From assembly GCA_963719515.1 (NCBI GenBank), contig CAVRCJ010000010.1, positions 480,001 through 544,000 on the forward strand: a stretch of DNA of 64,000 nucleotides, given 5' to 3'. The notes under the pieces are model-generated. The model did not search any database. It had not been told where the DNA came from and saw only the letters and a program-made list of their open reading frames with translations. Shown here piece after piece: positions 1-64,000 of this stretch (its first letter is position 1; each line of letters begins with the position of its first letter). Source of the stretch: an uncultured cyanobacterium. Lineage in GTDB: Bacteria > Cyanobacteriota > Cyanobacteriia > CAKZMO01. Made by a program: the position numbers and the translations under genes.

Positions 1-157
1 ATGGATTCCGTCAATCTCCCCTTCTAGAGGAAGCGCTACCTAAAGCGTTGCCCAATGCCCTATCGGTTTCCTCGCGTATGCTGCTGCGACTGTTCACCGT
101 AGCGACTAGTCCGCCCTCCAGCCACAGCACTGTGGCTGGAGGACAGCACTGCCATTA

Positions 158-230
158 TGGAGCTAAGCGGATTCGAACCGCTGACTTCCTCAATGCCATT
201 GAGGCGCTCTACCAACTGAGCTATAGCCCC
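158..230 (-). tRNA. tRNA-Ala(GGC)
   Basis: Reverse complement GGGGCTATAGCTCAGTTGGTAGAGCGCCTCAATGGCATTGAGGAAGTCAGCGGTTCGAATCCGCTTAGCTCCA forms a cloverleaf with GGC anticodon, G3:U70 pair and TTCGA loop; CCA is not encoded. Confidence 0.97.
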
Positions 231-381
231 GCGTCAACCATACTGCCCTCAGACCCGGACTCGAGTCAAGCGCGATCTCGATATTAACACCCCTATTCCA
301 CCTACGACATAAATCGCGCTAGAGTTCTTTAGGTTCCCTCAACGCAACCGGTACCTCCTCAGCACTTACGACGGCACCCCC

Positions 382-1515
382 ATGACCTCCCCAGAGAACA
401 CCGCAGATAGCCCCGCGCAGGACTTCTCAGCTCCGCCTCCAACCGATACGCCCCCTGCTGACGCCAGCATAGACGTCGACGCCCTTATTCAGGTGATGCG
501 CCGCAAAGAAGGCAACTGGATTGGCTGGGCCACCGCTGCTCAGCAGCTGCAAAAGGCCGGGTACAACCCGCAGAAAATCTTCGAGGCCACCGGATTTGAG
601 CCTATCCAGCAAAATCAAATTACCGTCGCTGCCCAGGTTTACAGCTCTCTTGAAGCCGCTGAGGTTTCCCCTGAGGTGCGATCGCGCTTCGAGATTCGGG
701 GGAGCGACGCCCTCTACGAGCTGCGCATCCTCAATCAGGCTGAGCGGGCCTCCACCGCCGCCCTAATCTACCGCCACAACGCCGACTCTACCGCCGCCCA
801 CGAATTCGCCAAAGCGGTGAGAGAATACGGTCGCCGCAGTAAACCGCCAGCGGGCTTCCAGCCCTTTGATCAAGCGCCCGGCGATGCCCTGGCTCACCAC
901 TACTGGAAGCTCGCCCGTCAGCAGTCCAACCTCCAAGAGCGATCGCGGCTGATTGCTTCAGGGCTGCGCTACGCCGACTCCGATACCGCCCGGAAGCAGC
1001 TAGAGGAACTGCTCACCGACTTTTCTGTGGTGGCCCAGCGCAAAGCCCCGCTGCTGCCCGTCTACCGCCTCGACTCTGAAGAGCAGATGCCCCGCGTGCT
1101 CCCCGTGGTGGGCCAGCTACCCCTCTCGGTGGAAGACCTCAAAGCTGTTCCGCTGGTGGACGAAGAAGGGCCATTCAAGTTTGTCAAGCATTCTGGCACC
1201 GCCGCCTGGGTTGCCCTACCGGGCTGGCAGGTGCTGTTGCTGGCCGAAGACCCGGTGGTGTTGATCACCCGGAGCGATCGCCTGCCTACGGAAATGCCGC
1301 CGCCGGTAGAGTCGGTGCTACTTGTGGTAGACCGAGCCAGCCGCGACTGGACGCCGGACAGCTACTTCATTACGGCTCAGGGCGACCAGGTAGAGGTGGC
1401 TTGGTTTGGCGAAGCGCCCTCTGCGCCGCTGCTGGGCCGGATGATTTTGGTGCTGCGGCCTAAGAAGGTGCTGGATGAGGAGTTCGTCAAAGACCCCTGG
1501 CAGTTTGAGGAGTAG
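382..1515 (+). CDS. raf1: RuBisCO accumulation factor 1
   Basis: 377 aa; RRKEGNW...IFEATGFEPIQQNQ N-terminal motif and C-terminal LVLRPKKVLDE...WQFEE. Confidence 0.93.
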   Translation: MTSPENTADSPAQDFSAPPPTDTPPADASIDVDALIQVMRRKEGNWIGWATAAQQLQKAGYNPQKIFEATGFEPIQQNQITVAAQVYSSLEAAEVSPEVRSRFEIRGSDALYELRILNQAERASTAALIYRHNADSTAAHEFAKAVREYGRRSKPPAGFQPFDQAPGDALAHHYWKLARQQSNLQERSRLIASGLRYADSDTARKQLEELLTDFSVVAQRKAPLLPVYRLDSEEQMPRVLPVVGQLPLSVEDLKAVPLVDEEGPFKFVKHSGTAAWVALPGWQVLLLAEDPVVLITRSDRLPTEMPPPVESVLLVVDRASRDWTPDSYFITAQGDQVEVAWFGEAPSAPLLGRMILVLRPKKVLDEEFVKDPWQFEE

Positions 1516-1516
1516 T

Positions 1517-2263
1517 CTACAGCGCCTTCTCTTTAGAGACCAACCAATCGGGAATATATTGCCATCCCTCCTTCAGCTGGCAGTCTAACGTCCTGTAGTC
1601 AGGCTCCCACTGCTCCACAAGCGCCCAGAAGGCAGCCGAATGGTTGAGATGCATCGTGTGGCACAGCTCATGGACAAGCACGTAGCGCACCAGCGGGGGC
1701 GGCAGAAACAGGAGCTTGTCATTGAGGCTGATGGAATGGCGACTCGAGCAGCTCGCCCAGCGAGTCTTTTGGCGACGCAGGGTGGCCCTGCTGTAGGGGA
1801 GCTGAATCTCCTGGCTGACCTGGTCTAGCCAGGGCACTAGGTGTTGCTTTGCCGTGGGCCTAATCCAGGCCTGGAGCGCTCTTTGACAAGCAACAACCTG
1901 GTGAATGGGGCCATAGAGCTGCAGGCGATCGGGCGTCGCGCGCACCTCAATGCGATCGCCGGCTGCGGGTTGATAGTCCACTTGCCACGAGCGGCCCAAC
2001 GCCCTCAAAAAAATGTAGGCGGGCTGGGCTTGCCGGGTTTCTGGCGATCGCCCTTGGTGGGCCGTTGTCATACGCCGCTGGGTTTTCTCAATCCAGCTTT
2101 GCTTGTCGCGCAGAAATTGGGCCAAGCGGTCGCGCCGGTAACCCCGAGGGACCACCACTTCCACCTCTCCCCGGGTCGAGACTTGCACCTTGATCCGCCG
2201 CGAGCGATCGCTTTCTCGTACAGAATAGCCTTGGATGGTGTAGGGTTTAGTCTTAGACGCCAC
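1517..2263 (-). CDS. YgjP/SprT-like (DUF45) zinc metallopeptidase
   Basis: QKTRWASCS, YVLVHELCH (HExxH) and NHSAAFW motifs. Confidence 0.88.
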   Translation of the reverse strand: MASKTKPYTIQGYSVRESDRSRRIKVQVSTRGEVEVVVPRGYRRDRLAQFLRDKQSWIEKTQRRMTTAHQGRSPETRQAQPAYIFLRALGRSWQVDYQPAAGDRIEVRATPDRLQLYGPIHQVVACQRALQAWIRPTAKQHLVPWLDQVSQEIQLPYSRATLRRQKTRWASCSSRHSISLNDKLLFLPPPLVRYVLVHELCHTMHLNHSAAFWALVEQWEPDYRTLDCQLKEGWQYIPDWLVSKEKAL

Positions 2264-2306
2264 GGGCCACCAGAATCGTTTGATGCGAGCCGAGTAAACC
2301 GACGCG

Positions 2307-3302
2307 ATGACGCTAGCCGACTCATCTTGGAATCACCGCCATCTGCTGTCGCTACAGGATCTAACTCCAGCAGACTATGACGTTGTGCTTCAGACAACGT
2401 CTACCTTCCAAGATATCTTGTCTCGGCCCACCAAGAAGGTTCCGGCCCTGCAGGGTCAGGTCGTCACTAACCTATTTTTTGAGCCTTCCACCCGCACCCG
2501 CAGCAGCTTTGAGCTAGCCGCAAAGCGCCTGTCTGCCGATACTCTAAACTTTTCCCCCGGCAGCTCGTCCCTGTCTAAGGGAGAAACCATTTTAGACACC
2601 GCCAAAACCTACTTGGCCATGGGCGCGAACCTGATGGTGGTTCGCCATCGGCAGGCGGGGGTGCCCCTGGCGATCGCCCAAGAAATGGACCGGCTTCACT
2701 CTGGCGTGGCGGTGCTGAATGCGGGGGACGGCTTACATGCCCATCCTTCCCAAGCGCTGCTCGATTTGTTTACCCTCTGCACGCAGCTCAACCCGGAGCA
2801 GCCGCAGTTCGCGGATTTGGCGGATAAGAAGATTGCCATTGTCGGAGACATCCTGCATTCGCGGGTGGCGCGCTCTAACCTTTGGAGCCTCACCGCCAGC
2901 GGGGCTGAGGTCCATTTGGCAGGGCCACCGACCCTACTGCCGCGCCACTTTGCGCAGTTCTGCGACGGCAGCCCCCTCCCCCGCCGACTCAAGGTCCACT
3001 GGCAGCTCGACCCAGCTCTCAGGGATGCCGATTTCGTGATGACGCTGCGGCTTCAGCAAGAGCGCATGACCCATCACCTGCTGCCCAGCCTCCGGGAGTA
3101 TCACCAGCAGTTCGGCGTCACCCGCGATCGCCTTCAGGCCTGTCGTCCTTCGGTTAAGGTGCTGCACCCGGGACCGGCCAACCGGGGGGTAGAAATCACC
3201 TCTGACGTGACGGACGATCCGGATATCAGCCTGGTTCCCCAGCAGGTGACCAATGGCGTAGCGGTGCGGATGGCGCTGCTGTATTTGTTAGGGGCGGGAT
3301 AA
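2307..3302 (+). CDS. pyrB: Aspartate carbamoyltransferase catalytic subunit
   Basis: [21 protein letters not shown] and HPGP motifs. Confidence 0.97.
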
Positions 3303-3303
3303 G

Positions 3304-4032
3304 CTAGGGGCGCGATAAGCTAGGGCAAATGCCCTCGAAAATCACGTTGTCGGCATGCTGCATGGCCTTGTCGTAATCCGCCTGCGATCGCACCGTCCAG
3401 GCCACTACCGGCTGCTGGAGCAGGGCCTGGGTCAGCGGTACCGATAGGGCCGGGAGCGCCCTTAGGTCGTAGCCGATAAACTGCGGGTCGCCAGCCCACG
3501 TCAAGCTCAGCAGCTTTTTGTGTCCCGCCAGCGCTTCCCTCTCAAGGCCGCTAGAGAGCTGGCCCCGCGCTATCTCGGGTCTATTCTCCTTGAACCAGGC
3601 TAGGGCATTGGGGTTAAAAGACTGAATTGCGCAGTCCCCTGAGTAGGCCGCAAGCAGCTCCGCTAGCGCCGGCTCCATCGCCCCCGCGGCGTCCTCGTTC
3701 TTAATCTCAATGAGGACCGGAACCCGTCCTCCAATCAGCGACAGCGTCTCCTCTAATAGGGGAACCCGCTGCTCGGTTTCCAGCAGCGTCAGCCGCCTCA
3801 CGCTTTCAGACGTCTGCTCAAAAATGCTGCCCTCTCGCCCCGTCAGCCGCGTTAAATCCTGGTCGTGAAAGACGGCCAGCTGACCGTCGGCCAAGCGCTG
3901 AATGTCGAGCTCTATGGCATAGCCCTGGGCGATCGCCGCCTCAAAAGCCACCAGCGAGTTTTCTGGTTTGCCGGGGCTGTGTAGTCCCCGGTGGGCGATG
4001 GGTCGTTGAGAGATCCACGGAGGACACGTCAT
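3304..4032 (-). CDS. Glycerophosphodiester phosphodiesterase family protein
   Basis: IAHRG, PENSL, IELD and IEIK motifs; ATG at 4032 preferred over the longer ORF-track start. Confidence 0.9.
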   Translation of the reverse strand: MTCPPWISQRPIAHRGLHSPGKPENSLVAFEAAIAQGYAIELDIQRLADGQLAVFHDQDLTRLTGREGSIFEQTSESVRRLTLLETEQRVPLLEETLSLIGGRVPVLIEIKNEDAAGAMEPALAELLAAYSGDCAIQSFNPNALAWFKENRPEIARGQLSSGLEREALAGHKKLLSLTWAGDPQFIGYDLRALPALSVPLTQALLQQPVVAWTVRSQADYDKAMQHADNVIFEGICPSLSRP

Positions 4033-4104
4033 GTCGCGCTGATCCTGTTGAGTAGGCTGATTCGCTGAGCCGATCCACCAAATCATAGCGAACTGCCGCT
4101 GCAA

Positions 4105-5658
4105 CTACGGCGTGCGCTCTTTCAAAAAATAGGTCTCCACTTCCCCTAGACCCTGCACATCGATGACGCCGCGCGGCTCTAGAATAAACTCATTTTTGAG
4201 CTGCTCGTACAGGCGGCGTGGAACCTGGATTTTACCCGGCAGACTGGTTTCCTCCATGCGGCTAGCCAGATTGACGGTATGTCCCCAGAGGTCGTAGGCA
4301 AACTTCGAGGTGCCAATGACCCCGGCGGTCACCGACCCCGCATTGATCCCAATGCGGAGCTGAAAGGGGGTACCATCGGGCTGAATAAAATGCTGAATCG
4401 TTGTCTGCATGTCGAGGGCTAGGTGGGCGATCGCCTGCATGTGGTCCGGGCGGGGTAGCGGCACCCCAGCCGCCACCATATAGGCGTCGCCAATAGTCTT
4501 AATTTTCTCTAGCTTGTAGGTTTCGACCAGCTGGTCGAAGGTGGAAAAAATCTGGTTGAGCAGCTGAACCAGCTCTTTGGGCGACAGATAGGTGGAGACT
4601 TCGGTGAAGTTGACCAAGTCAGCAAACAACACGCTCACCTGATCTGAATTATCAGCAATGGTATGCGTTCCAGCCTTTAGCCGCTGAGCGATGGTTTGGG
4701 GCAGCACGTTAATTAGCAGTCGCTCAGACTGAAAGCGCTGCCGCCGGATCTCTAGCTCAATCTGCCGCCGCTCGGTGATATCTTGCACGGTGCCTTCGTA
4801 GAAACAAAGCTCACCTGAGGTGTCCGTGACGGCCCGAATCGTCTCGTTAATCCAGATGGTGCTGCCGTCTTTTTGATAAATCTCAGATTCAGCGTTAGCA
4901 ATTTCACCATAGCGGCGCAGGTAGGCGGCCAGCTCGTAGCGACGCTTGGGGTGTACGTAGAGCTGGTGGTCAATGTCGGTAATTGTCTCCATGAGCTCCT
5001 CTGGTGAGGAATAGCCGCAGATGTCGGCCATCGCTGGATTGGCTGCAATATAGTGGCCGTCAGGGGTGAGCTGAAAGATTCCCTCACTGGCGTTCTCAAA
5101 TAGGCTGCGATACTTGGCTTCCGCTTTTCTGAGACTTGCCTCTACTGTTCTGCGCTTTTGGTTCTCAACATGAAGCTCCGCATTCCGCGCCTGCAGTTCC
5201 TCAGTCTGGCTATGGAGCTGCTGCTGCATCAAATGAAGCTTGATTTGGGTGCTCACTCGGACAAGCACTTCATCGGCATGAAAGGGTTTTGTTATGTAGT
5301 CAACCCCTCCAAGCTCGAACGCTCTAATTTTGTTTGAGACCTCGCCTAACGCGCTTAAAAAGATGACGGGGATCGCCTGAGTTTTAGGATTATCTTTAAG
5401 CTGTTGACAGACCATATACCCATCCATTACGGGCATGCTGATGTCTAGCAAAACCAGGTCGGGAGGAGAGAGAAACGCCGTTTGGATGGCGAGCTGACCA
5501 CTGACGGCTTTGCGAACCCGGTACCCCTCTGCCTCTAAGATTCTGGCGAGGACCTGAATGTTGTCAGGAACGTCATCGACGATGAGAATCGTCCCGGAGG
5601 GGGGTGAGGCAGCTTTCTCAAAAAGAGCATTCATGGAAGATATTGCGGCCATCGTCAT
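4105..5658 (-). CDS. REC-PAS class III adenylate/guanylate cyclase
   Basis: Receiver domain (ILIVDD, LLDISMP), PAS domain, and cyclase motifs VLFADLVNFT, KIKTIGDAYM, YDLWGHTVNLASRME. Start codon uncertain. Confidence 0.92.
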   Translation of the reverse strand: MTMAAISSMNALFEKAASPPSGTILIVDDVPDNIQVLARILEAEGYRVRKAVSGQLAIQTAFLSPPDLVLLDISMPVMDGYMVCQQLKDNPKTQAIPVIFLSALGEVSNKIRAFELGGVDYITKPFHADEVLVRVSTQIKLHLMQQQLHSQTEELQARNAELHVENQKRRTVEASLRKAEAKYRSLFENASEGIFQLTPDGHYIAANPAMADICGYSSPEELMETITDIDHQLYVHPKRRYELAAYLRRYGEIANAESEIYQKDGSTIWINETIRAVTDTSGELCFYEGTVQDITERRQIELEIRRQRFQSERLLINVLPQTIAQRLKAGTHTIADNSDQVSVLFADLVNFTEVSTYLSPKELVQLLNQIFSTFDQLVETYKLEKIKTIGDAYMVAAGVPLPRPDHMQAIAHLALDMQTTIQHFIQPDGTPFQLRIGINAGSVTAGVIGTSKFAYDLWGHTVNLASRMEETSLPGKIQVPRRLYEQLKNEFILEPRGVIDVQGLGEVETYFLKERTP

Positions 5659-6008
5659 CGGGCTAGACTGGTGTGTTGTTGCTCAGACGCAGCAGGTTCC
5701 GGTGATGGGTCAGACCCCTCGCGAGACGCTACTATTCTATCGAGGGGTATGCGAGAGCTTGATAAAACTGGCTAGGTTTGATCAATGTCTTTACATTGGA
5801 CCTGGGTCGATTCAACGCAAGTTTGTATCAGCTTTCGATACTTCTGGTGTCCCTGTAGCTGAGTACAGCGGTATAAAGGCGTATTCCGGTCAAATTCGGC
5901 CAAATTTATTGAGCAGGCGCTCTGTGGCGATTGCTCTCTACCCCTAACGGCGTCCCAGCTCGCGGTCTACCTTCAAGGTATCTCACCAGCCCTAAGATCA
6001 ATCCTCCG

Positions 6009-9000
6009 CTAGCGGGCCGCCGAAGGGTTGTGCAAATCCTCCAGGACTACAGACGTTGCGGTGATAATCGGCTCGAAGTCAAAGCAGGCTACGAGGGTTT
6101 TGAGCGCTCTTGCAAGGTTGGGCTGCTCCGCCGGAATGGCTTGAAGCAGCTCGCTAATCTGGTGGTCATCGCAGTGGGAGGCGGCTTGATGGAGCGAGAG
6201 GAGCCACGGTTGAGACATTGCGGCTAGGTCCGCTTCGTAGAGAGGCGATCGCGTATCGCAGTGCTGGGCAAAGCCATCCTCATCGCCGAAGGACTGGTAA
6301 ACATAGGCTACGCCAAGCCAGCTCGACAGCTGCTCTAGCAGGGTCGTTTCTCGCACCGGCTTGCACAAAAAGCTATCACAGCCTGCCTCTGCCGCCGCCT
6401 CGTGAACGCTCACCATGGTGCTGGCCGTGAGGGCGAGAATTCTGGGATACACCGCGTTGCGATCGCTCGAGCGGGCCTGAGCCCTCTGCTTAATTCGGCG
6501 GGTGGCTTCGTAGCCATCCATCACCGGCATCCGCAAATCCATCAGGATTAGGTGAGGCTGCCACGTCTCATAGGCTGCGATCGCGGCCTTTCCATGCTCG
6601 GCATCCTGCACCTCAAATCCTATATTCTGCAAGAGTTGGACCAGCAGCTGACGGCTCTCGGGCAGGTCATCGACAACCAAAATTCGCGGCGGCGGTTGTT
6701 CTGTAGATAGATGGGCGATCATCCGGTTGCTGATAGTTTCTGAAATATAGACGGCCTCCGCAGTCCCAACGGGTAAGGCTACGGTGAAGGCGGCTCCCTG
6801 TCCGAGGGTGCTCTTCACCGTGATGCGTCCTGCCATCAGCTCTACAAACTGACGACTAATAGTCAGTCCCAGCCCCGTTCCCTCGATAACGCTTTGACTA
6901 TCGCGGGCCTGCTCGAAGGCGTCAAATATAGTGTCTTGATTTGCGTCAGGAATCCCGATGCCCGTGTCGACGACGCTAAACGATAGCCACAGTCGACCTG
7001 TCAGCTCGTGATTGGATAGAGCCGATACCGTTTTTTGGCCAGAGCGACGAGGGGGTGGCAAATTGCTTGGGTTATAGCCAATAACCGACACCTTCAGCCA
7101 GACACGACCGCTTTCGGTGAACTTGATCGCGTTGCCCAACAAATTGATCAAAATTTGTCTCAGCTTGCTTTGGTCAGCGGTAACAAAAGAGGGAATGCCC
7201 GCATCGATGTCGAGATGTAGGGTCAATCCTTTCGCTTGAGCCCGGTGGTCGAGCATGGCTCGGATTGTCTCTAGCAGCTCGATTAGATTAAAACTTCCCT
7301 CGCTGAGAGCCATCCGGTTGGCTTCAATCTTGGACAGGTCGAGTACGTTATTGATGAGCGACATCAAATGCTCGCTGCTGCGAAGGACCGTGCTGAGAGT
7401 ATCCTGCTGCTGAACCGGCATCTCTGGATCTCGGCGCATTACCTGGGCAAGTCCGACAATGATGTTGAGTGGCGTGCGCAGCTCGTGGTTCATGTTGGCA
7501 AGGAATTCGCTCTTTGCCCGATTGGCCGCAACTGCCGTCTCTTTAGCTTTTTGGAGCTGTAGCGATTTCTCCTTAATTTGAGAATACAGTTCAGCCTGCT
7601 TGACCGCGACACCAAGCTGTGAGGCAATTTGCACGAGGGTGTTGACCTCGATGTCCTGCCACTGACGCACATCTGAGTTGTTGTAAACCGACAGCAGCCC
7701 CCAGAGCAGGTCGCCTCGAAAGATTGGCACGGTGATGTAGGCCCGCGCCTGAATTTGCCCTAGAAACCGACGGTGTTCTGGTTCAAGGGCTGCGGTGTCG
7801 ATGTCGTTAACGCAGGACAGCTGGACGTCATACTGCGATCCGACATTGCTTCCCGACGAGGTCTGGACCGTATCGAACAGCGTCTTGAGACAGATGTCTT
7901 CGAGACAGATGTCTTCGATCTGAAGGTGGGCGAGAGACGGCTGATCGGTAGAGTGGCGCGCCAGGGTCTGAACCATGCTGCTCGCCTGCGAGCCGTCACT
8001 CTTACGAGAATTGCCCTCATCCGCATCTTGATGCTGAGTAAAAGGCAGTAAAGCGGGCCAGGATGCATCTACGGACTCTGCGACAAACTTACACTGCGGC
8101 CGCTTACTAAACCGATAGATCAATACGCGATCGCAGTTGAGGATTTGGCGAACTTCGCGCACTGTGGTGCTGAAAATCTGCTCAATTCTCAAAGTTCTAC
8201 GAATATGCTCAATGATACGAGCGATCGCCTTCTCTCTCTCTAATCCCTGCCTCAACTTCAGCTCTGTCCGCTTCCGCTCGCTGATATTGCGCACCATGAC
8301 GAGAACTTCATCCCGGTTGTAGGGCGTGATGCGGGCCTCTTCGTACTGAATTTCACCCCCAATCTGTAGCGCATATTCGTAGCTGTAGGTCTGCCCCTCT
8401 AGCAGCGCGGTTTGGATGTACGCCATGCGCTCATCGGCGTGGGCTTTGGGCAAAACGTCGTAAATTGTTTGCCCTTCTTTCATCTTCTTTGTGTTACAGA
8501 GTTGAACGTTGCCGCTGTGCTGAATGTAGAGATAGGTTCCATCCCGGTGCATCCGAATCAGCAGGTCCGGAATTGCCCGCAGCAAAATCTGATTTGCGCC
8601 CTCGCTGCGCTGTAGCGCCAGCGTTCTCTCTGCAACTTTGTCCTCAAGCTCGCGGCTATAGCGGGCAATAATATTTTCAGCCTGTCGCCGTTCTGTGATG
8701 TCTTGAAAAACGCTGATAGCGCTAGTAATAAGGCCTTGATCGTTTCGAACCGGAATAGCTTGGATCTCAAACGCCGCCACCTTGCCAGGCAGTCGCTGCT
8801 CGATATCTGTGATGGTGCAGGCATTGCCCTGAATAGCCTGTAGTGCCGGCAGATCTTCTGCCGGATAGAGTTCACCGTCCGTCCGATACAGCTGACAAAT
8901 TTCCGGAAGCGCGCTCAGCGGCACATCCGAAATTTTCTCGACGGACAGCAGCGATTTACATTTTTGGTTGATATAGGCAACGTGACCATTGTTGTCATAA

Positions 9001-10217
9001 AGGGCTACGCCCATGGGCAAGTTGTCTAAGATTTGCCAGAGCCTTGCCTCACTCTCTTCCCAAGCTAAAAGTGAGGTCTGCAGCTGAATAGAGATTTGGT
9101 GGAGAGAACCTGCTAGGTCGTCAAGCTCGCGCAGCCGAAAGGTGGGACGAGCCCAGTTGCCGCCCTGAATCAGCTCGTGAGTAGACTCAGTTAGCTCGCT
9201 GAGAGGACGAGTAATCCACTGCGCCATTAGCAGGCCAGTCAGCCCGGAAATAAGCGATGCGACACCCGTCAACCCTAGAAAGGTTGCGATCGGAATTTTG
9301 ACGGGCAGCGCGTCGGGGGTTCGGGAGATGGGCAGGGTCAGGATAATTTGCCAGGCTGAAGCCGAGGGACGCGAGGGGGAAAGCGAGAGAATGTAGCGAT
9401 CGCCTCGAGCTGTCGTAGATTTTTCTGGAGGAAGTGGGAGAGAAGGGGGTGGGGAGAAGCTCTCCATCGCGGCCTGTGATGCGGTGGGCGATGTCTGACT
9501 CAGGGCAGCATTCTGCGACGGCCAAAGCCGAGACGAGACCTGTTGACCGTAGGCAACCCAAGCTTCTGTCCCTGGGCGAACTTCGTCCAGCGAGGCCTGC
9601 AGCGCTGTGAGCGGAACCTGCAGCGCAACAGCTCCAGAATTCGAGAGCGGGGCGACGCTCAGTATCGCCTCTGGGGTCACCCAAACTGTGACGTCGCCGC
9701 TGGTCTGGGCGCTGGTCTGAGCGCTGGCCCATTCCTCAAGAGGGCCTGTTTCGGCTTCTTCCGGGCTAGATTGAGGCCCGGGTTGGAGGGTGACGGTGCT
9801 GTGGGATGGAAGGCGGTCAAGCAGCTGCTGCCGGTAGCGCTGACCGGCGGTACTGTCCCAGTCGAGTAAGCCTAAGTCAACCGCAGCGGCGAGGGTGACC
9901 GCGCTCTCCTGCGGCAGTGCTAGGTAGGCGTCTACCTTCTCCTGCAGGCGATCGCGAGTTTCCCGCAGAACGTACTGCGCTGTAGCTGCAGCCGTTTGCT
10001 GATGGTGGTGGTGGTAAAGATACCCCGACAGCCCAGCCATGCCAAAAATTTGCAGGGCGAATAAGCCGATTAGCACTAGCCGAATGGGTAAAGGGGGGAG
10101 CGGTAAAATCTTATTGAGCGAGCGACGCTGCGCCATTTCTTCTGAACAAAATGTTGCAGTCCGGGAACTCCGTAGAACTACCGTACTTCTACTGTTATAG
10201 GCGATCGCTTCGGGCAT
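6009..10217 (-). CDS. Membrane-bound hybrid histidine kinase (HAMP-PAS-PAS-GAF-HisKA-HATPase-REC)
   Basis: Two hydrophobic segments, FLANMNHELRTPL H-box, NLLGNAIKFT, GTGLGL and a C-terminal receiver domain. Start may be downstream (MAQRRS). Confidence 0.92.
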   Translation of the reverse strand: MPEAIAYNSRSTVVLRSSRTATFCSEEMAQRRSLNKILPLPPLPIRLVLIGLFALQIFGMAGLSGYLYHHHHQQTAAATAQYVLRETRDRLQEKVDAYLALPQESAVTLAAAVDLGLLDWDSTAGQRYRQQLLDRLPSHSTVTLQPGPQSSPEEAETGPLEEWASAQTSAQTSGDVTVWVTPEAILSVAPLSNSGAVALQVPLTALQASLDEVRPGTEAWVAYGQQVSSRLWPSQNAALSQTSPTASQAAMESFSPPPSLPLPPEKSTTARGDRYILSLSPSRPSASAWQIILTLPISRTPDALPVKIPIATFLGLTGVASLISGLTGLLMAQWITRPLSELTESTHELIQGGNWARPTFRLRELDDLAGSLHQISIQLQTSLLAWEESEARLWQILDNLPMGVALYDNNGHVAYINQKCKSLLSVEKISDVPLSALPEICQLYRTDGELYPAEDLPALQAIQGNACTITDIEQRLPGKVAAFEIQAIPVRNDQGLITSAISVFQDITERRQAENIIARYSRELEDKVAERTLALQRSEGANQILLRAIPDLLIRMHRDGTYLYIQHSGNVQLCNTKKMKEGQTIYDVLPKAHADERMAYIQTALLEGQTYSYEYALQIGGEIQYEEARITPYNRDEVLVMVRNISERKRTELKLRQGLEREKAIARIIEHIRRTLRIEQIFSTTVREVRQILNCDRVLIYRFSKRPQCKFVAESVDASWPALLPFTQHQDADEGNSRKSDGSQASSMVQTLARHSTDQPSLAHLQIEDICLEDICLKTLFDTVQTSSGSNVGSQYDVQLSCVNDIDTAALEPEHRRFLGQIQARAYITVPIFRGDLLWGLLSVYNNSDVRQWQDIEVNTLVQIASQLGVAVKQAELYSQIKEKSLQLQKAKETAVAANRAKSEFLANMNHELRTPLNIIVGLAQVMRRDPEMPVQQQDTLSTVLRSSEHLMSLINNVLDLSKIEANRMALSEGSFNLIELLETIRAMLDHRAQAKGLTLHLDIDAGIPSFVTADQSKLRQILINLLGNAIKFTESGRVWLKVSVIGYNPSNLPPPRRSGQKTVSALSNHELTGRLWLSFSVVDTGIGIPDANQDTIFDAFEQARDSQSVIEGTGLGLTISRQFVELMAGRITVKSTLGQGAAFTVALPVGTAEAVYISETISNRMIAHLSTEQPPPRILVVDDLPESRQLLVQLLQNIGFEVQDAEHGKAAIAAYETWQPHLILMDLRMPVMDGYEATRRIKQRAQARSSDRNAVYPRILALTASTMVSVHEAAAEAGCDSFLCKPVRETTLLEQLSSWLGVAYVYQSFGDEDGFAQHCDTRSPLYEADLAAMSQPWLLSLHQAASHCDDHQISELLQAIPAEQPNLARALKTLVACFDFEPIITATSVVLEDLHNPSAAR

Positions 10218-10380
10218 TGTCTGATGGAATCCCAGAGCTTTATAGAAGATATAGGAAGTGCCACTGTCCCTTTATCGAAGATGGCCCAGGAGCTTCCTTC
10301 CTAGGGACGAAGGATATGCCTCGCAATAGGGTATACAAGGGCCGCTTTAGACCAGGCCTCCAAGACCGCTGCTAGCGGGG

Positions 10381-11949
10381 CTAATAGCCGAGGCGCTGCA
10401 GGCGATCGAGATGACGACGGACTGGGGTGAGGGTATTGGCAGCAATCAGACCACTAGCGGCAACAGCCGGTAGGCCAATCCCAGGAAATACGGAGTCGCC
10501 GCACCGCAGCAAATTGGGGATATCGGTTTTGCCTGAGGGGAAGAAGCCCTTGGCCGCAGAAAGGGCTGGGCCATAGGTTCCTCGGTGCCGCCGCAGGTAG
10601 CGCTCGTGGGTGAGCGGGGTGCCCACCAGCGCCACCTCGCAGCGATCGCGCACGTCGGGAATCACCCGCTCTACGGCCCGCCACAGCACCTCAGCCCGCG
10701 CCTGCTTTTGCTGCTTGTAGGCCTTACCGCTGCGGTCTAGACCGGCCCAAGGTTCGTAGGGCTCGCTACCCGGCGTGTAGGCGTGGATGACCTGCTTCCC
10801 CGGCGGGGCAAGGGAGGGGTCGAGGACCGACGGAATGGAGATCAGCACTACGTTTTGCGGGGCGGTGACGCCTTTATCCCAATCGTTTACCACAATGTAG
10901 TGGCAGGCCAGGTCTGGCAAGCCCGTTCCGTCGATGCCGCCGTGCAGATGCATAAAGCTGGGACAAGCGGGGAGGTCTTGGGCTGCGACCTGGGAGGACC
11001 GGGCAGAAGCGGGCAGAAGCGATCGCGTATCCCAGGCTGAGGCGTTGGTGACTACGGCGCGGCGCGCGCGAATCGTTTCCCCGTTTCGGGCGCGCACCCC
11101 GACGGCTTTGCCCCGCTCTATCAAAATCTCGTCGATGTGGGTGTTGAGTCGCAGCGCGCCGCCGTGGCGGATCAGGCCGCGCACCAGGGCGTTGACTATG
11201 GCTTGACTGCCGCCGATGGGATAGTCGAGCTGCACGTTGGGGCGATACCATTCCGCAAACATAAAGGCCATCTCTGCGGCGCTCGTGCCGCTAGCGGGTA
11301 GCCCTGAGAGCAAAAAACACAGCAGATCTAGCCAGTTGCGAATGAAGGGGTCGCTGATGGTCTGGTCTCTGACGGCGGCAAAGCTGCCCGAGAGCCGGGC
11401 CATCTGCCCGCCGTGGCGCAGAACCGCAGGGGCAAAGCGCCCCAGGGTGAGGGCCGCACCCCAGTCTAAGCGTAGGGCTGAGGGGGGCAGTGCGGTCGCG
11501 GCCTGTCCGAGGGGATGGAGCTGTCGCTGCAGCTGTCGCCACTCCTGCACCGCTTGATGGCCCCGCAGCTTGTTCAGGATGTCGCAAAACTGGTCGGCCC
11601 CCACTTGGGTGTCGAAGTCCCCCTCCGGCAGGCAGCAGCCCCAGGTATCGTAGGTAGCGCAGGGCAGCGCTTCTCCAATCAGATCGAAGACGTGGCGCAG
11701 GGGATTAGTCGAAGGTTGGGACAGGCCGGAGTAGAGGGAGGGGCCAGAGTCAAACCGAAACCCCTGACGCTCAAATCCATGGGCCGCGCCGCCGGGAATG
11801 CTGTGGCTTTCGCACACCACCACCTCAATCCCTTCGTGCGCCAAAACGGCAGCGGCGCTGAGGCCACCGATGCCGCTGCCAATAATGATGACGTCTGTTT
11901 GCTGGTGTGGAATCATATCGCCTGTAAAGATAACGTTGGCGCAAGCCAT
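10381..11949 (-). CDS. CrtH/phytoene desaturase-like FAD oxidoreductase
   Basis: IIGSGIGGL FAD motif, FDSGPS, GTPLTH and GDSVFPGIG. Confidence 0.85.
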   Translation of the reverse strand: MACANVIFTGDMIPHQQTDVIIIGSGIGGLSAAAVLAHEGIEVVVCESHSIPGGAAHGFERQGFRFDSGPSLYSGLSQPSTNPLRHVFDLIGEALPCATYDTWGCCLPEGDFDTQVGADQFCDILNKLRGHQAVQEWRQLQRQLHPLGQAATALPPSALRLDWGAALTLGRFAPAVLRHGGQMARLSGSFAAVRDQTISDPFIRNWLDLLCFLLSGLPASGTSAAEMAFMFAEWYRPNVQLDYPIGGSQAIVNALVRGLIRHGGALRLNTHIDEILIERGKAVGVRARNGETIRARRAVVTNASAWDTRSLLPASARSSQVAAQDLPACPSFMHLHGGIDGTGLPDLACHYIVVNDWDKGVTAPQNVVLISIPSVLDPSLAPPGKQVIHAYTPGSEPYEPWAGLDRSGKAYKQQKQARAEVLWRAVERVIPDVRDRCEVALVGTPLTHERYLRRHRGTYGPALSAAKGFFPSGKTDIPNLLRCGDSVFPGIGLPAVAASGLIAANTLTPVRRHLDRLQRLGY

Positions 11950-11952
11950 GGG

Positions 11953-12291
11953 TCAGGCTAGCCTTGCGCCGTTGGGCACCTCTGCGTCGGGCACGGCCAG
12001 CACCACGGCCCCGTCGTCTCTATGAAACCCAGTGACCAGGCATTCTGACATAAAGGGACCGATTTGCTTGGGCGGAAAGTTGACGACGGCAATCACCCGT
12101 TTACCCATGAGGGTACGCTTGTCGTACAGGGCCGTGATTTGGGCGCTGGATTTTTTAATGCCAACATCGTTGCCAAAGTCGATTGTCAGCTTAAAGGCGG
12201 CCTTTCTGGCCTCGGGAAAGTCCTGAACGTCGATAACGGTACCGACGCGCAGCTCGACGTTTTGAAAATCAGACCATTCAATAGGCGTCAT
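11953..12291 (-). CDS. csaA: CsaA tRNA-binding/export chaperone
   Basis: FPEARK, KKSSAQIT and VVNFPPKQIGPFMSE motifs. Confidence 0.9.
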   Translation of the reverse strand: MTPIEWSDFQNVELRVGTVIDVQDFPEARKAAFKLTIDFGNDVGIKKSSAQITALYDKRTLMGKRVIAVVNFPPKQIGPFMSECLVTGFHRDDGAVVLAVPDAEVPNGARLA

Positions 12292-12315
12292 GACTGAATT
12301 GAGTGGGGGCGAGAA

Positions 12316-14211
12316 TTAGGAGGTTCCACAGCGCGGTTCCTGTACAGACATCATGATGACACTCTCTGACGGAAGCTTCACCTGCCAAGGAAAGGGCCAC
12401 CGTCTGAGCTGTTCCCACTTTTCCCGATAGACCTCCGCTTGGAGATGATAGTCCTGAGCTGACTCGGGTTGACTGTGGAGCTTGATGTAGAGCGTGACGC
12501 GGTGCTGGGTTTCACTGCTGGCCGCTAGCCAGCCTGGAAAAGCGTTGCTCGTCCCGTCTTCTGAAAACTGAATATGGTGTGCGCGGATGCCGACGTGGGC
12601 CACTGCCGAGACCGCTTCCGCCACCTCTAGCTCACAGCCCCAGTCCAAGGCCCTCACCCGGCGATCGCCCACTCGACGCCCCCGGGAAAAGTTTTTGCAC
12701 TCCGTAAGCCGCGCTACTTCTAGAGTAGGCGGCCGGGTGAATATCGTCTCCCGCGCGTCGTTCGCCAAGATTTGCCCTTCAGAGAGCACGAGAAGTCGGG
12801 GACAGACCCGGTAGACCTCTTCTAATTTATGGGTCACAAACAGGGCGACACCAGTGTAGCGACTCAGAACATCAATCAGCGATCGCTCGACGCGGCTGCG
12901 CAGGTAGGTGTCTAGGGCCGACAGCGGTTCGTCTAGCAGCAGCACCTCAGGCTCGGTAGTCAGCGCCCGAGCTAGGGCCACCCGCTGCTGCTGCCCTCCA
13001 GACAGCTGCGTCGGATAGCGATCGCCCAGTCCTTCTAGCTCCAGGGACTCAAGAATAGTCGCTACCCGAGCCGCCCGCTTCACTTTGGGTCGGGGCATTC
13101 CAAAAGCGATATTCTGGGCCACGGTCAGGTGGGGAAAGAGGGCATAGTTCTGGAACACCACCCCCACGCGGCGATCGCGGCTGGGCAAATTCACTCCCGC
13201 CTGTGCGTCGAACAGGACGCGCCCGTTGAGCACAATTTTGCCCTCAGAGGGCCTGTCGAGTCCGGCGATGCAGCGCAGGGTCATGCTCTTGCCCGAGCCA
13301 GAAGCCCCCAACAGGCCTAGCGGAGCGCCGTCAGCGCTGAAGCTAGCTTGGAGATTGAACCCCGGCACCTGGCGGACGATCGCCACCTGCAGGTGCGGAA
13401 CAGGCTGTCGGTGAGCTGCGCTGAGGTAGGGCGTTGCCTCCTGACTAGGACTGCACAGGACAGGATAGGCCGTCCCGAAATAGGCCCGATTGAACCCCTT
13501 AGTCATCCAGCCAGGATGGGCGACGGTGGCCGACGGTGTGTTTTCCCTGCCCCGACTGCCCGTAATCACAGCGATCGCCCCCAGGGCTACCCCCACCATC
13601 ACCATTACCCATCCCAGCGCTGCCCTCATCCGCCCTGCTTCTGCCGCAAAGAAAATGGCGATGGGCACCGTCTGGGTAACGCCCGGAATGCTGCCTCCCA
13701 CCATCAGCGCGGCCCCAAACTCCCCCATGGCGCGGGCAAACGCTAGCACCGTTCCGGCCAGGACTCCCGGCCACGCTAGCGGCAACAGCACCTGCCAAAA
13801 CAGCCGCCACTCCGACGCACCCAAAGTGCGGGCGGCGCTCACCAAGGTCGGGTCCACTTGCTCGAAAGCGCCCAGGGCCGTTTTGTACATCAGCGGAAAG
13901 GCCACCACCGCTGCAGCGATCGCCACCGCCGCCCAGGTAAAAATAATCGACAGTCCCCAAAGGTCAAGTAACCGTCCCACCGGACCGTTGGCCCCTAGCA
14001 GCAGCAGCAGCAAAAAGCCCACCACCGTTGGCGGCAGCACCAGCGGCAGAGTAAAGAGGCCGTCTACCAAGCCCCGCCATTTCCCCCGGTAGGACAGCAT
14101 CCAGCGAGCGGCGGCGAGGCCGGTCAAGAAGGCAAATAGAGTGGCGGCAAGCGCCGTTTTAAGCGAGATCCAAAGAGGATCGACTACGGACGTGACCATA
14201 ACTGTTCTCAC
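12316..14211 (-). CDS. modBC: Fused molybdate ABC permease/ATPase (ModB-ModC)
   Basis: LPLVLPPTVVG and ARAMGEFGA permease motifs fused to GASGSGKS and LSGGQQQR ATPase motifs. Confidence 0.9.
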   Translation of the reverse strand: MRTVMVTSVVDPLWISLKTALAATLFAFLTGLAAARWMLSYRGKWRGLVDGLFTLPLVLPPTVVGFLLLLLLGANGPVGRLLDLWGLSIIFTWAAVAIAAAVVAFPLMYKTALGAFEQVDPTLVSAARTLGASEWRLFWQVLLPLAWPGVLAGTVLAFARAMGEFGAALMVGGSIPGVTQTVPIAIFFAAEAGRMRAALGWVMVMVGVALGAIAVITGSRGRENTPSATVAHPGWMTKGFNRAYFGTAYPVLCSPSQEATPYLSAAHRQPVPHLQVAIVRQVPGFNLQASFSADGAPLGLLGASGSGKSMTLRCIAGLDRPSEGKIVLNGRVLFDAQAGVNLPSRDRRVGVVFQNYALFPHLTVAQNIAFGMPRPKVKRAARVATILESLELEGLGDRYPTQLSGGQQQRVALARALTTEPEVLLLDEPLSALDTYLRSRVERSLIDVLSRYTGVALFVTHKLEEVYRVCPRLLVLSEGQILANDARETIFTRPPTLEVARLTECKNFSRGRRVGDRRVRALDWGCELEVAEAVSAVAHVGIRAHHIQFSEDGTSNAFPGWLAASSETQHRVTLYIKLHSQPESAQDYHLQAEVYREKWEQLRRWPFPWQVKLPSESVIMMSVQEPRCGTS

Positions 14212-14310
14212 TGCCGTCCTATCCTAGGCGATCGCCGGGCATGTTCTAGAGCCCGTGCTGAAACATACGCTGAAGCATGCTGCGAGCTTTGGTTCGCTGA
14301 GGTTGAAAAG

Positions 14311-16161
14311 CTAAGAGTCCAAAGGCAGAGTGAACGTTAGCGTTGTCCCCCGCCCCTGCTGGCTCTCAACATCAATTGTGCCGCCGTGGGCTTCCACAAT
14401 CTGTCGACAGCGGTAGAGGCCTAAGCTAACGCCGCGGTAGTGGCGAGAGTCAGGGCAGTCGACGTAGAGATCAAACAGGCGATCGCAGCGTTCAGGGTCA
14501 ATTCCCTTACCGTTGTCTGTGATGCAGCACCGCACGGCGGTCTCATGGCGCTGTGCGGTAAGGGTCACCGTCACTTTAGGAAAATTGTGGCCCACGGCAT
14601 TGACAATCAGCTGGCGCAGGACCTGCTGAGTTAGCTTGGGGTCGACCCAAATTTGGGGTAAGTCGTTGGGGATATCAACGGTGAGCTGGGCGTGATTTTC
14701 ATGGAGAAGCGGCGCGAGTTCTGCAATCACCTGATCGACTAAGTGGGCCAAACAGACGGTCGTTTGCTCTAAATTCAGCCCCGCCATCCGGGCTCTGTAG
14801 ATCTCCTTCAAGTTTTCAAGCTTGCGAAGCTGGACCTCACTGGCCTGGCGCATTTGCTTCAATAGGCTGGTGGGAAGACTCACCGCCTCACGAGACTGAG
14901 ATTCTAAGGTTTCCAGCAGCATCAAGTTACCGCTCACGGAGGTGCATAGATCGTGGGTGATGGCGTGCAGAAAAAAGTGCTGAACGCTATTGAGATCCTG
15001 AACCTTCTGCATCTGATGCTGAAGCTGCGCTGTGCGCTCTTCAACCTGCTGCTCTAGGCCGGCGTTGAGCCTCTGAACCCGCTCTAGCAGCATGGCCTGT
15101 TGAATGGCGATCGCCACCTGCGTGGAAATTCGCTCTAGCAATTCGCTTTCGCGGGATTGCCACTGCCGGCTCTGGCTGCACTGATGCACGACCAAAACAC
15201 CAAACAGCTCGCCTTCCACCACAATCGCGGCCCCCATAGCCGATTTGGTTTCGTAGCGCTGCACAAAGTTCCGGTAGGGGCAGGTTGGCTCTAAAAGGCC
15301 GATGTCGTCGACTTGAACCACCGACTTTTCCCCCATCATTGTGCGAATGTCCTCTGTGGGAATTTCATCAGCTCGGCCCAGAATAGAGTCGAAGGGCTCT
15401 GTCACAGATTCGGCCACAATCTCGCTACTATTTCCGCTGGTGCTGGGGTCGCGCATTCGGTGAACAAAGGCGCGATCGACGCGAAGGACTCGCCGCACTT
15501 CTGTTACGGTGGCCTCTAAGATGTCGTTTAGGTCTAGGGACTGACGGATACGAATGGCGATTTCTCCCAGCAGGCGATCGCGCTCCGCCGATAGCCGCAG
15601 AGTTTCCTGGGCTCGCTTGTGGTCAGTGACGTCCCGGACTACTGTCAGTAGGCAAGGCCGGTGGTTGAATTCAAATACGGAGGTGGACAACAGGGTTTGA
15701 ATAGCGCTGCCGTCCTTGTGGTGGAATACGATATCTCGGTTATAGACGGTGCCCGACTGCTGGATGCTCTCTACTAAGTCGCGGCGCTCGTCAGGGTTGT
15801 GCCAGAGGCCGAGATCAATAGAGGTACGCCCCAGGGCCTCCTCGCGGGTATAGCCCGTCAATTTCACAAAGCTGTCGTTGACCTCCAAAAACTGTCCGTT
15901 GCTCAGATAGCTGAGCGTAACTGCATCGGGGCTAAAGGCAACCGCTTTAGAGAACTTTTCCTCAGACAGCTTCAAGGCTGCCGCCATTCGACCCTGCTGG
16001 AGCACCGTCATAGCCAGCAGCAGGGTGGTAATAGAGGTAATGCCAGTCAGGACTTCTAGCCAAAACACAAGGCTGAATTCTGGCGCAGTGATAGAGGCGA
16101 TCGCTCCCCAGAACAGCGCTAAAGCATAGCTAGCGTTGGCCCACATAACCTTTGTTGCCAT
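14311..16161 (-). CDS. PAS-GAF sensor histidine kinase
   Basis: Short hydrophobic N-terminus, PAS, GAF, atypical H-box ITHDLCT, and DNGKG/GVSLGL ATPase motifs. Confidence 0.87.
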   Translation of the reverse strand: MATKVMWANASYALALFWGAIASITAPEFSLVFWLEVLTGITSITTLLLAMTVLQQGRMAAALKLSEEKFSKAVAFSPDAVTLSYLSNGQFLEVNDSFVKLTGYTREEALGRTSIDLGLWHNPDERRDLVESIQQSGTVYNRDIVFHHKDGSAIQTLLSTSVFEFNHRPCLLTVVRDVTDHKRAQETLRLSAERDRLLGEIAIRIRQSLDLNDILEATVTEVRRVLRVDRAFVHRMRDPSTSGNSSEIVAESVTEPFDSILGRADEIPTEDIRTMMGEKSVVQVDDIGLLEPTCPYRNFVQRYETKSAMGAAIVVEGELFGVLVVHQCSQSRQWQSRESELLERISTQVAIAIQQAMLLERVQRLNAGLEQQVEERTAQLQHQMQKVQDLNSVQHFFLHAITHDLCTSVSGNLMLLETLESQSREAVSLPTSLLKQMRQASEVQLRKLENLKEIYRARMAGLNLEQTTVCLAHLVDQVIAELAPLLHENHAQLTVDIPNDLPQIWVDPKLTQQVLRQLIVNAVGHNFPKVTVTLTAQRHETAVRCCITDNGKGIDPERCDRLFDLYVDCPDSRHYRGVSLGLYRCRQIVEAHGGTIDVESQQGRGTTLTFTLPLDS

Positions 16162-16326
16162 AGAGAATTGTGAGAGCAGGGCGCAGACGAATGGTCACCA
16201 GCAAACGCCCCATCTAGAGCTACTACAGCTGTGATATCTCGATGGAGACCCGGAGGTGATGATCATGCAGTCCAGTATTACCATCCTAGAGGGTCCTTGC
16301 CGATGTCGTCACTCGCCCATATAAGC

Positions 16327-16360
16327 GCAAAAAGCGAGCCTTGGAGGGCTCGCTTTTTGC
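16327..16360. terminator. Bidirectional intrinsic terminator-like hairpin
   Basis: GCAAAAAGCGAGCC-ttggag-GGCTCGCTTTTTGC perfect inverted repeat. Confidence 0.7.
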
Positions 16361-16458
16361 ACCGGTAGGAATAGGCTAAAGGCCAGTAGAGGGACAAAGA
16401 CTGTTGGCGGCATCAAAAGCTCCTTTTACCAAAAATCATGGGTCTAAAGCCCCGTCCT

Positions 16459-16599
16459 TCAGGACGGCTTCTCTAAATGTAGGCGATCTATCCAATCTTC
16501 TACCAGTTGAGTCATGGTCTTGTCCCTCTCTTTTGCAATCGCCCTAAGCTTTTGCAATCTTTTAATAGAGACTCTTAAATTAAGCTGTCCTTTTGCCAT
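16459..16599 (-). CDS. 46-aa ribbon-helix-helix-like protein (below ORF-track cutoff)
   Basis: Manual translation: MAKGQLNLRVSIKRLQKLRAIAKERDKTMTQLVEDWIDRLHLEKPS*. Beta-strand (LNLRV) followed by two amphipathic helices. Confidence 0.75.
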   Translation of the reverse strand: MAKGQLNLRVSIKRLQKLRAIAKERDKTMTQLVEDWIDRLHLEKPS

Positions 16600-16642
16600 A
16601 CTGCCTACACAATGCCTACGCATCTATGCTAACATAAACAGT

Positions 16643-17767
16643 ATGAGAACATTGAAGTTTAAGATATACGAGCACAAGCGGAACCGGCACCTAAAGCGCA
16701 CTATTAATGCTGCTGGGGTGATTTGGAACCACTGCATTGCTCTCCACAAACGGTACTACCGTATGTGGGGCAAACACCTCAATTGCTCTAAACTTCAGTC
16801 TCATATTGCCAAGCTACGGAGGCGCAATCCGTTTTGGCAGTTGGTGGGGTCTCAGGCTGTGCAGGACATCTGCCAGCGAATTGAAAAGGCATACCAGCTG
16901 TTCTTTAAGCATCACGGCAAAGGCTATAGGCCGCCTAGCTTTCAGAAGGTAAGGCGATACAAGTCGTTCACCCTAAAACAGGCGGGATACAAGCTGCTCA
17001 ATGGTGGTCGTATCAAGATAGGCAGCAGGGTCTACCAGTATTGGAATTCAAGGGAGATAGAGGGCAAGGTTAAGACCGTCACGGTGAAGCGATCGCCTTT
17101 GGGTGAGCTGTTTTTAGCCGTTGTGGTGGACCAGGAAGCTGAACCAGTTCAAGGCATCGAGACGGGTAAAACCGCTGGTGCTGATTTTGGACTGAAGACG
17201 TTTCTCACTTTGTCAGATGGTACTCAAATCGAGTCTCCTGAATTCCTGAAAGCATCGCTCAAAGACCTTTGCCGAGCTAGCCGCAACCTATCGCGCAAGC
17301 GAAAAAAGTCGGCAAACTGGCACAGGGCAAGACTAAATCTAGCTCGCTGCCATGAGGCCATAGCCAATAGGCGACGAGATTGGTTTTGGAAGCTTGCCCA
17401 CCGGCTAACCGATACCTACGATGCGCTCTACTTTGAGACGCTGAACCTGAAAGGGATGCAGCGGCTATGGGGCCGGAAGATATCGGACCTAGCCCTAGCT
17501 GAATTTCTCGAAATCCTTCAGTGGGTGGCAAAGAAAAAAGGCAAGACCGTAGCATTCATCGACCAGTGGTATCCCAGCTCTAAAACTTGTAGCTGTTGTG
17601 GGCACGTACTGAAGGAGTTAGATCTAAAACAACGGCAGTGGGATTGCCCTGCCTGTGGCGCTCACCACGACCGAGACCTAAATGCTGCAATAAACATTCA
17701 ACGGGTTGGGGCGTCAACCCGTGGGCTAGGCGATGTCAGACAGGCTCAGCCTGCGATCGCTGCTTGA
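16643..17767 (+). CDS. tnpB: RNA-guided endonuclease TnpB
   Basis: RuvC D-E-D motifs (GADFG, YFETL, HDRDLNAA) and zinc finger CSCC/CPAC intact; start MRTLKF. Confidence 0.93.
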   Translation: MRTLKFKIYEHKRNRHLKRTINAAGVIWNHCIALHKRYYRMWGKHLNCSKLQSHIAKLRRRNPFWQLVGSQAVQDICQRIEKAYQLFFKHHGKGYRPPSFQKVRRYKSFTLKQAGYKLLNGGRIKIGSRVYQYWNSREIEGKVKTVTVKRSPLGELFLAVVVDQEAEPVQGIETGKTAGADFGLKTFLTLSDGTQIESPEFLKASLKDLCRASRNLSRKRKKSANWHRARLNLARCHEAIANRRRDWFWKLAHRLTDTYDALYFETLNLKGMQRLWGRKISDLALAEFLEILQWVAKKKGKTVAFIDQWYPSSKTCSCCGHVLKELDLKQRQWDCPACGAHHDRDLNAAINIQRVGASTRGLGDVRQAQPAIAA

Positions 17768-17888
17768 TTCCAGAATCCCCGCTCTTCAGGGCGGGGAGTA
17801 CGTCAAAAAGTCGACACCTATAGGCGTCAGTACAGGGCTTGAGGCAGTGCCGTTAGGGTGGCCTACCCTGGGCAAAGCTAGCAGCGGG

Positions 17889-18080
17889 CTAAGCGGTCTC
17901 CAGCCAGTCAAAAACACGGTCGAGCTGCTCTAGGGTGATCAGCCCATACTGCCACAAAATCATGGGCAGAGGGCCCGGATCTTGCTCGCTGTGTCGCAAG
18001 GCAATCGAGATAGACGACGGAGAGATCGACAGCTCCTCCTGGAGGAACGTGATCAGTTTTGAGTAAGTTGCTGATGTCAT
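17889..18080 (-). CDS. DUF2949 family small cyanobacterial protein
   Basis: FLQEELSI...PLPMILWQYGLITLEQLDRVFDWLE. Confidence 0.88.
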   Translation of the reverse strand: MTSATYSKLITFLQEELSISPSSISIALRHSEQDPGPLPMILWQYGLITLEQLDRVFDWLETA

Positions 18081-18443
18081 GAGAATTTTTTTATTTTAAA
18101 TAGGGAATTTTAAAAACAGGTCTGTTAAAGGGAGAACGTAAGAGGGATTTTAACGGCACCTAGCAGAATTATGCATCCGTCGCTGGGTTATGGCTGTATT
18201 TAGCTTTTCTATATTCAATCCCTAACAGATATCAAAGTCGTTCTGATACCGAAGCCATGAGGCAGAGGTTCCGCGTTAGGCAATAGTATACGCAACGCGA
18301 TCTCTCAAATATCGCCCCTAGGGGGGCAATTTCTAAAATGGCCGGTGGTTAAGGGTAACTCATTTTGCCACAGCAAAGCTGAGCAGAATGATTCAATTCT
18401 GATAGTTTCCTTAAGTTTTGCAGCGGGCTTCGTCGCCGGATCT

Positions 18444-18962
18444 TCAGCGCACCGGATCGATGAACTCAACGTCGATGCGATCGCCGACCTGGAGGCCTAT
18501 TTCTGCGGCTCGTCCGCCCCGTAGCTCAATCACCTGATCTATCTCCTCTGACGGGCCGTAGGTAGGGCAGGGGGTTGCGGTGCAGGGAGGGACATCAGCA
18601 GCGACCGCCACCACCTCACCCTGGCGCAAAAACACCATGTCTAAAGGCAGCTGCACGTTGCGCATCCAAAACTGGACGGGGCGGGGCGGGGCAAATGGAA
18701 ACAGCATGCCCCGGTTGTCCGGGATCTGCGCGCGAAACATGAAGCCAGTCGCCCTTTGGTCAGGGGTCTCCGCCACTTCTAGCTCAATGCGATTGCCTCG
18801 AATATCTATGGTAGCGGAGATGGGTAACACTTGGCCCTGCGGTGTAGATGAGATAAGAGCGCTTTTGGAAGGGGCCGGAGCAGCGACCTGAGGCGTAGGC
18901 TGTACTACTGCCGCGCTGCAGCCTGCCGCCAGTAGCCCAAGGCTGAGGGCAGCAGCTGTCAT
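18444..18962 (-). CDS. DUF192 family lipoprotein
   Basis: Lipobox LAAGC, LEVAETP, GMLF, FWMRN and VIELRGG; start set at MTAAA. Confidence 0.85.
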   Translation of the reverse strand: MTAAALSLGLLAAGCSAAVVQPTPQVAAPAPSKSALISSTPQGQVLPISATIDIRGNRIELEVAETPDQRATGFMFRAQIPDNRGMLFPFAPPRPVQFWMRNVQLPLDMVFLRQGEVVAVAADVPPCTATPCPTYGPSEEIDQVIELRGGRAAEIGLQVGDRIDVEFIDPVR

Positions 18963-19002
18963 TAGCGTGCCTCTAAAGAGAAATTCATAGGGACGTGCTG
19001 AA

Positions 19003-19695
19003 TTACGATTCTCGCAGCACGTAGCCCACACCGCGTACGGTTTGGATAAGACGCTTCTCACCATCTTGTTCAATTTTGATTCGTAGGTAGCGAATGTAGA
19101 CTTCAATAACATTGGATTCACCCATAAAATCGTAGCCCCAAACGTTTTCCAAGATTTGCTCCCGCGTCAGTACGGTTCGGGGATGCTCCATGAAATAGCG
19201 CAGCAGCTCAAACTCTTTCATCGTTAGCTCAATCACCCGACTCCGGCGAACGGCATGGCGAGCGGCGATATCCAGCGTCAGGTCGCCAAACCGGAGCTGC
19301 TCAACGACTTTGTCTTGAGGGCGTAGGTATAGGCTTACGAGGTCTAGAAAGTCGTCAGTGCGATAAGGCTTCAAAAAATAATCGTCAGCCCCGACGTCAA
19401 GACAGGCCACGCGATCGGCAACCGTGTCGCGGGCCATCAGCAGCAGCACCGGAGTTTGAGTTCCTAGCTCCCGCAGCTGACGGCAGAGGGTTAGCCCCGA
19501 TGACGTCCCTGACAGCATGCGATCGATGATGATTAGGGCAGGTTCAAAGGTCTGGATTTGCCGCAGACCGTGCTCCGCATCCGCCGCCACCGCAGAATCG
19601 TATCCCGACTCCATCAAATCAGCGTAGATCTGGTGCGCCAGCGATTGATCGCTTTCGATCAGCAAGATGCGGGAGGTGACGGGGGTGGCACACAT
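19003..19695 (-). CDS. nblR: OmpR-family response regulator, NblR-like
   Basis: Atypical receiver domain (ILLIESD, LLLMAR) plus winged helix (SNVIEVYIRYLR, TVRGVGY). Lies next to NAD kinase and DUF192 genes, an arrangement I recall for nblR. Confidence 0.7.
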   Translation of the reverse strand: MCATPVTSRILLIESDQSLAHQIYADLMESGYDSAVAADAEHGLRQIQTFEPALIIIDRMLSGTSSGLTLCRQLRELGTQTPVLLLMARDTVADRVACLDVGADDYFLKPYRTDDFLDLVSLYLRPQDKVVEQLRFGDLTLDIAARHAVRRSRVIELTMKEFELLRYFMEHPRTVLTREQILENVWGYDFMGESNVIEVYIRYLRIKIEQDGEKRLIQTVRGVGYVLRES

Positions 19696-19825
19696 GGGCG
19701 GCGTCCATACCGAAGGGCCGTAGAAAACTCGTCTGTGCCTATCCTACAGCAGAGTACTCCGGAGCGGCAGCGGTGGTTTCCCCTACTCGCATCTAACGTA
19801 CTTTAGCCTGCCCCAGTTCCCTCGG

Positions 19826-20743
19826 CTAGGGCAACTCTACCGATGTGGGCTTGGCGATGTGGGGTAAGCCCCAGCCCAGCTTCTCCCGCAGCACGTGAAA
19901 AAATTCGGGCGATCGCAGCCGAATAAACTTGGCGGGGTAGGGCGATCGCTGCACGCGCACGGTGTCGTTTGGCAGCACGTAGCATCCGGCGTTGCCGTCT
20001 ACCACCATTGCGAGCCGGTCGGGATTTGCGGGATGAATAGTTACGGGCTCGGCGTCGCTGAACACTAAAGCGCGAGAGGCCAGGGAATGGGGGCAAATTG
20101 GCGCTAGCTGCAAAACGGGGACGTCTGGGGTGAGTACCGGACCGCCTGCTGCAAGGCCGTAGGCGGTGGAGCCCGTCGGGGTTGAAATAATCACCCCGTC
20201 AGCGGCAATATCAACCGGCGCGTGGTGACCGACCCGTATTTCGAAATGGCACATGCAGGTCATGGGCTCTCGGTGCAGCGCCATTTCGTTGAGGCCTAAG
20301 ACCTCCCACACAACGGTGTCGCCCCGAAAGACCTGCACCATCAACATGCAGCGTGGCTCTATCCGATAGTCCTCAGTGAGCAGGGCGTCAATCGCCTGGA
20401 AAAGCTGGTTGGCGTAAGTTTCCGTCAGAAAGCCTAAGTGGCCCGTATTGACGGTCAGCAGCGGAATACCCATGGGGGCCACCTGCCGGAAGCTAGACAA
20501 GACCGTGCCGTCGCCGCCCAAAACGATCGCAAACGCCATGTCGTGATCGAAACCGGCGGGGGCCAGTTGGTCAACAGAGCTGTGGCACATCGGTTTGTTT
20601 GGGGACGAGTAGCCTAACAGCCCCCCTCTACCCGTCGCTAGACATACCTCCCAACCGCTAGCGGTCAGCTTACCCTCTAGCTCTTCAGCGATGCGGCAAG
20701 CGGCGGGCTTGATGTCGTTGTAGATAATGCCGGCTTTGGGCAC
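19826..20743 (-). CDS. nadK: NAD(+) kinase
   Basis: GGDGT, GHLGFL, LNE and [14 protein letters not shown] motifs; GTG start. Confidence 0.95.
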
Positions 20744-21027
20744 GTTTAGAATCCGAAAGTACTAACAAATCGTGCAGGAGACGATTGGGCCTCAACGGGC
20801 CGCGTAGCGATCGCACCAACGACGCTGCAGCTTTGAAATCGCCTCTGCTATCTATATAGAGTAATCGATTTGGTCCAGGTAGGTGAACCAAGTTTGTCTG
20901 TGTGAGACCTGCCGGCTGCTCTAAAACACACACTCATGAGGTTTTCACGTCTTTTTTTCTCATCCCTTGTCGCGTGAGGCAAGATGTAGGGATACCTAAA
21001 TACCTGATCAGGAGAGATCAAAAGGTT

Positions 21028-22701
21028 ATGCCTAGCTCTAAATCCAGCCATGAGTGGTGGCATGGTGCAATTATCTATGAAATTTATGTTAGAAGCTTTT
21101 GCGACAGCAACGGCGACGGGGTGGGCGATCTTAGGGGCATCATCAATAAGCTAGACTACCTATCCTCTTTACCCATTGACGCCATTTGGATTACGCCCTT
21201 CTTTGCCTCACCGATGAAGGATTTTGGGTACGATATCTCAGATTACTACGCCGTTGATCCGCTCTTTGGAACGGTTGAAGACTTTGAAGAGCTGATCGAA
21301 AAAGCCCATGCGCGAGACCTAAAGGTGATTATTGATCAAGTGTGGAGCCACACCTCTGATATCCACCCCTGGTTTGCTGAAAGTCAGTCGAGTCGGGATA
21401 ACTCCAAAGCCGATTGGTATGTGTGGGCTGACGCTAAGGACGGCGATGTCCCCAACAACTGGCTCTCAATTTTCGGGGGGTCGGCCTGGGCCTGGAGCGA
21501 GACGCGCCAGCAATACTATCTCCACAATTTTCTGGACTGTCAGCCGGACCTCAACTGGCACAATGCGGACGTGGTGCGCGTCCTGATGCGAGTGGCAGAG
21601 TTTTGGCTCGATAGAGGCGTGGATGGGTTTCGCCTAGATGCCTGCAATTACTATATACATGACCTCAGCCTGCTGGATAATCCCTCCCGAACGGTGGGAA
21701 TGCCGATTCAAGACGGCGTATCGTCGCTGAACCCCTATTCTAAGTACCTCAACCTTCACAATATGAACGTGGTGAAGAACGTTCAGTCCCTGCGCCGGAT
21801 TCGGAAAGTCCTCAACAAGTATCCCGGCAGCATTGCCATGGGCGAAATTGTGGCTGCCGACGACCCAATGGGCCAGACCGTCCAGTACATCCGCGGCACA
21901 AAGCGGCTGCACACCGCCTACAATAGCGCCCTGCTGGTGAATGAAAGGTTGACGCCGCGGCTCGTTGCTGCGTCCCAAGAAGACCTATCGCTGCACCTAG
22001 AGGACGATGAGGAAGAAATGATCTGCTTGACCATGAGCACCCATGACTTCCCGCGGGCGCGGTCTCGCTGGGCTCCCAAAGATCCCGCCATGATCCCCGC
22101 CTTTGAGAGGCTTTTACTAACGCTGATGTCGACGCTGCGGGGGCTGATTTGCTTTTATCAGGGAGAAGAGCTGGGGCTCACCGAAACCGACATCCCCGAA
22201 GCTGAGATGCAGGATCCCTTCGGCATTCACTTTGCGGATTACTTCTCCGGGCGAGACGGTTGCCGAACTCCCATGCCCTGGCAAAAGGAGGCCGAGAATC
22301 TGGGCTTCACCACCGCTGAGAAACCCTGGATTCGCCTAGATTCTTCGTTTGCCCCTTTGGCCATTGACCGCCAAGAAGAAGACCCCACGTCCCTACTCAA
22401 CTATTTCCGCTCGTTCGTCAAATGGCGTAACCGCCAGCCAGCGCTCAAGTACGGCGACTTCGACCCCATCGAAGTCGGCGATAGCATCTTGTCTTTTATT
22501 CGCAAGATTCCAGACCAGCGGCTGCTGTGCGTCTTCAACCTCAGCGAAGAGACCACAAACTATCTGGTTTCCTGCCGCTACGGCCATCCCCTCAGGCAAA
22601 ACGGAATTACCAACTTCGCGGTGACCAATCTAGGTAACGGGGACCGCACCATTGAACTGGAGCCCTTTGGGTTTGCCATCTTTGAGCGGGAGTTCTTTTA
22701 A
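21028..22701 (+). CDS. GH13 alpha-glucosidase family protein
   Basis: WWHGAIIYEIYVRSF, DFGYDISDY, GFRLDA, THD and RDGCRTPMPW; RBS-like AGGAG/AAGG upstream of ATG 21028. Confidence 0.9.
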   Translation: MPSSKSSHEWWHGAIIYEIYVRSFCDSNGDGVGDLRGIINKLDYLSSLPIDAIWITPFFASPMKDFGYDISDYYAVDPLFGTVEDFEELIEKAHARDLKVIIDQVWSHTSDIHPWFAESQSSRDNSKADWYVWADAKDGDVPNNWLSIFGGSAWAWSETRQQYYLHNFLDCQPDLNWHNADVVRVLMRVAEFWLDRGVDGFRLDACNYYIHDLSLLDNPSRTVGMPIQDGVSSLNPYSKYLNLHNMNVVKNVQSLRRIRKVLNKYPGSIAMGEIVAADDPMGQTVQYIRGTKRLHTAYNSALLVNERLTPRLVAASQEDLSLHLEDDEEEMICLTMSTHDFPRARSRWAPKDPAMIPAFERLLLTLMSTLRGLICFYQGEELGLTETDIPEAEMQDPFGIHFADYFSGRDGCRTPMPWQKEAENLGFTTAEKPWIRLDSSFAPLAIDRQEEDPTSLLNYFRSFVKWRNRQPALKYGDFDPIEVGDSILSFIRKIPDQRLLCVFNLSEETTNYLVSCRYGHPLRQNGITNFAVTNLGNGDRTIELEPFGFAIFEREFF

Positions 22702-24380
22702 AGGGCTTGGGCAATGAGTCCCTCGAAGGGCTGAAGTACCCACCGCTGCCCGGAGCGCGCCTCCCTGGCGTTCTGGACGGCTTGATTGGGGAGCGCTTGA
22801 GCAAGAGCTTGTCCGTGGGTAGACAGTACAAGATGCCAGGTCTCTTTGACGGCCTCTGGCGAGTCAATCGGATCTAGCGCAAAGTTCTGAGGCTGGTCGG
22901 AAAAATTGAGCAAGATCAAAACAGTTTGGCCGGCGTGCGATCGCAAGTAGGCCAGAACAGTGGGGTTTTGCCCCAGTAGCTCCAGGCTACCCTGGAAGAG
23001 AGCTGGGGTTTGCCGCCGCAGCTGAATCAGCCGTTTGTGGTGGCTTAACACGGAGTTAGAGTCAGCCTGCTGTACGGCAACGTTGCGCTGGGCGGCGTCG
23101 CGGTTCAGCTTGTACCACGGCTTGCCGGTGGTAAACCCGGACTGGGGACACTGGTCAGTCCAGGGCATGGGAGTCCGGCAGCCGTCGCGCCCTTTATATT
23201 CTGGCCACCGCACGTGGCCGCGCGGGTCTTGAACGTCTTCTCGGGTCTCTGGTGGGGTGTCCCGCAGCCCGATTTCCTCGCCGTAGTAGAGAAAAGGAAT
23301 ACCCCGCAGGGTAAACAGAAGGGTGGCCAATAGTTTAGCCACCGCATCGGATTGTGCCGGCAGGGCATAGCGCTCGATGGAGCGCGGAAAGTCATGATTG
23401 CTGAGCACCAGGGTTGTGTCCCGGTTGACCAAACTTTGTTCTGTAGCTTGAATAATGTGGCGAAAAGCCTCTGCGCTCAAGGCCGGAACTATGCTGAGAA
23501 AGAAATTGAAGGGCAGATGAATTTCGTCGTTGCGATCGCCATAAAACGGGCGCAAGTCTTCTGGGGTCGGCACCCAAATTTCGCCAATTAGTAGGGGAGC
23601 GTTGCCGCAGCGATCTGTTAGGCCCTGCCGCAGTGTTTTGAGCAGCTGATGATTTCCGGGATGATTGATGGTGTGGACAGGCAGCTGGTTGAACTGAAAA
23701 ATGTTTTGCAGGTAGAGCGGCAGCTCCTCTACGATCGGGTTATTCCGCAAGGCTAGGTCTTCAACCAAGTAGTTGATCGCATCTAGCCGCAGGCCAGCCG
23801 CTCCCTGGTCAATCCAAAATTCGCAAATGCTGGTCATCTCCCGGACGACGTCGGGGTTGCGCCAGTTTAGATCGGGCTGCTGGTGGAGGTGAAAGTGATA
23901 GTAATACTGCTCTGTTTTAGAGTCGAAGGTCCAGCAGGAGCGCTCAAATCCTTCCCAATTATTGGGCGGTCCCCCGTCATGGCCGTCTCGCCAGATGTAC
24001 CAATCTCGCTTGGCAGAGGTTCGAGACTGCCGCGACTCAAGGAAGAAGGGATGCTGGTCGGAGGTGTGGTTGAGAACAATGTCAACAATCACCTTAATGT
24101 TTCGCGCCTTTGCCGCACTGATCAGAGCCTTGAAGATTTTTAGCGTTCCCAAACGCGAATCGATCGCCTTATGATCGCTGATATCGTATCCCAGATCCAC
24201 TTGGGGAGATTCATAGAAAGGCGTGACCCAAATCGCATCAACCCCCAGCCAGCTCAAGTAGTCTAACCGATCAATAACACCTTGCAGATCGCCAACGCCG
24301 TCGCCGTCAGAGTCTTGAAAGCTACGAATGTAGATTTCGTAGAAGACGGCGGTTTTCCACCACGCAGGATCGATTTTCAC
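22698..24380 (-). CDS. GH13 alpha-glucosidase family protein
   Basis: WWKTAVFYEIYIRSF, GLRLDA, IGE, SNHD and RDGCRTPMPW; GTG start. Confidence 0.9.
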   Translation of the reverse strand: MKIDPAWWKTAVFYEIYIRSFQDSDGDGVGDLQGVIDRLDYLSWLGVDAIWVTPFYESPQVDLGYDISDHKAIDSRLGTLKIFKALISAAKARNIKVIVDIVLNHTSDQHPFFLESRQSRTSAKRDWYIWRDGHDGGPPNNWEGFERSCWTFDSKTEQYYYHFHLHQQPDLNWRNPDVVREMTSICEFWIDQGAAGLRLDAINYLVEDLALRNNPIVEELPLYLQNIFQFNQLPVHTINHPGNHQLLKTLRQGLTDRCGNAPLLIGEIWVPTPEDLRPFYGDRNDEIHLPFNFFLSIVPALSAEAFRHIIQATEQSLVNRDTTLVLSNHDFPRSIERYALPAQSDAVAKLLATLLFTLRGIPFLYYGEEIGLRDTPPETREDVQDPRGHVRWPEYKGRDGCRTPMPWTDQCPQSGFTTGKPWYKLNRDAAQRNVAVQQADSNSVLSHHKRLIQLRRQTPALFQGSLELLGQNPTVLAYLRSHAGQTVLILLNFSDQPQNFALDPIDSPEAVKETWHLVLSTHGQALAQALPNQAVQNAREARSGQRWVLQPFEGLIAQAL

Positions 24381-24752
24381 GGTCTAGGCTGTTCCTGAAG
24401 TTTTGTATTAAGTCATGAAGACCCGTGCATTTTGCTCTCAGGAAAACGCAGAAATTGAGGACGTGAAATTGAGGACGTGAGAAATAGATGCAGAAAATTC
24501 TATGAAAGCGGCATTTTCTGGCATTCTTCTGGAGTGATCTTACATGTTGATTGATTGGTTAAGGGAAAAAATTCCGTCTCTAGAGAGTTAACTTCGTATT
24601 TTAGGCAATGGAACTTTGCGGCGCTCAGCCACTGCCCAATACTGCCCAATCACTGATGGAGGATCTGACTTTCTATGCGCCAACGGTATCCCTTGAGGTG
24701 TCACCCGTGGAGCTGAGCGCCCCTGAGGAGGGGCGCTGAAGAGGGGACTTAC

Positions 24753-26043
24753 TTGACATCCTCCCCGCCCTGAAGAGCGGGGATTCCCGGTCTGCCCACT
24801 AGGTGGACTCCCGACGGGTGGACGCCTCAGCGCGGATTGCCCCTGACGAGGTCTTATGCCCGCTCCGCGTCCGTTTAGAGTCTCGGGCTAGCTCCAGCCC
24901 AGACGTTTCAATATTGCGGCTAGCATTGCCGTCCCGGTCTTGGGTTTTGCCGCAACCAAGGCAGACCAGCTCGCGCACCGACAGCTCCAGCTTGCCCCAG
25001 CGGTAGCCGCAGTCGGCACACTTCTGGCTAGTCGGCTCCCACCGGCTGATGACCGATACCTCGCGTTCCAGTATCATCGCGGCCTTGGCCTCACACATGG
25101 TTCGCAGTTCACGCCAGCCCTGCTGCGCAATAGCGCGGGCCAACTTGCGGTTGCGGACCATGCCGGACACGTTCAGGTCTTCAATAGCCACAACGCTATG
25201 GTTGCGAATCAGCCAGGTCGAGAGCTTATGCAGAAAATCCTTGCGGATGTCCCGCTGCTTGGCCTTTAGCTTAGCAATGCGCAGCCGGGTGCGCTCACGG
25301 CGCTTCGACCCCTTGAAGCGCCTATTCAGCTTGCGCTGCTCACGGCGTATCTTGCGGCCAATGCGGTCGTAACCAGGAGACTCAACGCGCTGGCCGCTGC
25401 TGAGCACCGCGAACGTCTTGATACCCAAGTCCACACCCACGCTTTGGTTCTCAGCGCGAATGTGGACTGGCTGCACTTCGACAACGAAGCTCAGAAGATA
25501 GCGGCCTGCTCTGTCCTTGATGACGGTGACGGATGACGGCTCAGACGGCAGCGGCCTCGACCAGCGCACCTTGAGGTTGCCAATTTTGGCTAGATAGACC
25601 TTGTCGCCCTTGAGCGAGAAGCCGCCCTTGCGGAATCGCGCCGACTGGCGGTTGTCTTTGCGCTTGAACCGGGGCGGCATCACCTTTGGTCCTTTGCGCT
25701 TGCCTTTGAGCGAATCAAAGAAGTTTTTGAACGCTACGCCCAAATCGGCGATGGACTGCTGCAGCGGGATATTTGATACCTCGCTCAGCCACTGGCGCTC
25801 AACCGTTTTCTTGGCCTGCGTGATGCAAGCCTTCTGAAGGTCGCCATTCTTAGGCAGCGAATCCGACTCCTTGCACAGTGCTAAGGCGTCGTTCCACACG
25901 ACACGGCAGCAGCCAAACAGCTTGGCTAAGCTGATCTGCTGTCCGGACGTGGGATAGACCCGGTACTGGTAGCGGCACTTCATAAATACAATTGTCCTAC
26001 AAAAGCCGCCCTAAAGGGCGGGGCTTGAGACCCAGTTTTTTTG
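24753..26043 (-). mobile_element. IS200/IS605-family element B (tnpB only)
   Basis: On the minus strand: target TGAC, left end CAAAAAAACTGGGTCTCAAG plus hairpin, right end GAATCCCCGCTCTTCAGGGCGGGGAGGATGTCAA. Confidence 0.88.
24799..25983 (-). CDS. tnpB: RNA-guided endonuclease TnpB
   Basis: YQYRVYP HTH, GVDLG, AIEDLNV, CADC/CLGC and QDRDGNA. Confidence 0.94.
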   Translation of the reverse strand: MKCRYQYRVYPTSGQQISLAKLFGCCRVVWNDALALCKESDSLPKNGDLQKACITQAKKTVERQWLSEVSNIPLQQSIADLGVAFKNFFDSLKGKRKGPKVMPPRFKRKDNRQSARFRKGGFSLKGDKVYLAKIGNLKVRWSRPLPSEPSSVTVIKDRAGRYLLSFVVEVQPVHIRAENQSVGVDLGIKTFAVLSSGQRVESPGYDRIGRKIRREQRKLNRRFKGSKRRERTRLRIAKLKAKQRDIRKDFLHKLSTWLIRNHSVVAIEDLNVSGMVRNRKLARAIAQQGWRELRTMCEAKAAMILEREVSVISRWEPTSQKCADCGYRWGKLELSVRELVCLGCGKTQDRDGNASRNIETSGLELARDSKRTRSGHKTSSGAIRAEASTRREST

Positions 26044-26149
26044 GTCATCGGCTTGAGGGTTACCGGCTAGGGGGCGATCGCGCTGCGGGAGGGAAAAGGA
26101 CGTAGGCCTCGATACGCTAAATTTGTTCTATCCGCTATTCACACCCCCT

Positions 26150-26731
26150 ATGGTTCTCACTCCCTCCACCATGCTCGACCTGGGCACCCAGGCCCCAGCA
26201 TTCCAGCTTAAAGACGTCACCTCCGGCGACACCGTCTCCTTGGACACCTTCGGCGAGGCCCGAGCCCTACTCATCATGTTCATCTGCCGCCACTGCCCCT
26301 TTGTCATGCATGTGCAGCAGGAGCTAGCCCAAATCGGCAAAGCCTACCAGAATAAGCCGTTGGGCATCATTGCCATCAGCGCTAACGACGCCGAGAAATA
26401 CCCCGCTGATGCGCCTGAACGCCTCCAGGAGATGGCCCAGGAGCTAGAGTTCACCTTTCCGCTGTGCTTTGATAAAGATCAGTCGGTGTCGAAGGCCTAC
26501 ACCGCCGCCTGCACGCCGGACTTCTTCGTGTTTGATGGCGATCGCCAGCTGGTTTACCGAGGACAACTTGACGACAGTCGCCCCGGAAACGATAAGCCCG
26601 TCACCGGGAAAGACCTGCGGGGTGCTTTAGATGCTGTGCTAGCCGGTGAATCTTTGCCTACCGATCAGCAGCCCAGCATAGGCTGCAATATCAAGTGGAT
26701 ACCGGGCAACGAGCCGGATTATTTTGGTTAG
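26150..26731 (+). CDS. Thioredoxin-fold AhpC/TSA family protein
   Basis: FICRHCPFV, AACTPDFF and PSIGCNIKW motifs. Confidence 0.9.
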   Translation: MVLTPSTMLDLGTQAPAFQLKDVTSGDTVSLDTFGEARALLIMFICRHCPFVMHVQQELAQIGKAYQNKPLGIIAISANDAEKYPADAPERLQEMAQELEFTFPLCFDKDQSVSKAYTAACTPDFFVFDGDRQLVYRGQLDDSRPGNDKPVTGKDLRGALDAVLAGESLPTDQQPSIGCNIKWIPGNEPDYFG

Positions 26732-26742
26732 CGGGGAATCCT

Positions 26743-27120
26743 ATGGCTTCTAAACGTAAATCTTCTAGCGGTGACCGCGTCGTCTATTCTGAATTTGGCA
26801 GCGGCGCTACCGAACGAGCTCCTGGGCGAGCTCCTGGGCGGGCCACCGAACGGGCCACCCCATCTCGACCACCCGGCGAGCAAAAAATCAGGGTGCAGGT
26901 GAGCCGTAAGGGACGTAAGGGGAAAACGGTGACCCTGCTTACCGGCTTTGAGACAACTCCCGAGATCCTAGCGGCGCTGCTTAAAACCCTCAAGGGGCGC
27001 TGCGGGGCAGGCGGCACCGTCAAAGACGACGTCATCGAAATTCAAGGGGATCACGCCCAGACGATTGTGCAGGTGCTCATTCAGCAGGGGTACGCGGCAA
27101 AAATTAGTGGGGGAAAGTAG
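26743..27120 (+). CDS. yciH: SUI1/YciH translation initiation factor
   Basis: RKGRKGKTVT and CGAGGTVKDDVIEIQGDH motifs. Confidence 0.88.
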   Translation: MASKRKSSSGDRVVYSEFGSGATERAPGRAPGRATERATPSRPPGEQKIRVQVSRKGRKGKTVTLLTGFETTPEILAALLKTLKGRCGAGGTVKDDVIEIQGDHAQTIVQVLIQQGYAAKISGGK

Positions 27121-27246
27121 GGCCGACCGGCTCTACCCAACGGCGGAAACCCGCGATTTACGCTGTCGATCTGTCGGGAGAGAGGCAAAATGGGAGAGTA
27201 GGTGATGCGCATCACCTGAATTTAGGCCCTTCCCGTGGTGTTGCTT

Positions 27247-28782
27247 ATGCCGTCCCCGCGTCCCGACATTGTCTTTTTGGTGCTCGACACCCAGCGCCGC
27301 GATCGCCTGTCCTGTTACGGCTACCCGCTGCCCACCTCGCCCAATATTGACGCGATCGCCGAGGTCAGCACTCGCTTCACCAGCGCTATCTCAGCGGCCC
27401 AGTGGACCATTCCCTCCCACGCCTCCATGTTCACAGGGCGCTACCCCTCGTCCCACGGGGTGCTGCAGTCCTACTCCGTTCTTCCAGATGACCTGCCGAC
27501 GCTGGCAGAGCGCCTCAGTCAGGGCGGCTATTTCACCGCAGGCTTTTGCAACAACCCGCTGGTGGGCGTAATCAACAATGGCCTGCGGCGGGGCTTTTAC
27601 AGCTTTTTGAACTACAGCGGTCTTCTAACCTCCCATCCCAATCAGGCGGGGTTGCAAACTGGGCTGCTGGGGCGATATCGCCAGTTTTTCAAACGCACGT
27701 TGGCTAAAGGGCTCAGCCAAGTTCAAGATGCCTTTGCCCGCTCCGAGCTGATGCTGATGCTGTCCTTTTCGCCGCTGATGGTGCCGCTGTGGCAAACAGC
27801 CCTTAGCTTTAAGGGCAACACCGCCAAATCGCTAGAAGACGCCGCCGACCTGCTCATCAACCGCAATGGCCCCGACGCGGACCAGCCCGTCTTCACCTTC
27901 ATTAATCTCATGGGCACCCACATGCCCTATCACCCCCCCCGCCGCTATATTGAGAAATTTGCCCCCAACGTGCTGAAGGACAAAAAGGCGCGGCACTACC
28001 TGCGGCAGTTCAACAGCGACATCTACGGCTGGCTAGCTCCGCTAGCGGGCTGCTTAGACGAGCATCAAAAAGCTACGCTAGACGGCATGTACGACGCCGA
28101 GGTGGCCTGCCAGGACGAGCAGCTAGGGGTGTTTTTAGATCGCCTCCGGGAGAGCGGCAGGCTGGATAACACCCTGCTGGTGATTTGCTCCGACCACGGG
28201 GAGCACCTGGGGGAAAAACAGTTTATTGGCCATTCCATCTCGCTCTACAACGAGCTGGTCAGCGTGCCCCTGATCGTTCACGCGCCGGGCCAGTCTGGGG
28301 CGGGTGCCGTACGGGACGAGATCGTCTCCACGCGCCAGCTGTTCCACACCATGCTCACCAGCGCGGGGCTAGCGGATGAAGAAGAGCGATCGCTCTCTCT
28401 CATAGACGTCCCTATCGCCGAGAACGGCTACGTCTTTTCAGAAGCCATTCCGCCGCAGAACGTGGTTCACCTGCTAGAGAAACGCCAGCCTGAGCTGATT
28501 CGCGATCGCTTTTGCAACCAGACTCGACGGGCCGTATGGCTGGGCAACTATAAGCTGATTGAGACGGGAAATCAGCTGCTGGAGCTGTACGACGTCCACC
28601 AAGATCCCACCGAAGGACTCAACCTCAGCGCTGTGCTGCCGGAGGATACGGAGGTGCTGCAGGACTACTTAGACGCTTTTTCAGGGGAAAATGTCCCTGC
28701 TGGCGCAGCTAGCCGCGCCCCTGGCTTCGACGACCCGGAGGTCCAGCGGCGGCTACGGGATTTGGGGTATCTGGAAGATTGA
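27247..28782 (+). CDS. Sulfatase-like hydrolase
   Basis: VLDTQRRD, WTIPSHASMFTG, SDHGE and RLRDLGY motifs. Confidence 0.88.
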   Translation: MPSPRPDIVFLVLDTQRRDRLSCYGYPLPTSPNIDAIAEVSTRFTSAISAAQWTIPSHASMFTGRYPSSHGVLQSYSVLPDDLPTLAERLSQGGYFTAGFCNNPLVGVINNGLRRGFYSFLNYSGLLTSHPNQAGLQTGLLGRYRQFFKRTLAKGLSQVQDAFARSELMLMLSFSPLMVPLWQTALSFKGNTAKSLEDAADLLINRNGPDADQPVFTFINLMGTHMPYHPPRRYIEKFAPNVLKDKKARHYLRQFNSDIYGWLAPLAGCLDEHQKATLDGMYDAEVACQDEQLGVFLDRLRESGRLDNTLLVICSDHGEHLGEKQFIGHSISLYNELVSVPLIVHAPGQSGAGAVRDEIVSTRQLFHTMLTSAGLADEEERSLSLIDVPIAENGYVFSEAIPPQNVVHLLEKRQPELIRDRFCNQTRRAVWLGNYKLIETGNQLLELYDVHQDPTEGLNLSAVLPEDTEVLQDYLDAFSGENVPAGAASRAPGFDDPEVQRRLRDLGYLED

Positions 28783-29008
28783 GGGACGGAGGGCGTTGAC
28801 GCTTTAGCGCTCTTTGCCGCTCATTCAGAAATTAATTCGCGCCGGACCCTTTCGAATCGCGTAGCAGCCTACCGCTATGGGGAAAGTGGACGGCATACTA
28901 TTCGGGCTGTCATTCTCTCGGAGCTACAGTCGCTACAAGCGTAATTGAACAGTGACGCGGCAGTCCCTAATCTCAGCGTAGCGGATTAGGGAAGGATAGC
29001 GGCGACCG

Positions 29009-29149
29009 CTAGGGAGCAATCTTAGGCAGTCGCCTCACGTACTCGCGAATTACTAAAGCGATACTCCAGCCCTTGTTATCTGCGTAAGCTTTCAACTTTT
29101 CAAATTCTTCATTGGTCATTCGTACTCTCAACATCTTGTCTAGCGGCAT
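29009..29149 (-). CDS. 46-aa ribbon-helix-helix (CopG-like) protein (below ORF-track cutoff)
   Basis: Manual translation: MPLDKMLRVRMTNEEFEKLKAYADNKGWSIALVIREYVRRLPKIAP*. Confidence 0.8.
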   Translation of the reverse strand: MPLDKMLRVRMTNEEFEKLKAYADNKGWSIALVIREYVRRLPKIAP

Positions 29150-29177
29150 ACTGCTACAACCGTGCTACAATAATTGC

Positions 29178-30422
29178 ATGCTAACACGACGTATCACCTA
29201 CCGGCTATATCCGACCAAACGGCAGGATAGTAAGCTGTTTGAGTGGAAACGTTTGCATTGCTATCTATACAATGCAGCGTTAGCTGACAGGCGCGACATG
29301 TATAAACGCTGGGGCATCAGTGTTGACTATTATGCTCAGCAGAATTGTTTGCCAGCGTTCAAGGCAGAATGGCCTGAATTTGCTGAGCTTGGCAGTCATG
29401 CGCTGCAAGCGACATTAAAGCGGGTTGACTTCGCATTTGAGCGGTTTTTCAAGGGACTTGGAGGATATCCAAAGTTTAAGGGAAACCGCTTTTATGCTGG
29501 CTGGACATATCCGTGTAAGGCAGGCTGGAAAGCGCTCACCGAGGGCAAGCATGGTAGCTTGAAACTGTCTAACCTAGGCGTTATCAAGATGCGCGGCAAC
29601 GCCCGCACATGGGGCACCCCTACCACTTGCACTATCTTCTGTCGGAATGGCAGGTGGTATACCAGCATCACGGTCAAATGCAGCCCGGTGCGGGAGACAG
29701 GGACAGGCGCTATCGGTGTGGACCTGGGCTGCAAAGATGCCATATCGTTCTCGGACCGCATCAAAGAGCGCAAGCCTCAATTTATCGCCGAGGGCGACCG
29801 GGCCGTTAAGCGACTGAGCAAGTCCCTGCAAAGGAAGCGCCGCTCTGACCGGCGTGGTGGGGTGCGTGGCTCTCGCAGATGGAAAGCAGCGCAACAAAAG
29901 ATTTCTAGTCGCAAGCGAACAGTGAAGCGCCAGCGCGAGGATTGGCTTCACCAGGTAACCAGCAGCATAGTACGCGATAACAGCCTAGTTGCTGGCGAAC
30001 AACTCAACGTCAAGGGCATGACTCGCAAGGCCCAGAAGGGTAAGCGGAAAAAGCAAAAGGCCGGTCTCAACCGCTCTATCTTGTCGGTAGGGTTTGCCAC
30101 GATTGGCAAGCTGCTATCCTACAAAGAGGCTGAGGCCGGTGGATTCTATGTCGAGTCCCCTACCCGGCAGCTTAAGCCTACTCAGCGGTGTGCTGTGTGC
30201 TGGCAGACGACGCCCAAGACAATGGCTGAGCGCACTCACGTATGCCAGCACTGCGGTCATGTTGAGGGCCGCGATACCAATGCTGCCCAGGTCAATCTGA
30301 TTTGGGCCAAGGGGCAGGAACTGTCCTCAAGCCGTCGAGTATCAACCTCTACTGATTGCGGAAGCATGAAGCAAGTCGGTGCGTTGAAACGTGCGAAACG
30401 TCTAGCTCAGCCTTGCGGCTAG
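29178..30422 (+). CDS. tnpB: RNA-guided endonuclease TnpB
   Basis: TYRLYP, GVDLG, AGEQLNV, CAVC/CQHC and GRDTNAA; start MLTRR. Confidence 0.92.
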   Translation: MLTRRITYRLYPTKRQDSKLFEWKRLHCYLYNAALADRRDMYKRWGISVDYYAQQNCLPAFKAEWPEFAELGSHALQATLKRVDFAFERFFKGLGGYPKFKGNRFYAGWTYPCKAGWKALTEGKHGSLKLSNLGVIKMRGNARTWGTPTTCTIFCRNGRWYTSITVKCSPVRETGTGAIGVDLGCKDAISFSDRIKERKPQFIAEGDRAVKRLSKSLQRKRRSDRRGGVRGSRRWKAAQQKISSRKRTVKRQREDWLHQVTSSIVRDNSLVAGEQLNVKGMTRKAQKGKRKKQKAGLNRSILSVGFATIGKLLSYKEAEAGGFYVESPTRQLKPTQRCAVCWQTTPKTMAERTHVCQHCGHVEGRDTNAAQVNLIWAKGQELSSSRRVSTSTDCGSMKQVGALKRAKRLAQPCG

Positions 30423-30629
30423 ACGTAGTTCATATTCTTGCTGCTTCCCCTATCCCAAATGGGCAAAATTCGCAGCGGCTATTGTATTGAATTGGGCTAA
30501 CGCTCCTACACAATTTAGCAGGATTCTACCCTTTGCTGAGGGAAGCGTCCCGTCCCTCCAGTAGAGGTTGTTTGAAAGCCTTTCCCAAACAACCTGTTCC
30601 CATCGTTAGACAAAGCGCAGCCGCTGCTA

Positions 30630-30643
30630 AATACACCTGTACT
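30630..30643. promoter_or_regulatory. Putative cyanobacterial LexA box upstream of uvrA
   Basis: AATACACCTGTACT (reverse complement AGTACAGGTGTATT) is close to the AGTAC-N4-GTACT palindrome. Confidence 0.5.
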
Positions 30644-30814
30644 TATACCGAACGCCTGTGATAGCATAAAGCGCTAAGCGATAGAATCATTGCAAAACGT
30701 AAAATTGCTTAGGGCGGTCCACCCCCCCTAATGAAACGGCTGATCGCATCCTCTCAAGACTGTCCCTCAAGCTATCTGGGGGGCTCACTACCGCTCTCTT
30801 ACCGCTGACTCACC

Positions 30815-33800
30815 ATGCCTGACTCGCCTTCCCCCACTTCCCCCAGCGCCGCTAAAGACACCACCCATACGTCTAATAGCAGTGTGGCATCCGTCGAGTC
30901 AGACAGTCTTATCAGCGGTGCCAACAGCGACAGAGCCACGTCGTTCACGTCGCAGGATCCCACCGTTCCCTCCGCCAGCGTCCCCCGCGCTAAAGACGAC
31001 GTCATTCGCATTCGCGGCGCACGCCAACACAACCTCAAAAATGTTGATCTAGAGCTACCCCGCGATCGCCTCATCGTGTTTACGGGCGTCTCCGGCTCCG
31101 GCAAGTCTTCCCTCGCGTTCGACACCATTTTTGCTGAGGGCCAGCGCCGCTACGTGGAGTCTTTGAGCGCCTACGCCCGCCAGTTCTTGGGCCAGGTAGA
31201 TAAACCTGACGTAGATGCCATTGAGGGATTAAGCCCCGCCATTTCCATCGACCAAAAATCTACTTCCCACAATCCCCGCTCCACCGTAGGCACCGTCACC
31301 GAAATCTACGACTACCTGCGGCTGCTGTTTGGCCGCGCCGGAGAGCCCCACTGCCCCCATTGTGATCGCTCCATCGCCCCCCAAACCATTGATCAGATGT
31401 GCGATCGCCTTAAGGCACTCCCGCCCCGCACTCGCTTTCAGATTCTCGCGCCGGTGGTGCGAGGCAAAAAGGGCACCCACAAAAAGCTGCTGTCGAGCCT
31501 GGCAGCGGAGGGGTTCGCGCGGGTGCGCATCGGCGGCGAAGTGCGAGACCTATCAGATTCTATTGAGTTGGACAAAAACCACTCCCACGACATTGAGATT
31601 GTGGTAGACCGGCTCGTGCAAAAGGAAGGTATTCAGGAGCGGCTGGTAGATTCGCTCACCACTTGCCTAAAGCGGTCGGGGGGCATTGCCGTTGTAGATG
31701 TTGTCTCCTGGGGAGAGGGGGAGGCTGCGGCGGGGGTCGCCGAGGCGGAAAGCAACGGCAATACTGTCGTCTCCCTAGAGAGGCGACGGCTGCGGGCAGC
31801 AGAGGCGACGGTAGACTACGGCGAGGCAGCTCCGCGCACCCCCCAGCCCGAAAAAGAAATCGTCTTCTCCGAAAACTTTGCCTGCCCGGTCCATGGCGCA
31901 GTCATGGAAGAACTTTCCCCCCGCTTGTTTTCATTCAACTCTCCCTATGGAGCCTGTAGCCACTGCCACGGTCTGGGAGACCTGCGCACCTTTACGGCAG
32001 AGCTGGTGGTTCCCAAGCCTGAGCTACCCGTCTATTCGGCGATCGCCCCCTGGTCCGATAAAGACAGCACCTACTACTTTTCTCTCCTCTACAGCGTCGG
32101 ACAGGCCTTCGGCTTCGAGATTCAAACCCCTTGGGAAGAGCTAACTCCAGAGCAGCGCCATATTATCCTCCACGGCTCTAAGGAGAAAATCAAGATTGAG
32201 ACCGACTCCCGCTATGGCAACAAGCGGGGCTACCAGCGGCGCTACGAGGGGGTGCTGCCTATGCTAGAGCGCCAGTACCGAGAAAGCTCTTCGGATAGCT
32301 ACAAGCAAAAGCTAGAGCAGTATCTGGTGGACCAGAGCTGCGAGGTGTGCGGGGGCGATCGCCTTAAGGCTGAGTCCTTGGCGGTACGTATCGGCCAGTT
32401 CAGCATCCAGGACTTCACCAACGTTCCCATCCATATTGCCCTAGACCGCATCAATGCCCTAAGGCTCACCTCCCGGCAGGCCCAGATCGGGGAGCTGGTG
32501 CTCAAAGAAATTAGAGCCCGGCTGCAGTTTCTGCTGGACGTAGGCCTAGATTACCTGACCTTGGACCGGCGGGCCATGACGCTCTCCGGCGGAGAGGCTC
32601 AACGCATTCGGCTGGCGACCCAAATTGGCGCGGGGCTGACCGGCGTGCTCTACGTCTTGGACGAACCTAGCATCGGGCTGCACCAGCGGGACAACAGCCG
32701 CCTGCTGACAACGCTCAACATGCTGCGCAGCTTGGGCAACACCTTGATTGTGGTAGAGCACGACGAAGACACGATTCGCGCGGCGGACTACATAGTGGAC
32801 ATTGGCCCCGGTGCGGGGGTACACGGCGGTAGAATTGTGGCTCAGGGCAGCCTAAAGAATTTACTCACCTCAGAAGACTCTCTGACGGGGGCTTACCTCT
32901 CCGGTCGCCGCCGCATCGCCACGCCGTCCGAGCGGCGGAACGGCAACAAGCGACAGCTCACCATCAAAGGCGCTCACCGCAATAACCTCCAGGGTATTGA
33001 CGTCAGTATTCCCTTGGGCAAGCTGGTATGCGTGACTGGGGTTTCGGGTTCAGGCAAGTCTACCTTGGTGAACGAGCTGCTGTACCCTGCTCTCCGCCAT
33101 CACTTTGGCCACAAGGTGCCTATGCCAAAAGAAGTAAAGGAGATCAAGGGGCTGGGCGCTTTGGATAAAGCGGTGGTAATCGACCAGTCCCCGATTGGCC
33201 GCACGCCGCGCTCCAATCCTGCCACCTACACCAGCGTATTTGACGTCATTCGGGAGCTGTTTTCTCAAACGGTGGAAGCTAAGGCGCGGGGCTACAAGCC
33301 GGGGCAGTTTTCCTTCAACGTCAAGGGGGGCCGCTGCGAGGCCTGCGGCGGCCAGGGCGTGAACGTCATTGAAATGAACTTTTTGCCCGATGTCTACGTG
33401 CAGTGCGACGTCTGTAAGGGCGCTCGCTACGACCGCGAGACCCTGCAGGTGAAGTACAAAAGCAAGTCTATCTCCGACGTGCTCAATATGACGGCGGAAG
33501 AGGCCCTAGACTTTTTCCAGAATATTCCCAAGGCGTCGGCGCGGCTGCAGACCATGGTGGATGTAGGGCTAGGCTACGTGCGCTTGGGACAGACGGCCCC
33601 TACGCTCTCAGGCGGAGAGGCCCAGCGGCTGAAGCTGGCAACGGAGCTGTCGCGGCGGGCGACGGGCAAAACGCTGTATCTCATTGATGAGCCCACCACA
33701 GGACTCTCTTTCTACGATGTCCACAAGCTGCTGGACGTGCTGCAGCGCTTAGTGGACAAGGGCAACTCGGTGCTGGTGATTGAGCACAACTTAGATGTGA

Positions 33801-33952
33801 TTCGCTGCGCCGATTGGCTCATCGATCTAGGCCCTGAGGGAGGCGATCGCGGCGGCAAGGTGGTGGCTGTAGGCACGCCGGAAGAGGTTGTGACGATAGA
33901 AGAGTCTTACACGGGGTACTACCTGAAGCAGGTGCTAGCTCAGCACGGGTAG
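30815..33952 (+). CDS. uvrA: Excinuclease ABC subunit A
   Basis: Two GVSGSGKS Walker A motifs, two LSGGEAQR motifs and zinc fingers. Confidence 0.98.
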
Positions 33953-33967
33953 GTCAAGCCAAGGCAT

Positions 33968-34660
33968 TTACTTCCAGCTGAAAAGCTGAAGTTCCCCTGT
34001 GGCGTTACTAGCTGTGACGGCGACCCTAAACTCTGGGCCTATTTGCAGGCTGGATAAAGACCAAGTTTCAGGCCGTTTGGCCGTCGCTATCTTTTGAATT
34101 CCTTCCCCTGTAGCTTTGATGTACGCTTCTTTTTGAGTCCATAAATCAAAGAAGCGCTGCACCTGTAGCGGTCCTGAAAGCGCTTTTAAATCTGCCTGCT
34201 CTTGCTCTGAGAAGTATCGGTGAGCGAGCCTCAGCAGTGATGAAACAGGGCGGACATATTCCACATCGACACCGATATCACCCTGCGAGATGAGCGCGTA
34301 GACCGCGACGTCCCGTGAGTGAGATAGGTTGAACTGCAGCTGTGGCTGGCTATGGGACGCGCCGAGAAGCGGCTTGCCGCGATCGCTGTAGGCAAAATTG
34401 ATAGCGTCGGGAGGGCAGTGCAGGTATCGACCTAGAATTAGCCGTAGCGTGCCTCGGGCCACCACAAAGCGTCGGCTGGCGGGCGATCGCAAGCGATTCG
34501 CCCGCTCAATCTCATCCTCTGACAGCAGACCGGCTCGGTGGCGAAGGCGGTCTGGTGGAATGTCCAAAGACGCCTTCCACAAATGGATGGCCCCTGACGT
34601 CAGCCCAGTGAGCTGAGAGGGGCCGCGCCAGCAGAGCTCATCTGACGGAATCAGCGGCAC
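33968..34660 (-). CDS. Sfp-type 4'-phosphopantetheinyl transferase
   Basis: GKP, FNLSHS, IGVDVE and WTQKEAYIKATG motifs. Confidence 0.92.
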   Translation of the reverse strand: MPLIPSDELCWRGPSQLTGLTSGAIHLWKASLDIPPDRLRHRAGLLSEDEIERANRLRSPASRRFVVARGTLRLILGRYLHCPPDAINFAYSDRGKPLLGASHSQPQLQFNLSHSRDVAVYALISQGDIGVDVEYVRPVSSLLRLAHRYFSEQEQADLKALSGPLQVQRFFDLWTQKEAYIKATGEGIQKIATAKRPETWSLSSLQIGPEFRVAVTASNATGELQLFSWK

Positions 34661-34690
34661 GGGCGATCGTTTAATGGAGGTCAGCGGGCG

Positions 34691-35722
34691 CTAGGTGTTT
34701 TGAAAGCTCAGCTTAGGTCTGAACCCGTGCTTCACCGAAACTTCTCCGATACGAAGCATATTTTCAACCGTAATTTGGTTGCGTCCCCAGGAAAAATTGG
34801 TGTGCCATTTTTCAAACTCTAGCAGCATCGACTCCGCGAAACAGGCAAACAGCTGCCGACCCGGAATATCCATCTGAGCGATCTGCATGATCTGCCAGTC
34901 AATTTCTAGAGAATGCTCGACGATGCCGCCCTCTAGCACATAGACCTCAGGATGCTGTATTTTTGAGCCCATGTTCTTGGGGTAGCCTCCGTCCACCATC
35001 AGGCAGGGGTGCTTGAGGGTCTCAGGGTCAATTTCGACCCCTTTGGGCAAGCTGGCAACCCACACGACAATATCGGCGAGCGGCAGCGCCTCGGTGAGCC
35101 CCATGATTTTTCCTCGCCCCAAATCGCTCTGCAGCGCCTCAAGACGTTCTTGGTTTCTGGCGATTAGCAACAGCTCTTCAACGTCGGTGCGAGCATCAAG
35201 CCACCGGCACACAGCGCTGCCAATGTCTCCGGTTGCCCCACAAACCGCTACCACTGCATTGGACAAATTGATCCCCAGCTTTGCGGCAGCCTGCTCAACC
35301 TGACGACAAATGACGTAGGCGGTATGGGTATTGCCCGTAGTGAAGCGTTCAAACTCTAGATCAACGTTGCGGACGCGCCGATGCTGATCTAGGTTAAAGT
35401 TCTCAAAGATAATCGAGGAAAATCCACCCAGCGCCGTAATGTTAAGGTTGTTTTTTTGAGCCAGCGCCATGGCATTGAGAATTTTGCGGATGGCGGTTTT
35501 GACGCGGCGGTTTGTCAGCATCTCGGGCACGAAACAGGATTCGACGTACTGCCCTTTGATGGTCTGCCCAGTCGCGCTGGTAACCGTAATAGTATCGGCC
35601 ATCAAAGGCGGTGCCGAGCACCAAAAATCGAGACCCTGATCGGCATACTGTTGGAAGCCTAAGTGTTCGGCAGCCCGCCGCGCATGCTCAAGGCTTGTGA
35701 GATGACCAATCAACCCAAACAT
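34691..35722 (-). CDS. aar: Long-chain acyl-ACP reductase
   Basis: Starts [22 protein letters not shown] and FACFAE motifs; lies downstream of ado. Confidence 0.96.
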
Positions 35723-35839
35723 AGTTCTTTGCTCGTAATCGTTGTTTAATAATTTAAAGAAAGCAGATGAAATCGAGACGCTCGCCATCCCAAGGCCACA
35801 CGTCTCGATAGCTACTTATTCAACTTTACCCAGCAGCGT

Positions 35840-36535
35840 CTAAGCCGCGACCAAGCCGTGAGACGACATCCGCATGATCTCACCGGTGGTAAAGCCAATG
35901 TTGCCTAAAGCTTCGCCATAGCTGATCATAAAGTCTTCGACCAGCGCCTCTTTCTCCATCCCCAGAATGGCGGCATCTTTCTCAACCTGGTTGAGCATGC
36001 GCCACACAATAGGCAGGTTTTGACGGTTGGCCTCCTTCAGCTCTTCCCGAGACTCTTCAAAGTTGGCCTTGAGCCACACTTCGCCAAAGTTGAGGTGCAT
36101 GTACTCGTCTTTGACCACCCCTTCGGTGATCTTGCGCGCAAAGGCATCGGCGACGGGGATATAGATGTTGTATGCGGCGATCGCAAACGCTTCGATAATT
36201 AGGGACTGAATAAGGAAACAAGTGACAACGTTACCCTGCTCAAGGGCTGTCTTAAAGTTGCCGTGTAAATCACCAAAGTACTCGCGGGCAAAGTCCATAT
36301 CGGGGTCAACCTCAAGGTTGCGCCCACAGGCCATAAACCCCTTCTTGTGACGGTTCTCCATCTTGGCCAAGCGAGTCAGCTCTTCTGAGGAGTCCGGCAG
36401 TAGCGAAGCGAGGCTCAGGTAATTATCGTACGCTTCCTGCTCGCCTTCGATGACGATAGCGTTGATGCGGCTATACGCATCTTTGTAGGCATCACTACTG
36501 AAGTTGATCTCTGGCGTAAGTGCGAGCTCTTGCAT
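35840..36535 (-). CDS. ado: Aldehyde-deformylating oxygenase
   Basis: [19 protein letters not shown]; di-iron ExxH motifs (ENRH, EYMH). Confidence 0.97.
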
Positions 36536-36976
36536 GTGACTTCAACATCCCCTTGAGTTCTATTTAAGTAGTAGCTAGGTTCGATCGGCGTAGCAATCGT
36601 AGGGCATAAACCCTTAAACGGTGCTTATCATAAAGCCTGATATCCCAGCGCTGTCAAGTCTCTAATGTTCTAATCTTGGCCTATATTAGCTAGGTTTGCT
36701 GCGTTTACAGCTCACCTATAAGGTGAACAAATCAGTCAGCTTCTCCAAGCAGGGCTAACTCAATGCATGTAGCATAAATAAGTCGGTGACCGTAGTATAA
36801 ACAAGCTATGTCTAGGTCAAGAGGAAAAACTCTCCCATGGGAAGAACCCACTTCCCAGAAAGATTTTGGTAATAGAGCCCGATCGGTTATTTCTAGTGCT
36901 TCCTTCATGGTAGATAGAGAAGTCGCGCCAGCAGGTTTGAGTTTGGGCCACTATCGCGGCTGTCACATGTCGGCAC

Positions 36977-38776
36977 CTATACCAAAGAAGTCACTGCAGC
37001 GGTCTCTGCGCCTGTTCCCCGGGTACCAGAGTAGACAAGCCCTCGCTTGAGGTCCAGCGTCAAAATGGTGCCATCTCGAATCACATCAGTGGCGTTTTCA
37101 ACCCCAAGAATAACCGGCACCCCCAGCCGCAGACCAATGGTGGCGGCGTGGCCAGTTAGGCTGTCATCTTCGGTGATGATGCCGGAGGCGTTGCGAATAG
37201 CTTCAACGTAGTCAGCACTGGTGTGAGACACCACCAGAATTTCGCCTGGGTTGAAGCTACCCGCATCCATCGAGTCGTGGACAATTCTGGCCCGGCCGTT
37301 GACGGTTCCCTGGCCGATGCCGATGCCTTTCCCCATCACTGCCGTGACGATTTCGACCTTGACGAGGTCAGTGGAGCCCGCAACGCCCTGTAGCGTGCCT
37401 GCCGTCATCACCACCAAATCGCCTTCCCGCAGCAGGTTGACCTCCTGGGAGACGCTGAGCGCTGCCCGAAAGGTCTGACCGGCTGAAGGGAGGTCCAAAA
37501 CCAACAGCGGTTTAACCCCCCAAGAGAGCTGAAGCTGGCGGGCGACGTCGGTGTGGGGGGTAACCGCCAAGATGGGCGTCTGAGGGCGGTATTTGGACAC
37601 GTTCCTCGCTGTCGCACCAGTTTTGGTCAGGGTCATAATGGCGGCGGCGTCGAGCTGAGCGGCGATCCGACCTACCGCTTGGCTGATGGCATTGGGAATG
37701 GTGTGGCCAAGCTTTTCTTCAAAGGTACGGCTAGTGAGCTGATCGCGCTCTAGACGTACGGCAATGCGCGCCATGGTCTCCACTGACTGGACGGGATATT
37801 CGCCGACGGCGGTTTCGTTAGAGAGCATCACGGCGTCGGTGCCGTCCAAAATGGCGTTGGCTACGTCGGAGATCTCAGCGCGAGTGGCGCGGGGGCTGTG
37901 GGCCATGCTGTCGAGCATCTGAGTGGCCGTAATCACGGGGATGCCGAGGCGGTTGGCGATCGCAATTAGCCGCTTCTGCAGGATGGGCACCTCTTCCGCC
38001 GCCACCTCTACCCCGAGGTCACCCCGAGCGACCATAACGCCGTCACAAACGGACAGGATGGCCTCCATTTGCTCGATGGCCTCGTGCTTCTCAATTTTGG
38101 CAATTACCGGCACGTGCTTGCCGGCGCTTGAGATCAGTTCCTTGATTTCTAGGATGTCTTGAGGATTACGCACAAAGCTCAAAGCAACCCAGTCAACCCC
38201 TTGATCTAAGCCAAACACTAGGTCTTTGCGGTCTTTTTCCGTCAGCGCTTTGATAGAGAGGTAGACTCCCGGGAAATTTACCCCTTTGTTGTTGGAGAGC
38301 TGGCCCCCGATCACCACGCGGCAGTGAAGCTCTCCTGTTTCCGGTGAGACTTCGTCGACAACCATCTCTACCCGGCCGTCATCAATCAGAATGGTCGCCC
38401 CTGGCGACACCTCTTCTGCCAGCTTGTCGTAGGTTACAGAGCTAATGGTTTGCGTGCCGGGAATCTCTTTGCTCGTCAGCGTAAATGGGTCACCCACCTC
38501 CAGCTGGATGGGACCCTCTTGAAATCGGCCCAGCCGAATTTTAGGCCCCTGCAAATCCTGGAGAATTGCGACGGGCTGGTTGAGTTCAAAGGACAGCTGA
38601 CGGATCAGCCTAATGTTGCGCTGGTGGTCTTGATGAGTTCCGTGGGAGAAGTTGAGTCTGAGCGTCGTCGCGCCCGCTTCAATCAGGGCCCGAAGCGTGT
38701 CGGGATCGCTGGTCGCCGGGCCGATGGTCGCGACGATCTTAGTGCGGCGAATAATGTCATGAGGTGGTGTAAGCAT
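36977..38776 (-). CDS. pyk: Pyruvate kinase with C-terminal PEP-utilizer mobile domain
   Basis: RRTKIVATIGP, MVARGDLG and DAVMLSNETA motifs. Confidence 0.97.
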   Translation of the reverse strand: MLTPPHDIIRRTKIVATIGPATSDPDTLRALIEAGATTLRLNFSHGTHQDHQRNIRLIRQLSFELNQPVAILQDLQGPKIRLGRFQEGPIQLEVGDPFTLTSKEIPGTQTISSVTYDKLAEEVSPGATILIDDGRVEMVVDEVSPETGELHCRVVIGGQLSNNKGVNFPGVYLSIKALTEKDRKDLVFGLDQGVDWVALSFVRNPQDILEIKELISSAGKHVPVIAKIEKHEAIEQMEAILSVCDGVMVARGDLGVEVAAEEVPILQKRLIAIANRLGIPVITATQMLDSMAHSPRATRAEISDVANAILDGTDAVMLSNETAVGEYPVQSVETMARIAVRLERDQLTSRTFEEKLGHTIPNAISQAVGRIAAQLDAAAIMTLTKTGATARNVSKYRPQTPILAVTPHTDVARQLQLSWGVKPLLVLDLPSAGQTFRAALSVSQEVNLLREGDLVVMTAGTLQGVAGSTDLVKVEIVTAVMGKGIGIGQGTVNGRARIVHDSMDAGSFNPGEILVVSHTSADYVEAIRNASGIITEDDSLTGHAATIGLRLGVPVILGVENATDVIRDGTILTLDLKRGLVYSGTRGTGAETAAVTSLV

Positions 38777-38912
38777 TTCTGGACTCCCAACAGAAAACAG
38801 TCATCTCCACTCTGCACATTGAAAGACAGAGAGCAACGCGAATAGTAGCATGTTTACGTTATCGAAACATTATCAGCTGCCCTAGCAAAGACGTGACGAA
38901 GATTGGCAAAAT

Positions 38913-38933
38913 CCCCCGGCGCTACGCCGGGGG
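38913..38933. terminator. GC-rich hairpin downstream of the COP23 gene
   Basis: CCCCCGGCG-cta-CGCCGGGGG with an A-run on its left (U-tract on the minus strand). Confidence 0.55.
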
Positions 38934-38952
38934 GAAAGGCTCAAGCCGGTGC

Positions 38953-39669
38953 CTAGCGAAACGCCTCTGGGTTTAGCGATCGCCCTGAAGGCTGTACCTG
39001 TGAGCGTAGGGCTGTCCCCGTTCCGCCGTCGGCTGGGTCTAAAAACGGCCTCAGGTTTATCGCTGCGCTAGAGGGCACCGCCCCGGAAGGGGACGCCGAG
39101 CCCTGGCCTCCCGGCAAATCTAGGCCAAGTTCGCGCCCAATCCGGCGCAGAATTCCATCGCTACCGCTAGTGTATGTAGTGACTGCTGTGGTCTCCTGGC
39201 CCTGGTTAGCGATCGCCAGGTTTTCAAACACGCGGTCCCTCGTCTGCAGGGGGTCTTGCCCTTGAGGGACCGTGAAGACAATCCGGCACTCGCTGTTCGC
39301 TTCCGTGGTGGCACAGACGGTGTTGTAGCCGTTCTCAACGTCGGTACGTAGCTCCAGTAGGCCATCAGGGCGATAGAGCTCTAGGCGGCGACCAATCTCA
39401 GCGCAGCGGCGATCGGCAAACCAACCCCCTCCCATGTCTTCTGGGGTTGCCCAAGAATAGAGCTGGTCAGGCTGACTCTCTGGGTTGTACATGATGGTGT
39501 ATTCCCCATCGGCCAGCTGGCAGCTAAAGCGAGTTGAGCTCGCGGTGGGGTCGGTATCGCCGGCGTCTTGAGCGATCGCGGCGGGGGCAATCATCGCGGG
39601 GGCGATCGCACTGGCCGCAAGTAGGGCGGCGGCGAGTTGTGTAGGTTTGAACGGCGGGATGTAACGCAT
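38953..39669 (-). CDS. COP23-domain secreted protein
   Basis: Signal peptide, TRFSC, GGGW...RRCAEI and NGYNTVC. Confidence 0.8.
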   Translation of the reverse strand: MRYIPPFKPTQLAAALLAASAIAPAMIAPAAIAQDAGDTDPTASSTRFSCQLADGEYTIMYNPESQPDQLYSWATPEDMGGGWFADRRCAEIGRRLELYRPDGLLELRTDVENGYNTVCATTEANSECRIVFTVPQGQDPLQTRDRVFENLAIANQGQETTAVTTYTSGSDGILRRIGRELGLDLPGGQGSASPSGAVPSSAAINLRPFLDPADGGTGTALRSQVQPSGRSLNPEAFR

Positions 39670-39923
39670 GGATGTCCTTATGAAACGCAACGCAAAGAGG
39701 GTAGTGACGGGTCAGCAGAATAACAGGCTCAAAAAAGGCTAAAGGTCTGCGGATTCAGCTCGATAGCGGCTGTAGCCATAGATAACGCTTAGGGCTACTA
39801 CAATCTCTGTGCCTTAGCGCCAAATGCTTCGTCGTCAGATGCATTAACAAGAGTTATGGGTTCACGTAAAACCTGGTGTAAAGTTTTATGAAAAAGAACC
39901 GTATATCTTGCTACACTACTTCT

Positions 39924-40076
39924 CAAGAAGCGAGACGAGACCGCCTTCGGTTATCGCTCAGGCAGCCCTGGGAACGCAATGGCTGACTTTTTCTACTGAT
40001 ATAGAACGTTTGAGACTGCAACGACATCGTATCAATTTGACAGAGACAGAGGCTGGCCTTCACGGGCCAGCTTTTT
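39924..40076 (+). ncRNA. Candidate small regulatory RNA
   Basis: -10-like TACACT at 39912-39917, about 150 nt without a convincing ORF, and a strong terminator. Confidence 0.45.
40052..40076 (+). terminator. Intrinsic terminator
   Basis: GCTGGCC-ttcacg-GGCCAGC followed by TTTTT. Confidence 0.75.
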
Positions 40077-40267
40077 AATTGGTCTAATTCAGGCAAGGCC
40101 TGTAGGCGCGTAGCGTGGCGTGCCCCCTGCCAGCAATTCTCATCTTAGAAAACATAAGCAACTGACCGTTTGACTACGCTTTTTACCCCACCCACGATTG
40201 AACTCTAGCGCGGCAGTCCCTAATCTCAGCGCAGCGGATTAGGGAAGGATAGGGGACGGCTTCGCCG

Positions 40268-40678
40268 TCAATCAGTCGGTGCATCTTGGCGGTGGATGTA
40301 TTGTTTAAGCATTTCGATTGGGGCTCCGCCAGCGCTAGCGACATAGTAAGCGTTGGACCAAAACGCTTTATGTCCCCCGTAGTGTTCTTTGTACTGCTGG
40401 GGAAATTCTTTTTTCATGGTGCGGCTGGTTGCGGCTTTAAGGCTGCCAACGAGCGCAGAGATTGAGTTGCGTGGATGGAAGTCAACAAGTAGGTGGATGT
40501 GGTCCGCTTCCCCTGAGAACTCCAGCACCCTACACCCCATCTTCACGCAGACCTGAGAAATCATTTCCTCAATCCTAGCAAGCATTTCAGAGTTGATGGC
40601 TTTGCGCCTGTAGTGCGTTACAAATACTAGGTGCAGGTGCACGCTAAAAACGCTGTGACTTCCTTTTCTTGTTGGCAT
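40268..40678 (-). CDS. tnpA: IS200-family Y1 transposase TnpA
   Basis: HLVFVTHYRR, DHIH (HUH motif), FWSNAYY and catalytic-helix QYI; start MPTRKG. Confidence 0.93.
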   Translation of the reverse strand: MPTRKGSHSVFSVHLHLVFVTHYRRKAINSEMLARIEEMISQVCVKMGCRVLEFSGEADHIHLLVDFHPRNSISALVGSLKAATSRTMKKEFPQQYKEHYGGHKAFWSNAYYVASAGGAPIEMLKQYIHRQDAPTD

Positions 40679-40707
40679 TTGGGCTAGGTGTAGGCTATTA
40701 TGGGCAC

Positions 40708-41612
40708 ATGGTAACAACTCGCCGCGTCACTTTCAAGCTGTATCCGTCCGCCACTAAGGCGGCGAAGCTGCATGATGCGCGGAAGTTGCACCAGTATCTG
40801 TACAATGCCGCACTAGCAGATCGCCGCGATATGTATAAGCGGTGGGGCGTCTCGGTGGACTACTTTGCTCAGCAAAACTGTTTGCCAGCATTTAAGAGAG
40901 AGTGGCCTGAGTACAAAGGGCTAGCCAGTCACGCCTTGCAAGCGACTCTAAAGCGGGTTGACCTAGCATTTCAGGGCTTTTTCAATGGCCTGCGGGGTTA
41001 CCCCAAGTTCAAGGCATTCCGCTACTACAGAGGTTGGACATATCCTTGCAAGTCAGGATGGAAAGCCCATACCGATGGTACAAATGGCTACTTGGAGCTG
41101 AGAGATTTGGGGTTGCGCATTCAGATGCGCGTTGGCTTCACCAGGTAACCAGCAGCATAGTACGCGATAACAGCCTAGTTGCTGGCGAACAACTCAACGT
41201 CAAGGGCATGACCCGCAAGGCCCAGAAGGGTAAGCGGAAAAAGCAAAAGGCCGGTCTCAACCGCTCTATCTTGTCGGTAGGGTTTGCCGAGATTGGCAAG
41301 CTGCTATCCTACAAAGAGGCTGAGGCCGGTGGATTCTATGTCGAGTCACCTACCCGGCAGCTTAAGCCTACTCAGCGGTGTGCTGTGTGCTGACAGACGA
41401 CGCCCAAGACGATGGCTGAGCGCACTCACGTATGCCAGCACTGCGGTCATGTTGAGGACCGCGATACCAATGCTGCCCAGGTCAACCTGATCTGGGCCAA
41501 GGGGCAGGAACTGTCCTTAAGCCGTCGATCCACTAGCTCCACTGATTGCCGAAGCATGAAGCGCCTAGCGGAAATGAAACGCGCGAAACGTCTAGCTCAG
41601 CCTTGCGGCTAG
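40708..41612 (+). pseudogene. tnpB: tnpB pseudogene (internal deletion and nonsense mutation)
   Basis: Relative to element C, about 346 bp including RuvC-I is missing at 41131/41132, causing a frameshift; TGG>TGA at 41391. Confidence 0.9.
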
Positions 41613-41743
41613 ACGTAGTTCATAGTGGACTGAAAGTGCAGGCCAATTGAGAATACCCACTAGAGTGGGTCAAGGCTTCTAGACTGGGTTCTATGCAGCA
41701 GTGCGTTCTCCAGGAGCGTATCCGGAAAACTTCGCTGAGCCGC

Positions 41744-44464
41744 CTACGCAGAGCGGTTCTTACGGGACAAACTCAGCCCAACGCCCTCGATGCGGTAGGT
41801 GTCGCGCACCCGTTTGGCGCGGTAAAGAGCTTCATCGGCCCGGCTCATGGCGATCGCGGCGGTCAGCTCAGCCGACACGCAGACGACCGCAATCCCCATA
41901 CTTACCGTGAGGATAGTTTTCTCAGATCCTGGGTTAGCGATCGCCAACCTTGCGATCGCCTCCTGAATGCGCTGAGCAGTGGCGAAGGCTCCGGCATAGT
42001 CAGTGTTGGGCAGCAGCAGCGTAAATTCTTCTCCACCGTAGCGGGCTACTAGGTCGTCTGGGCGATTGACTACCGTCTGCAGCGCTTGGGCAACGCGGCG
42101 AAGACAGGTATCGCCTGCGGGATGGCCGTAGGTATCGTTGAAGGCTTTAAAGTGGTCGATGTCGAGCATAATTAGCGTCAGCGGGTGCTGGGACTGCCGG
42201 TGGCGCTGCCATTCGTCATCGAGCGATATCTCCAGTTGACGGCGATTGGCGACCTGGGTGAGGACATCTATCGTCGCCAACGCCTGCAGCTTGAGCTCCA
42301 TACACTTGCGCCTGCTGATATCTGCCACGTAGCCGACGACCTGAATTGGCTGGCCTTCAGCGTTAAATCGCGTGATGCCCTGTTCCTCCACCCAGCTGTA
42401 GGTGCCGTCCGGCTTTTGAAGCCGAAACTCGACTTGATACGGCTTTGTTGAAGTCCTGTCTTCCCCTAAAGTCTCCACAAATCGCTCGCGATCCTCGGGG
42501 TGAATCAACTTGACGTAGCGCTCCATTCCACCCGATATTTCCTCGGCGCTGTAGCCCAGTATCTCTTCGATATTTGGGCCCCAGGTATCTTCGTCTGCGG
42601 CAAGATCGTACTCAAACAGCACCCGATCGCTGGCCCGCGCCGCCGTCTCATAGCGGTCGCGCCACTCTGCTATCTCTTGGAAGTGTCGCTGCTGCTGCAG
42701 CTCAGCCTGCTTGCGATCGCTGATGTCCATGGCGGTACCCACCAGCTCGACGACCCTGCCCTGTCCATTAAAAACGGCCTCCCCCCGGCTGACTATGTGC
42801 AGCGCTTTACCATCTTGGCGAATAAATCGATGTTCGATTTCGTAAGACTCTCCATCGGCGATCGCCCGCTTGACGGCGCTCATCAAAGTCTCTTGATCCT
42901 CCGGAGGCAAATAGCTGATGAAGTCGTGATAGCCCAGACTATGCCCTCCTTCACCCAAGTCATAAATTTGCAGGAGTTCTTCAGACCAAATAATTTTCTC
43001 CGTCGCCACATCCATCACCCAGCTTCCTATTTTGGCAATGCGCTGGGCTTCCTTTAGGTTGGCCTCGCTGTGCCGCAACTCTACCGTCCGTTGCTGCACC
43101 TGCCGCTCTAAAGTGTGAAGTAGCTCACCCAGGCGGGAGGCCATCTGGTGAAACGTCTTCTGCAGGGAATCAACTTCCCAGATACCCGTCGAGGGAACCG
43201 GACGAATCGGCTCGCCTCTCTCGAAGGCCTGAGCGCTCTGATTCAGGGCCACTATGGGGCGGGTGACGCATCGGGCAATCCGTAGGTAAAGGGCAATCGC
43301 TCCGAAGAGGGTGAAGATAGACGCTGCAGCTGTTCGATATAGACTGGCGTAGATATCTGCCATAAAGCTGTACTCCGGCACAATCGTCACGATTAGCCAA
43401 TCCAGGTTGCTGTCACTCCCATAGGGCATAACTTGAAGAAACTGGCGCTTGCTGTTGATGCTGATTGAAAACTGTTCTAAGGTCTGAACCTGGCGGAAGC
43501 TCCCAAACTCGGCGATTAAATGCTGCGCTGCGCCGCGAATTAAGGCGTTACTGCTCTGTTCCACCAGCGATCGCCGAAATTTCTGGTTATCCGCTGCGTC
43601 GAACTGGCCGTTCGGAGGCATAAGCGTCGTTGAATAGGCTTTTCCGTCAACAGAACCTGCAACGAGTTGACCATCGCGATCGATAATGAACGCCGTGCCC
43701 TGGTTGCCCACCTCTAGACCCCTGAGGAATTTGCTGATTTGATTCAGGCTGAGGTGGACGCCAAACACGCCCTGCAGCCTCTGCTGATCGTCGTAGACGA
43801 GGTCGTAGGTATTGACTGCCAGCAGATCCGTGGTGCCGACGCGAAAGGGGCTACTCCACCCCGATTCCCCAGTCTCAATAGCCCGGAGATACCAAGGCCT
43901 TTGTCGAATATCGAAATTTTTTAGAGTCAGAATAAGTCGACCTAAATTACCGGCCTTGTCGACGCTGTAAAGCGCTAGTTCGCCAGAAGATTCAGGGGTG
44001 GCGACACCCGCTTCAAAAGGTAAGTCAGAGACGGTCAGCGGTGTAAATCCCGACTCAATTTGCTCTGGTTCAATTCGATGGACAACTCGGGCATTGCCCT
44101 CTGGCGTTGAGAAAATAAAAGACGTCAGCGCGTCGCTCTGCTGGAGTTCTAGAATAAGATAGCGATGCAGCTGGTCTAAGTTTTGAAGATCAAGAACGCC
44201 TGCCTCCACTGCAACTACGTGGTTTCGGTTTACCTGCTGGGCCGATTTGAGATAAGCGTCTAGCTCTTGAGTGATGCGATCGCCCGTCTCTCCCAACAGC
44301 TGCATCGCCACCGCCTCAATCGCCTGATACCCGCTGCGAAACGTCAGGTAACCTACAAGCGACGTTATGGCGGCAATTTGCGCCAGCATCGGCAGCGTAA
44401 TCAAAACGTACAGGGGAATAGCTGTGGCCTTGCGACTTTTGATCTGCGACTGCAATATGCGCAC
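41744..44464 (-). CDS. Diguanylate cyclase (Cache-HAMP-PAS-PAS-GGDEF)
   Basis: DIDHFKAFNDTYGH, RPDD I-site, RYGGEEF and two transmembrane segments. Confidence 0.93.
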   Translation of the reverse strand: MRILQSQIKSRKATAIPLYVLITLPMLAQIAAITSLVGYLTFRSGYQAIEAVAMQLLGETGDRITQELDAYLKSAQQVNRNHVVAVEAGVLDLQNLDQLHRYLILELQQSDALTSFIFSTPEGNARVVHRIEPEQIESGFTPLTVSDLPFEAGVATPESSGELALYSVDKAGNLGRLILTLKNFDIRQRPWYLRAIETGESGWSSPFRVGTTDLLAVNTYDLVYDDQQRLQGVFGVHLSLNQISKFLRGLEVGNQGTAFIIDRDGQLVAGSVDGKAYSTTLMPPNGQFDAADNQKFRRSLVEQSSNALIRGAAQHLIAEFGSFRQVQTLEQFSISINSKRQFLQVMPYGSDSNLDWLIVTIVPEYSFMADIYASLYRTAAASIFTLFGAIALYLRIARCVTRPIVALNQSAQAFERGEPIRPVPSTGIWEVDSLQKTFHQMASRLGELLHTLERQVQQRTVELRHSEANLKEAQRIAKIGSWVMDVATEKIIWSEELLQIYDLGEGGHSLGYHDFISYLPPEDQETLMSAVKRAIADGESYEIEHRFIRQDGKALHIVSRGEAVFNGQGRVVELVGTAMDISDRKQAELQQQRHFQEIAEWRDRYETAARASDRVLFEYDLAADEDTWGPNIEEILGYSAEEISGGMERYVKLIHPEDRERFVETLGEDRTSTKPYQVEFRLQKPDGTYSWVEEQGITRFNAEGQPIQVVGYVADISRRKCMELKLQALATIDVLTQVANRRQLEISLDDEWQRHRQSQHPLTLIMLDIDHFKAFNDTYGHPAGDTCLRRVAQALQTVVNRPDDLVARYGGEEFTLLLPNTDYAGAFATAQRIQEAIARLAIANPGSEKTILTVSMGIAVVCVSAELTAAIAMSRADEALYRAKRVRDTYRIEGVGLSLSRKNRSA

Positions 44465-44670
44465 GAGTGACTGGTGTAAAGAGGGTTGTCAAGAATTGAG
44501 GGGCTCTCCAAAAGTATGCCGACCACCTCTCAATAGCCCTCACTATTGTGCAACATCTTTAAAGCTCAGGCTATTCTTAGGGAGCCGCAGGTGAAGCAGC
44601 TTTAACTTTGGCTTGGCACCGAGCCTGAAGGCAACTTACACAGCTCAAAGGGCTGGCCAACTCATACGCC

Positions 44671-45723
44671 ATGACGATTTCTCGCCACCGACAATCTTCT
44701 CAGGAACGCCCCAAGCGCCCCCCATTAGTCGCGCTGCGGGAGCGCCTCTCCACACCGCTGCAGATCGGCCCTGTGAGCGTGGCAAGTCGGGTGCTGCAAT
44801 CTCCCCTGTCCGGCGTCACGGATCTGGTGTTTCGGCGATTAGTGCGTCGCTATGCCCCCCAGTCCATGATGTATACCGAGATGGTAAGCGCCAGTGAGCT
44901 GCATCACCTGCAGTCTTTGCCCCAGATGATGGAGATTGACCCCGACGAACGTCCGGTGAGTATCCAGCTTTTTGACTGTCGCCCCGACTTTATGGCAGAA
45001 GCCGCCCGCCGTGCCGTAGACCAGGGTAGCCTGACCATCGACATCAATATGGGCTGCCCAGTGAACAAGATCACCAAAAAAGGGGGCGGCTCCTCTCTGC
45101 TGCGTGACCCTGACATGGCGGCGCGCCTAGTGAGCGCGGTGGCCGGCGCGGTGACGGTGCCGGTCACGGTCAAGACCCGCATCGGCTGGGACGACGACCA
45201 TATCAACGCCGTTGAGTTTGCCCGCGCCCTGGAAAGCGCTGGCGCTCAAATGCTCACCCTCCACGGACGGACCCGCGCCCAAGGCTATACCGGTCAAGCT
45301 CGCTGGGACTGGATTGCGCGGGTGAAGCAGTCCATCACTATTCCGGTGATCGCTAACGGCGATATCTTTTCAGTGGCGGCGGCGATCGCCTGTCTGCAGG
45401 AGACGGGAGCGGACGGCGTCATGTGCTCTCGGGGGACTTTGGGCTACCCCTTCTTGGTGGGGCAAATTGACCACCTGCTGCACACGGGGCAGGAGCTACC
45501 GCCACCGACAATAGTCGAGCGACTGCGCTGCGCCCAAGAGCATCTACAGATGCTGGTGGACTACAAGGGTGAGCGGGGCATCCGTCAGGCCCGCAAGCAT
45601 ATGGCCTGGTACGCTAAGGGATTTCCCGGCGCGGCGGAGCTGCGGGACCAGCTCTGCCGGATTGAGTCGGTGGCGGAAGGGCAGAGTCTGCTGGAAGAGG
45701 CGATCGCCAGAAATATGCTCTAG
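44671..45723 (+). CDS. dusB: tRNA-dihydrouridine synthase B
   Basis: IDINMGCP, LHGRT and IANGDI motifs. Confidence 0.92.
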   Translation: MTISRHRQSSQERPKRPPLVALRERLSTPLQIGPVSVASRVLQSPLSGVTDLVFRRLVRRYAPQSMMYTEMVSASELHHLQSLPQMMEIDPDERPVSIQLFDCRPDFMAEAARRAVDQGSLTIDINMGCPVNKITKKGGGSSLLRDPDMAARLVSAVAGAVTVPVTVKTRIGWDDDHINAVEFARALESAGAQMLTLHGRTRAQGYTGQARWDWIARVKQSITIPVIANGDIFSVAAAIACLQETGADGVMCSRGTLGYPFLVGQIDHLLHTGQELPPPTIVERLRCAQEHLQMLVDYKGERGIRQARKHMAWYAKGFPGAAELRDQLCRIESVAEGQSLLEEAIARNML

Positions 45724-45787
45724 AATATCGCCAGTCCCAGGCAAACATCGAAAATGCGCCCTGCCTGCAGCCCTGTCCTAGGCTCCA

Positions 45788-46917
45788 ATGATGAAAATCA
45801 AGCACTTTATCAACCTCCATAAGGGCACAACAGGCTTGTTTGTGTTTGCCCTGATGGTGCTTTACGGCAATTTCACAACCGCAGCTTGGATCTACCTCGC
45901 CCTCCACGGCACCTATGGTTTACTGTGGCTCATCAAAGATCGGCTCTACCCCGACAAAAGCTGGGAGCAGAGCATTTCCCTGATCAAGGGCATTGTGCTA
46001 TTTGGGGTGCTCGGCCTGTACTGGGCTGCGCCCGTTATTTTAGCTAGTTCGTGAAAGCCCCGCGCTGTATGCGCAGCATCAGCGTCGGGATGTAAGCGAG
46101 CGAGTCGAGGTGCGCCCTTGACTGGATGCCGAAGGCGGCAATTAAGGGCAGCGCCGAGGCGAGCAAAGGGTACAATTGAACCAAGCTCAAACTATTTCAT
46201 GGCGGCGGCCTGCTATCGTGACACAAACGTACAGCCCTTGGCTGGTGAACAGTGCAGACGGTAGAAAACGTAGCTGGAAATTGAATACTCGTCACTGTCT
46301 GGGGTTGGTCATTGCCTGGACATTAAACAAATCGCCTGTCGATGGGATCTAATCGGGGTTGCACGGCTTGCTGCGTAACTAGACAGGACCAGATGAAGCA
46401 GGATACCTTCTTGCGCGGCATCCATTAAATTGTGGTGCGTGAGCCAAGAAGCCCGCGCTCTATCTAAAAGATGAGCGTCGGGAGTATGTCACTGACGCAG
46501 AGGGTCCAACCGTCCTCCGCCCTAATTGCCGTCGCCGTCTCCCTAAACCTCTTGGGCATTTTCCTGCACTACGCAAGCGATGCTCAAAAGTATTTCACCC
46601 TCAAGTACCAGAAGGGGTTGATCACTGAGGGCCTGTTTGCCCGCTGCCGCAACACCAACTATCTCGGCGAGATTCTGATCTACGCCTCTTTCGCGATGCT
46701 GGCGATGCACTGGCTGCCCTTTGCCATCTTGGCTGGGTTCTTTGCGCTGGTATTCCTTCCCAACATGCTTAAGAAAGACAAGTCTCTGTCTCGCTACCCA
46801 GAGTTTGCGGCCTATCAGCGTCGCTCGGGGTTGCTGTTCCCCAAGCTATGGGGGGTTCCGGCGGACCCAGCCGGTTCTGTGCCTAAGGCCTCTGAAGAGA
46901 CAGTCGCACCGGGCTAG
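45788..46917 (+). pseudogene. DUF1295/steroid-reductase/ICMT-like membrane protein interrupted by an insertion
   Basis: The 5' half (INLHKG...YWAAPVIL) and the 3' half (SDAQKY, RNTNYLGE) fuse in frame when 46044-46492 is removed. Confidence 0.85.
46044..46492 (+). mobile_element. Non-autonomous ORF-less IS200/IS605-type element E (449 bp)
   Basis: Related hairpins CCCGCGCT..AGCGTCGGG at both ends; follows TTAG, ends in TCAC, no target-site duplication. Confidence 0.85.
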
Positions 46918-49244
46918 CCCCAGGCTCTGCGAACGCTGTAGGTGGGAAAAGTTCCGTAATGTTTGGCCCAGGGCATCTGGCCCACATAGTCGCAGCAAAA
47001 CGCCGTTTGCCCTTCAGAGGCGGCGATCGCCGCAAAGGCCTGGCTCGCGTAGACCTTGCCGGGGGGAGTGACGGGTTCAATCCGGGCTGTGTGGTTGACA
47101 TGGGTGCCCACGTAGCTGACCCGCCCGGTCAAGGGGTCCACCTTGCTGGAGACCGGACCGGCATGCAGGGCAATTCTCAAATTGAGGTCAGCGGGAAGGC
47201 CCTTGCTGCCCCAGTCTACCCGCTGCACCAGGTCGCACAGGTCTAGGGCCGCCTGCCCCGCCTGCTCCACGGTGGTGAACACCAGATAGAGGGCATCTCC
47301 CCAGGTGTTTCTCGTTAAGGGCCTGTAGCCAGGGGAATCGAGAAGCTGCGCTACAGCCCCCAAAAAATGGTCGGCAAAGGGCAGGAACTGCTCCTCGCTG
47401 AGGTGGGTATAGTTCACCACATCGGCAAATAGCAGTGCTCTCAGCACCGGGTCCATTGGCTTTGGGGGGCACGTTGAGGGGGATGTAGCCTGAGAAGACG
47501 GGGCCTGAGAAGATGTAGCCTGAGAAGACGGGGCTCGAGATGGCAGGTGAACCGGCTGGGGGTCAGCCAAGGCCGCCAAATCGATCACCTCCACCGTTTC
47601 GTTCCACTGCTGCCAAAGATTTACCGTATTGGCAGTCCCCTCCAAGCTGCCGAGCTGCCCGTCCCAAACCGCCAAGGGCACGAGATCACTGCCCAGCTGG
47701 TTCGCGCGAATCTTAGCGAGCCCGTGGAGCAGTCGATTGGAATAGTCGTAGAGGGTAGGACTTTGCTGCACGCTCTGCTCGGAGGCCACCACCACTTCCC
47801 TAGCCTTACCCATCACCTGCTCAAACCGCTTTTCCCACTGCCCATCCGGCTGCCGATACAGGGCGTCCCGAAGACAGGACTCTAGGCCGTAAGGCAGCAC
47901 AATATGCAGCTCTCCCTGCAAAGACTGAAGCGCTTCCAAAAACAAAATATCTGCCCCACAGGCCGCAGACGCATAGCCAAAGTGCGCGTCCAGATGCTGG
48001 AGGCGATCGCGAATTGCGCCGTACACCTTAGGCGCTAGCTCAGACGGGAACCGGGGCTGTTGGCGGTTGGGCGGGTCAATGCGATGACCGCAAAACATCA
48101 CGACGCGAGGGATATGGAACCATCGCTTAATTCGCGCTAGGTCAATTCCCAAATGCTGACCCAGCAGCAGCGCATTACGGCGGCTAGAGCTGAAATCTCC
48201 AAATCGCCCTTGCCCCTGTGCCACCGCCTGACCATAGAATTATTCCGCCGCTGTCAAATCCTTCAAAATTAGCGCCGCTTCTCCAAGCGTTGCCAGCAGC
48301 CAGTAGGCATCTCCGCCGGTGCGCGTCAGAGCAGCGAGCTGAGTCAGACAGGTTGCTTTGATCGCCCGCGCCAGCTGCCGGGCCTGCTCTAATTGATTCA
48401 TCAGACAGGCCATCGTCGCGGCGTTAATTCCGACCCAGATGCTGCCGGTCAGGGCATAGGCCTGCTGATAGCGCTCTGCCGCTAGGGCTAAGTGGCGCTC
48501 TGCCGCCGCTGGGGTAAAGGCCTGGGACCAGAGATCTTTGTGGGTGCGTGCGAGCAGACCGACGGTCTCTTCGTCTTGGTGTCCCGCCTGCACCAGCGCA
48601 GTCAATAGGGTATTGGCGGCGTCAGTAGAGCCACTGCGGGCCAGCGACAGCGACAGCAGCTGCTGTAGTCTGAGGTCGTTTGGCCATTGCTTCAGCCCCT
48701 CGCTCAGCACGTCGTAGGCCATTAGCGGCTCGCCAATTTTTAGGCTGGCCTCTCCCAGCGCCCGATAGACGGGGGGCGCTTGGGGGCTGAGTTTGATGGT
48801 TTCTCGCTGCAGAGAAATTAGGGTTGCTAAGTTCACCTCCGACGATTCTTTTAGCCTGTTGAGCGCCAGCGTCACCTCTGGCGATTCGGCCAAGGCCTCG
48901 TCTTGAGTCGCGCTCGCGTGCGTCGGCATTGGGCGCGCCGTTTCCGGGTCTGTGGCGCTAGAGCCGCCATCGATACGGTAGCCCAGCGCCAGCAGCACCT
49001 TAAAGACAGTCAGCGCTGCGTTACGCTGCCGCTGCTGCGATCGCTCGTTGAGCTGAGCGTAGGGCAACAGGTTGGGGTGGGTGCGGGCAGCAGAATCATA
49101 GACGCTGTCGTAGCGCCAGCCCTGGTGGAAGTGGTCTTTACTCCACAGGCTATGAACCGTTTGGGCCACCAGATCAGCTAACGCTAACTGCTCTGGCGCT
49201 AGCACAATATTGTCAATATCAACGGGCTGGGGATTGTACCTCAA
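46914..49244 (-). pseudogene. RyR-domain / TPR (TRAF-binding-like) / SLOG-like / class III nucleotide cyclase with one in-frame stop
   Basis: ORFs 48240-49244 and 46914-48224 are in the same frame, separated by TAA at 48240-48242. Motifs: GWRY..HPNLLPYAQL, FCGHRID..ACGADILF, LFADVV, NTWGD, LRIALHAGP, ARIEP. Confidence 0.75.
47482..47540. repeat. 15/30-bp tandem repeat in an interdomain linker
   Basis: (GATGTAGCCTGAGAA GACGGGGCCTGAGAA) repeated twice, second copy imperfect; encodes APSSQATSSQAPSSQATS. Confidence 0.85.
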
Positions 49245-49330
49245 GCGATCGCCCTCAGTGGCATTCAGGAGCGGGGTAGCCTAGCGACAGAGAACCTGCT
49301 CTAAGCGCTATTTAGCCCCATCTTAATCCT

Positions 49331-49363
49331 TCACAGCATCAGTCAGATTGACTGATGCTGTGA
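49331..49363. repeat. Perfect 15-bp inverted repeat, probable terminator or stabilising hairpin
   Basis: TCACAGCATCAGTCA-gat-TGACTGATGCTGTGA. Confidence 0.7.
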
Positions 49364-49393
49364 TGTGCCTCAATTCCGGTAGCCCCGCTGTTT

Positions 49394-50905
49394 CTACGTC
49401 TTTGGCTCTAAAGCATTCACGGCAGGGCCGTGGAGAATCTCGCCGTCACAGCTAAAGCGCGAACCGTGGCAGGGGCAATCCCAGCTCTTTTCAGCAGAGT
49501 TCCAGGCCACGATGCAGCCTAAGTGAGGGCACACCGCAGAGACCGCATGCAGCTCCCCTGCTTCATCACGGTAGGCCGCCACTTTCTGGGCATCGACAGT
49601 CACCAGCTTGCCCTCTCCAGCCGGAAGGTCTTTGGGCGAATCGAACAGGCCTTTGAAGCGATCGCCCACCCAGCGGGTACCCACGTCGAGGTTTTCCTTC
49701 AAAGAGGTTTGGGTGACAAATGGGGTCGGGCGAGTCGAATCGTAGAGCGAGGCCCAGGGGTTATCGACGCCCATCACCCGGTCGGTGAGCATCATAGCGG
49801 AGAGGATAGACTTGCTCATGCCCCACAGGCTAAAGCCCGTAGCCACCAAAATGTGGCTGTTGGCCGGGGTGAGGGGACCGATGTAGGGCAGCTTATCGAA
49901 CGACTCGTAGCCCTGACTTGACCAGCGGTAGTCAGGCACGACGTCAAAGTAGCGCTGCATGTCTGCCTCTAAACGCTGGTAGCGAATCTCGGTGTCGGAG
50001 TCCTCACCCACCTTGTGGCCCTCTCCCCCCATCATCAGCATGGTGCCGCCGTCGTCGGTGGGGGTGGTGCGCAGGGAGCGGTACTTTTTCCCAACGCCGA
50101 TGTACATACCGCTGATCTCTTTGGAGGCGTCGATGCGGGCTCCCACGATGTAGGAGCGCTTGGGATAGGTTTTGGCGAAGAACAGGCCTTGATCGAGAAT
50201 AGGCAGATGGGTCGCAATGATCACATCTTGGGCCGTGACGGTCGGGCCATCGTTTGTGATCACTTTGGAGGGGGCTTCGCCCTCAACCTTGCGAACGCGG
50301 GTTTGCTCAAAAACATGGCTCCCCTCGCCGGGAATCATGCCGGCGATCGCCAGCATAAACTTGCGGGGATGGAACTGGGCCTGATTAGAAAATTTGACCG
50401 CGCCCATGATGTCAAACGGCAGCTCAGTCTCTCGGGTAAAGGTGGCGGGTAAGCCTAGCTTCTGCGCCGTTTCGACTTCCTTTTGAACCGACTCTAGGTT
50501 GTCGACCTCCTGAGCAAAAGAGTAGGTAGCCTTGCGCTCAAAGTCGCAGTCAATGCCCAGCTCCTGCACCAAAGACGCCAGCTTCTCAACGGCGGCTTGA
50601 TTCGACTCACCGTAAATCCGTGCCTTGTCTTCGCCGTGCTGATCTACCAAGTCGGCGTAGATCAGCTGGTGCAGCGAGGTGACTTTAGCCGTGGTGTGGC
50701 CCGAAGCCCCTTGGCCGATGTGGTCGGCTTCAATGAGCGCTACGGTCTTACCCGCCTGCTTGAGCAGCTTAGCCACGGTAACCCCGACTAAACCCGCTCC
50801 AACGACAGCGACATCGACGGTGAGATCTTGGGTGAGCTTGGGATATTGGGAGGGGAGCGTTGAGGCGATCCAGAAAGACTGGTGGGTGCCGGATAGGGTA
50901 GTCAT
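49394..50905 (-). CDS. FAD-dependent oxidoreductase with C-terminal Rieske domain (YhfW-like)
   Basis: VVGAGLVG, CPHLGC and WDCPCHGS motifs. Confidence 0.92.
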   Translation of the reverse strand: MTTLSGTHQSFWIASTLPSQYPKLTQDLTVDVAVVGAGLVGVTVAKLLKQAGKTVALIEADHIGQGASGHTTAKVTSLHQLIYADLVDQHGEDKARIYGESNQAAVEKLASLVQELGIDCDFERKATYSFAQEVDNLESVQKEVETAQKLGLPATFTRETELPFDIMGAVKFSNQAQFHPRKFMLAIAGMIPGEGSHVFEQTRVRKVEGEAPSKVITNDGPTVTAQDVIIATHLPILDQGLFFAKTYPKRSYIVGARIDASKEISGMYIGVGKKYRSLRTTPTDDGGTMLMMGGEGHKVGEDSDTEIRYQRLEADMQRYFDVVPDYRWSSQGYESFDKLPYIGPLTPANSHILVATGFSLWGMSKSILSAMMLTDRVMGVDNPWASLYDSTRPTPFVTQTSLKENLDVGTRWVGDRFKGLFDSPKDLPAGEGKLVTVDAQKVAAYRDEAGELHAVSAVCPHLGCIVAWNSAEKSWDCPCHGSRFSCDGEILHGPAVNALEPKT

Positions 50906-51138
50906 GGGGAGTAAAACTTGTGTGTTTTGAGGCGCTCTGCTACTCTATCCGTCCCATCTATAGCATTTTATCTATCTGTGGTGTGGAGGGAGACGGATGG
51001 CGAAGAAAAATGGCTTGTATAGGGCTCCTTGTATTATCTGCATAAGATCTGCATGAGACCAAAATCTTCGCCCTGCTACCCCACGGTTAGACCTTTTATG
51101 ATGGGGAGGCGATCGCATATCTCATCAAAGGGCTGTCA

Positions 51139-51723
51139 ATGAATTTGGACTTGCTAGAGAGCGTCGGTCTGGGCCTTGGTCTAGGCATCGCCGCCGGATT
51201 TCGCGTGGTGGTGCCCTTCTGGGTGCTGAGTGCAGCGGCCATTTTCGGCCACCTGCCGCTCAACGAAAATATGCAGTGGTTAGAGAGCCAAACGGCGCTG
51301 ATTGGCCTCAGCCTGGCGCTGCTGGTGGAGCTGCTGGCCTATAGCATTCCTTGGCTAGACAATGCGGTGGATACGGTGGCGCTGCCCATTGCCGCTGTAG
51401 CCGGTACGCTGCTGATGGGGCTAGCGGCAAACCAGCTGGACCCTTTTGCCCAGTGGAGCCTGGCGATTGTGGCGGGCGGCGGGGCGGCAGCTACGGTCAA
51501 AGGGCTGAGCGGATTTACCCGGCTGGTTTCAACGGCGACCACAGGCGGACTGACGAATTTTTTGGTGGCGATCGCGGAATTAGTGGGGGCGCTGGCGCTC
51601 TCGGTGCTGGCGCTCTCGGCTCCGCTATTCGCTTTTGCTGGGGTGCTGGTGCTGGCTGCTGTGCTGGTGCGCTTTGTGGTGAGGTTCACTCAGGCAAAGG
51701 AGCCAACGGTCGGTGTAGATTAG
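51139..51723 (+). CDS. DUF4126 membrane protein
   Basis: AAGFRV, IPWLDNAVD and STATTGG motifs; hydrophobic. Confidence 0.82.
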   Translation: MNLDLLESVGLGLGLGIAAGFRVVVPFWVLSAAAIFGHLPLNENMQWLESQTALIGLSLALLVELLAYSIPWLDNAVDTVALPIAAVAGTLLMGLAANQLDPFAQWSLAIVAGGGAAATVKGLSGFTRLVSTATTGGLTNFLVAIAELVGALALSVLALSAPLFAFAGVLVLAAVLVRFVVRFTQAKEPTVGVD

Positions 51724-51803
51724 ATCGCGATAGCCGGAAGCCAACAGGACAAGCTATTGAGTGCGATCGCCTTTGCCTCAGAGCGCCGGCGACCCCGATG
51801 GAA

Positions 51804-52550
51804 TCAGCACCATACCCTAGCCCAGCGCGATCGCACCATCGATTCCACCCTACGACCGTACAGCTTGCCCAGCGTCACTAAGATAATCGTCCCTGCCTGA
51901 ATGCTGCCCTGCAGCGTGCCCGAAATCTTTGATTTACCAGAGCGTCTTGGGTAATACTGTGTCGGGAACTCTGCCACCCGCAACCCTAGCTCTACCGCCC
52001 GCACCTGCATCTCCACCGTCCAGCCAAAGCCCCGGTCCTGCATGGCAATTTGTTCTAGGGCCTGCCGCCGCACCAGTCGCAGTGGACCCAAGTCTTTGTA
52101 TCGGTAGCCCCAGCCTAGCTGAATAAGCCGCGTCGCCAGCGCATTGCCCCACCGCTGGGCGGGCGTCAGCACCCTGCGGCCTGCCACCGTTGCGGTGCGA
52201 TCGCTCAGCATTAGGTCGTAGGCGTGGCGCTGCTGTAGCCACTCAGGCAGCTGGGCCAAGTCATCACTGCCATCTCCGTCACAAAACAAGATCCAGTTAA
52301 CGTCGCTTGGCAGGCGACAAAGTCCGCGCCAGCAGGCTTGGCCATAGCCCGGTTTGGGCTCGTGAAGCACCTCGACGCCCACCGCTGTAGCGCAGGCAAC
52401 GCTGTCGTCCGTGCTGCCATTGTCGACCACGCGCACTCGGCTTAGCCCCAGTTTCTTAATCTGCGCAATGACCTTGACAATGCTGTCGGCCTCATTGCGC
52501 ACTGGGATAATGACCAAAACGTCAGCAGCGCTGTAATTTTCAGGGGTCAT
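51804..52550 (-). CDS. Glycosyltransferase family 2
   Basis: IIPVRNE, VVDNGSTD, DGD, DLGPLR and GWTVEMQ motifs. Confidence 0.9.
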   Translation of the reverse strand: MTPENYSAADVLVIIPVRNEADSIVKVIAQIKKLGLSRVRVVDNGSTDDSVACATAVGVEVLHEPKPGYGQACWRGLCRLPSDVNWILFCDGDGSDDLAQLPEWLQQRHAYDLMLSDRTATVAGRRVLTPAQRWGNALATRLIQLGWGYRYKDLGPLRLVRRQALEQIAMQDRGFGWTVEMQVRAVELGLRVAEFPTQYYPRRSGKSKISGTLQGSIQAGTIILVTLGKLYGRRVESMVRSRWARVWC

Positions 52551-52743
52551 GGGGGGCGTTCCACTCGAAAAAACTGTCTAGCCCTAAAGGCTGAAGCACT
52601 CGATATTGGTTTATCACGGAAGCCATGTGCTTAAATGAAAACCGCTGAAGAATCTCCTGAGAGGTTGCCGCAGCGGGTCAGCTCCACACCCTCAGCCAAA
52701 ATCAAAGAGTCCCAATTCACTTCATTCTTGTTGATCTCTGCCC

Positions 52744-53613
52744 ATGTCAATTTTGCCTAACCCTTCAGCCTGCCTCGGCTTAGCGTTCTTGTCGGCTTCT
52801 GCCCTCCTGCCCATGGCCGCTAGCCCAGCCGCCGCGCTGTCGGTGAGGATTTCTCCGGAGAGCCCTCAGCTGGGCGACACGCTGTCCGTGGTAGCGGTTG
52901 CCGACGCCGGAGAAACCGAGCCACCCACCGTCACCTCAGGAAATCGCGCCTATCCTATGTTTGAGGTCAACGGCACTTGGCGGGCTTTGATTCCCACCAC
53001 GCCTCTGGAAGCCTCTGGTCGACGAGAAATTCAGGTGCGCGACAGCGATGAGGTTCGCAACCTGGCGGTGTGGGTGAGCGATCGCTCTTTTCCCACGCAG
53101 AGCATCTGGGTACAGGGAGGCGGTTCCGGGCTTACGGAAACAGAGCGATCGCAGGTGGCAGCGTTCAAGACCTTAGTCACTCCCGAGCGCTTCTGGAATG
53201 GGCCATTTTTACGGCCAACGAGCGGACCAGTAAGCACGGTTTTTGGGGTACAGCGCTATTACAACGGCGTGTTTGCCGATAACTACTACCACCGTGGCGT
53301 CGACTACGCGACGGGAATCGGCACCCCCATTGTGGCCCCTGCATCAGGGCAGATTTCCCTCGTGGGCTACGAGAGCGAGGGCTTCCGCGTCCACGGCAAC
53401 ACTATTGGCCTGAACCACGGACAGGGGGTGCTCAGCATTTTTATCCACCTCAACGAAATCTACGTGCAGGACGGAGAGTTTGTAGAGGCAGGCCAGACCA
53501 TCGGCACCGTAGGCTTCACCGGCAGTGCTACTGGGCCTCATCTTCACTGGGGGCTCTATGTCAATGGTGATGCGGTGGACCCGGTGCCCTGGCGGTACGA
53601 CGGTATTGAGTAG
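52744..53613 (+). CDS. M23 family metallopeptidase
   Basis: Signal peptide, HRGVD and ATGPHLH motifs. Confidence 0.92.
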   Translation: MSILPNPSACLGLAFLSASALLPMAASPAAALSVRISPESPQLGDTLSVVAVADAGETEPPTVTSGNRAYPMFEVNGTWRALIPTTPLEASGRREIQVRDSDEVRNLAVWVSDRSFPTQSIWVQGGGSGLTETERSQVAAFKTLVTPERFWNGPFLRPTSGPVSTVFGVQRYYNGVFADNYYHRGVDYATGIGTPIVAPASGQISLVGYESEGFRVHGNTIGLNHGQGVLSIFIHLNEIYVQDGEFVEAGQTIGTVGFTGSATGPHLHWGLYVNGDAVDPVPWRYDGIE

Positions 53614-53715
53614 GCTTAGCGCTGCGATGAAGCTGGTTATCCGAGCCTAGAGTTGGGCACTCTACACCGGTAAACCCATCCATCGCGATCAAGTCTATCG
53701 CGATTGAGAGAAGCC

Positions 53716-54249
53716 ATGAGTATTGCCCAGTTGGTTGATCAGGCGCTAGAGGAAGGGTACTTGACCGCGGTAGTGGAGGGAAACATTGGCGAGCGGTGCG
53801 GCGCAGCTGAGCTTACTCTAGAGGACTACAGGGCGCTGGATCGCCTCACGGATGCCCTTATGCAGGGCACCGTGATCACCGTACCGCGTAAGCAGGCGGT
53901 GAACGTCATGGAGGAGCTAGTGCTGCTGGAGGCCACCACTCGCATTACCCAGCTGGAGACCCATGGGCCGACGTTCCTCGACCTGGGAGATATCTCGGCC
54001 TATGCCCTCAATCGCCTACCGCCCCTCTACGCCACGACGGAAGAAGGGGCAGAGTATCAGCGAACCCGCGCGAGTGAAATGCTGCGGCCCGAAATTGTGC
54101 AGGTCGTCAATGAGGCAATTTCTCGCAGCTTGGTGTGGCCAGACTTCCCAGACCGACAAGCCCTCCAAACGCAGGAAGAGGCACCGGCTCACCTGTCAAC
54201 GCAGCTGGCGAAATGGCTGAAAAATTTGACCAAGGGCCAAAAGACCTAG
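53716..54249 (+). CDS. ComFB-domain protein
   Basis: NVMEELV and AYALNRLPPLYATTEEG motifs. Confidence 0.85.
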   Translation: MSIAQLVDQALEEGYLTAVVEGNIGERCGAAELTLEDYRALDRLTDALMQGTVITVPRKQAVNVMEELVLLEATTRITQLETHGPTFLDLGDISAYALNRLPPLYATTEEGAEYQRTRASEMLRPEIVQVVNEAISRSLVWPDFPDRQALQTQEEAPAHLSTQLAKWLKNLTKGQKT

Positions 54250-54419
54250 TCTCAGCAGATCACAAGGCGCTCTATGCCATGTAAAGGTTTGAGCCCACGA
54301 CATTGTCCTAAGCAATGTGGCCAAAGCTATATTTGACTCGTCAGCAGCGGATCCCCCTGGCAAGGCGGGTTCCCCGAGAGAAACTTTCTAAGACCCTGAT
54401 TGAGTTTTTTGCCATGGAG

Positions 54420-55163
54420 CTAGCGGCCCCCGTAGCGGGCGATCGCCCCTTCAGCGGGCTGCGCCTGATGGGTGAGCCAGGCCCACAGCTGATCCCCGTA
54501 GGAAAAGTGCCACCACTCCTGCGGATGGCGGCGGAAGCCTGTGCTGGCCATAGCAGCATTGAGAATTTGTCGGTGCTGGTGGAAGCGAGCGCGATCGGGG
54601 TCTGCCGCTGCGTCGGACGGAGCAAAGTGGTCTGGGTAAGAGCGCGGAGAAATTTCGTCGATGGGAGAACCCATGTCCACCGCCTGACCCGACTCGTTCA
54701 CCAGCGTCAGGTCTACCGCTGCCCCAGTGCTGTGGGGCGGGGGCATTGCCGCATCTTGGCTCGGCAATGCCCAAAATTGGTAGACCTGTTGCCAAAGCTG
54801 CGCTTCTTGCTGGGGGGTGAGGGTATCTGGCGAGCAGCCGCTGGCTTCAAGGCGCTCAGCAAAAGTGGCCTCCACCATAAACCGCTGCACCGCTATGGGG
54901 CGGTAGGCGTCGAACAGGCACAGCCGCCATCCGGGATGCTGCGCCTGCAGAGCGACCTGCGCCTCCATGAGCCGTGCCAGCACACCCTGCCGTAGGTAGT
55001 AGGGGGAGCGATCGCCGTAGGGAGCACCACGCTGAACGTAGGGGTGAGGGGACTGGACGGCGAAGCGATCGAGGGGGATGGGGACGAGGGGTTCACCGCA
55101 GTCTTGAATGGGAATTTGGTAGTGGGGCTTTGAGGAAGCGGTTGGAGCAGGTGTAGACGTCAT
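54420..55163 (-). CDS. D-Ala-D-Ala dipeptidase (M15/VanX-like)
   Basis: FDAYRP, PHSTGAAVDLTL and EWWHF motifs. Confidence 0.9.
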   Translation of the reverse strand: MTSTPAPTASSKPHYQIPIQDCGEPLVPIPLDRFAVQSPHPYVQRGAPYGDRSPYYLRQGVLARLMEAQVALQAQHPGWRLCLFDAYRPIAVQRFMVEATFAERLEASGCSPDTLTPQQEAQLWQQVYQFWALPSQDAAMPPPHSTGAAVDLTLVNESGQAVDMGSPIDEISPRSYPDHFAPSDAAADPDRARFHQHRQILNAAMASTGFRRHPQEWWHFSYGDQLWAWLTHQAQPAEGAIARYGGR

Positions 55164-55194
55164 AGGTCAATGGGGAAGAGGGTAGAACTGTAGC

Positions 55195-55665
55195 TTATAT
55201 GCCGTCACCGACCACCTGGAAGTCAACCACCAGCGGTTTGTGGTCAGACCCGGCGTCTGCTCCCACCCGAGTCTCTACCCCCTCAAACCCGCTGCTAATC
55301 AAACAGCGATCGATGGAAATAGAGAACAGCGAGGTCAGCCAGCCTGGAATCGCTCTAGACGTTCCCACAGTGGGCCAAGTGGACAGTACGCCAAAGCCGT
55401 CTTGGGTATTACGCAAGCCGGTCTGCTCAGCCCGCCGCTGGTAGTAAGGAGACCACATCGTTGTGTTGAACCCGCCAAAATTACCGGACCGCTCACCGCC
55501 TGCAGGTACTGGCCGATGAGGGCAAGCTGGCGATTGCGAGAGCGAAAAAACCGAGGCCTGACCGGCGTAAAGGGATGGGTGGCGAGTAGGGTAATGGCCT
55601 GATCTTGAACCGTGAGTTGAGCGACCACGCTGGCAATCGTATCTGTGCCAAAAAATTCAATCTGG
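55195..55665 (-). pseudogene. Truncated, frameshifted endonuclease/exonuclease/phosphatase gene
   Basis: LATHP..VILAG in one frame continues as NTTMWSPYY..GSDHKP in another; the GDFN motif is broken near 55470; the N-terminal half is absent. Confidence 0.78.
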
Positions 55666-55696
55666 GTTTGACCCTCGCCACTTCATCCTCATCACT

Positions 55697-57541
55697 TCAC
55701 CGCCCCCACCTTACTGCTGACGTCATCCTAAAATACAGTCGCTTCAGGTGAGTCAGCGGGTTCAAATACCGGCGCACCACGGCAGGAATATCCAGCGCAG
55801 CGGGCGATCGCCACTCGCTCAGTACCGCGAGCTCCCCGCTCACATAGCGGTCGCGGCAGGCCCGCCGCTGAATCTTGCCGCTAGAGGTCTTGGGGAGGCT
55901 GCCGGGCTTTATTAGGGCGATCGCGTAGATGTCCACAAAGTGCTGGTCAAACAGCGCCCAGCGCACTGCCTCCACCACCGCTGCTGCCGTCAGCTGGTGG
56001 CGGTAGGTCCGCTCCACCTCCTGCACCACCACCAGGCGATCGCGCTCCTCCACCCTCACCGCAAACGCCGCCCCGCTGCCCGACTTCAGCCCCGGATGGC
56101 AGGCCGCTACCGTTTCCTCTAGGTGCTCGGGGTAGTGGTTGAGGCCCCAAAACACCAGCAGGTCATTCAGCCGTCCGGTGATAAACAGCTCCCCATCCTG
56201 GACAAAGCCCAGATCGCCCGTGCGCAGAAACGGGCCTTCCCCCCTCTCAGCGCCTTGACCCGATAAATAGGCCCGAAAGGTCTGGCTCGCCTGCGGCTGG
56301 TCCCAGTACCCCACCCCCAACCCCGACCCCGACACCCAAACCTCTCCCACCTCCTGGGGAGCGCAGCGTTGGCAAGTCTCGGGATGGGTGATCGCAATTT
56401 TCCCCTCCAGCCAGGGGTAGCCGCAGCTTACTAGATCGCGACGGCGGGGGGATGGCAGCTCACTGTAGTCGACCCGGCCTAACGCTAGGGCGGCTTCATC
56501 TACATAGCCCACGCGGGGTGGGTCAGCGGCCTGGCCGCCGGAGATAAACAGCGTCGCTTCCGCCATACCGTAGCAGGGATAGAAGGCCTCCCGGCGAAAG
56601 CCACAGGGGGCAAACTTGGCGGCAAACTGATCGAGGGTCGCGGCCCGCACGGGCTCTGCCCCAGAAAACGCCACTTGCCAAGTGCTGAGGTTAAGGTGCT
56701 GCACCTGGACTTCGGTCACGTAGCGGCAGAGGAGGTCATAGGCAAAGTTGGGCCCGCCGCTGGTGGTGCCGCCGTAGCGAGAAATAGCCTCCAGCCAGCG
56801 CAAGGGCTTTTGGATGAACGCGATCGGCGACATGAGGACGCAGGATGTGCCCAGATAGAGCGGCTGCAGCGCATTGCCAATCAGCCCCATGTCGTGGAAT
56901 AGCGGAAGCCAGCCAACGCCGACTAGCGCCTCGCTGTGGTTAAACGCTAGCTTGAGCAGCTCTTGGTTGTGGAGTAGCCCTTGGTGGGTGACCATGACGC
57001 CTTTGGGCAGCCCCGTGGAGCCGGAGGTGTACTGCAAAAACGCCAAGGCTTCGCCGTCAATATCGGGCCGCCGCCAGCTCGCCGCTGGGTCTAGCGAAAT
57101 CTCCTCCGGCACGACCCACCGACAGTCGGCGATCGCCCCCGTCTCTTTCAGCTGGCGCTGCAGCTTCGCGCCCATCGATTTGGGCGTCAGCAGGAGCTTT
57201 GCGCCGGAGGAGGTCAGTCGTCCCACAAGGTCTGAGACGCCATGGCGGCTGCGGGGGGGATGGGTGGGCGCAGGGACGACACCTGCGTATAGGCATCCCA
57301 AAAAGGCGGCGATGAATTCCAGTCCGGCCTCGTAAGGATAGACCAGCAGCGCCCGATCCCCTTTTCGGGCAACGGTGCAAAGATAAACGGCGATCGCTCG
57401 TGCCTGCTGGTCCAAAGCGCCATAGGTGAGGGTGCTTTCAGCTGTTTCCCCATCTTTAAGGAATCGATAGGCCACCTGGTCAGGGGTCGCCTGGGCGCGA
57501 TCGCACAGCAGGTCAATGAAGGTAGCGTGAGTAGTCTGCAT
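55697..57541 (-). CDS. Fatty acyl-AMP ligase
   Basis: FLQYTSGSTGLPKG, WLPLFHDMGLIG, YGMAEATL and PKTSSGKIQR motifs; start set at MQTTH. Confidence 0.92.
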   Translation of the reverse strand: MQTTHATFIDLLCDRAQATPDQVAYRFLKDGETAESTLTYGALDQQARAIAVYLCTVARKGDRALLVYPYEAGLEFIAAFLGCLYAGVVPAPTHPPRSRHGVSDLVGRLTSSGAKLLLTPKSMGAKLQRQLKETGAIADCRWVVPEEISLDPAASWRRPDIDGEALAFLQYTSGSTGLPKGVMVTHQGLLHNQELLKLAFNHSEALVGVGWLPLFHDMGLIGNALQPLYLGTSCVLMSPIAFIQKPLRWLEAISRYGGTTSGGPNFAYDLLCRYVTEVQVQHLNLSTWQVAFSGAEPVRAATLDQFAAKFAPCGFRREAFYPCYGMAEATLFISGGQAADPPRVGYVDEAALALGRVDYSELPSPRRRDLVSCGYPWLEGKIAITHPETCQRCAPQEVGEVWVSGSGLGVGYWDQPQASQTFRAYLSGQGAERGEGPFLRTGDLGFVQDGELFITGRLNDLLVFWGLNHYPEHLEETVAACHPGLKSGSGAAFAVRVEERDRLVVVQEVERTYRHQLTAAAVVEAVRWALFDQHFVDIYAIALIKPGSLPKTSSGKIQRRACRDRYVSGELAVLSEWRSPAALDIPAVVRRYLNPLTHLKRLYFRMTSAVRWGR

Positions 57542-58094
57542 TCCGCTGGTGGGCGATGGGATAGAGACGCTGCCGCAATACGACCATAGCCCCTGGGCTT
57601 GGGTGGCTAGCGATCCAGACATTACCCAATTTTCGCGGCGGATGCAATCAGCTTTTTGAAAAGCTACTGCCAAATTCTGCGATCGCTGGGTTATCCAGGA
57701 GAGATTTAAAGCAAGTTCCTGTAGCTTTTTCAACTGACTTAAAAGTAAGACCGAGGTGGCGATCGCCACCTCAAACAGGTTTAGTCCTTAGCTAAAAGTC
57801 CTAAGACATACTTAGTTTGGCTTCCCAAGATATTCCTCTTAGGAATAGCCGTAAGCTTTGTATCTCTATCAATTGGTGGGTAGGTAAAAGATCCAGGTTT
57901 TGTACTATTAGACTTGGCTACAATCGGCCTTTAAACCAAGACACCCAATAAGTTTTCTCGAAACTGATCATTTCCTGCTTCAGAACCTTTTTCGCCGTTT
58001 AGGAGAAGCAGGCGATGTTGGGTTTAGCCCATTCAACACCGCAACCTAGACCGCTACGCTATCGGTTAATTCATCAAAGGACTCAATACAGGGC

Positions 58095-59285
58095 ATGATC
58101 TGTACCTCCCTGGCGTCGTCTATGAGCGATGCTCCTCTCTCGCCTCGTCTCTGGGTAGAGAAGTCGCCGCTGCCGCAGTGCAGCATCTGCGTCATTGTTC
58201 CGGTCCGCAACGAGGCCGAAAATTTACCGGCTGTCATGCAGGCTCTGGCTCACCAGGTTGATCTGCGGGGAGGACCGCTCGACCCGCGCCGGTACGAAGT
58301 GATTGTATTTGCCAACAACTGCACTGACCGGTCCGCCGACGTTGTTCGCCGCGCTATGAACAGCTATCCGCAGCTGAGACTTCATCTGATAGAGCGCGAA
58401 TTACCTTCTGAAGAAGCTTATATTGGCCGAGTCCGTCAGCTGCTCATGAATGAAGCGTATCACCGCCTGCTGCAGCTGGGTGAGCTGCGCGGGGCGATCG
58501 CCTCCACTGATGGAGATACTCAGGTTGGCCCGACTTGGGTTGCCACCATCTTGCAAGAGCTTGGACAGGGAGCTGATGCCGTCGGGGGACGCATTGTGAC
58601 GAGCGGTGCCGGACGTAAGGCTCTAGATGTCTATGCCCGGTCCTACCATCTGCGCTCGGTGGGCTACGCCTTACTCACCACGCAGCTCGAAGACGGCATT
58701 GACCCCAACCCAGCCGATCCCGCGCCGCGCCATCACCAATTTTATGGGGCAAACTTTGCGGTTACTTGTGAGGCTTACGCGCGAGCCGGGGGCATGCCCC
58801 CTGTCCACACCCCGGAAGACGTTGCCCTGCGCGATGCCCTAATTAGGGTAGGCGCGCGGCTGCGCCATAGCCTAGCAATGCGGGTGACAACCTCAGCCCG
58901 CCAGGTGGGACGTACCTCCATTGGGCTTGCCAGCCAGCTGACTGAGTGGCAAGTTATGGGACAGCGGCAGCAGGCCCTCTTGGTAGAATCTGCAGCGGCC
59001 TTAGAAGCCAAGCTGCGGGCCCGTCGGGATTTGCGGCGGCTTTGGCGACGGCTCGCGCTAGGTGAACTGCCGCTGCAGCAGGAAATTGACCCGCTTGCCG
59101 CGCGGTTTGCGATCTCTGCAGAATGGCTGTGGGAGGAGCTTGAGGCGCTGCTGCCGTTTGACTTTCTTTACCAGCGAATTGAGCAGCGCCAGTCGGTAGA
59201 TGGCCTGTGGCAGCGGCGCTGGGAACTGGTTCCCATTGAGGTGGCGATCGCCGGGCTGCGTCTGCGGCTAAGTCGGTTGCGCTAG
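58095..59285 (+). CDS. Glycosyltransferase family 2
   Basis: IVPVRNE, NNCTD, STDGD, HHQFYGANFA, ED and TSAR motifs. Confidence 0.88.
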   Translation: MICTSLASSMSDAPLSPRLWVEKSPLPQCSICVIVPVRNEAENLPAVMQALAHQVDLRGGPLDPRRYEVIVFANNCTDRSADVVRRAMNSYPQLRLHLIERELPSEEAYIGRVRQLLMNEAYHRLLQLGELRGAIASTDGDTQVGPTWVATILQELGQGADAVGGRIVTSGAGRKALDVYARSYHLRSVGYALLTTQLEDGIDPNPADPAPRHHQFYGANFAVTCEAYARAGGMPPVHTPEDVALRDALIRVGARLRHSLAMRVTTSARQVGRTSIGLASQLTEWQVMGQRQQALLVESAAALEAKLRARRDLRRLWRRLALGELPLQQEIDPLAARFAISAEWLWEELEALLPFDFLYQRIEQRQSVDGLWQRRWELVPIEVAIAGLRLRLSRLR

Positions 59286-59866
59286 CGCTCGTACAGATCC
59301 AGGCGGTAGGCCTCTGCTCGCTGGCTCAGGCGATGACGCAGCCGAGAGGCGGCAAACGCTTCGAAAGAATCGTGGACCTCGTTGCCGTCGATGGGGTAGT
59401 CCGGCACCTCGCCCGTCCAGTGCACTAGCAGCAGGTGCCCGTCTGGTGCCAGGGAATCGTAAATTAGCGCCTGCGATCGCGCCAGATCGGACCGGCTCCA
59501 GTAGTACCCCACCTCAGACAGCACCACCAGGTCAAACTTGCCCTTGGGATAGCGCTCGGGAATGTTCATCATCTCGAAGCGGACGTGGGGCAGATGGCGG
59601 CAGCGCTGAATAGCCTTAGCCTGCGCCGTCTCGGAAATGTCGATGGAGAGTAGGGCGTCGCAGCGCTCCGCTAGCTTTTCAGTGAGCACCCCAATAGACC
59701 CCCCAACCTCGAAGGCGGAGCCATACCGCTGGCGCGGCAGTGCGGCCAGGGTAGTGGCGTATTTATCGGTCTCGTAGGGGCTAGTTTCAAATCCCCACGG
59801 ATCTGAGTCGGCTTGGTACAGGGCTTCAAAATAGTCTGCGGGCAGCGACTGTTGAGGGGAGGTCAT
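59282..59866 (-). CDS. NodS-like SAM-dependent methyltransferase
   Basis: DPWGFETSPYE, EVGGSIG and LSEVGYY motifs; ATGA overlap with the upstream gene. Confidence 0.88.
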   Translation of the reverse strand: MTSPQQSLPADYFEALYQADSDPWGFETSPYETDKYATTLAALPRQRYGSAFEVGGSIGVLTEKLAERCDALLSIDISETAQAKAIQRCRHLPHVRFEMMNIPERYPKGKFDLVVLSEVGYYWSRSDLARSQALIYDSLAPDGHLLLVHWTGEVPDYPIDGNEVHDSFEAFAASRLRHRLSQRAEAYRLDLYER

Positions 59867-60618
59867 GGGCAGGGCTCCAGGTAAATTTCCCAAGGTTGTG
59901 AAAAGTGGGTGAGCAAGTCGGGTGAGAGGCGAAACCCGCTGGGGTCATCGTCAATTAGATCCTCAATCTGGGACCGGTAGCAGGCGATCGCCTGTTGCTT
60001 CAGATGGACGGTGCTAGAGATATCCAGTCGCCAGAGCCGATAGCCCGCCGGTAACTCTCCCCGCTGCGCTGGGTCCCAGTCCCAGATAGGGTATTCCACC
60101 AGGCGCGGCGGACAGGGCAAGGTAATAGCCACAGCCTGAATTAGCTGCCAGGTGGCGCGGTGGTCGGGGTGGGGGTCATAGCGGTAGGGCAGAAAGATGG
60201 TGCTGGGAGGATGGGCCGTCAGGGCGATGCGGCAGGCTGCTAGCGCTTGACTTAGCTCGGGCGTCGGGGACTGGAGATGGGGCACCCCGCCGTCCGGCAG
60301 GCGTAAAAACGCGATCTGCTCAGCGCTAACCCCTAGCCGCTGCATCGCCGCTTGGGTTTCCCCCTCCCGAAGCTGCCGCAGCGCCGGAGCGGGGTATTTC
60401 TGGGAGTGGGGGTGAGACTGGGTGCCATCGCTCACCACCAGCACGCGCACCGCTTCTCCCCGCGCGCGCAGGAGCGCCACTGCTCCGCCGCACCCCAAGG
60501 TCTCGTCATCGGGGTGGGGAGCCACCACCAGAACCGGCCCCGCCACCGCCAGCGACCGCGCTTCTATCGCCTGGGGGGATGCGAGTGGGGATGTTGGCAA
60601 TGGCGGCACTGCTGGCAC
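59863..60618 (-). CDS. PIG-L family deacetylase
   Basis: APHPDDE, VSDG, HPDH and YRSQ motifs; GTG start at 60618 chosen because it follows the stop of the upstream gene. Confidence 0.88.
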   Translation of the reverse strand: MPAVPPLPTSPLASPQAIEARSLAVAGPVLVVAPHPDDETLGCGGAVALLRARGEAVRVLVVSDGTQSHPHSQKYPAPALRQLREGETQAAMQRLGVSAEQIAFLRLPDGGVPHLQSPTPELSQALAACRIALTAHPPSTIFLPYRYDPHPDHRATWQLIQAVAITLPCPPRLVEYPIWDWDPAQRGELPAGYRLWRLDISSTVHLKQQAIACYRSQIEDLIDDDPSGFRLSPDLLTHFSQPWEIYLEPCP

Positions 60619-60622
60619 TAAA

Positions 60623-61831
60623 TTATCTGTGATCTGGTCCGTGCCACAGGGAGGCCGCCGGCTTTGTTTCCGACAAAACATAGGCCCCGGCACCAGACAC
60701 TGCCGCATCATAGGCGGGCTGGCGCAGGTACAGCGTCAAATCCCGAATCACTCGCTCCATTGCCAAGGGCGGCAGCAGCCCCCGCGTTCCCACCGAACGC
60801 TGGCACCTTTGCATCATGTCAATGCAGATCTGCTCGATGGCGGTGCGGACCATGCTGGCGTAGGCTACAAGCTTGTCGGCCTCAAGGTGAGCTACTGCCG
60901 GATCCCCGCCAAACTGAGGGTCATAGGCCGCCACCATATCGGCGACGCCGCGCAGCCAGAGACAGCCGCTCTCTAAAGCGATCGCCATTTGCCCCAGCCG
61001 CTCCTGCTGATAAGGGTGTTCCGTACGGCATTCAGCCTGCAAAAACTCTCGCGTCAGGTTGAACAGAGCCTCAGCCCCCCCAAGCTGCACAGCGGCGAAG
61101 CGCGTCACCCCAGCCGTCAGCCAGGGCTGGCGGAAATAGTCTCCCGGCTGACCAATCAAATCTTGGTCACTCAGCTCTACGCCGCTAAAGTCGATGCGGT
61201 AGCTGGCGGTGGCCTTCATGCCTGAGGGCTGCCACCACGACGGGTCTACGCCAGTGACCACCTCATCCATGGGGACGATGCACATCTGCCAGGTGCCGTC
61301 GGGCAGCGCTCCGTTCACAAAGGGCCGGTCGACAAAACCCGACCCAGAGCAAAAGGTCTTAGCCCCCTCTAAGCGGTAGCGTCCGCCGCCCAAAGGCACC
61401 ACCTTCACCCCTTGGGCATCTTCAGCGTTCCACACGCCGAAGACTTTGTGGCGGCGGGCGTCGTGACCGTAGCGCTCTACCTGCTGCGGGGTTCCAAAGG
61501 TCTGGATGAGCTGCAGGGCGTTGACGTGGCCTTCGTACAATCGACCTACTGCCAGATTGCCGCGCCCGATGTGCTTTAACACCATCAATAGGGGATATAG
61601 ACTGCTGGACTCGACCCCCAAGCTACAGCCCCCTAGCGAAGCTGGGAGAGGAGCCGCCAACAGCCCAACCGCAGCCAGCCGCTGGAAGTCCTGTTCTGGG
61701 AAAGCTCCCCAGGAGTCAACCGCGGCAGCGTGGTCGGCGCAGCCCTCAGCGATTTGCTCGGCGATCGCGACAAAGCGCGAAGCAGGAATGACCTTCGGAG
61801 TTGAAAAAAGTTGAGTAGCGATATGCAGCAG
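60623..61831 (-). CDS. Acyl-CoA dehydrogenase family protein (non-canonical or lost start)
   Basis: GRLYEGHVNAL, GAKTFCSG and RDLTLYLRQ motifs. The frame stays open and coding-like (GAFP..LAAVGLLAAPLP) for 57 codons upstream of the ORF-track start, back to CTG at 61831. Confidence 0.82.
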   Translation of the reverse strand: MLHIATQLFSTPKVIPASRFVAIAEQIAEGCADHAAAVDSWGAFPEQDFQRLAAVGLLAAPLPASLGGCSLGVESSSLYPLLMVLKHIGRGNLAVGRLYEGHVNALQLIQTFGTPQQVERYGHDARRHKVFGVWNAEDAQGVKVVPLGGGRYRLEGAKTFCSGSGFVDRPFVNGALPDGTWQMCIVPMDEVVTGVDPSWWQPSGMKATASYRIDFSGVELSDQDLIGQPGDYFRQPWLTAGVTRFAAVQLGGAEALFNLTREFLQAECRTEHPYQQERLGQMAIALESGCLWLRGVADMVAAYDPQFGGDPAVAHLEADKLVAYASMVRTAIEQICIDMMQRCQRSVGTRGLLPPLAMERVIRDLTLYLRQPAYDAAVSGAGAYVLSETKPAASLWHGPDHR

Positions 61832-62025
61832 TCCTCACCTTTGAAAGAGGCGTTTAGATCATGCCGGAGATTCTGGGTATAAATCGTCTTTCTTCTGGTA
61901 GGGTTCTGCTGCGGTTTGCAGTTGAAATAGAGCCTAACTTGCAGCTTTTTCTCCACAGCAGCCGGTAAACGCGGTTTAATGAGATAGGCTTAACATTCCT
62001 TAACCACATTTCACCCACCGCAACT

Positions 62026-63525
62026 ATGGCGAGAGATCTACGGGGTTTTCTAAAGCAGCTAGAGGAGCGCGATCGCCTGCATCGCATCACAGCACCGGTG
62101 AACCCCGACTTGGAAATGGCCGAAATTGCCAACCGAGTGCTGCAGTCCGGGGGGCCAGCCCTGCTGTTTGAAAACGTGGTGGGTTCCCCCTACAAGGTGG
62201 CCATTAACACCGTGGGCACTGTGGAGCGGGCCTGCTGGGCCATGAACATGGAAGCGCCCGAGGAGCTAGAGACCCTGGGCAAAAAGCTGGGCATGCTGCA
62301 GCAGCCCAAACCGCCAAAGAAGATTGGGCAGGCGGTGGAGTTTGGCAAGCTGCTGTTTGACGTGGTGCGGGCCAAACCGGGGCGCGACCTGCTGCCGCCC
62401 TGTCACCAAGTGGTGGTGAAAGAGGGCCTGGACCTGAACCAAATTCCTATGATTCGCCCCTACTCCGGCGACGCAGGCAAGATCATCACCCTAGGTCTAG
62501 TGATCACCAAGGACTGCGAGACGGGCACTCCCAACGTGGGCGTCTACCGGCTGCAGCTGCAGTCCGACACCACCATGACGGTGCATTGGCTGTCGGTGCG
62601 GGGCGGAGCGCGGCACCTGCGCAAGGCGGCAGAGCGGGGTAAAAAGCTGGAGATCGCGATCGCCCTCGGTGTCGATCCACTAATTATTATGGCGGCAGCC
62701 ACCCCCATTCCGGTGGACCTCTCGGAATGGCTGTTTGCTGGGCTATACGGCGGCAGCGGCGTGAATTTAGCCAAGTGCAAGACCGTGGACCTAGAAGTGC
62801 CCGCCGACTCGGAGTTTGTCCTAGAGGGCACCATCACCCCCGGCGAGGTGCTGCCCGATGGCCCCTTTGGGGACCACATGGGCTACTACGGCGGCGTGGA
62901 GGACTCGCCCTTGGTGCGCTTCCACTGCATGACCCACCGCCGCGACCCCATCTATCTCACCACCTTCAGCGGTCGCCCGCCGAAGGAAGAGGCGATTATG
63001 GCGATCGCCCTGAACCGGATCTACACGCCCATACTGCGGCAGCAGGTCTCGGAGATTGTGGATTTCTTTTTGCCGATGGAGGCGTTGAGCTATAAGGCGG
63101 CGATTATCTCCATCGATAAGGCCTATCCAGGCCAGGCGCGGCGGGCGGCGCTGGCCTTTTGGAGCGCGCTGCCGCAGTTTACCTACACTAAGTTTGTAAT
63201 TGTGGTGGACAAGGATATCAATATCCGCGACCCGCGCCAGGTGGTGTGGGCCATCACTTCTAAGGTGGACCCGGTGCGGGACGTGTTTATTTTGCCGGAG
63301 ACGCCGTTTGATACGCTCGATTTTGCCAGTGAGCGGGTGGGGCTAGGGGGACGCATGGGCATTGATGCGACCACGAAGGTGGCTCCGGAAACGGACCATC
63401 CCTGGGGTAAGCCTTTGGCTTCTGACCCGGAGGTGGCACAGCAGGTAAGCCAGCGGTGGGCGGAGTACGGGTTGGGAGAGCTGAGTGATGTGGTGGACCC
63501 AAATTTGTTTGGGTATGAGGTTTAA
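62026..63525 (+). CDS. ubiD: UbiD-family decarboxylase
   Basis: NVGVYR, DGPFGDHMGYY, PPKE and GIDAT motifs. Confidence 0.93.
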   Translation: MARDLRGFLKQLEERDRLHRITAPVNPDLEMAEIANRVLQSGGPALLFENVVGSPYKVAINTVGTVERACWAMNMEAPEELETLGKKLGMLQQPKPPKKIGQAVEFGKLLFDVVRAKPGRDLLPPCHQVVVKEGLDLNQIPMIRPYSGDAGKIITLGLVITKDCETGTPNVGVYRLQLQSDTTMTVHWLSVRGGARHLRKAAERGKKLEIAIALGVDPLIIMAAATPIPVDLSEWLFAGLYGGSGVNLAKCKTVDLEVPADSEFVLEGTITPGEVLPDGPFGDHMGYYGGVEDSPLVRFHCMTHRRDPIYLTTFSGRPPKEEAIMAIALNRIYTPILRQQVSEIVDFFLPMEALSYKAAIISIDKAYPGQARRAALAFWSALPQFTYTKFVIVVDKDINIRDPRQVVWAITSKVDPVRDVFILPETPFDTLDFASERVGLGGRMGIDATTKVAPETDHPWGKPLASDPEVAQQVSQRWAEYGLGELSDVVDPNLFGYEV

Positions 63526-63780
63526 AGGGGATAAAGGCTACCCTTTGAGCCCCGAGAGAAATCCTGTGGAAACCTGACAAAGCGGCAGGAAGCCGAAAAT
63601 TTAGCCATCCTGTCTCGGCAGCGATCGCTGCCGAGGGGCTTTGGGCAAGCTGCGGTTTGGGGTTACCGCTAGGGATGCTTACGGTAATCCCGCCAGCGAT
63701 CGCTCTTTGGGGTAAGGCTACCATCAGGCTCGCTCTCGTAGAATGAGGGCAATAGACTTTTGGGAGCTACCCGTCGAATT

Positions 63781-64000
63781 ATGGGTCTACGCGATCGCTT
63801 TAACCCGCTCAGCCGCCAGACGCGCTTCGTTGTCTGCCGCATTTTCGTGCATCTTGCCGGCCAAGAGGTCGCCCCGCTGCTGGGGGTGCTCAATCAAGCG
63901 GGACGCAAAGCCGCCGACTCAGACGGCGACCTGCAGGTGCTTGGTGAGCAGCTTGCGCAGGTCTGCGAGCGCTTGCTGGAATATGAGACCTTCTGGCGCT
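63781..64000 (+). CDS. DUF1517-like protein, partial (runs off the window)
   Basis: Open frame MGLRDRFNPLSRQTRFVVCRIFVHLAGQEVAPLLGVLN... continues to the window end. Confidence 0.7.
   Translation, partial: MGLRDRFNPLSRQTRFVVCRIFVHLAGQEVAPLLGVLNQAGRKAADSDGDLQVLGEQLAQVCERLLEYETFWR

Follow-up and report, generated by a model that had tools for sequence, protein, structure and literature searches.

An Arc-like ribbon-helix-helix gene and an 11-bp-spaced candidate operator beside tnpB in a transposase-less IS605-family element of a cyanobacterium

We analysed a 64,000-nucleotide stretch of an uncultured cyanobacterial genome (hereafter, the window) and focused on element C, a transposase-less, non-autonomous IS605-family transposon with a small ribbon-helix-helix (RHH) gene divergent from its tnpB. 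A Raf1 gene in the window likewise points to a cyanobacterial host. The element has three copies with defined ends and a target motif, an intact tnpB, an RHH gene under selection and a repeat specific to RHH-bearing loci, and in the loci examined the RHH gene and tnpA never share the slot. Most likely, two RHH dimers bind the repeats, cover the -10 boxes and repress tnpB and probably also the RHH gene, with the TnpA of sister element D or G mobilising the element in trans. An earlier note on this DNA had taken element C as the best candidate for a new system in the window. It is a new example of a known arrangement and no new class of TnpB system, because the accessible text of two reports shows the architecture to have been catalogued in 2023 (10.1101/2023.11.20.567912) and characterised experimentally by Moon et al. 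(10.64898/2026.09.24.754181). The parts of element C are as follows.

28950..30433, + strand: element C, a non-autonomous TnpB element of the IS605 family (IS1341-type), delimited by three copies with differing flanks
28945..28949, + strand: transposon-adjacent motif TTGAA, the target site just outside the left end, preceding 3/3 copies
28964..28992, + strand: left-end subterminal hairpin common to C and its sisters D, F and G, from single-stranded DNA folding and conservation across the sisters
29009..29149, - strand: Arc/CopG-like RHH gene of 46 aa (RHH-C), divergent from tnpB, from the ORF, sub-threshold Pfam matches, an AF2 model and selection
29152..29159, + strand: repeat copy 1, TGCTACAA, candidate operator half, from the sequence and an 11-bp periodicity confined to RHH loci
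29163..29170, + strand: repeat copy 2, TGCTACAA, candidate operator half overlapping an extended -10-like box
29178..30422, + strand: tnpB, 414 aa, with OrfB_IS605, HTH_OrfB_IS605 and Cas12f1-like_TNB above the Pfam cut-offs and the expected motifs
30398..30433, + strand: right-end hairpin (30398-30426) and terminal TTCAT, from folding and copy comparison

The 1484-bp element, which has a sulfatase gene as its left neighbour, ends at the points (28950 and 30433) where the match among the three copies in the genome stops; the copies are 98.5-100% identical and their flanks are unrelated. TTGAA, GTGAA or TGGAA is found before the left ends of sisters D, F and G, and TTCAT is the right end of all three C copies. 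The folds of the two end hairpins have modest z-scores (-1.6 for the left end and -1.9 for the right). In keeping with IS200/IS605 elements, the ends carry asymmetric subterminal hairpins and a conserved 5' target motif in a multicopy element with unrelated flanks, and the tnpB encodes the RuvC D-E-D triad and a zinc finger. tnpA is absent inside the element, and none was found within 700 bp. As in the family, the right end would also supply the 3' terminus of an omega-RNA scaffold, in overlap with the last part of tnpB. Motif inspection of TnpB-C found the RuvC residues D182/E274/D366 and both CxxC pairs all present, and the gene is intact.

The divergent ORF had been called RHH-like by the earlier note, and its reading frame, predicted fold and selection bear this out. 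RHH-C matches Pfam families of the RHH clan (NikA-like, ParD) below threshold and NCBIfam models only below their cut-offs, and RHH_1 is matched at E<=0.01 by 10 of the 18 homologs aligned. In the AF2 monomer model (pLDDT 84.6), two helices follow an extended N-terminus; the model's top PDB matches are MazE, VapB, Arc, ParG and CopG, of which not one reaches E<=0.001, and sequence search and Atlas comparison agree with an RHH-type fold. RHH-C presumably forms a dimer, as the family does. A protein homology search returned two matches, the method being too insensitive for 46 aa, and one plasmid homolog is annotated as 'CopG family transcriptional regulator', with no tnpB annotation beside it. 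Among close pairs of tnpB-linked RHH homologs, pS exceeds pN in 45/46 (means 0.77 vs 0.13), and RHH-C compared with five homologs gave pS of 0.76-1.03 and pN of 0.26-0.32. The gene is real and under purifying selection; a chance ORF was rejected since pN is far below pS.

The RHH start and the tnpB ATG (29178) are separated by a gap of 28 bp (29150-29177). As described earlier, TGCTACAA occurs twice in this gap, at 29152 and 29163, with a spacing of 11 bp, and the second copy overlaps TACAAT (29166-29171). The latter is part of an extended -10-like box, TG-n-TACAAT (29163-29171), that ends 6 nt 5' of the tnpB ATG, and on the opposite strand TATTGT (29172-29167) could serve as the -10 of the RHH gene, whose start codon abuts copy 1. 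In the window this paired pattern is seen a single time, and 0/100 shuffles reproduced it. Across the 5.28-Mb genome the paired operator has three matches at <=1 mismatch, all in C copies, and six at two mismatches; the scan at <=1 mismatch, which found only element copies, gave no sign of host targets.

We profiled the repeat across RHH loci as a 7-mer with <=1 mismatch (6-of-7) within 32 bp adjoining the RHH start. Among the matches listed, the 11-bp-spaced repeat is present in 23/42 non-redundant RHH-tnpB loci, and still in 15/32 once the seed loci were removed; these counts include kin, so the loci are not independent. Any other spacing reaches at most two loci, and 0/200 shuffles attained the observed value. 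The remaining 19 of the 42 lack an 11-bp direct repeat at 6-of-7, and several of them carry inverted sites. The repeat was found in 0/28 non-redundant RHH-less relatives of TnpB-C (drawn from 44), and it is tied to the presence of the RHH gene.

The RHH-less relatives have a TAnnnT that ends 6 nt (13/28) or 7 nt (6/28) 5' of the start codon, and the TACAAT of C occupies the same position. Because this position is kept in RHH-less relatives, a leaderless tnpB is suggested, and the tnpB-C transcript is probably leaderless, starting from the extended -10 box under the second repeat. The promoter position therefore constrains part of copy 2, which leaves copy 1 as the half specific to RHH. In a strict sigma-70 promoter scan the -10 site of C was absent from the output, and the promoter is only consensus-like.

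A survey upstream of tnpB, as had been proposed, found an RHH-tnpB linkage far above chance. In the window's genome, 28 of the 31 RHH profile matches are divergent from a tnpB and lie <=130 bp from its start, and the 76 tnpB 5' ends comprise 28 with a divergent RHH gene, nine with a divergent tnpA, 39 with neither and none with both. The 28 loci represent three families, A (9 copies), C (3) and E (16), the last absent from the earlier note, and not 28 independent events; each family has a tnpA-bearing sister. The profile, built from 18 RHHs, was searched in 401 genomes of the phylum and matched in 100 of them, so that the arrangement is commonplace both here (28/76 tnpB starts) and in the phylum (100/401 genomes).

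The survey sample comprised 30 loci from the profile search, 75 further matches listed (191 weaker ones lay outside) and the earlier loci. Of 137 profile matches, 126 were retained (83 of them non-redundant) after removal of 11 that lacked a start codon or an anchor, lay at a contig edge or contained N. Among the matches listed, 64/126 RHH loci are divergent to a tnpB by BLAST and at least four more by Pfam, and tnpA was found within 700 bp of the RHH gene in 0/126. These counts support a single slot that, across the loci examined, holds either RHH or tnpA. Searching from TnpB-C gave a divergent RHH in 4/61 loci, and RHH is therefore a minority state in the TnpB-C clade. On a tree of TnpB N-terminal regions (49 rows, one long row of which, L126, is probably mislabelled), the RHH state needs 10 changes, four of them forced by well-supported branches.

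The RHH at locus L084 is 88-90% identical to that at L017, and their operators match at 21/22 positions; the L084 TnpB is only 25% identical to TnpB-C despite this near-identical RHH. The cassette therefore moves between TnpB families. The RHH tree has 39 columns and is poorly resolved, and was used solely for this pair.

Three further observations concern the slot and the RHH family. At locus L001, an A-type RHH-tnpB element directly adjoins a tnpA-tnpB element of the C clade. Another tnpB family in the window (24799-25983, - strand), with seven full-length copies found, has a slot without tnpA or RHH. RHH homologs at L069, L072-L079 and L081 occupy one conserved chromosomal position, between ORFs of 133 aa and 270 aa, that recurs in several related genomes and has no IS genes close by; they are possibly domesticated or an unrelated host regulator.

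Two features elsewhere in the window allow element C to be compared with elements A and D.

16459..16599, - strand: RHH gene of element A, homologous to RHH-C, with TGCCTAC at 11-bp spacing upstream
40203..41623, + strand: sister element D, with the same ends as C and without the 11-bp repeat, from sequence comparison and Pfam

Elements A and C had been called unrelated. This stands for their TnpBs, which are 24% identical, as the earlier note's claim of divergence implied; it fails for the RHH cassettes, which are homologous (22% identity) and both fit one profile, and an independent origin of the two was rejected on that ground. Recurrence in two families had been taken as the mark of an under-described class of TnpB systems. 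The recurrence instead reflects a single RHH family that has spread among TnpB families rather than convergence, and the architecture was catalogued in 2023.

Sister D bears the relation to C that was claimed for it, with left ends 90% identical over 59 nt and an intact, divergent tnpA (40678-40268) in the slot; its tnpB, however, has lost about 350 nt internally and carries a frameshift. The idea that tnpA and the RHH cassette are exchangeable cargo held in that they are alternative occupants, but a clean swap between C and D was rejected, C being a recombination mosaic within tnpB. A tract of ~650 nt inside tnpB (window 29680-30330) is nearly identical to the tnpA-bearing sister G (G000:C10:164534) and to D (window 40708-41623), and its flanks are divergent. 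In tnpB-C, nt ~500-1150 are 94-100% identical to G, compared with only 55-82% for the first 500 nt and 80-82% for the last 100 nt, and the other two C copies show the same mosaic pattern. The shared tract of C, D and G thus bespeaks apparent recombination or gene conversion inside tnpB. The cleanest RHH/tnpA swap is seen, judging by the alignments, in family E (G000:C3:50300-52000 and about 16 other copies), the third RHH-tnpB family, whose TnpBs are 96-98% identical over their full length and carry either RHH or tnpA. Family F (G000:C10:179147 and four other copies) has the ends of C and neither tnpA nor RHH, with ~100 bp from the left end to tnpB.

Arc-like proteins beside TnpB were described by Zedaveinyte et al. 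(10.1101/2023.11.20.567912 / PMC10690162), whose accessible text reports hundreds of homologs beside TnpB, Cas12k and homing endonucleases, anticipates repeat arrays, direct or inverted, and describes no functional assay of them. Their Arc-like ORFs include those of IStrons, which have a group I intron, whereas C has none; Rfam gave 0 matches in the window copy and 14 other loci, with no group I intron found. An IStron identity was rejected for C since there is no group I intron and no room for one in the element.

Moon, Zedaveinyte, Wiegand and Sternberg (bioRxiv 2026, 10.64898/2026.09.24.754181) report, in the text accessible to us, that Arc binds the IS605 intergenic promoter by ChIP-seq, including in elements with arc and tnpB only, and that it represses a tnpB-promoter reporter in a manner requiring three beta-strand residues; some homologs gave no binding, and the transposon-associated Arc clade has 362 members. 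Their elements and C have in common a small RHH gene inside the IS and divergent from tnpB, and the arc genes they describe are often <=50 aa and unannotated, as is compatible with the 46 aa of RHH-C. Like those repressors, C has a small stand-alone gene with an RHH fold (its structure matches being individually non-significant), selection on it as a protein (the 45/46 pairs above) and a paired motif over the boxes of a candidate promoter in the gap. Sites over promoter boxes, DNA contact by three alternating beta-strand residues and a two-dimer model are also predicted alike for C. Their main examples are from Clostridia, with arc beside tnpA, oppositely oriented motifs and contacts N5/N7/T9, whereas C has direct repeats at 11 bp and predicted contacts M6/R8/R10, and RHH and tnpA never occur together in the loci examined.

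The strings 'cyanob' and 'direct repeat' are absent from the main text of Moon et al., and its supplements may list cyanobacterial members. The cyanobacterial direct-repeat form, the tnpA/RHH exclusion and the strand-operator co-variation were not found in the literature searched (titles and the starts of abstracts, with few subscription journals). Element C is predicted to extend Arc repression of IS605 elements to cyanobacteria.

Other known arrangements resemble C in part. According to the accessible text of Ziemann et al. (PMC9938897), cyanobacterial cas12k genes of type V-K CASTs have divergent Arc_1/Arc_2 genes, and cas12k and cvkR mRNAs are leaderless. These systems share with C a small regulator divergent across a short gap from TnpB or a TnpB-derived effector, but they have Tn7 genes and CvkR is of the MerR type, whereas C has a canonical TnpB in a 1.5-kb IS without Tn7 genes. 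The identity of a CAST regulator was rejected, as RHH-C is paired with a 414-aa TnpB and the element spans just 1484 bp, with a sulfatase gene at its left. The archaeal RHH/MazE-TnpB loci, proposed as toxin-antitoxin pairs in the accessible part of Altae-Tran et al. (PMC10691335), likewise have an RHH gene adjoining tnpB. There, tnpB is downstream of the RHH gene and the RuvC-III Asp is changed to His, neither of which holds in C, and this type was rejected because D366 is intact and the genes are divergent. IS1341-type tnpB-only elements mobilised in trans, and PATEs with omega-RNA, are known from Meers et al. (PMC10055086); C resembles them in having ends common to autonomous and non-autonomous sisters, and the text accessible to us describes no RHH there.

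In the mechanism we favour, two dimers of RHH-C, predicted to be of the Arc type, would sit on the two copies of TGCTACAA, one helical turn apart on the same face of the DNA. Binding over the extended -10 box would block RNA polymerase and repress tnpB. The RHH gene is probably repressed by its own product, and this negative autoregulation would give a brief pulse of TnpB and then low steady levels. Element C would be moved in trans by the TnpA of sisters D or G, and the module of RHH gene, operator and promoter would move between elements via recombination, in the case of C inside tnpB.

It is improbable that the RHH is instead an antitoxin-like inhibitor of the TnpB protein or the TnpB-omegaRNA complex. 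RHH-C does resemble antitoxin RHH domains, and a co-folding model is given for the archaeal RHH/MazE-TnpB (PMC10691335), but in that clade, as far as the accessible text goes, tnpB lies downstream of the RHH gene and RuvC-III is rearranged, whereas the genes of C are divergent and its D-E-D is intact. What makes such a role at the protein level unlikely is that RHHs of nearly the same sequence are paired with unrelated TnpBs, or with none: those at L084 and L017 adjoin TnpBs just 25% alike, and the same RHH family is also found on elements without any tnpB.

There is likewise little probability that the RHH autoregulates its own gene only, or that the repeat simply arose when a -10 box was duplicated, with tnpB uncontrolled. 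The tnpB -10 box is directly overlapped by copy 2, the duplication is missing in 28/28 RHH-less controls, and repression of a tnpB promoter was measured by Moon et al. (10.64898/2026.09.24.754181, in the text accessible to us); these outweigh two points in favour: the TACAA half of copy 2 is under constraint as a -10 box in RHH-less loci too, and copy 1 lies against the RHH start codon.

Activation of tnpB or omega-RNA transcription by the RHH is very improbable, since the candidate site sits on the -10 box, where bound regulators are known to repress, and the Arc homologs assayed by Moon et al. repress, even though certain RHH proteins such as AlgZ, cited in the accessible text of the same report, activate. 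An untranslated ORF with a repeat due to chance, for which the failure of RHH-C to reach the Pfam cut-offs might speak, is largely refuted already and exceedingly unlikely given that pN is far below pS, that profile matches occur in a quarter of the genomes (100/401), and the repeat statistics from shuffles and RHH-less controls.

Co-variation between the beta-strand and the operator, a test that had been proposed, was compared across 80 loci, leaving out three non-mobile chromosomal homologs. Two variable, outward-facing beta-strand positions predict operator similarity once the remainder of the protein is corrected for, with coefficients of 0.50 and 0.49 (p 0-0.016 by permutation within clusters). 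This signal is not clean, as position 5 (0.40) and the inward-facing position 7 (0.38) predict it nearly as well, and physical linkage to the adjoining DNA therefore probably explains part of the co-variation. The cleanest contrast comes from locus L063, where the protein body is 75-78% like R-E-R proteins and 47% like C, and the strand M-R-R and operator core GCTAC are those of C. R-E-R loci have CGTAC in 4/4 and S-R-R loci GATAC in 6/7, R-S-R loci have GCTAC in 4/9, and R-N-R loci are mixed. Any strand-operator code is therefore partial.

We regard as possible, though doubtful, that the cyanobacterial Arc cassette is a plug-in repression module replacing tnpA, in which a beta-strand/operator code prevents cross-talk between families. 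Such a cassette would travel from one TnpB family to another, unrelated one, and to mini-elements that encode a guide RNA but no protein. Its two variable beta-strand residues would diversify jointly with the 11-bp-spaced operator, in a code that pairs hydrophobic-R-R with GCTAC, R-E-R with CGTAC and S-R-R with GATAC, and each co-resident element family would control its own nuclease. If true, nature would hold a library of orthogonal 46-aa repressors, together with a transposon control system specific to each family. The natural candidate repressor-operator pairs described here allow an RHH recognition code, and specificity across families, to be put directly to the test.

RHH genes were also found in mini-elements without tnpB. 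Seventeen such loci share a non-coding stretch of 330-400 nt that runs from the promoter to an IS605-type right end.

Mini-element loci: L082, L085, L093-L095, L098, L099, L103, L105, L118, L119, L122, L123, L125, L131, L186 and L189, and 56 of the metagenomic loci L205-L284

Three copies in one genome (G304) have different flanks, and no TnpB remnant was found in comparison with 21 TnpBs. Compensatory changes occur in 18/43 predicted pairs of the mini-element RNA, and the fold is favoured on the sense strand; an Rfam search with this RNA gave no relevant match. In metagenomes, 56 of 80 pattern matches belong to the family; not one of these 56 lies where a tnpB ends, and an RHH is present within 60 bp of 12. 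The mini-elements thus exist both with the divergent RHH gene and without it, and may be long guide-RNA cassettes that bear an additional 5' domain.

The window's genome has no member of this 17-locus RNA family. It holds a single-copy mini-element (G000:C6:326251-326900) with an RHH gene, ~300 nt of non-coding sequence and an RNA unlike that family, whose right end is A-like and whose left end resembles a tnpA sister at contig C16. Other mini-elements with an RHH gene and non-coding sequence, differing in ends and RNAs, are those at L065/L088, L158, L182/L185, L068/L106 and L108/L133/L187. Elsewhere in the window (46914-49244, - strand), an adenylate/guanylate cyclase gene adjoins a RyR and TPR-S gene.

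Follow-up and report, generated by a model that had tools for sequence, protein, structure and literature searches.

Genomic context and architecture of the element

The window, which is the whole 64,000-nt stretch analysed, contains a DUF1295-family gene that is split by a mobile element. The 5' part of the gene (45788..46043, forward strand) aligns to the intact orthologues L169-L172, and the 3' part (46493..46917, forward strand) matches these orthologues as well as PF06966 (E 9.4e-8). Intact orthologues occur in relatives and measure 222-232 aa, with matches in 5 of 16 other genomes. In the alignment to L171, the N-terminal piece stops at residue 90 and the C-terminal piece begins at residue 92. 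Since the two pieces abut on this orthologue with a single junction codon between them, the insertion was scarless. The inserted 449 bp (46044-46492) form a protein-free IS200/IS605 derivative of the homogeneous PATE class, oriented as its DUF1295 host gene. Six-frame translation of the element yields no protein in any frame, in agreement with an earlier note on this DNA, made from the letters alone, which had seen no convincing open reading frame. The boundaries and landmarks given in that note are likewise confirmed, namely the TTAG tetramer (46040-46043), the terminal TCAC (46489-46492), the hairpins at both ends, an extra hairpin (46114-46149) and the hexamer TACAAT (46171-46176).

A BLASTN search for further copies, first proposed in the same note, returned 18 full-length copies in the element's own genome, with 98.7-100% identity. 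TTAG lies directly 5' of 17 of them and CTAG of one, and the TCAC terminus is present in 17 of the 18. The flanking DNA is distinct at each copy and target duplication is absent. These differing flanks, together with the empty site of the orthologue, corroborate the earlier description of junctions without duplication. The termini CTAGTT and GTCAC are non-complementary, so the element has no terminal inverted repeats; near-terminal palindromes can fold into a hairpin at its left and right ends. Palindromes, a fixed short target, the lack of a transposase gene and a multicopy state with more than 90% likeness place the element within the definition of a PATE given by Dyall-Smith (2011) and Kapitonov (2016). 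Rfam returned no match to a group I or II intron family that would point to an IStron, and BLAST searches of plasmid and phage collections gave no matches.

Transposition ends and their candidate resident partners

The anatomy of both ends points to a TnpA-type transposase. On the forward strand, the target tetramer TTAG (46040..46043) would be the TnpA left cleavage site and is also the presumed TAM of TnpB. The left end (46044..46092, forward strand) combines the TnpA guide AAGC (46055-46058) with a subterminal hairpin, and its assignment draws on guide and target pairing throughout the genome: TTAG occurs with AAGC 91 times and TTAA with AAGT 15 times, while crossed pairs number 0. The right end (46447..46492, forward strand) comprises the TnpA guide GAAG (46448-46451), a hairpin and the terminal TCAC. 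Among 153 genome-wide pattern matches to right ends, 114 carry GAAG/TCAC, 26 carry GAAT/TCAA and 13 carry other combinations. Guide sequences of this kind are reported to select cleavage sites in IS608. The genome holds 14 Y1_Tnp matches, one of which lies inside an autonomous tnpA-tnpB element with a TTAG site, a TCAC end and the same hairpin type. The ends of the 449-bp element thus appear compatible with a resident Y1 TnpA, which probably mobilises it.

The ends had been described as differing from those of the other elements in the window. This holds within the window, where the other IS605 elements gave no further match, but not elsewhere in the genome, where five tnpB-only elements share the first 63-64 nt at 92-97% identity. 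Between the left end and the -10-like site lies the extra hairpin (46114..46149, forward strand), an optional module related to hairpins in three other gene-less families of the genome. It is missing from the relative L079 and partially duplicated in L083.

Promoter-like site and predicted guide

The hexamer TACAAT (46171..46176, forward strand) would place a transcription start near 46183. It is no more than a -10-like hexamer: a strict sigma-70 scan returned 0 sites. A TAnnnT hexamer lies 26-62 nt 5' of the core of the RNA domain described below in 21 of 21 motif-matched sequences and scores at least 5/7 in 16 of them, counts that carry no shuffle control. Of 13 RNA-library runs listed, 10 contained a small share of matching sequence (0.05-0.15), and the 4 examined consist of contigs of relatives, which are silent on transcription. 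A transcript that crosses the right end would take its predicted guide from the flank (46493..46512, forward strand), and the sole predicted target of this guide is the empty donor site, that is, the intact host gene. For the guides of the 18 copies, a second target (TTAG plus guide) was found for 0 of 18 elsewhere in the assembly, which is expected if each guide targets its own empty site only.

A 3' scaffold of the TnpB omegaRNA type

The 3' ~195 nt of the element (46297-46492) display the layout of a TnpB omegaRNA that overlaps the right end. The scaffold proper (46297..46446, forward strand) begins with a 5' hairpin (46297-46321), the loop of which, GUCAU (46308-46312), may form a pseudoknot with 46486-46490. 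A core helix follows (46334-46339 with 46395-46403), and then a stem-loop ahead of the right end. Across 17 sequences, 92.6% of cells in the scaffold helices are paired. Double changes number 47, compared with 14.8 in shuffled alignments, and 0 of 500 shuffles reach this count. The candidate pseudoknot reaches 82% paired cells with 0 double changes; one position is unpaired in 9 of the 17 sequences including this copy, where 1 of the 5 pairs is U.U. Part of this 3' half also matches the 3' end of L040, a tnpB element of another genome, at 76% (E 6.6e-5). The earlier statement that ~300 nt could not be recognised as tnpA or tnpB remnants is hence corrected for the 3' part, and the covariation that the earlier note had thought worth seeking is present in its helices.

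Comparison with resident elements gives less likeness. Local alignment of the scaffold with resident tnpB ends scored 47-48, within the shuffled range (maximum 53), and the exact scaffold pattern had 0 matches in the genome contigs searched. Against the TnpB family with the same left end the scaffold is ~64-73% alike, a figure to be read beside the 58-66% that the same lenient alignment gives for distant PATEs. One member of that family, C10:892744, encodes a full-length TnpB with its three catalytic motifs intact, behind a TTAG site and a left end shared with the element. A tree of 29 scaffolds is mostly unresolved, and good support is confined to 5 of its 26 inner branches. On one supported branch, the domain-bearing L057, L065, L070 and L225 join a tnpB scaffold to the exclusion of this copy, although long branches weaken the grouping.

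Together, the data support a mobile gene-less element with a 3' half that appears structured as an omegaRNA. The earlier idea of a standalone omegaRNA-like gene used in trans gains from its mobility, its lack of proteins, its covarying 3' half and the presence of TnpA and intact TnpB genes in the genome, and loses from the distance to the closest resident TnpB scaffolds and from the U.U pair in the pseudoknot.

A conserved RNA domain ahead of the scaffold

It had been suggested that the element may carry only a guide-RNA scaffold. This wording suits the 3' half and fails for the element as a whole, because a separate and more conserved RNA domain of ~65 nt stands in front of the scaffold (46201..46264, forward strand). 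The domain comprises a small hairpin (46201-46210), an outer helix (46213-46217/46260-46264), a bulged-A helix (46219-46224/46252-46256), a nearly invariant 7x7 internal loop formed by AAACGUA (46225-46231) and GUGAACA (46245-46251), and a variable top hairpin (46232-46244), all on the forward strand. In 19 sequences, 95.7% of cells are paired and 54 double changes occur against 15.7 in shuffled alignments, a count that 0 of 500 shuffles reach; slid-register controls pair 24-46% of cells. With 22 sequences the double changes rise to 80 against 27. For domain and scaffold alike, these controls leave the relatedness among the sequences in place. Variants outside the training set of the domain model R1 are better evidence, since shuffling does not correct for relatedness. 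R1 recovered one such subfamily, in which CAC/GUG replaces CAG/CUG in the top helix; its members differ in left-end type, are longer, and reach E 2e-7 to 1e-6 per genome. In L129, also outside the training set, the whole top helix is swapped to GGC/GCC and both loop strands are unchanged.

Conservation follows the same pattern. In 7 homologues that were found by BLAST and missed by the core pattern, conservation reaches 0.94 and 1.0 in the two core strands, whereas the loop and linkers stand at 0.33-0.41 and the scaffold motifs at 0.75-0.88. By this measure the 5' domain is evidently the best-conserved part of the element. Folding backs it only modestly: predicted helix probabilities are mostly 0.85-0.97 without a guide (two pairs at 0.2-0.3), they fall to 0.3-0.5 with the guide of this copy, and a 113-nt mid region folds no better than its shuffles (z -0.2). 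The lengths of the top hairpin spread over all three reading frames (6, 9 and 6 of 21 sequences), and the domain is therefore non-coding. A small-protein reading was ruled out by these frame-breaking length changes and by the inconsistent open reading frames of homologues (16-148 aa).

A role of the domain as single-stranded DNA in peel-and-paste transposition, where it might enhance the reaction or provide a priming signal once the circle has been excised, would fit the movement of IS605 elements as ssDNA of this strand (according to the accessible text of Meers et al. 2023). On this view the copy numbers could be explained with no part for TnpB. The exchange of G-U and A-U at several base pairs of the domain suits RNA instead, as does its constant position shortly after the -10-like box; moreover, the domain is absent from the tnpA- and tnpB-coding elements examined. 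We therefore regard a DNA role as highly improbable, and RNA as the form in which the domain would act.

Rfam gave no match to the element at the gathering score or at E values up to 5. The related loci yielded sub-threshold RAGATH-18 and SCARNA16 matches only, on 6 loci. The Rfam comparison envisaged earlier thus found no family on this copy, and on the relative L099 a weak RAGATH-18 match to the core motif (E 1.3, score 21.5, where the gathering score is 44.9). A likeness of the domain to hairpin or hatchet ribozymes or to rRNA segments is conceivable, with comparison confined to Rfam. Ribozymes are frequent in mobile elements. The domain is a small rod whose unpaired bases are nearly invariant, it would lie close to the 5' end of the element's RNA, and it could represent a class of self-cleaving ribozyme that has yet to be described. 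Such a ribozyme would free the guide RNA from longer or read-through transcripts, for which the co-orientation of this copy with its host gene would be favourable. However, none of the Rfam ribozymes matches at gathering or E-value thresholds, the alignments contain no second conserved loop or pseudoknot, and a -10 box already lies just upstream of the domain, all of which renders self-cleavage quite improbable.

Other partners for the domain strands were also considered. The longest duplex that they could form with tnpB loci measures 13, equal to the shuffled maximum. By eye, the GUGAACA strand could pair with the terminal UGUCAC across one bulge; this pairing displays no covariation and is not counted.

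Origin of the domain

The domain may descend from transposase coding sequence. The copy in the window aligns in the sense direction with one of 43 tnpA genes, L243, at the codons for P-K-V-Q-P-S-K-L-V-N (39 of 55 columns). This alignment beats 2499 of 2500 random segments, the exception being possibly a partial element copy, in a test devised after the match had been noticed. When the model R2 was run on 198 kb of transposase loci, it gave two weak matches only (E 0.19 and 0.34), both to that same L243 codon sequence. These observations, along with the tnpB-3'-like scaffold, would also fit a plain deletion derivative, in which the interior is decayed and functionless tnpA or tnpB sequence and the ends alone matter.

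Several results contradict this account. Across 9 members of the domain family, the top tnpA scores in sense and antisense direction are similar, and a tnpA nucleotide profile does not separate members (-1.8 to 8.6 bits) from random sequence (9.0 at the top). Synonymous sites of tnpA in the matching region vary freely, and TnpA or TnpB was detected by tblastn within ~350 nt of the domain at 0 of 62 domain-bearing places. Neutral decay as the sole account is excluded by the contrast in conservation between core strands and loop or linkers, together with the compensatory helix swaps. The claim that the interior has no function is thus largely refuted, and we consider plain deletion very improbable. 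A descent from tnpA followed by reuse is a separate matter and, as judged from these alignments, may be entertained, though it is doubtful. Whatever its origin, the covarying helices and invariant strands indicate that the domain is now maintained as a structure.

Distribution among gene-less elements

With an E value limit of 0.01, BLAST matched the interior of the element in 18 of 401 genomes, and the long-match homologues inspected, among the matches listed, are gene-less elements with the same layout. Genome contigs from 11 genomes gave 25 matches to the core pattern, and the full motif is present in 24 of these. Of the genomes, 10 are labelled cyanobacterial and one is labelled Aeromonas. 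The element in the latter (L066, JBOFSK010000048.1) has as its neighbour a tnpB that shares 59% identity with the resident family, and its contig is likely mis-binned or a case of transfer. Among metagenome matches, 13 of 17 contain the domain, several being the same contigs repeated; viral contigs gave 0 matches to the core pattern. In the element's own genome, R1 and R2 mark 21 places, of which 18 are the copies themselves and 3 are diverged relatives, and neither model matches any of its 83 tnpB loci. R1 was positive in 8 of 151 genomes of the class, three of them weakly, and R2 in 3 of 57, 5 of 151 and 1 of 23 genomes of three families, five of these being judged chance. The weak model matches L132, L226 and L229-L232 were set aside as chance, as the stretch examined at each lacks IS605 ends. 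The distribution is patchy, and the domain was seen solely in gene-less elements, in several cyanobacterial families and before differing scaffolds and left ends.

This combination is illustrated by L140, L150, L146, L225, L227 and L129, gene-less elements of ~460-630 bp in which variants of the domain precede different scaffolds, mostly with another left-end type. The scaffold is shortened in L227 and lost in L051, which keeps the domain. Such persistence, the conservation of the domain core above that of the scaffold, the U.U pair and the low likeness to resident TnpB scaffolds could indicate that the RNA serves as a decoy or has a regulatory role, with a 5' domain that binds TnpB or a host protein and dampens or redirects the nuclease, and with a partly vestigial scaffold. 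Against this, scaffold helices still covary between lineages; the domain was never found as a fixed single-copy gene in an intact non-transposon context, and near-complete examples lie within IS605 ends. A decoy function is on balance unlikely, and we favour a guide RNA with an accessory domain. By eye, three homologous elements (L073/L084, L058 and L077) adjoin tRNA-like sequences in their flanks.

Proposed mechanism and its implications

Based on anatomy, a resident Y1 TnpA would bind the end hairpins, excise the element without a scar and insert it after TTAG. The -10 box may then start an RNA of ~310 nt to which a guide from the right flank is added. The 3' ~195 nt of this RNA, whose structure is observed, could be loaded by a TnpB encoded elsewhere; the nuclease would cut the donor site once it is empty, and the element would be restored by recombination with a chromosome copy that still carries it. 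More tentatively, the 5' domain might act as a protein-binding helper that stands in for the tnpB mRNA, protecting the naked RNA or giving TnpB access to it. TnpB might afterwards trim the domain like its own mRNA, a step that we propose because TnpB processes 5' extensions (as reported in the portion available of Nety 2023).

The features of the sequence point firmly to a TnpA-compatible and recently spreading gene-less element with two selected RNA-like structures on its top strand. For the entire chain, from mobility through TnpA and a guide RNA for TnpB in trans to the helper domain, the balance tips slightly in favour; spread of the element requires TnpA alone, which counts against the need for a TnpB step. 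A broader reading is conceivable but is more probably wrong than right: the 5' domain may be a portable RNA head, placed before interchangeable scaffolds and ends, that captures TnpB made by other elements, its docking partner being TnpB itself, the ribosome or an RNA-binding protein of the host, or else belongs to a new ribozyme class, and the elements may be long-lived RNA parasites of TnpB and not deletion debris.

The role of standalone omegaRNAs is stated to be unknown in the accessible text of Altae-Tran 2023 (PMC10691335), and the element offers a direct test of it. It spreads actively and has exact boundaries, candidate TnpA and TnpB proteins occur in the same genome, and natural variants map the invariant bases and the helices of the compact domain. 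If the domain aids stability or loading of a trans guide, it would account for the way in which elements without genes compete for TnpB, and it could be useful in the design of guide RNAs for this nuclease. A catalytic domain would represent a new ribozyme class, and if neither applies, the element would still be a clean new PATE family.

Relation to known systems

OmegaRNAs proposed for use in trans have been described in PATEs of Geobacillus stearothermophilus (Meers et al. 10.1101/2023.03.14.532601), where, in the text available, donor restoration is demonstrated for tnpB elements and proposed for PATEs. The present element resembles those PATEs in its lack of a protein gene, its IS605 ends and a right-end omegaRNA proposed for trans use by TnpB, and donor restoration would likewise be expected. 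It differs, as far as the accessible account extends, in the conserved domain ahead of the scaffold, common to cyanobacterial families and to varied scaffolds and left ends. The homogeneous PATEs of Haloquadratum walsbyi (Dyall-Smith 2011, PMC3119063) similarly lack inverted repeats and target duplication, possess near-terminal palindromes, are too short for a transposase and occur in many copies more than 90% alike. That source, in its available portion, treats them as DNA elements, some being deletion products, and describes no RNA function. Standalone omegaRNAs (PMC10691335) are mobilised, trans-acting guide loci without effector or transposase, as is proposed here, and the accessible text mentions no extra 5' domain.

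The reRNA of IS607 TnpB, known as RAGATH-18 (Ren 2024, PMC11061315), has a core motif, CCUGUGGA ... GAUGAAGCAGGAA, which in the part of that source available is common with the weak L099 alignment. Unlike RAGATH-18 (RF03064), the element family scores below gathering with no match on this copy, has IS605-type ends and lacks an adjacent tnpB.

SINEs combine a head or CORE domain with a LINE-derived tail. They provide an analogy only, in that the element may be viewed as a parasite without genes that joins a conserved RNA head to a tail taken from its partner; unlike SINEs, it is bacterial and would move as DNA through TnpA, with no reverse transcription.

Trans-guide PATEs and standalone omegaRNAs are thus already published (Meers 2023; Altae-Tran 2023), and the conserved front domain is what is new. 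Among the literature accessible, no paper on this domain was found, and supplementary motif catalogues or subscription journals may hold it; the available parts of PMC13565253, 10.64898/2026.09.24.754181 and 10.1101/2022.10.12.511977 contain nothing on PATE RNA domains.

Other gene-less families and IS605 elements

Four further gene-less groups occur in the genome. By pattern count, one of them has 53 copies of ~390 bp (G000:C10:106397-106796 and 52 other places; example L100). This family combines a scaffold similar to that of the autonomous tnpA-tnpB elements with a different front half, yet it has the same bulged-A helix (GACAC/GUGC), with a 3-base loop, and relatives occur in 2 genomes of the genus. 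A family at TTTAA sites (G000:C10:325094-324665 and 5 others; L098, L099; also seen in L037) has ~85% of the scaffold in common and another front domain. A further gene-less family with other ends, represented by L101 and L102 (G000:C7:179654-180068 and C4:~97900-98330), has a TCAA-type right end, with the extra hairpin and the -10 region as in the 449-bp element. R1 and R2 gave no match on the front halves of three other gene-less families. A further gene-less IS605-like element of another family, L266:1-470, combines the scaffold type of the 53-copy family with a different front region.

The window contains, at 40270-41612, a divergent tnpA and a frameshifted tnpB (pieces of 159 aa and 119 aa) with ends unrelated to those of the 449-bp element. 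At C10:892744-894108 (L104), the tnpB frame has no internal stop and continues beyond the element into flanking DNA at the right end (455 aa). Short palindromic insertions lie in tnpB or in right-end hairpins at C3:362060-360738, C7:7032, C11:131368 and the right ends of C10:892744 and its relatives, and the insertion in C3:362060 replaces the catalytic-glutamate region of tnpB.
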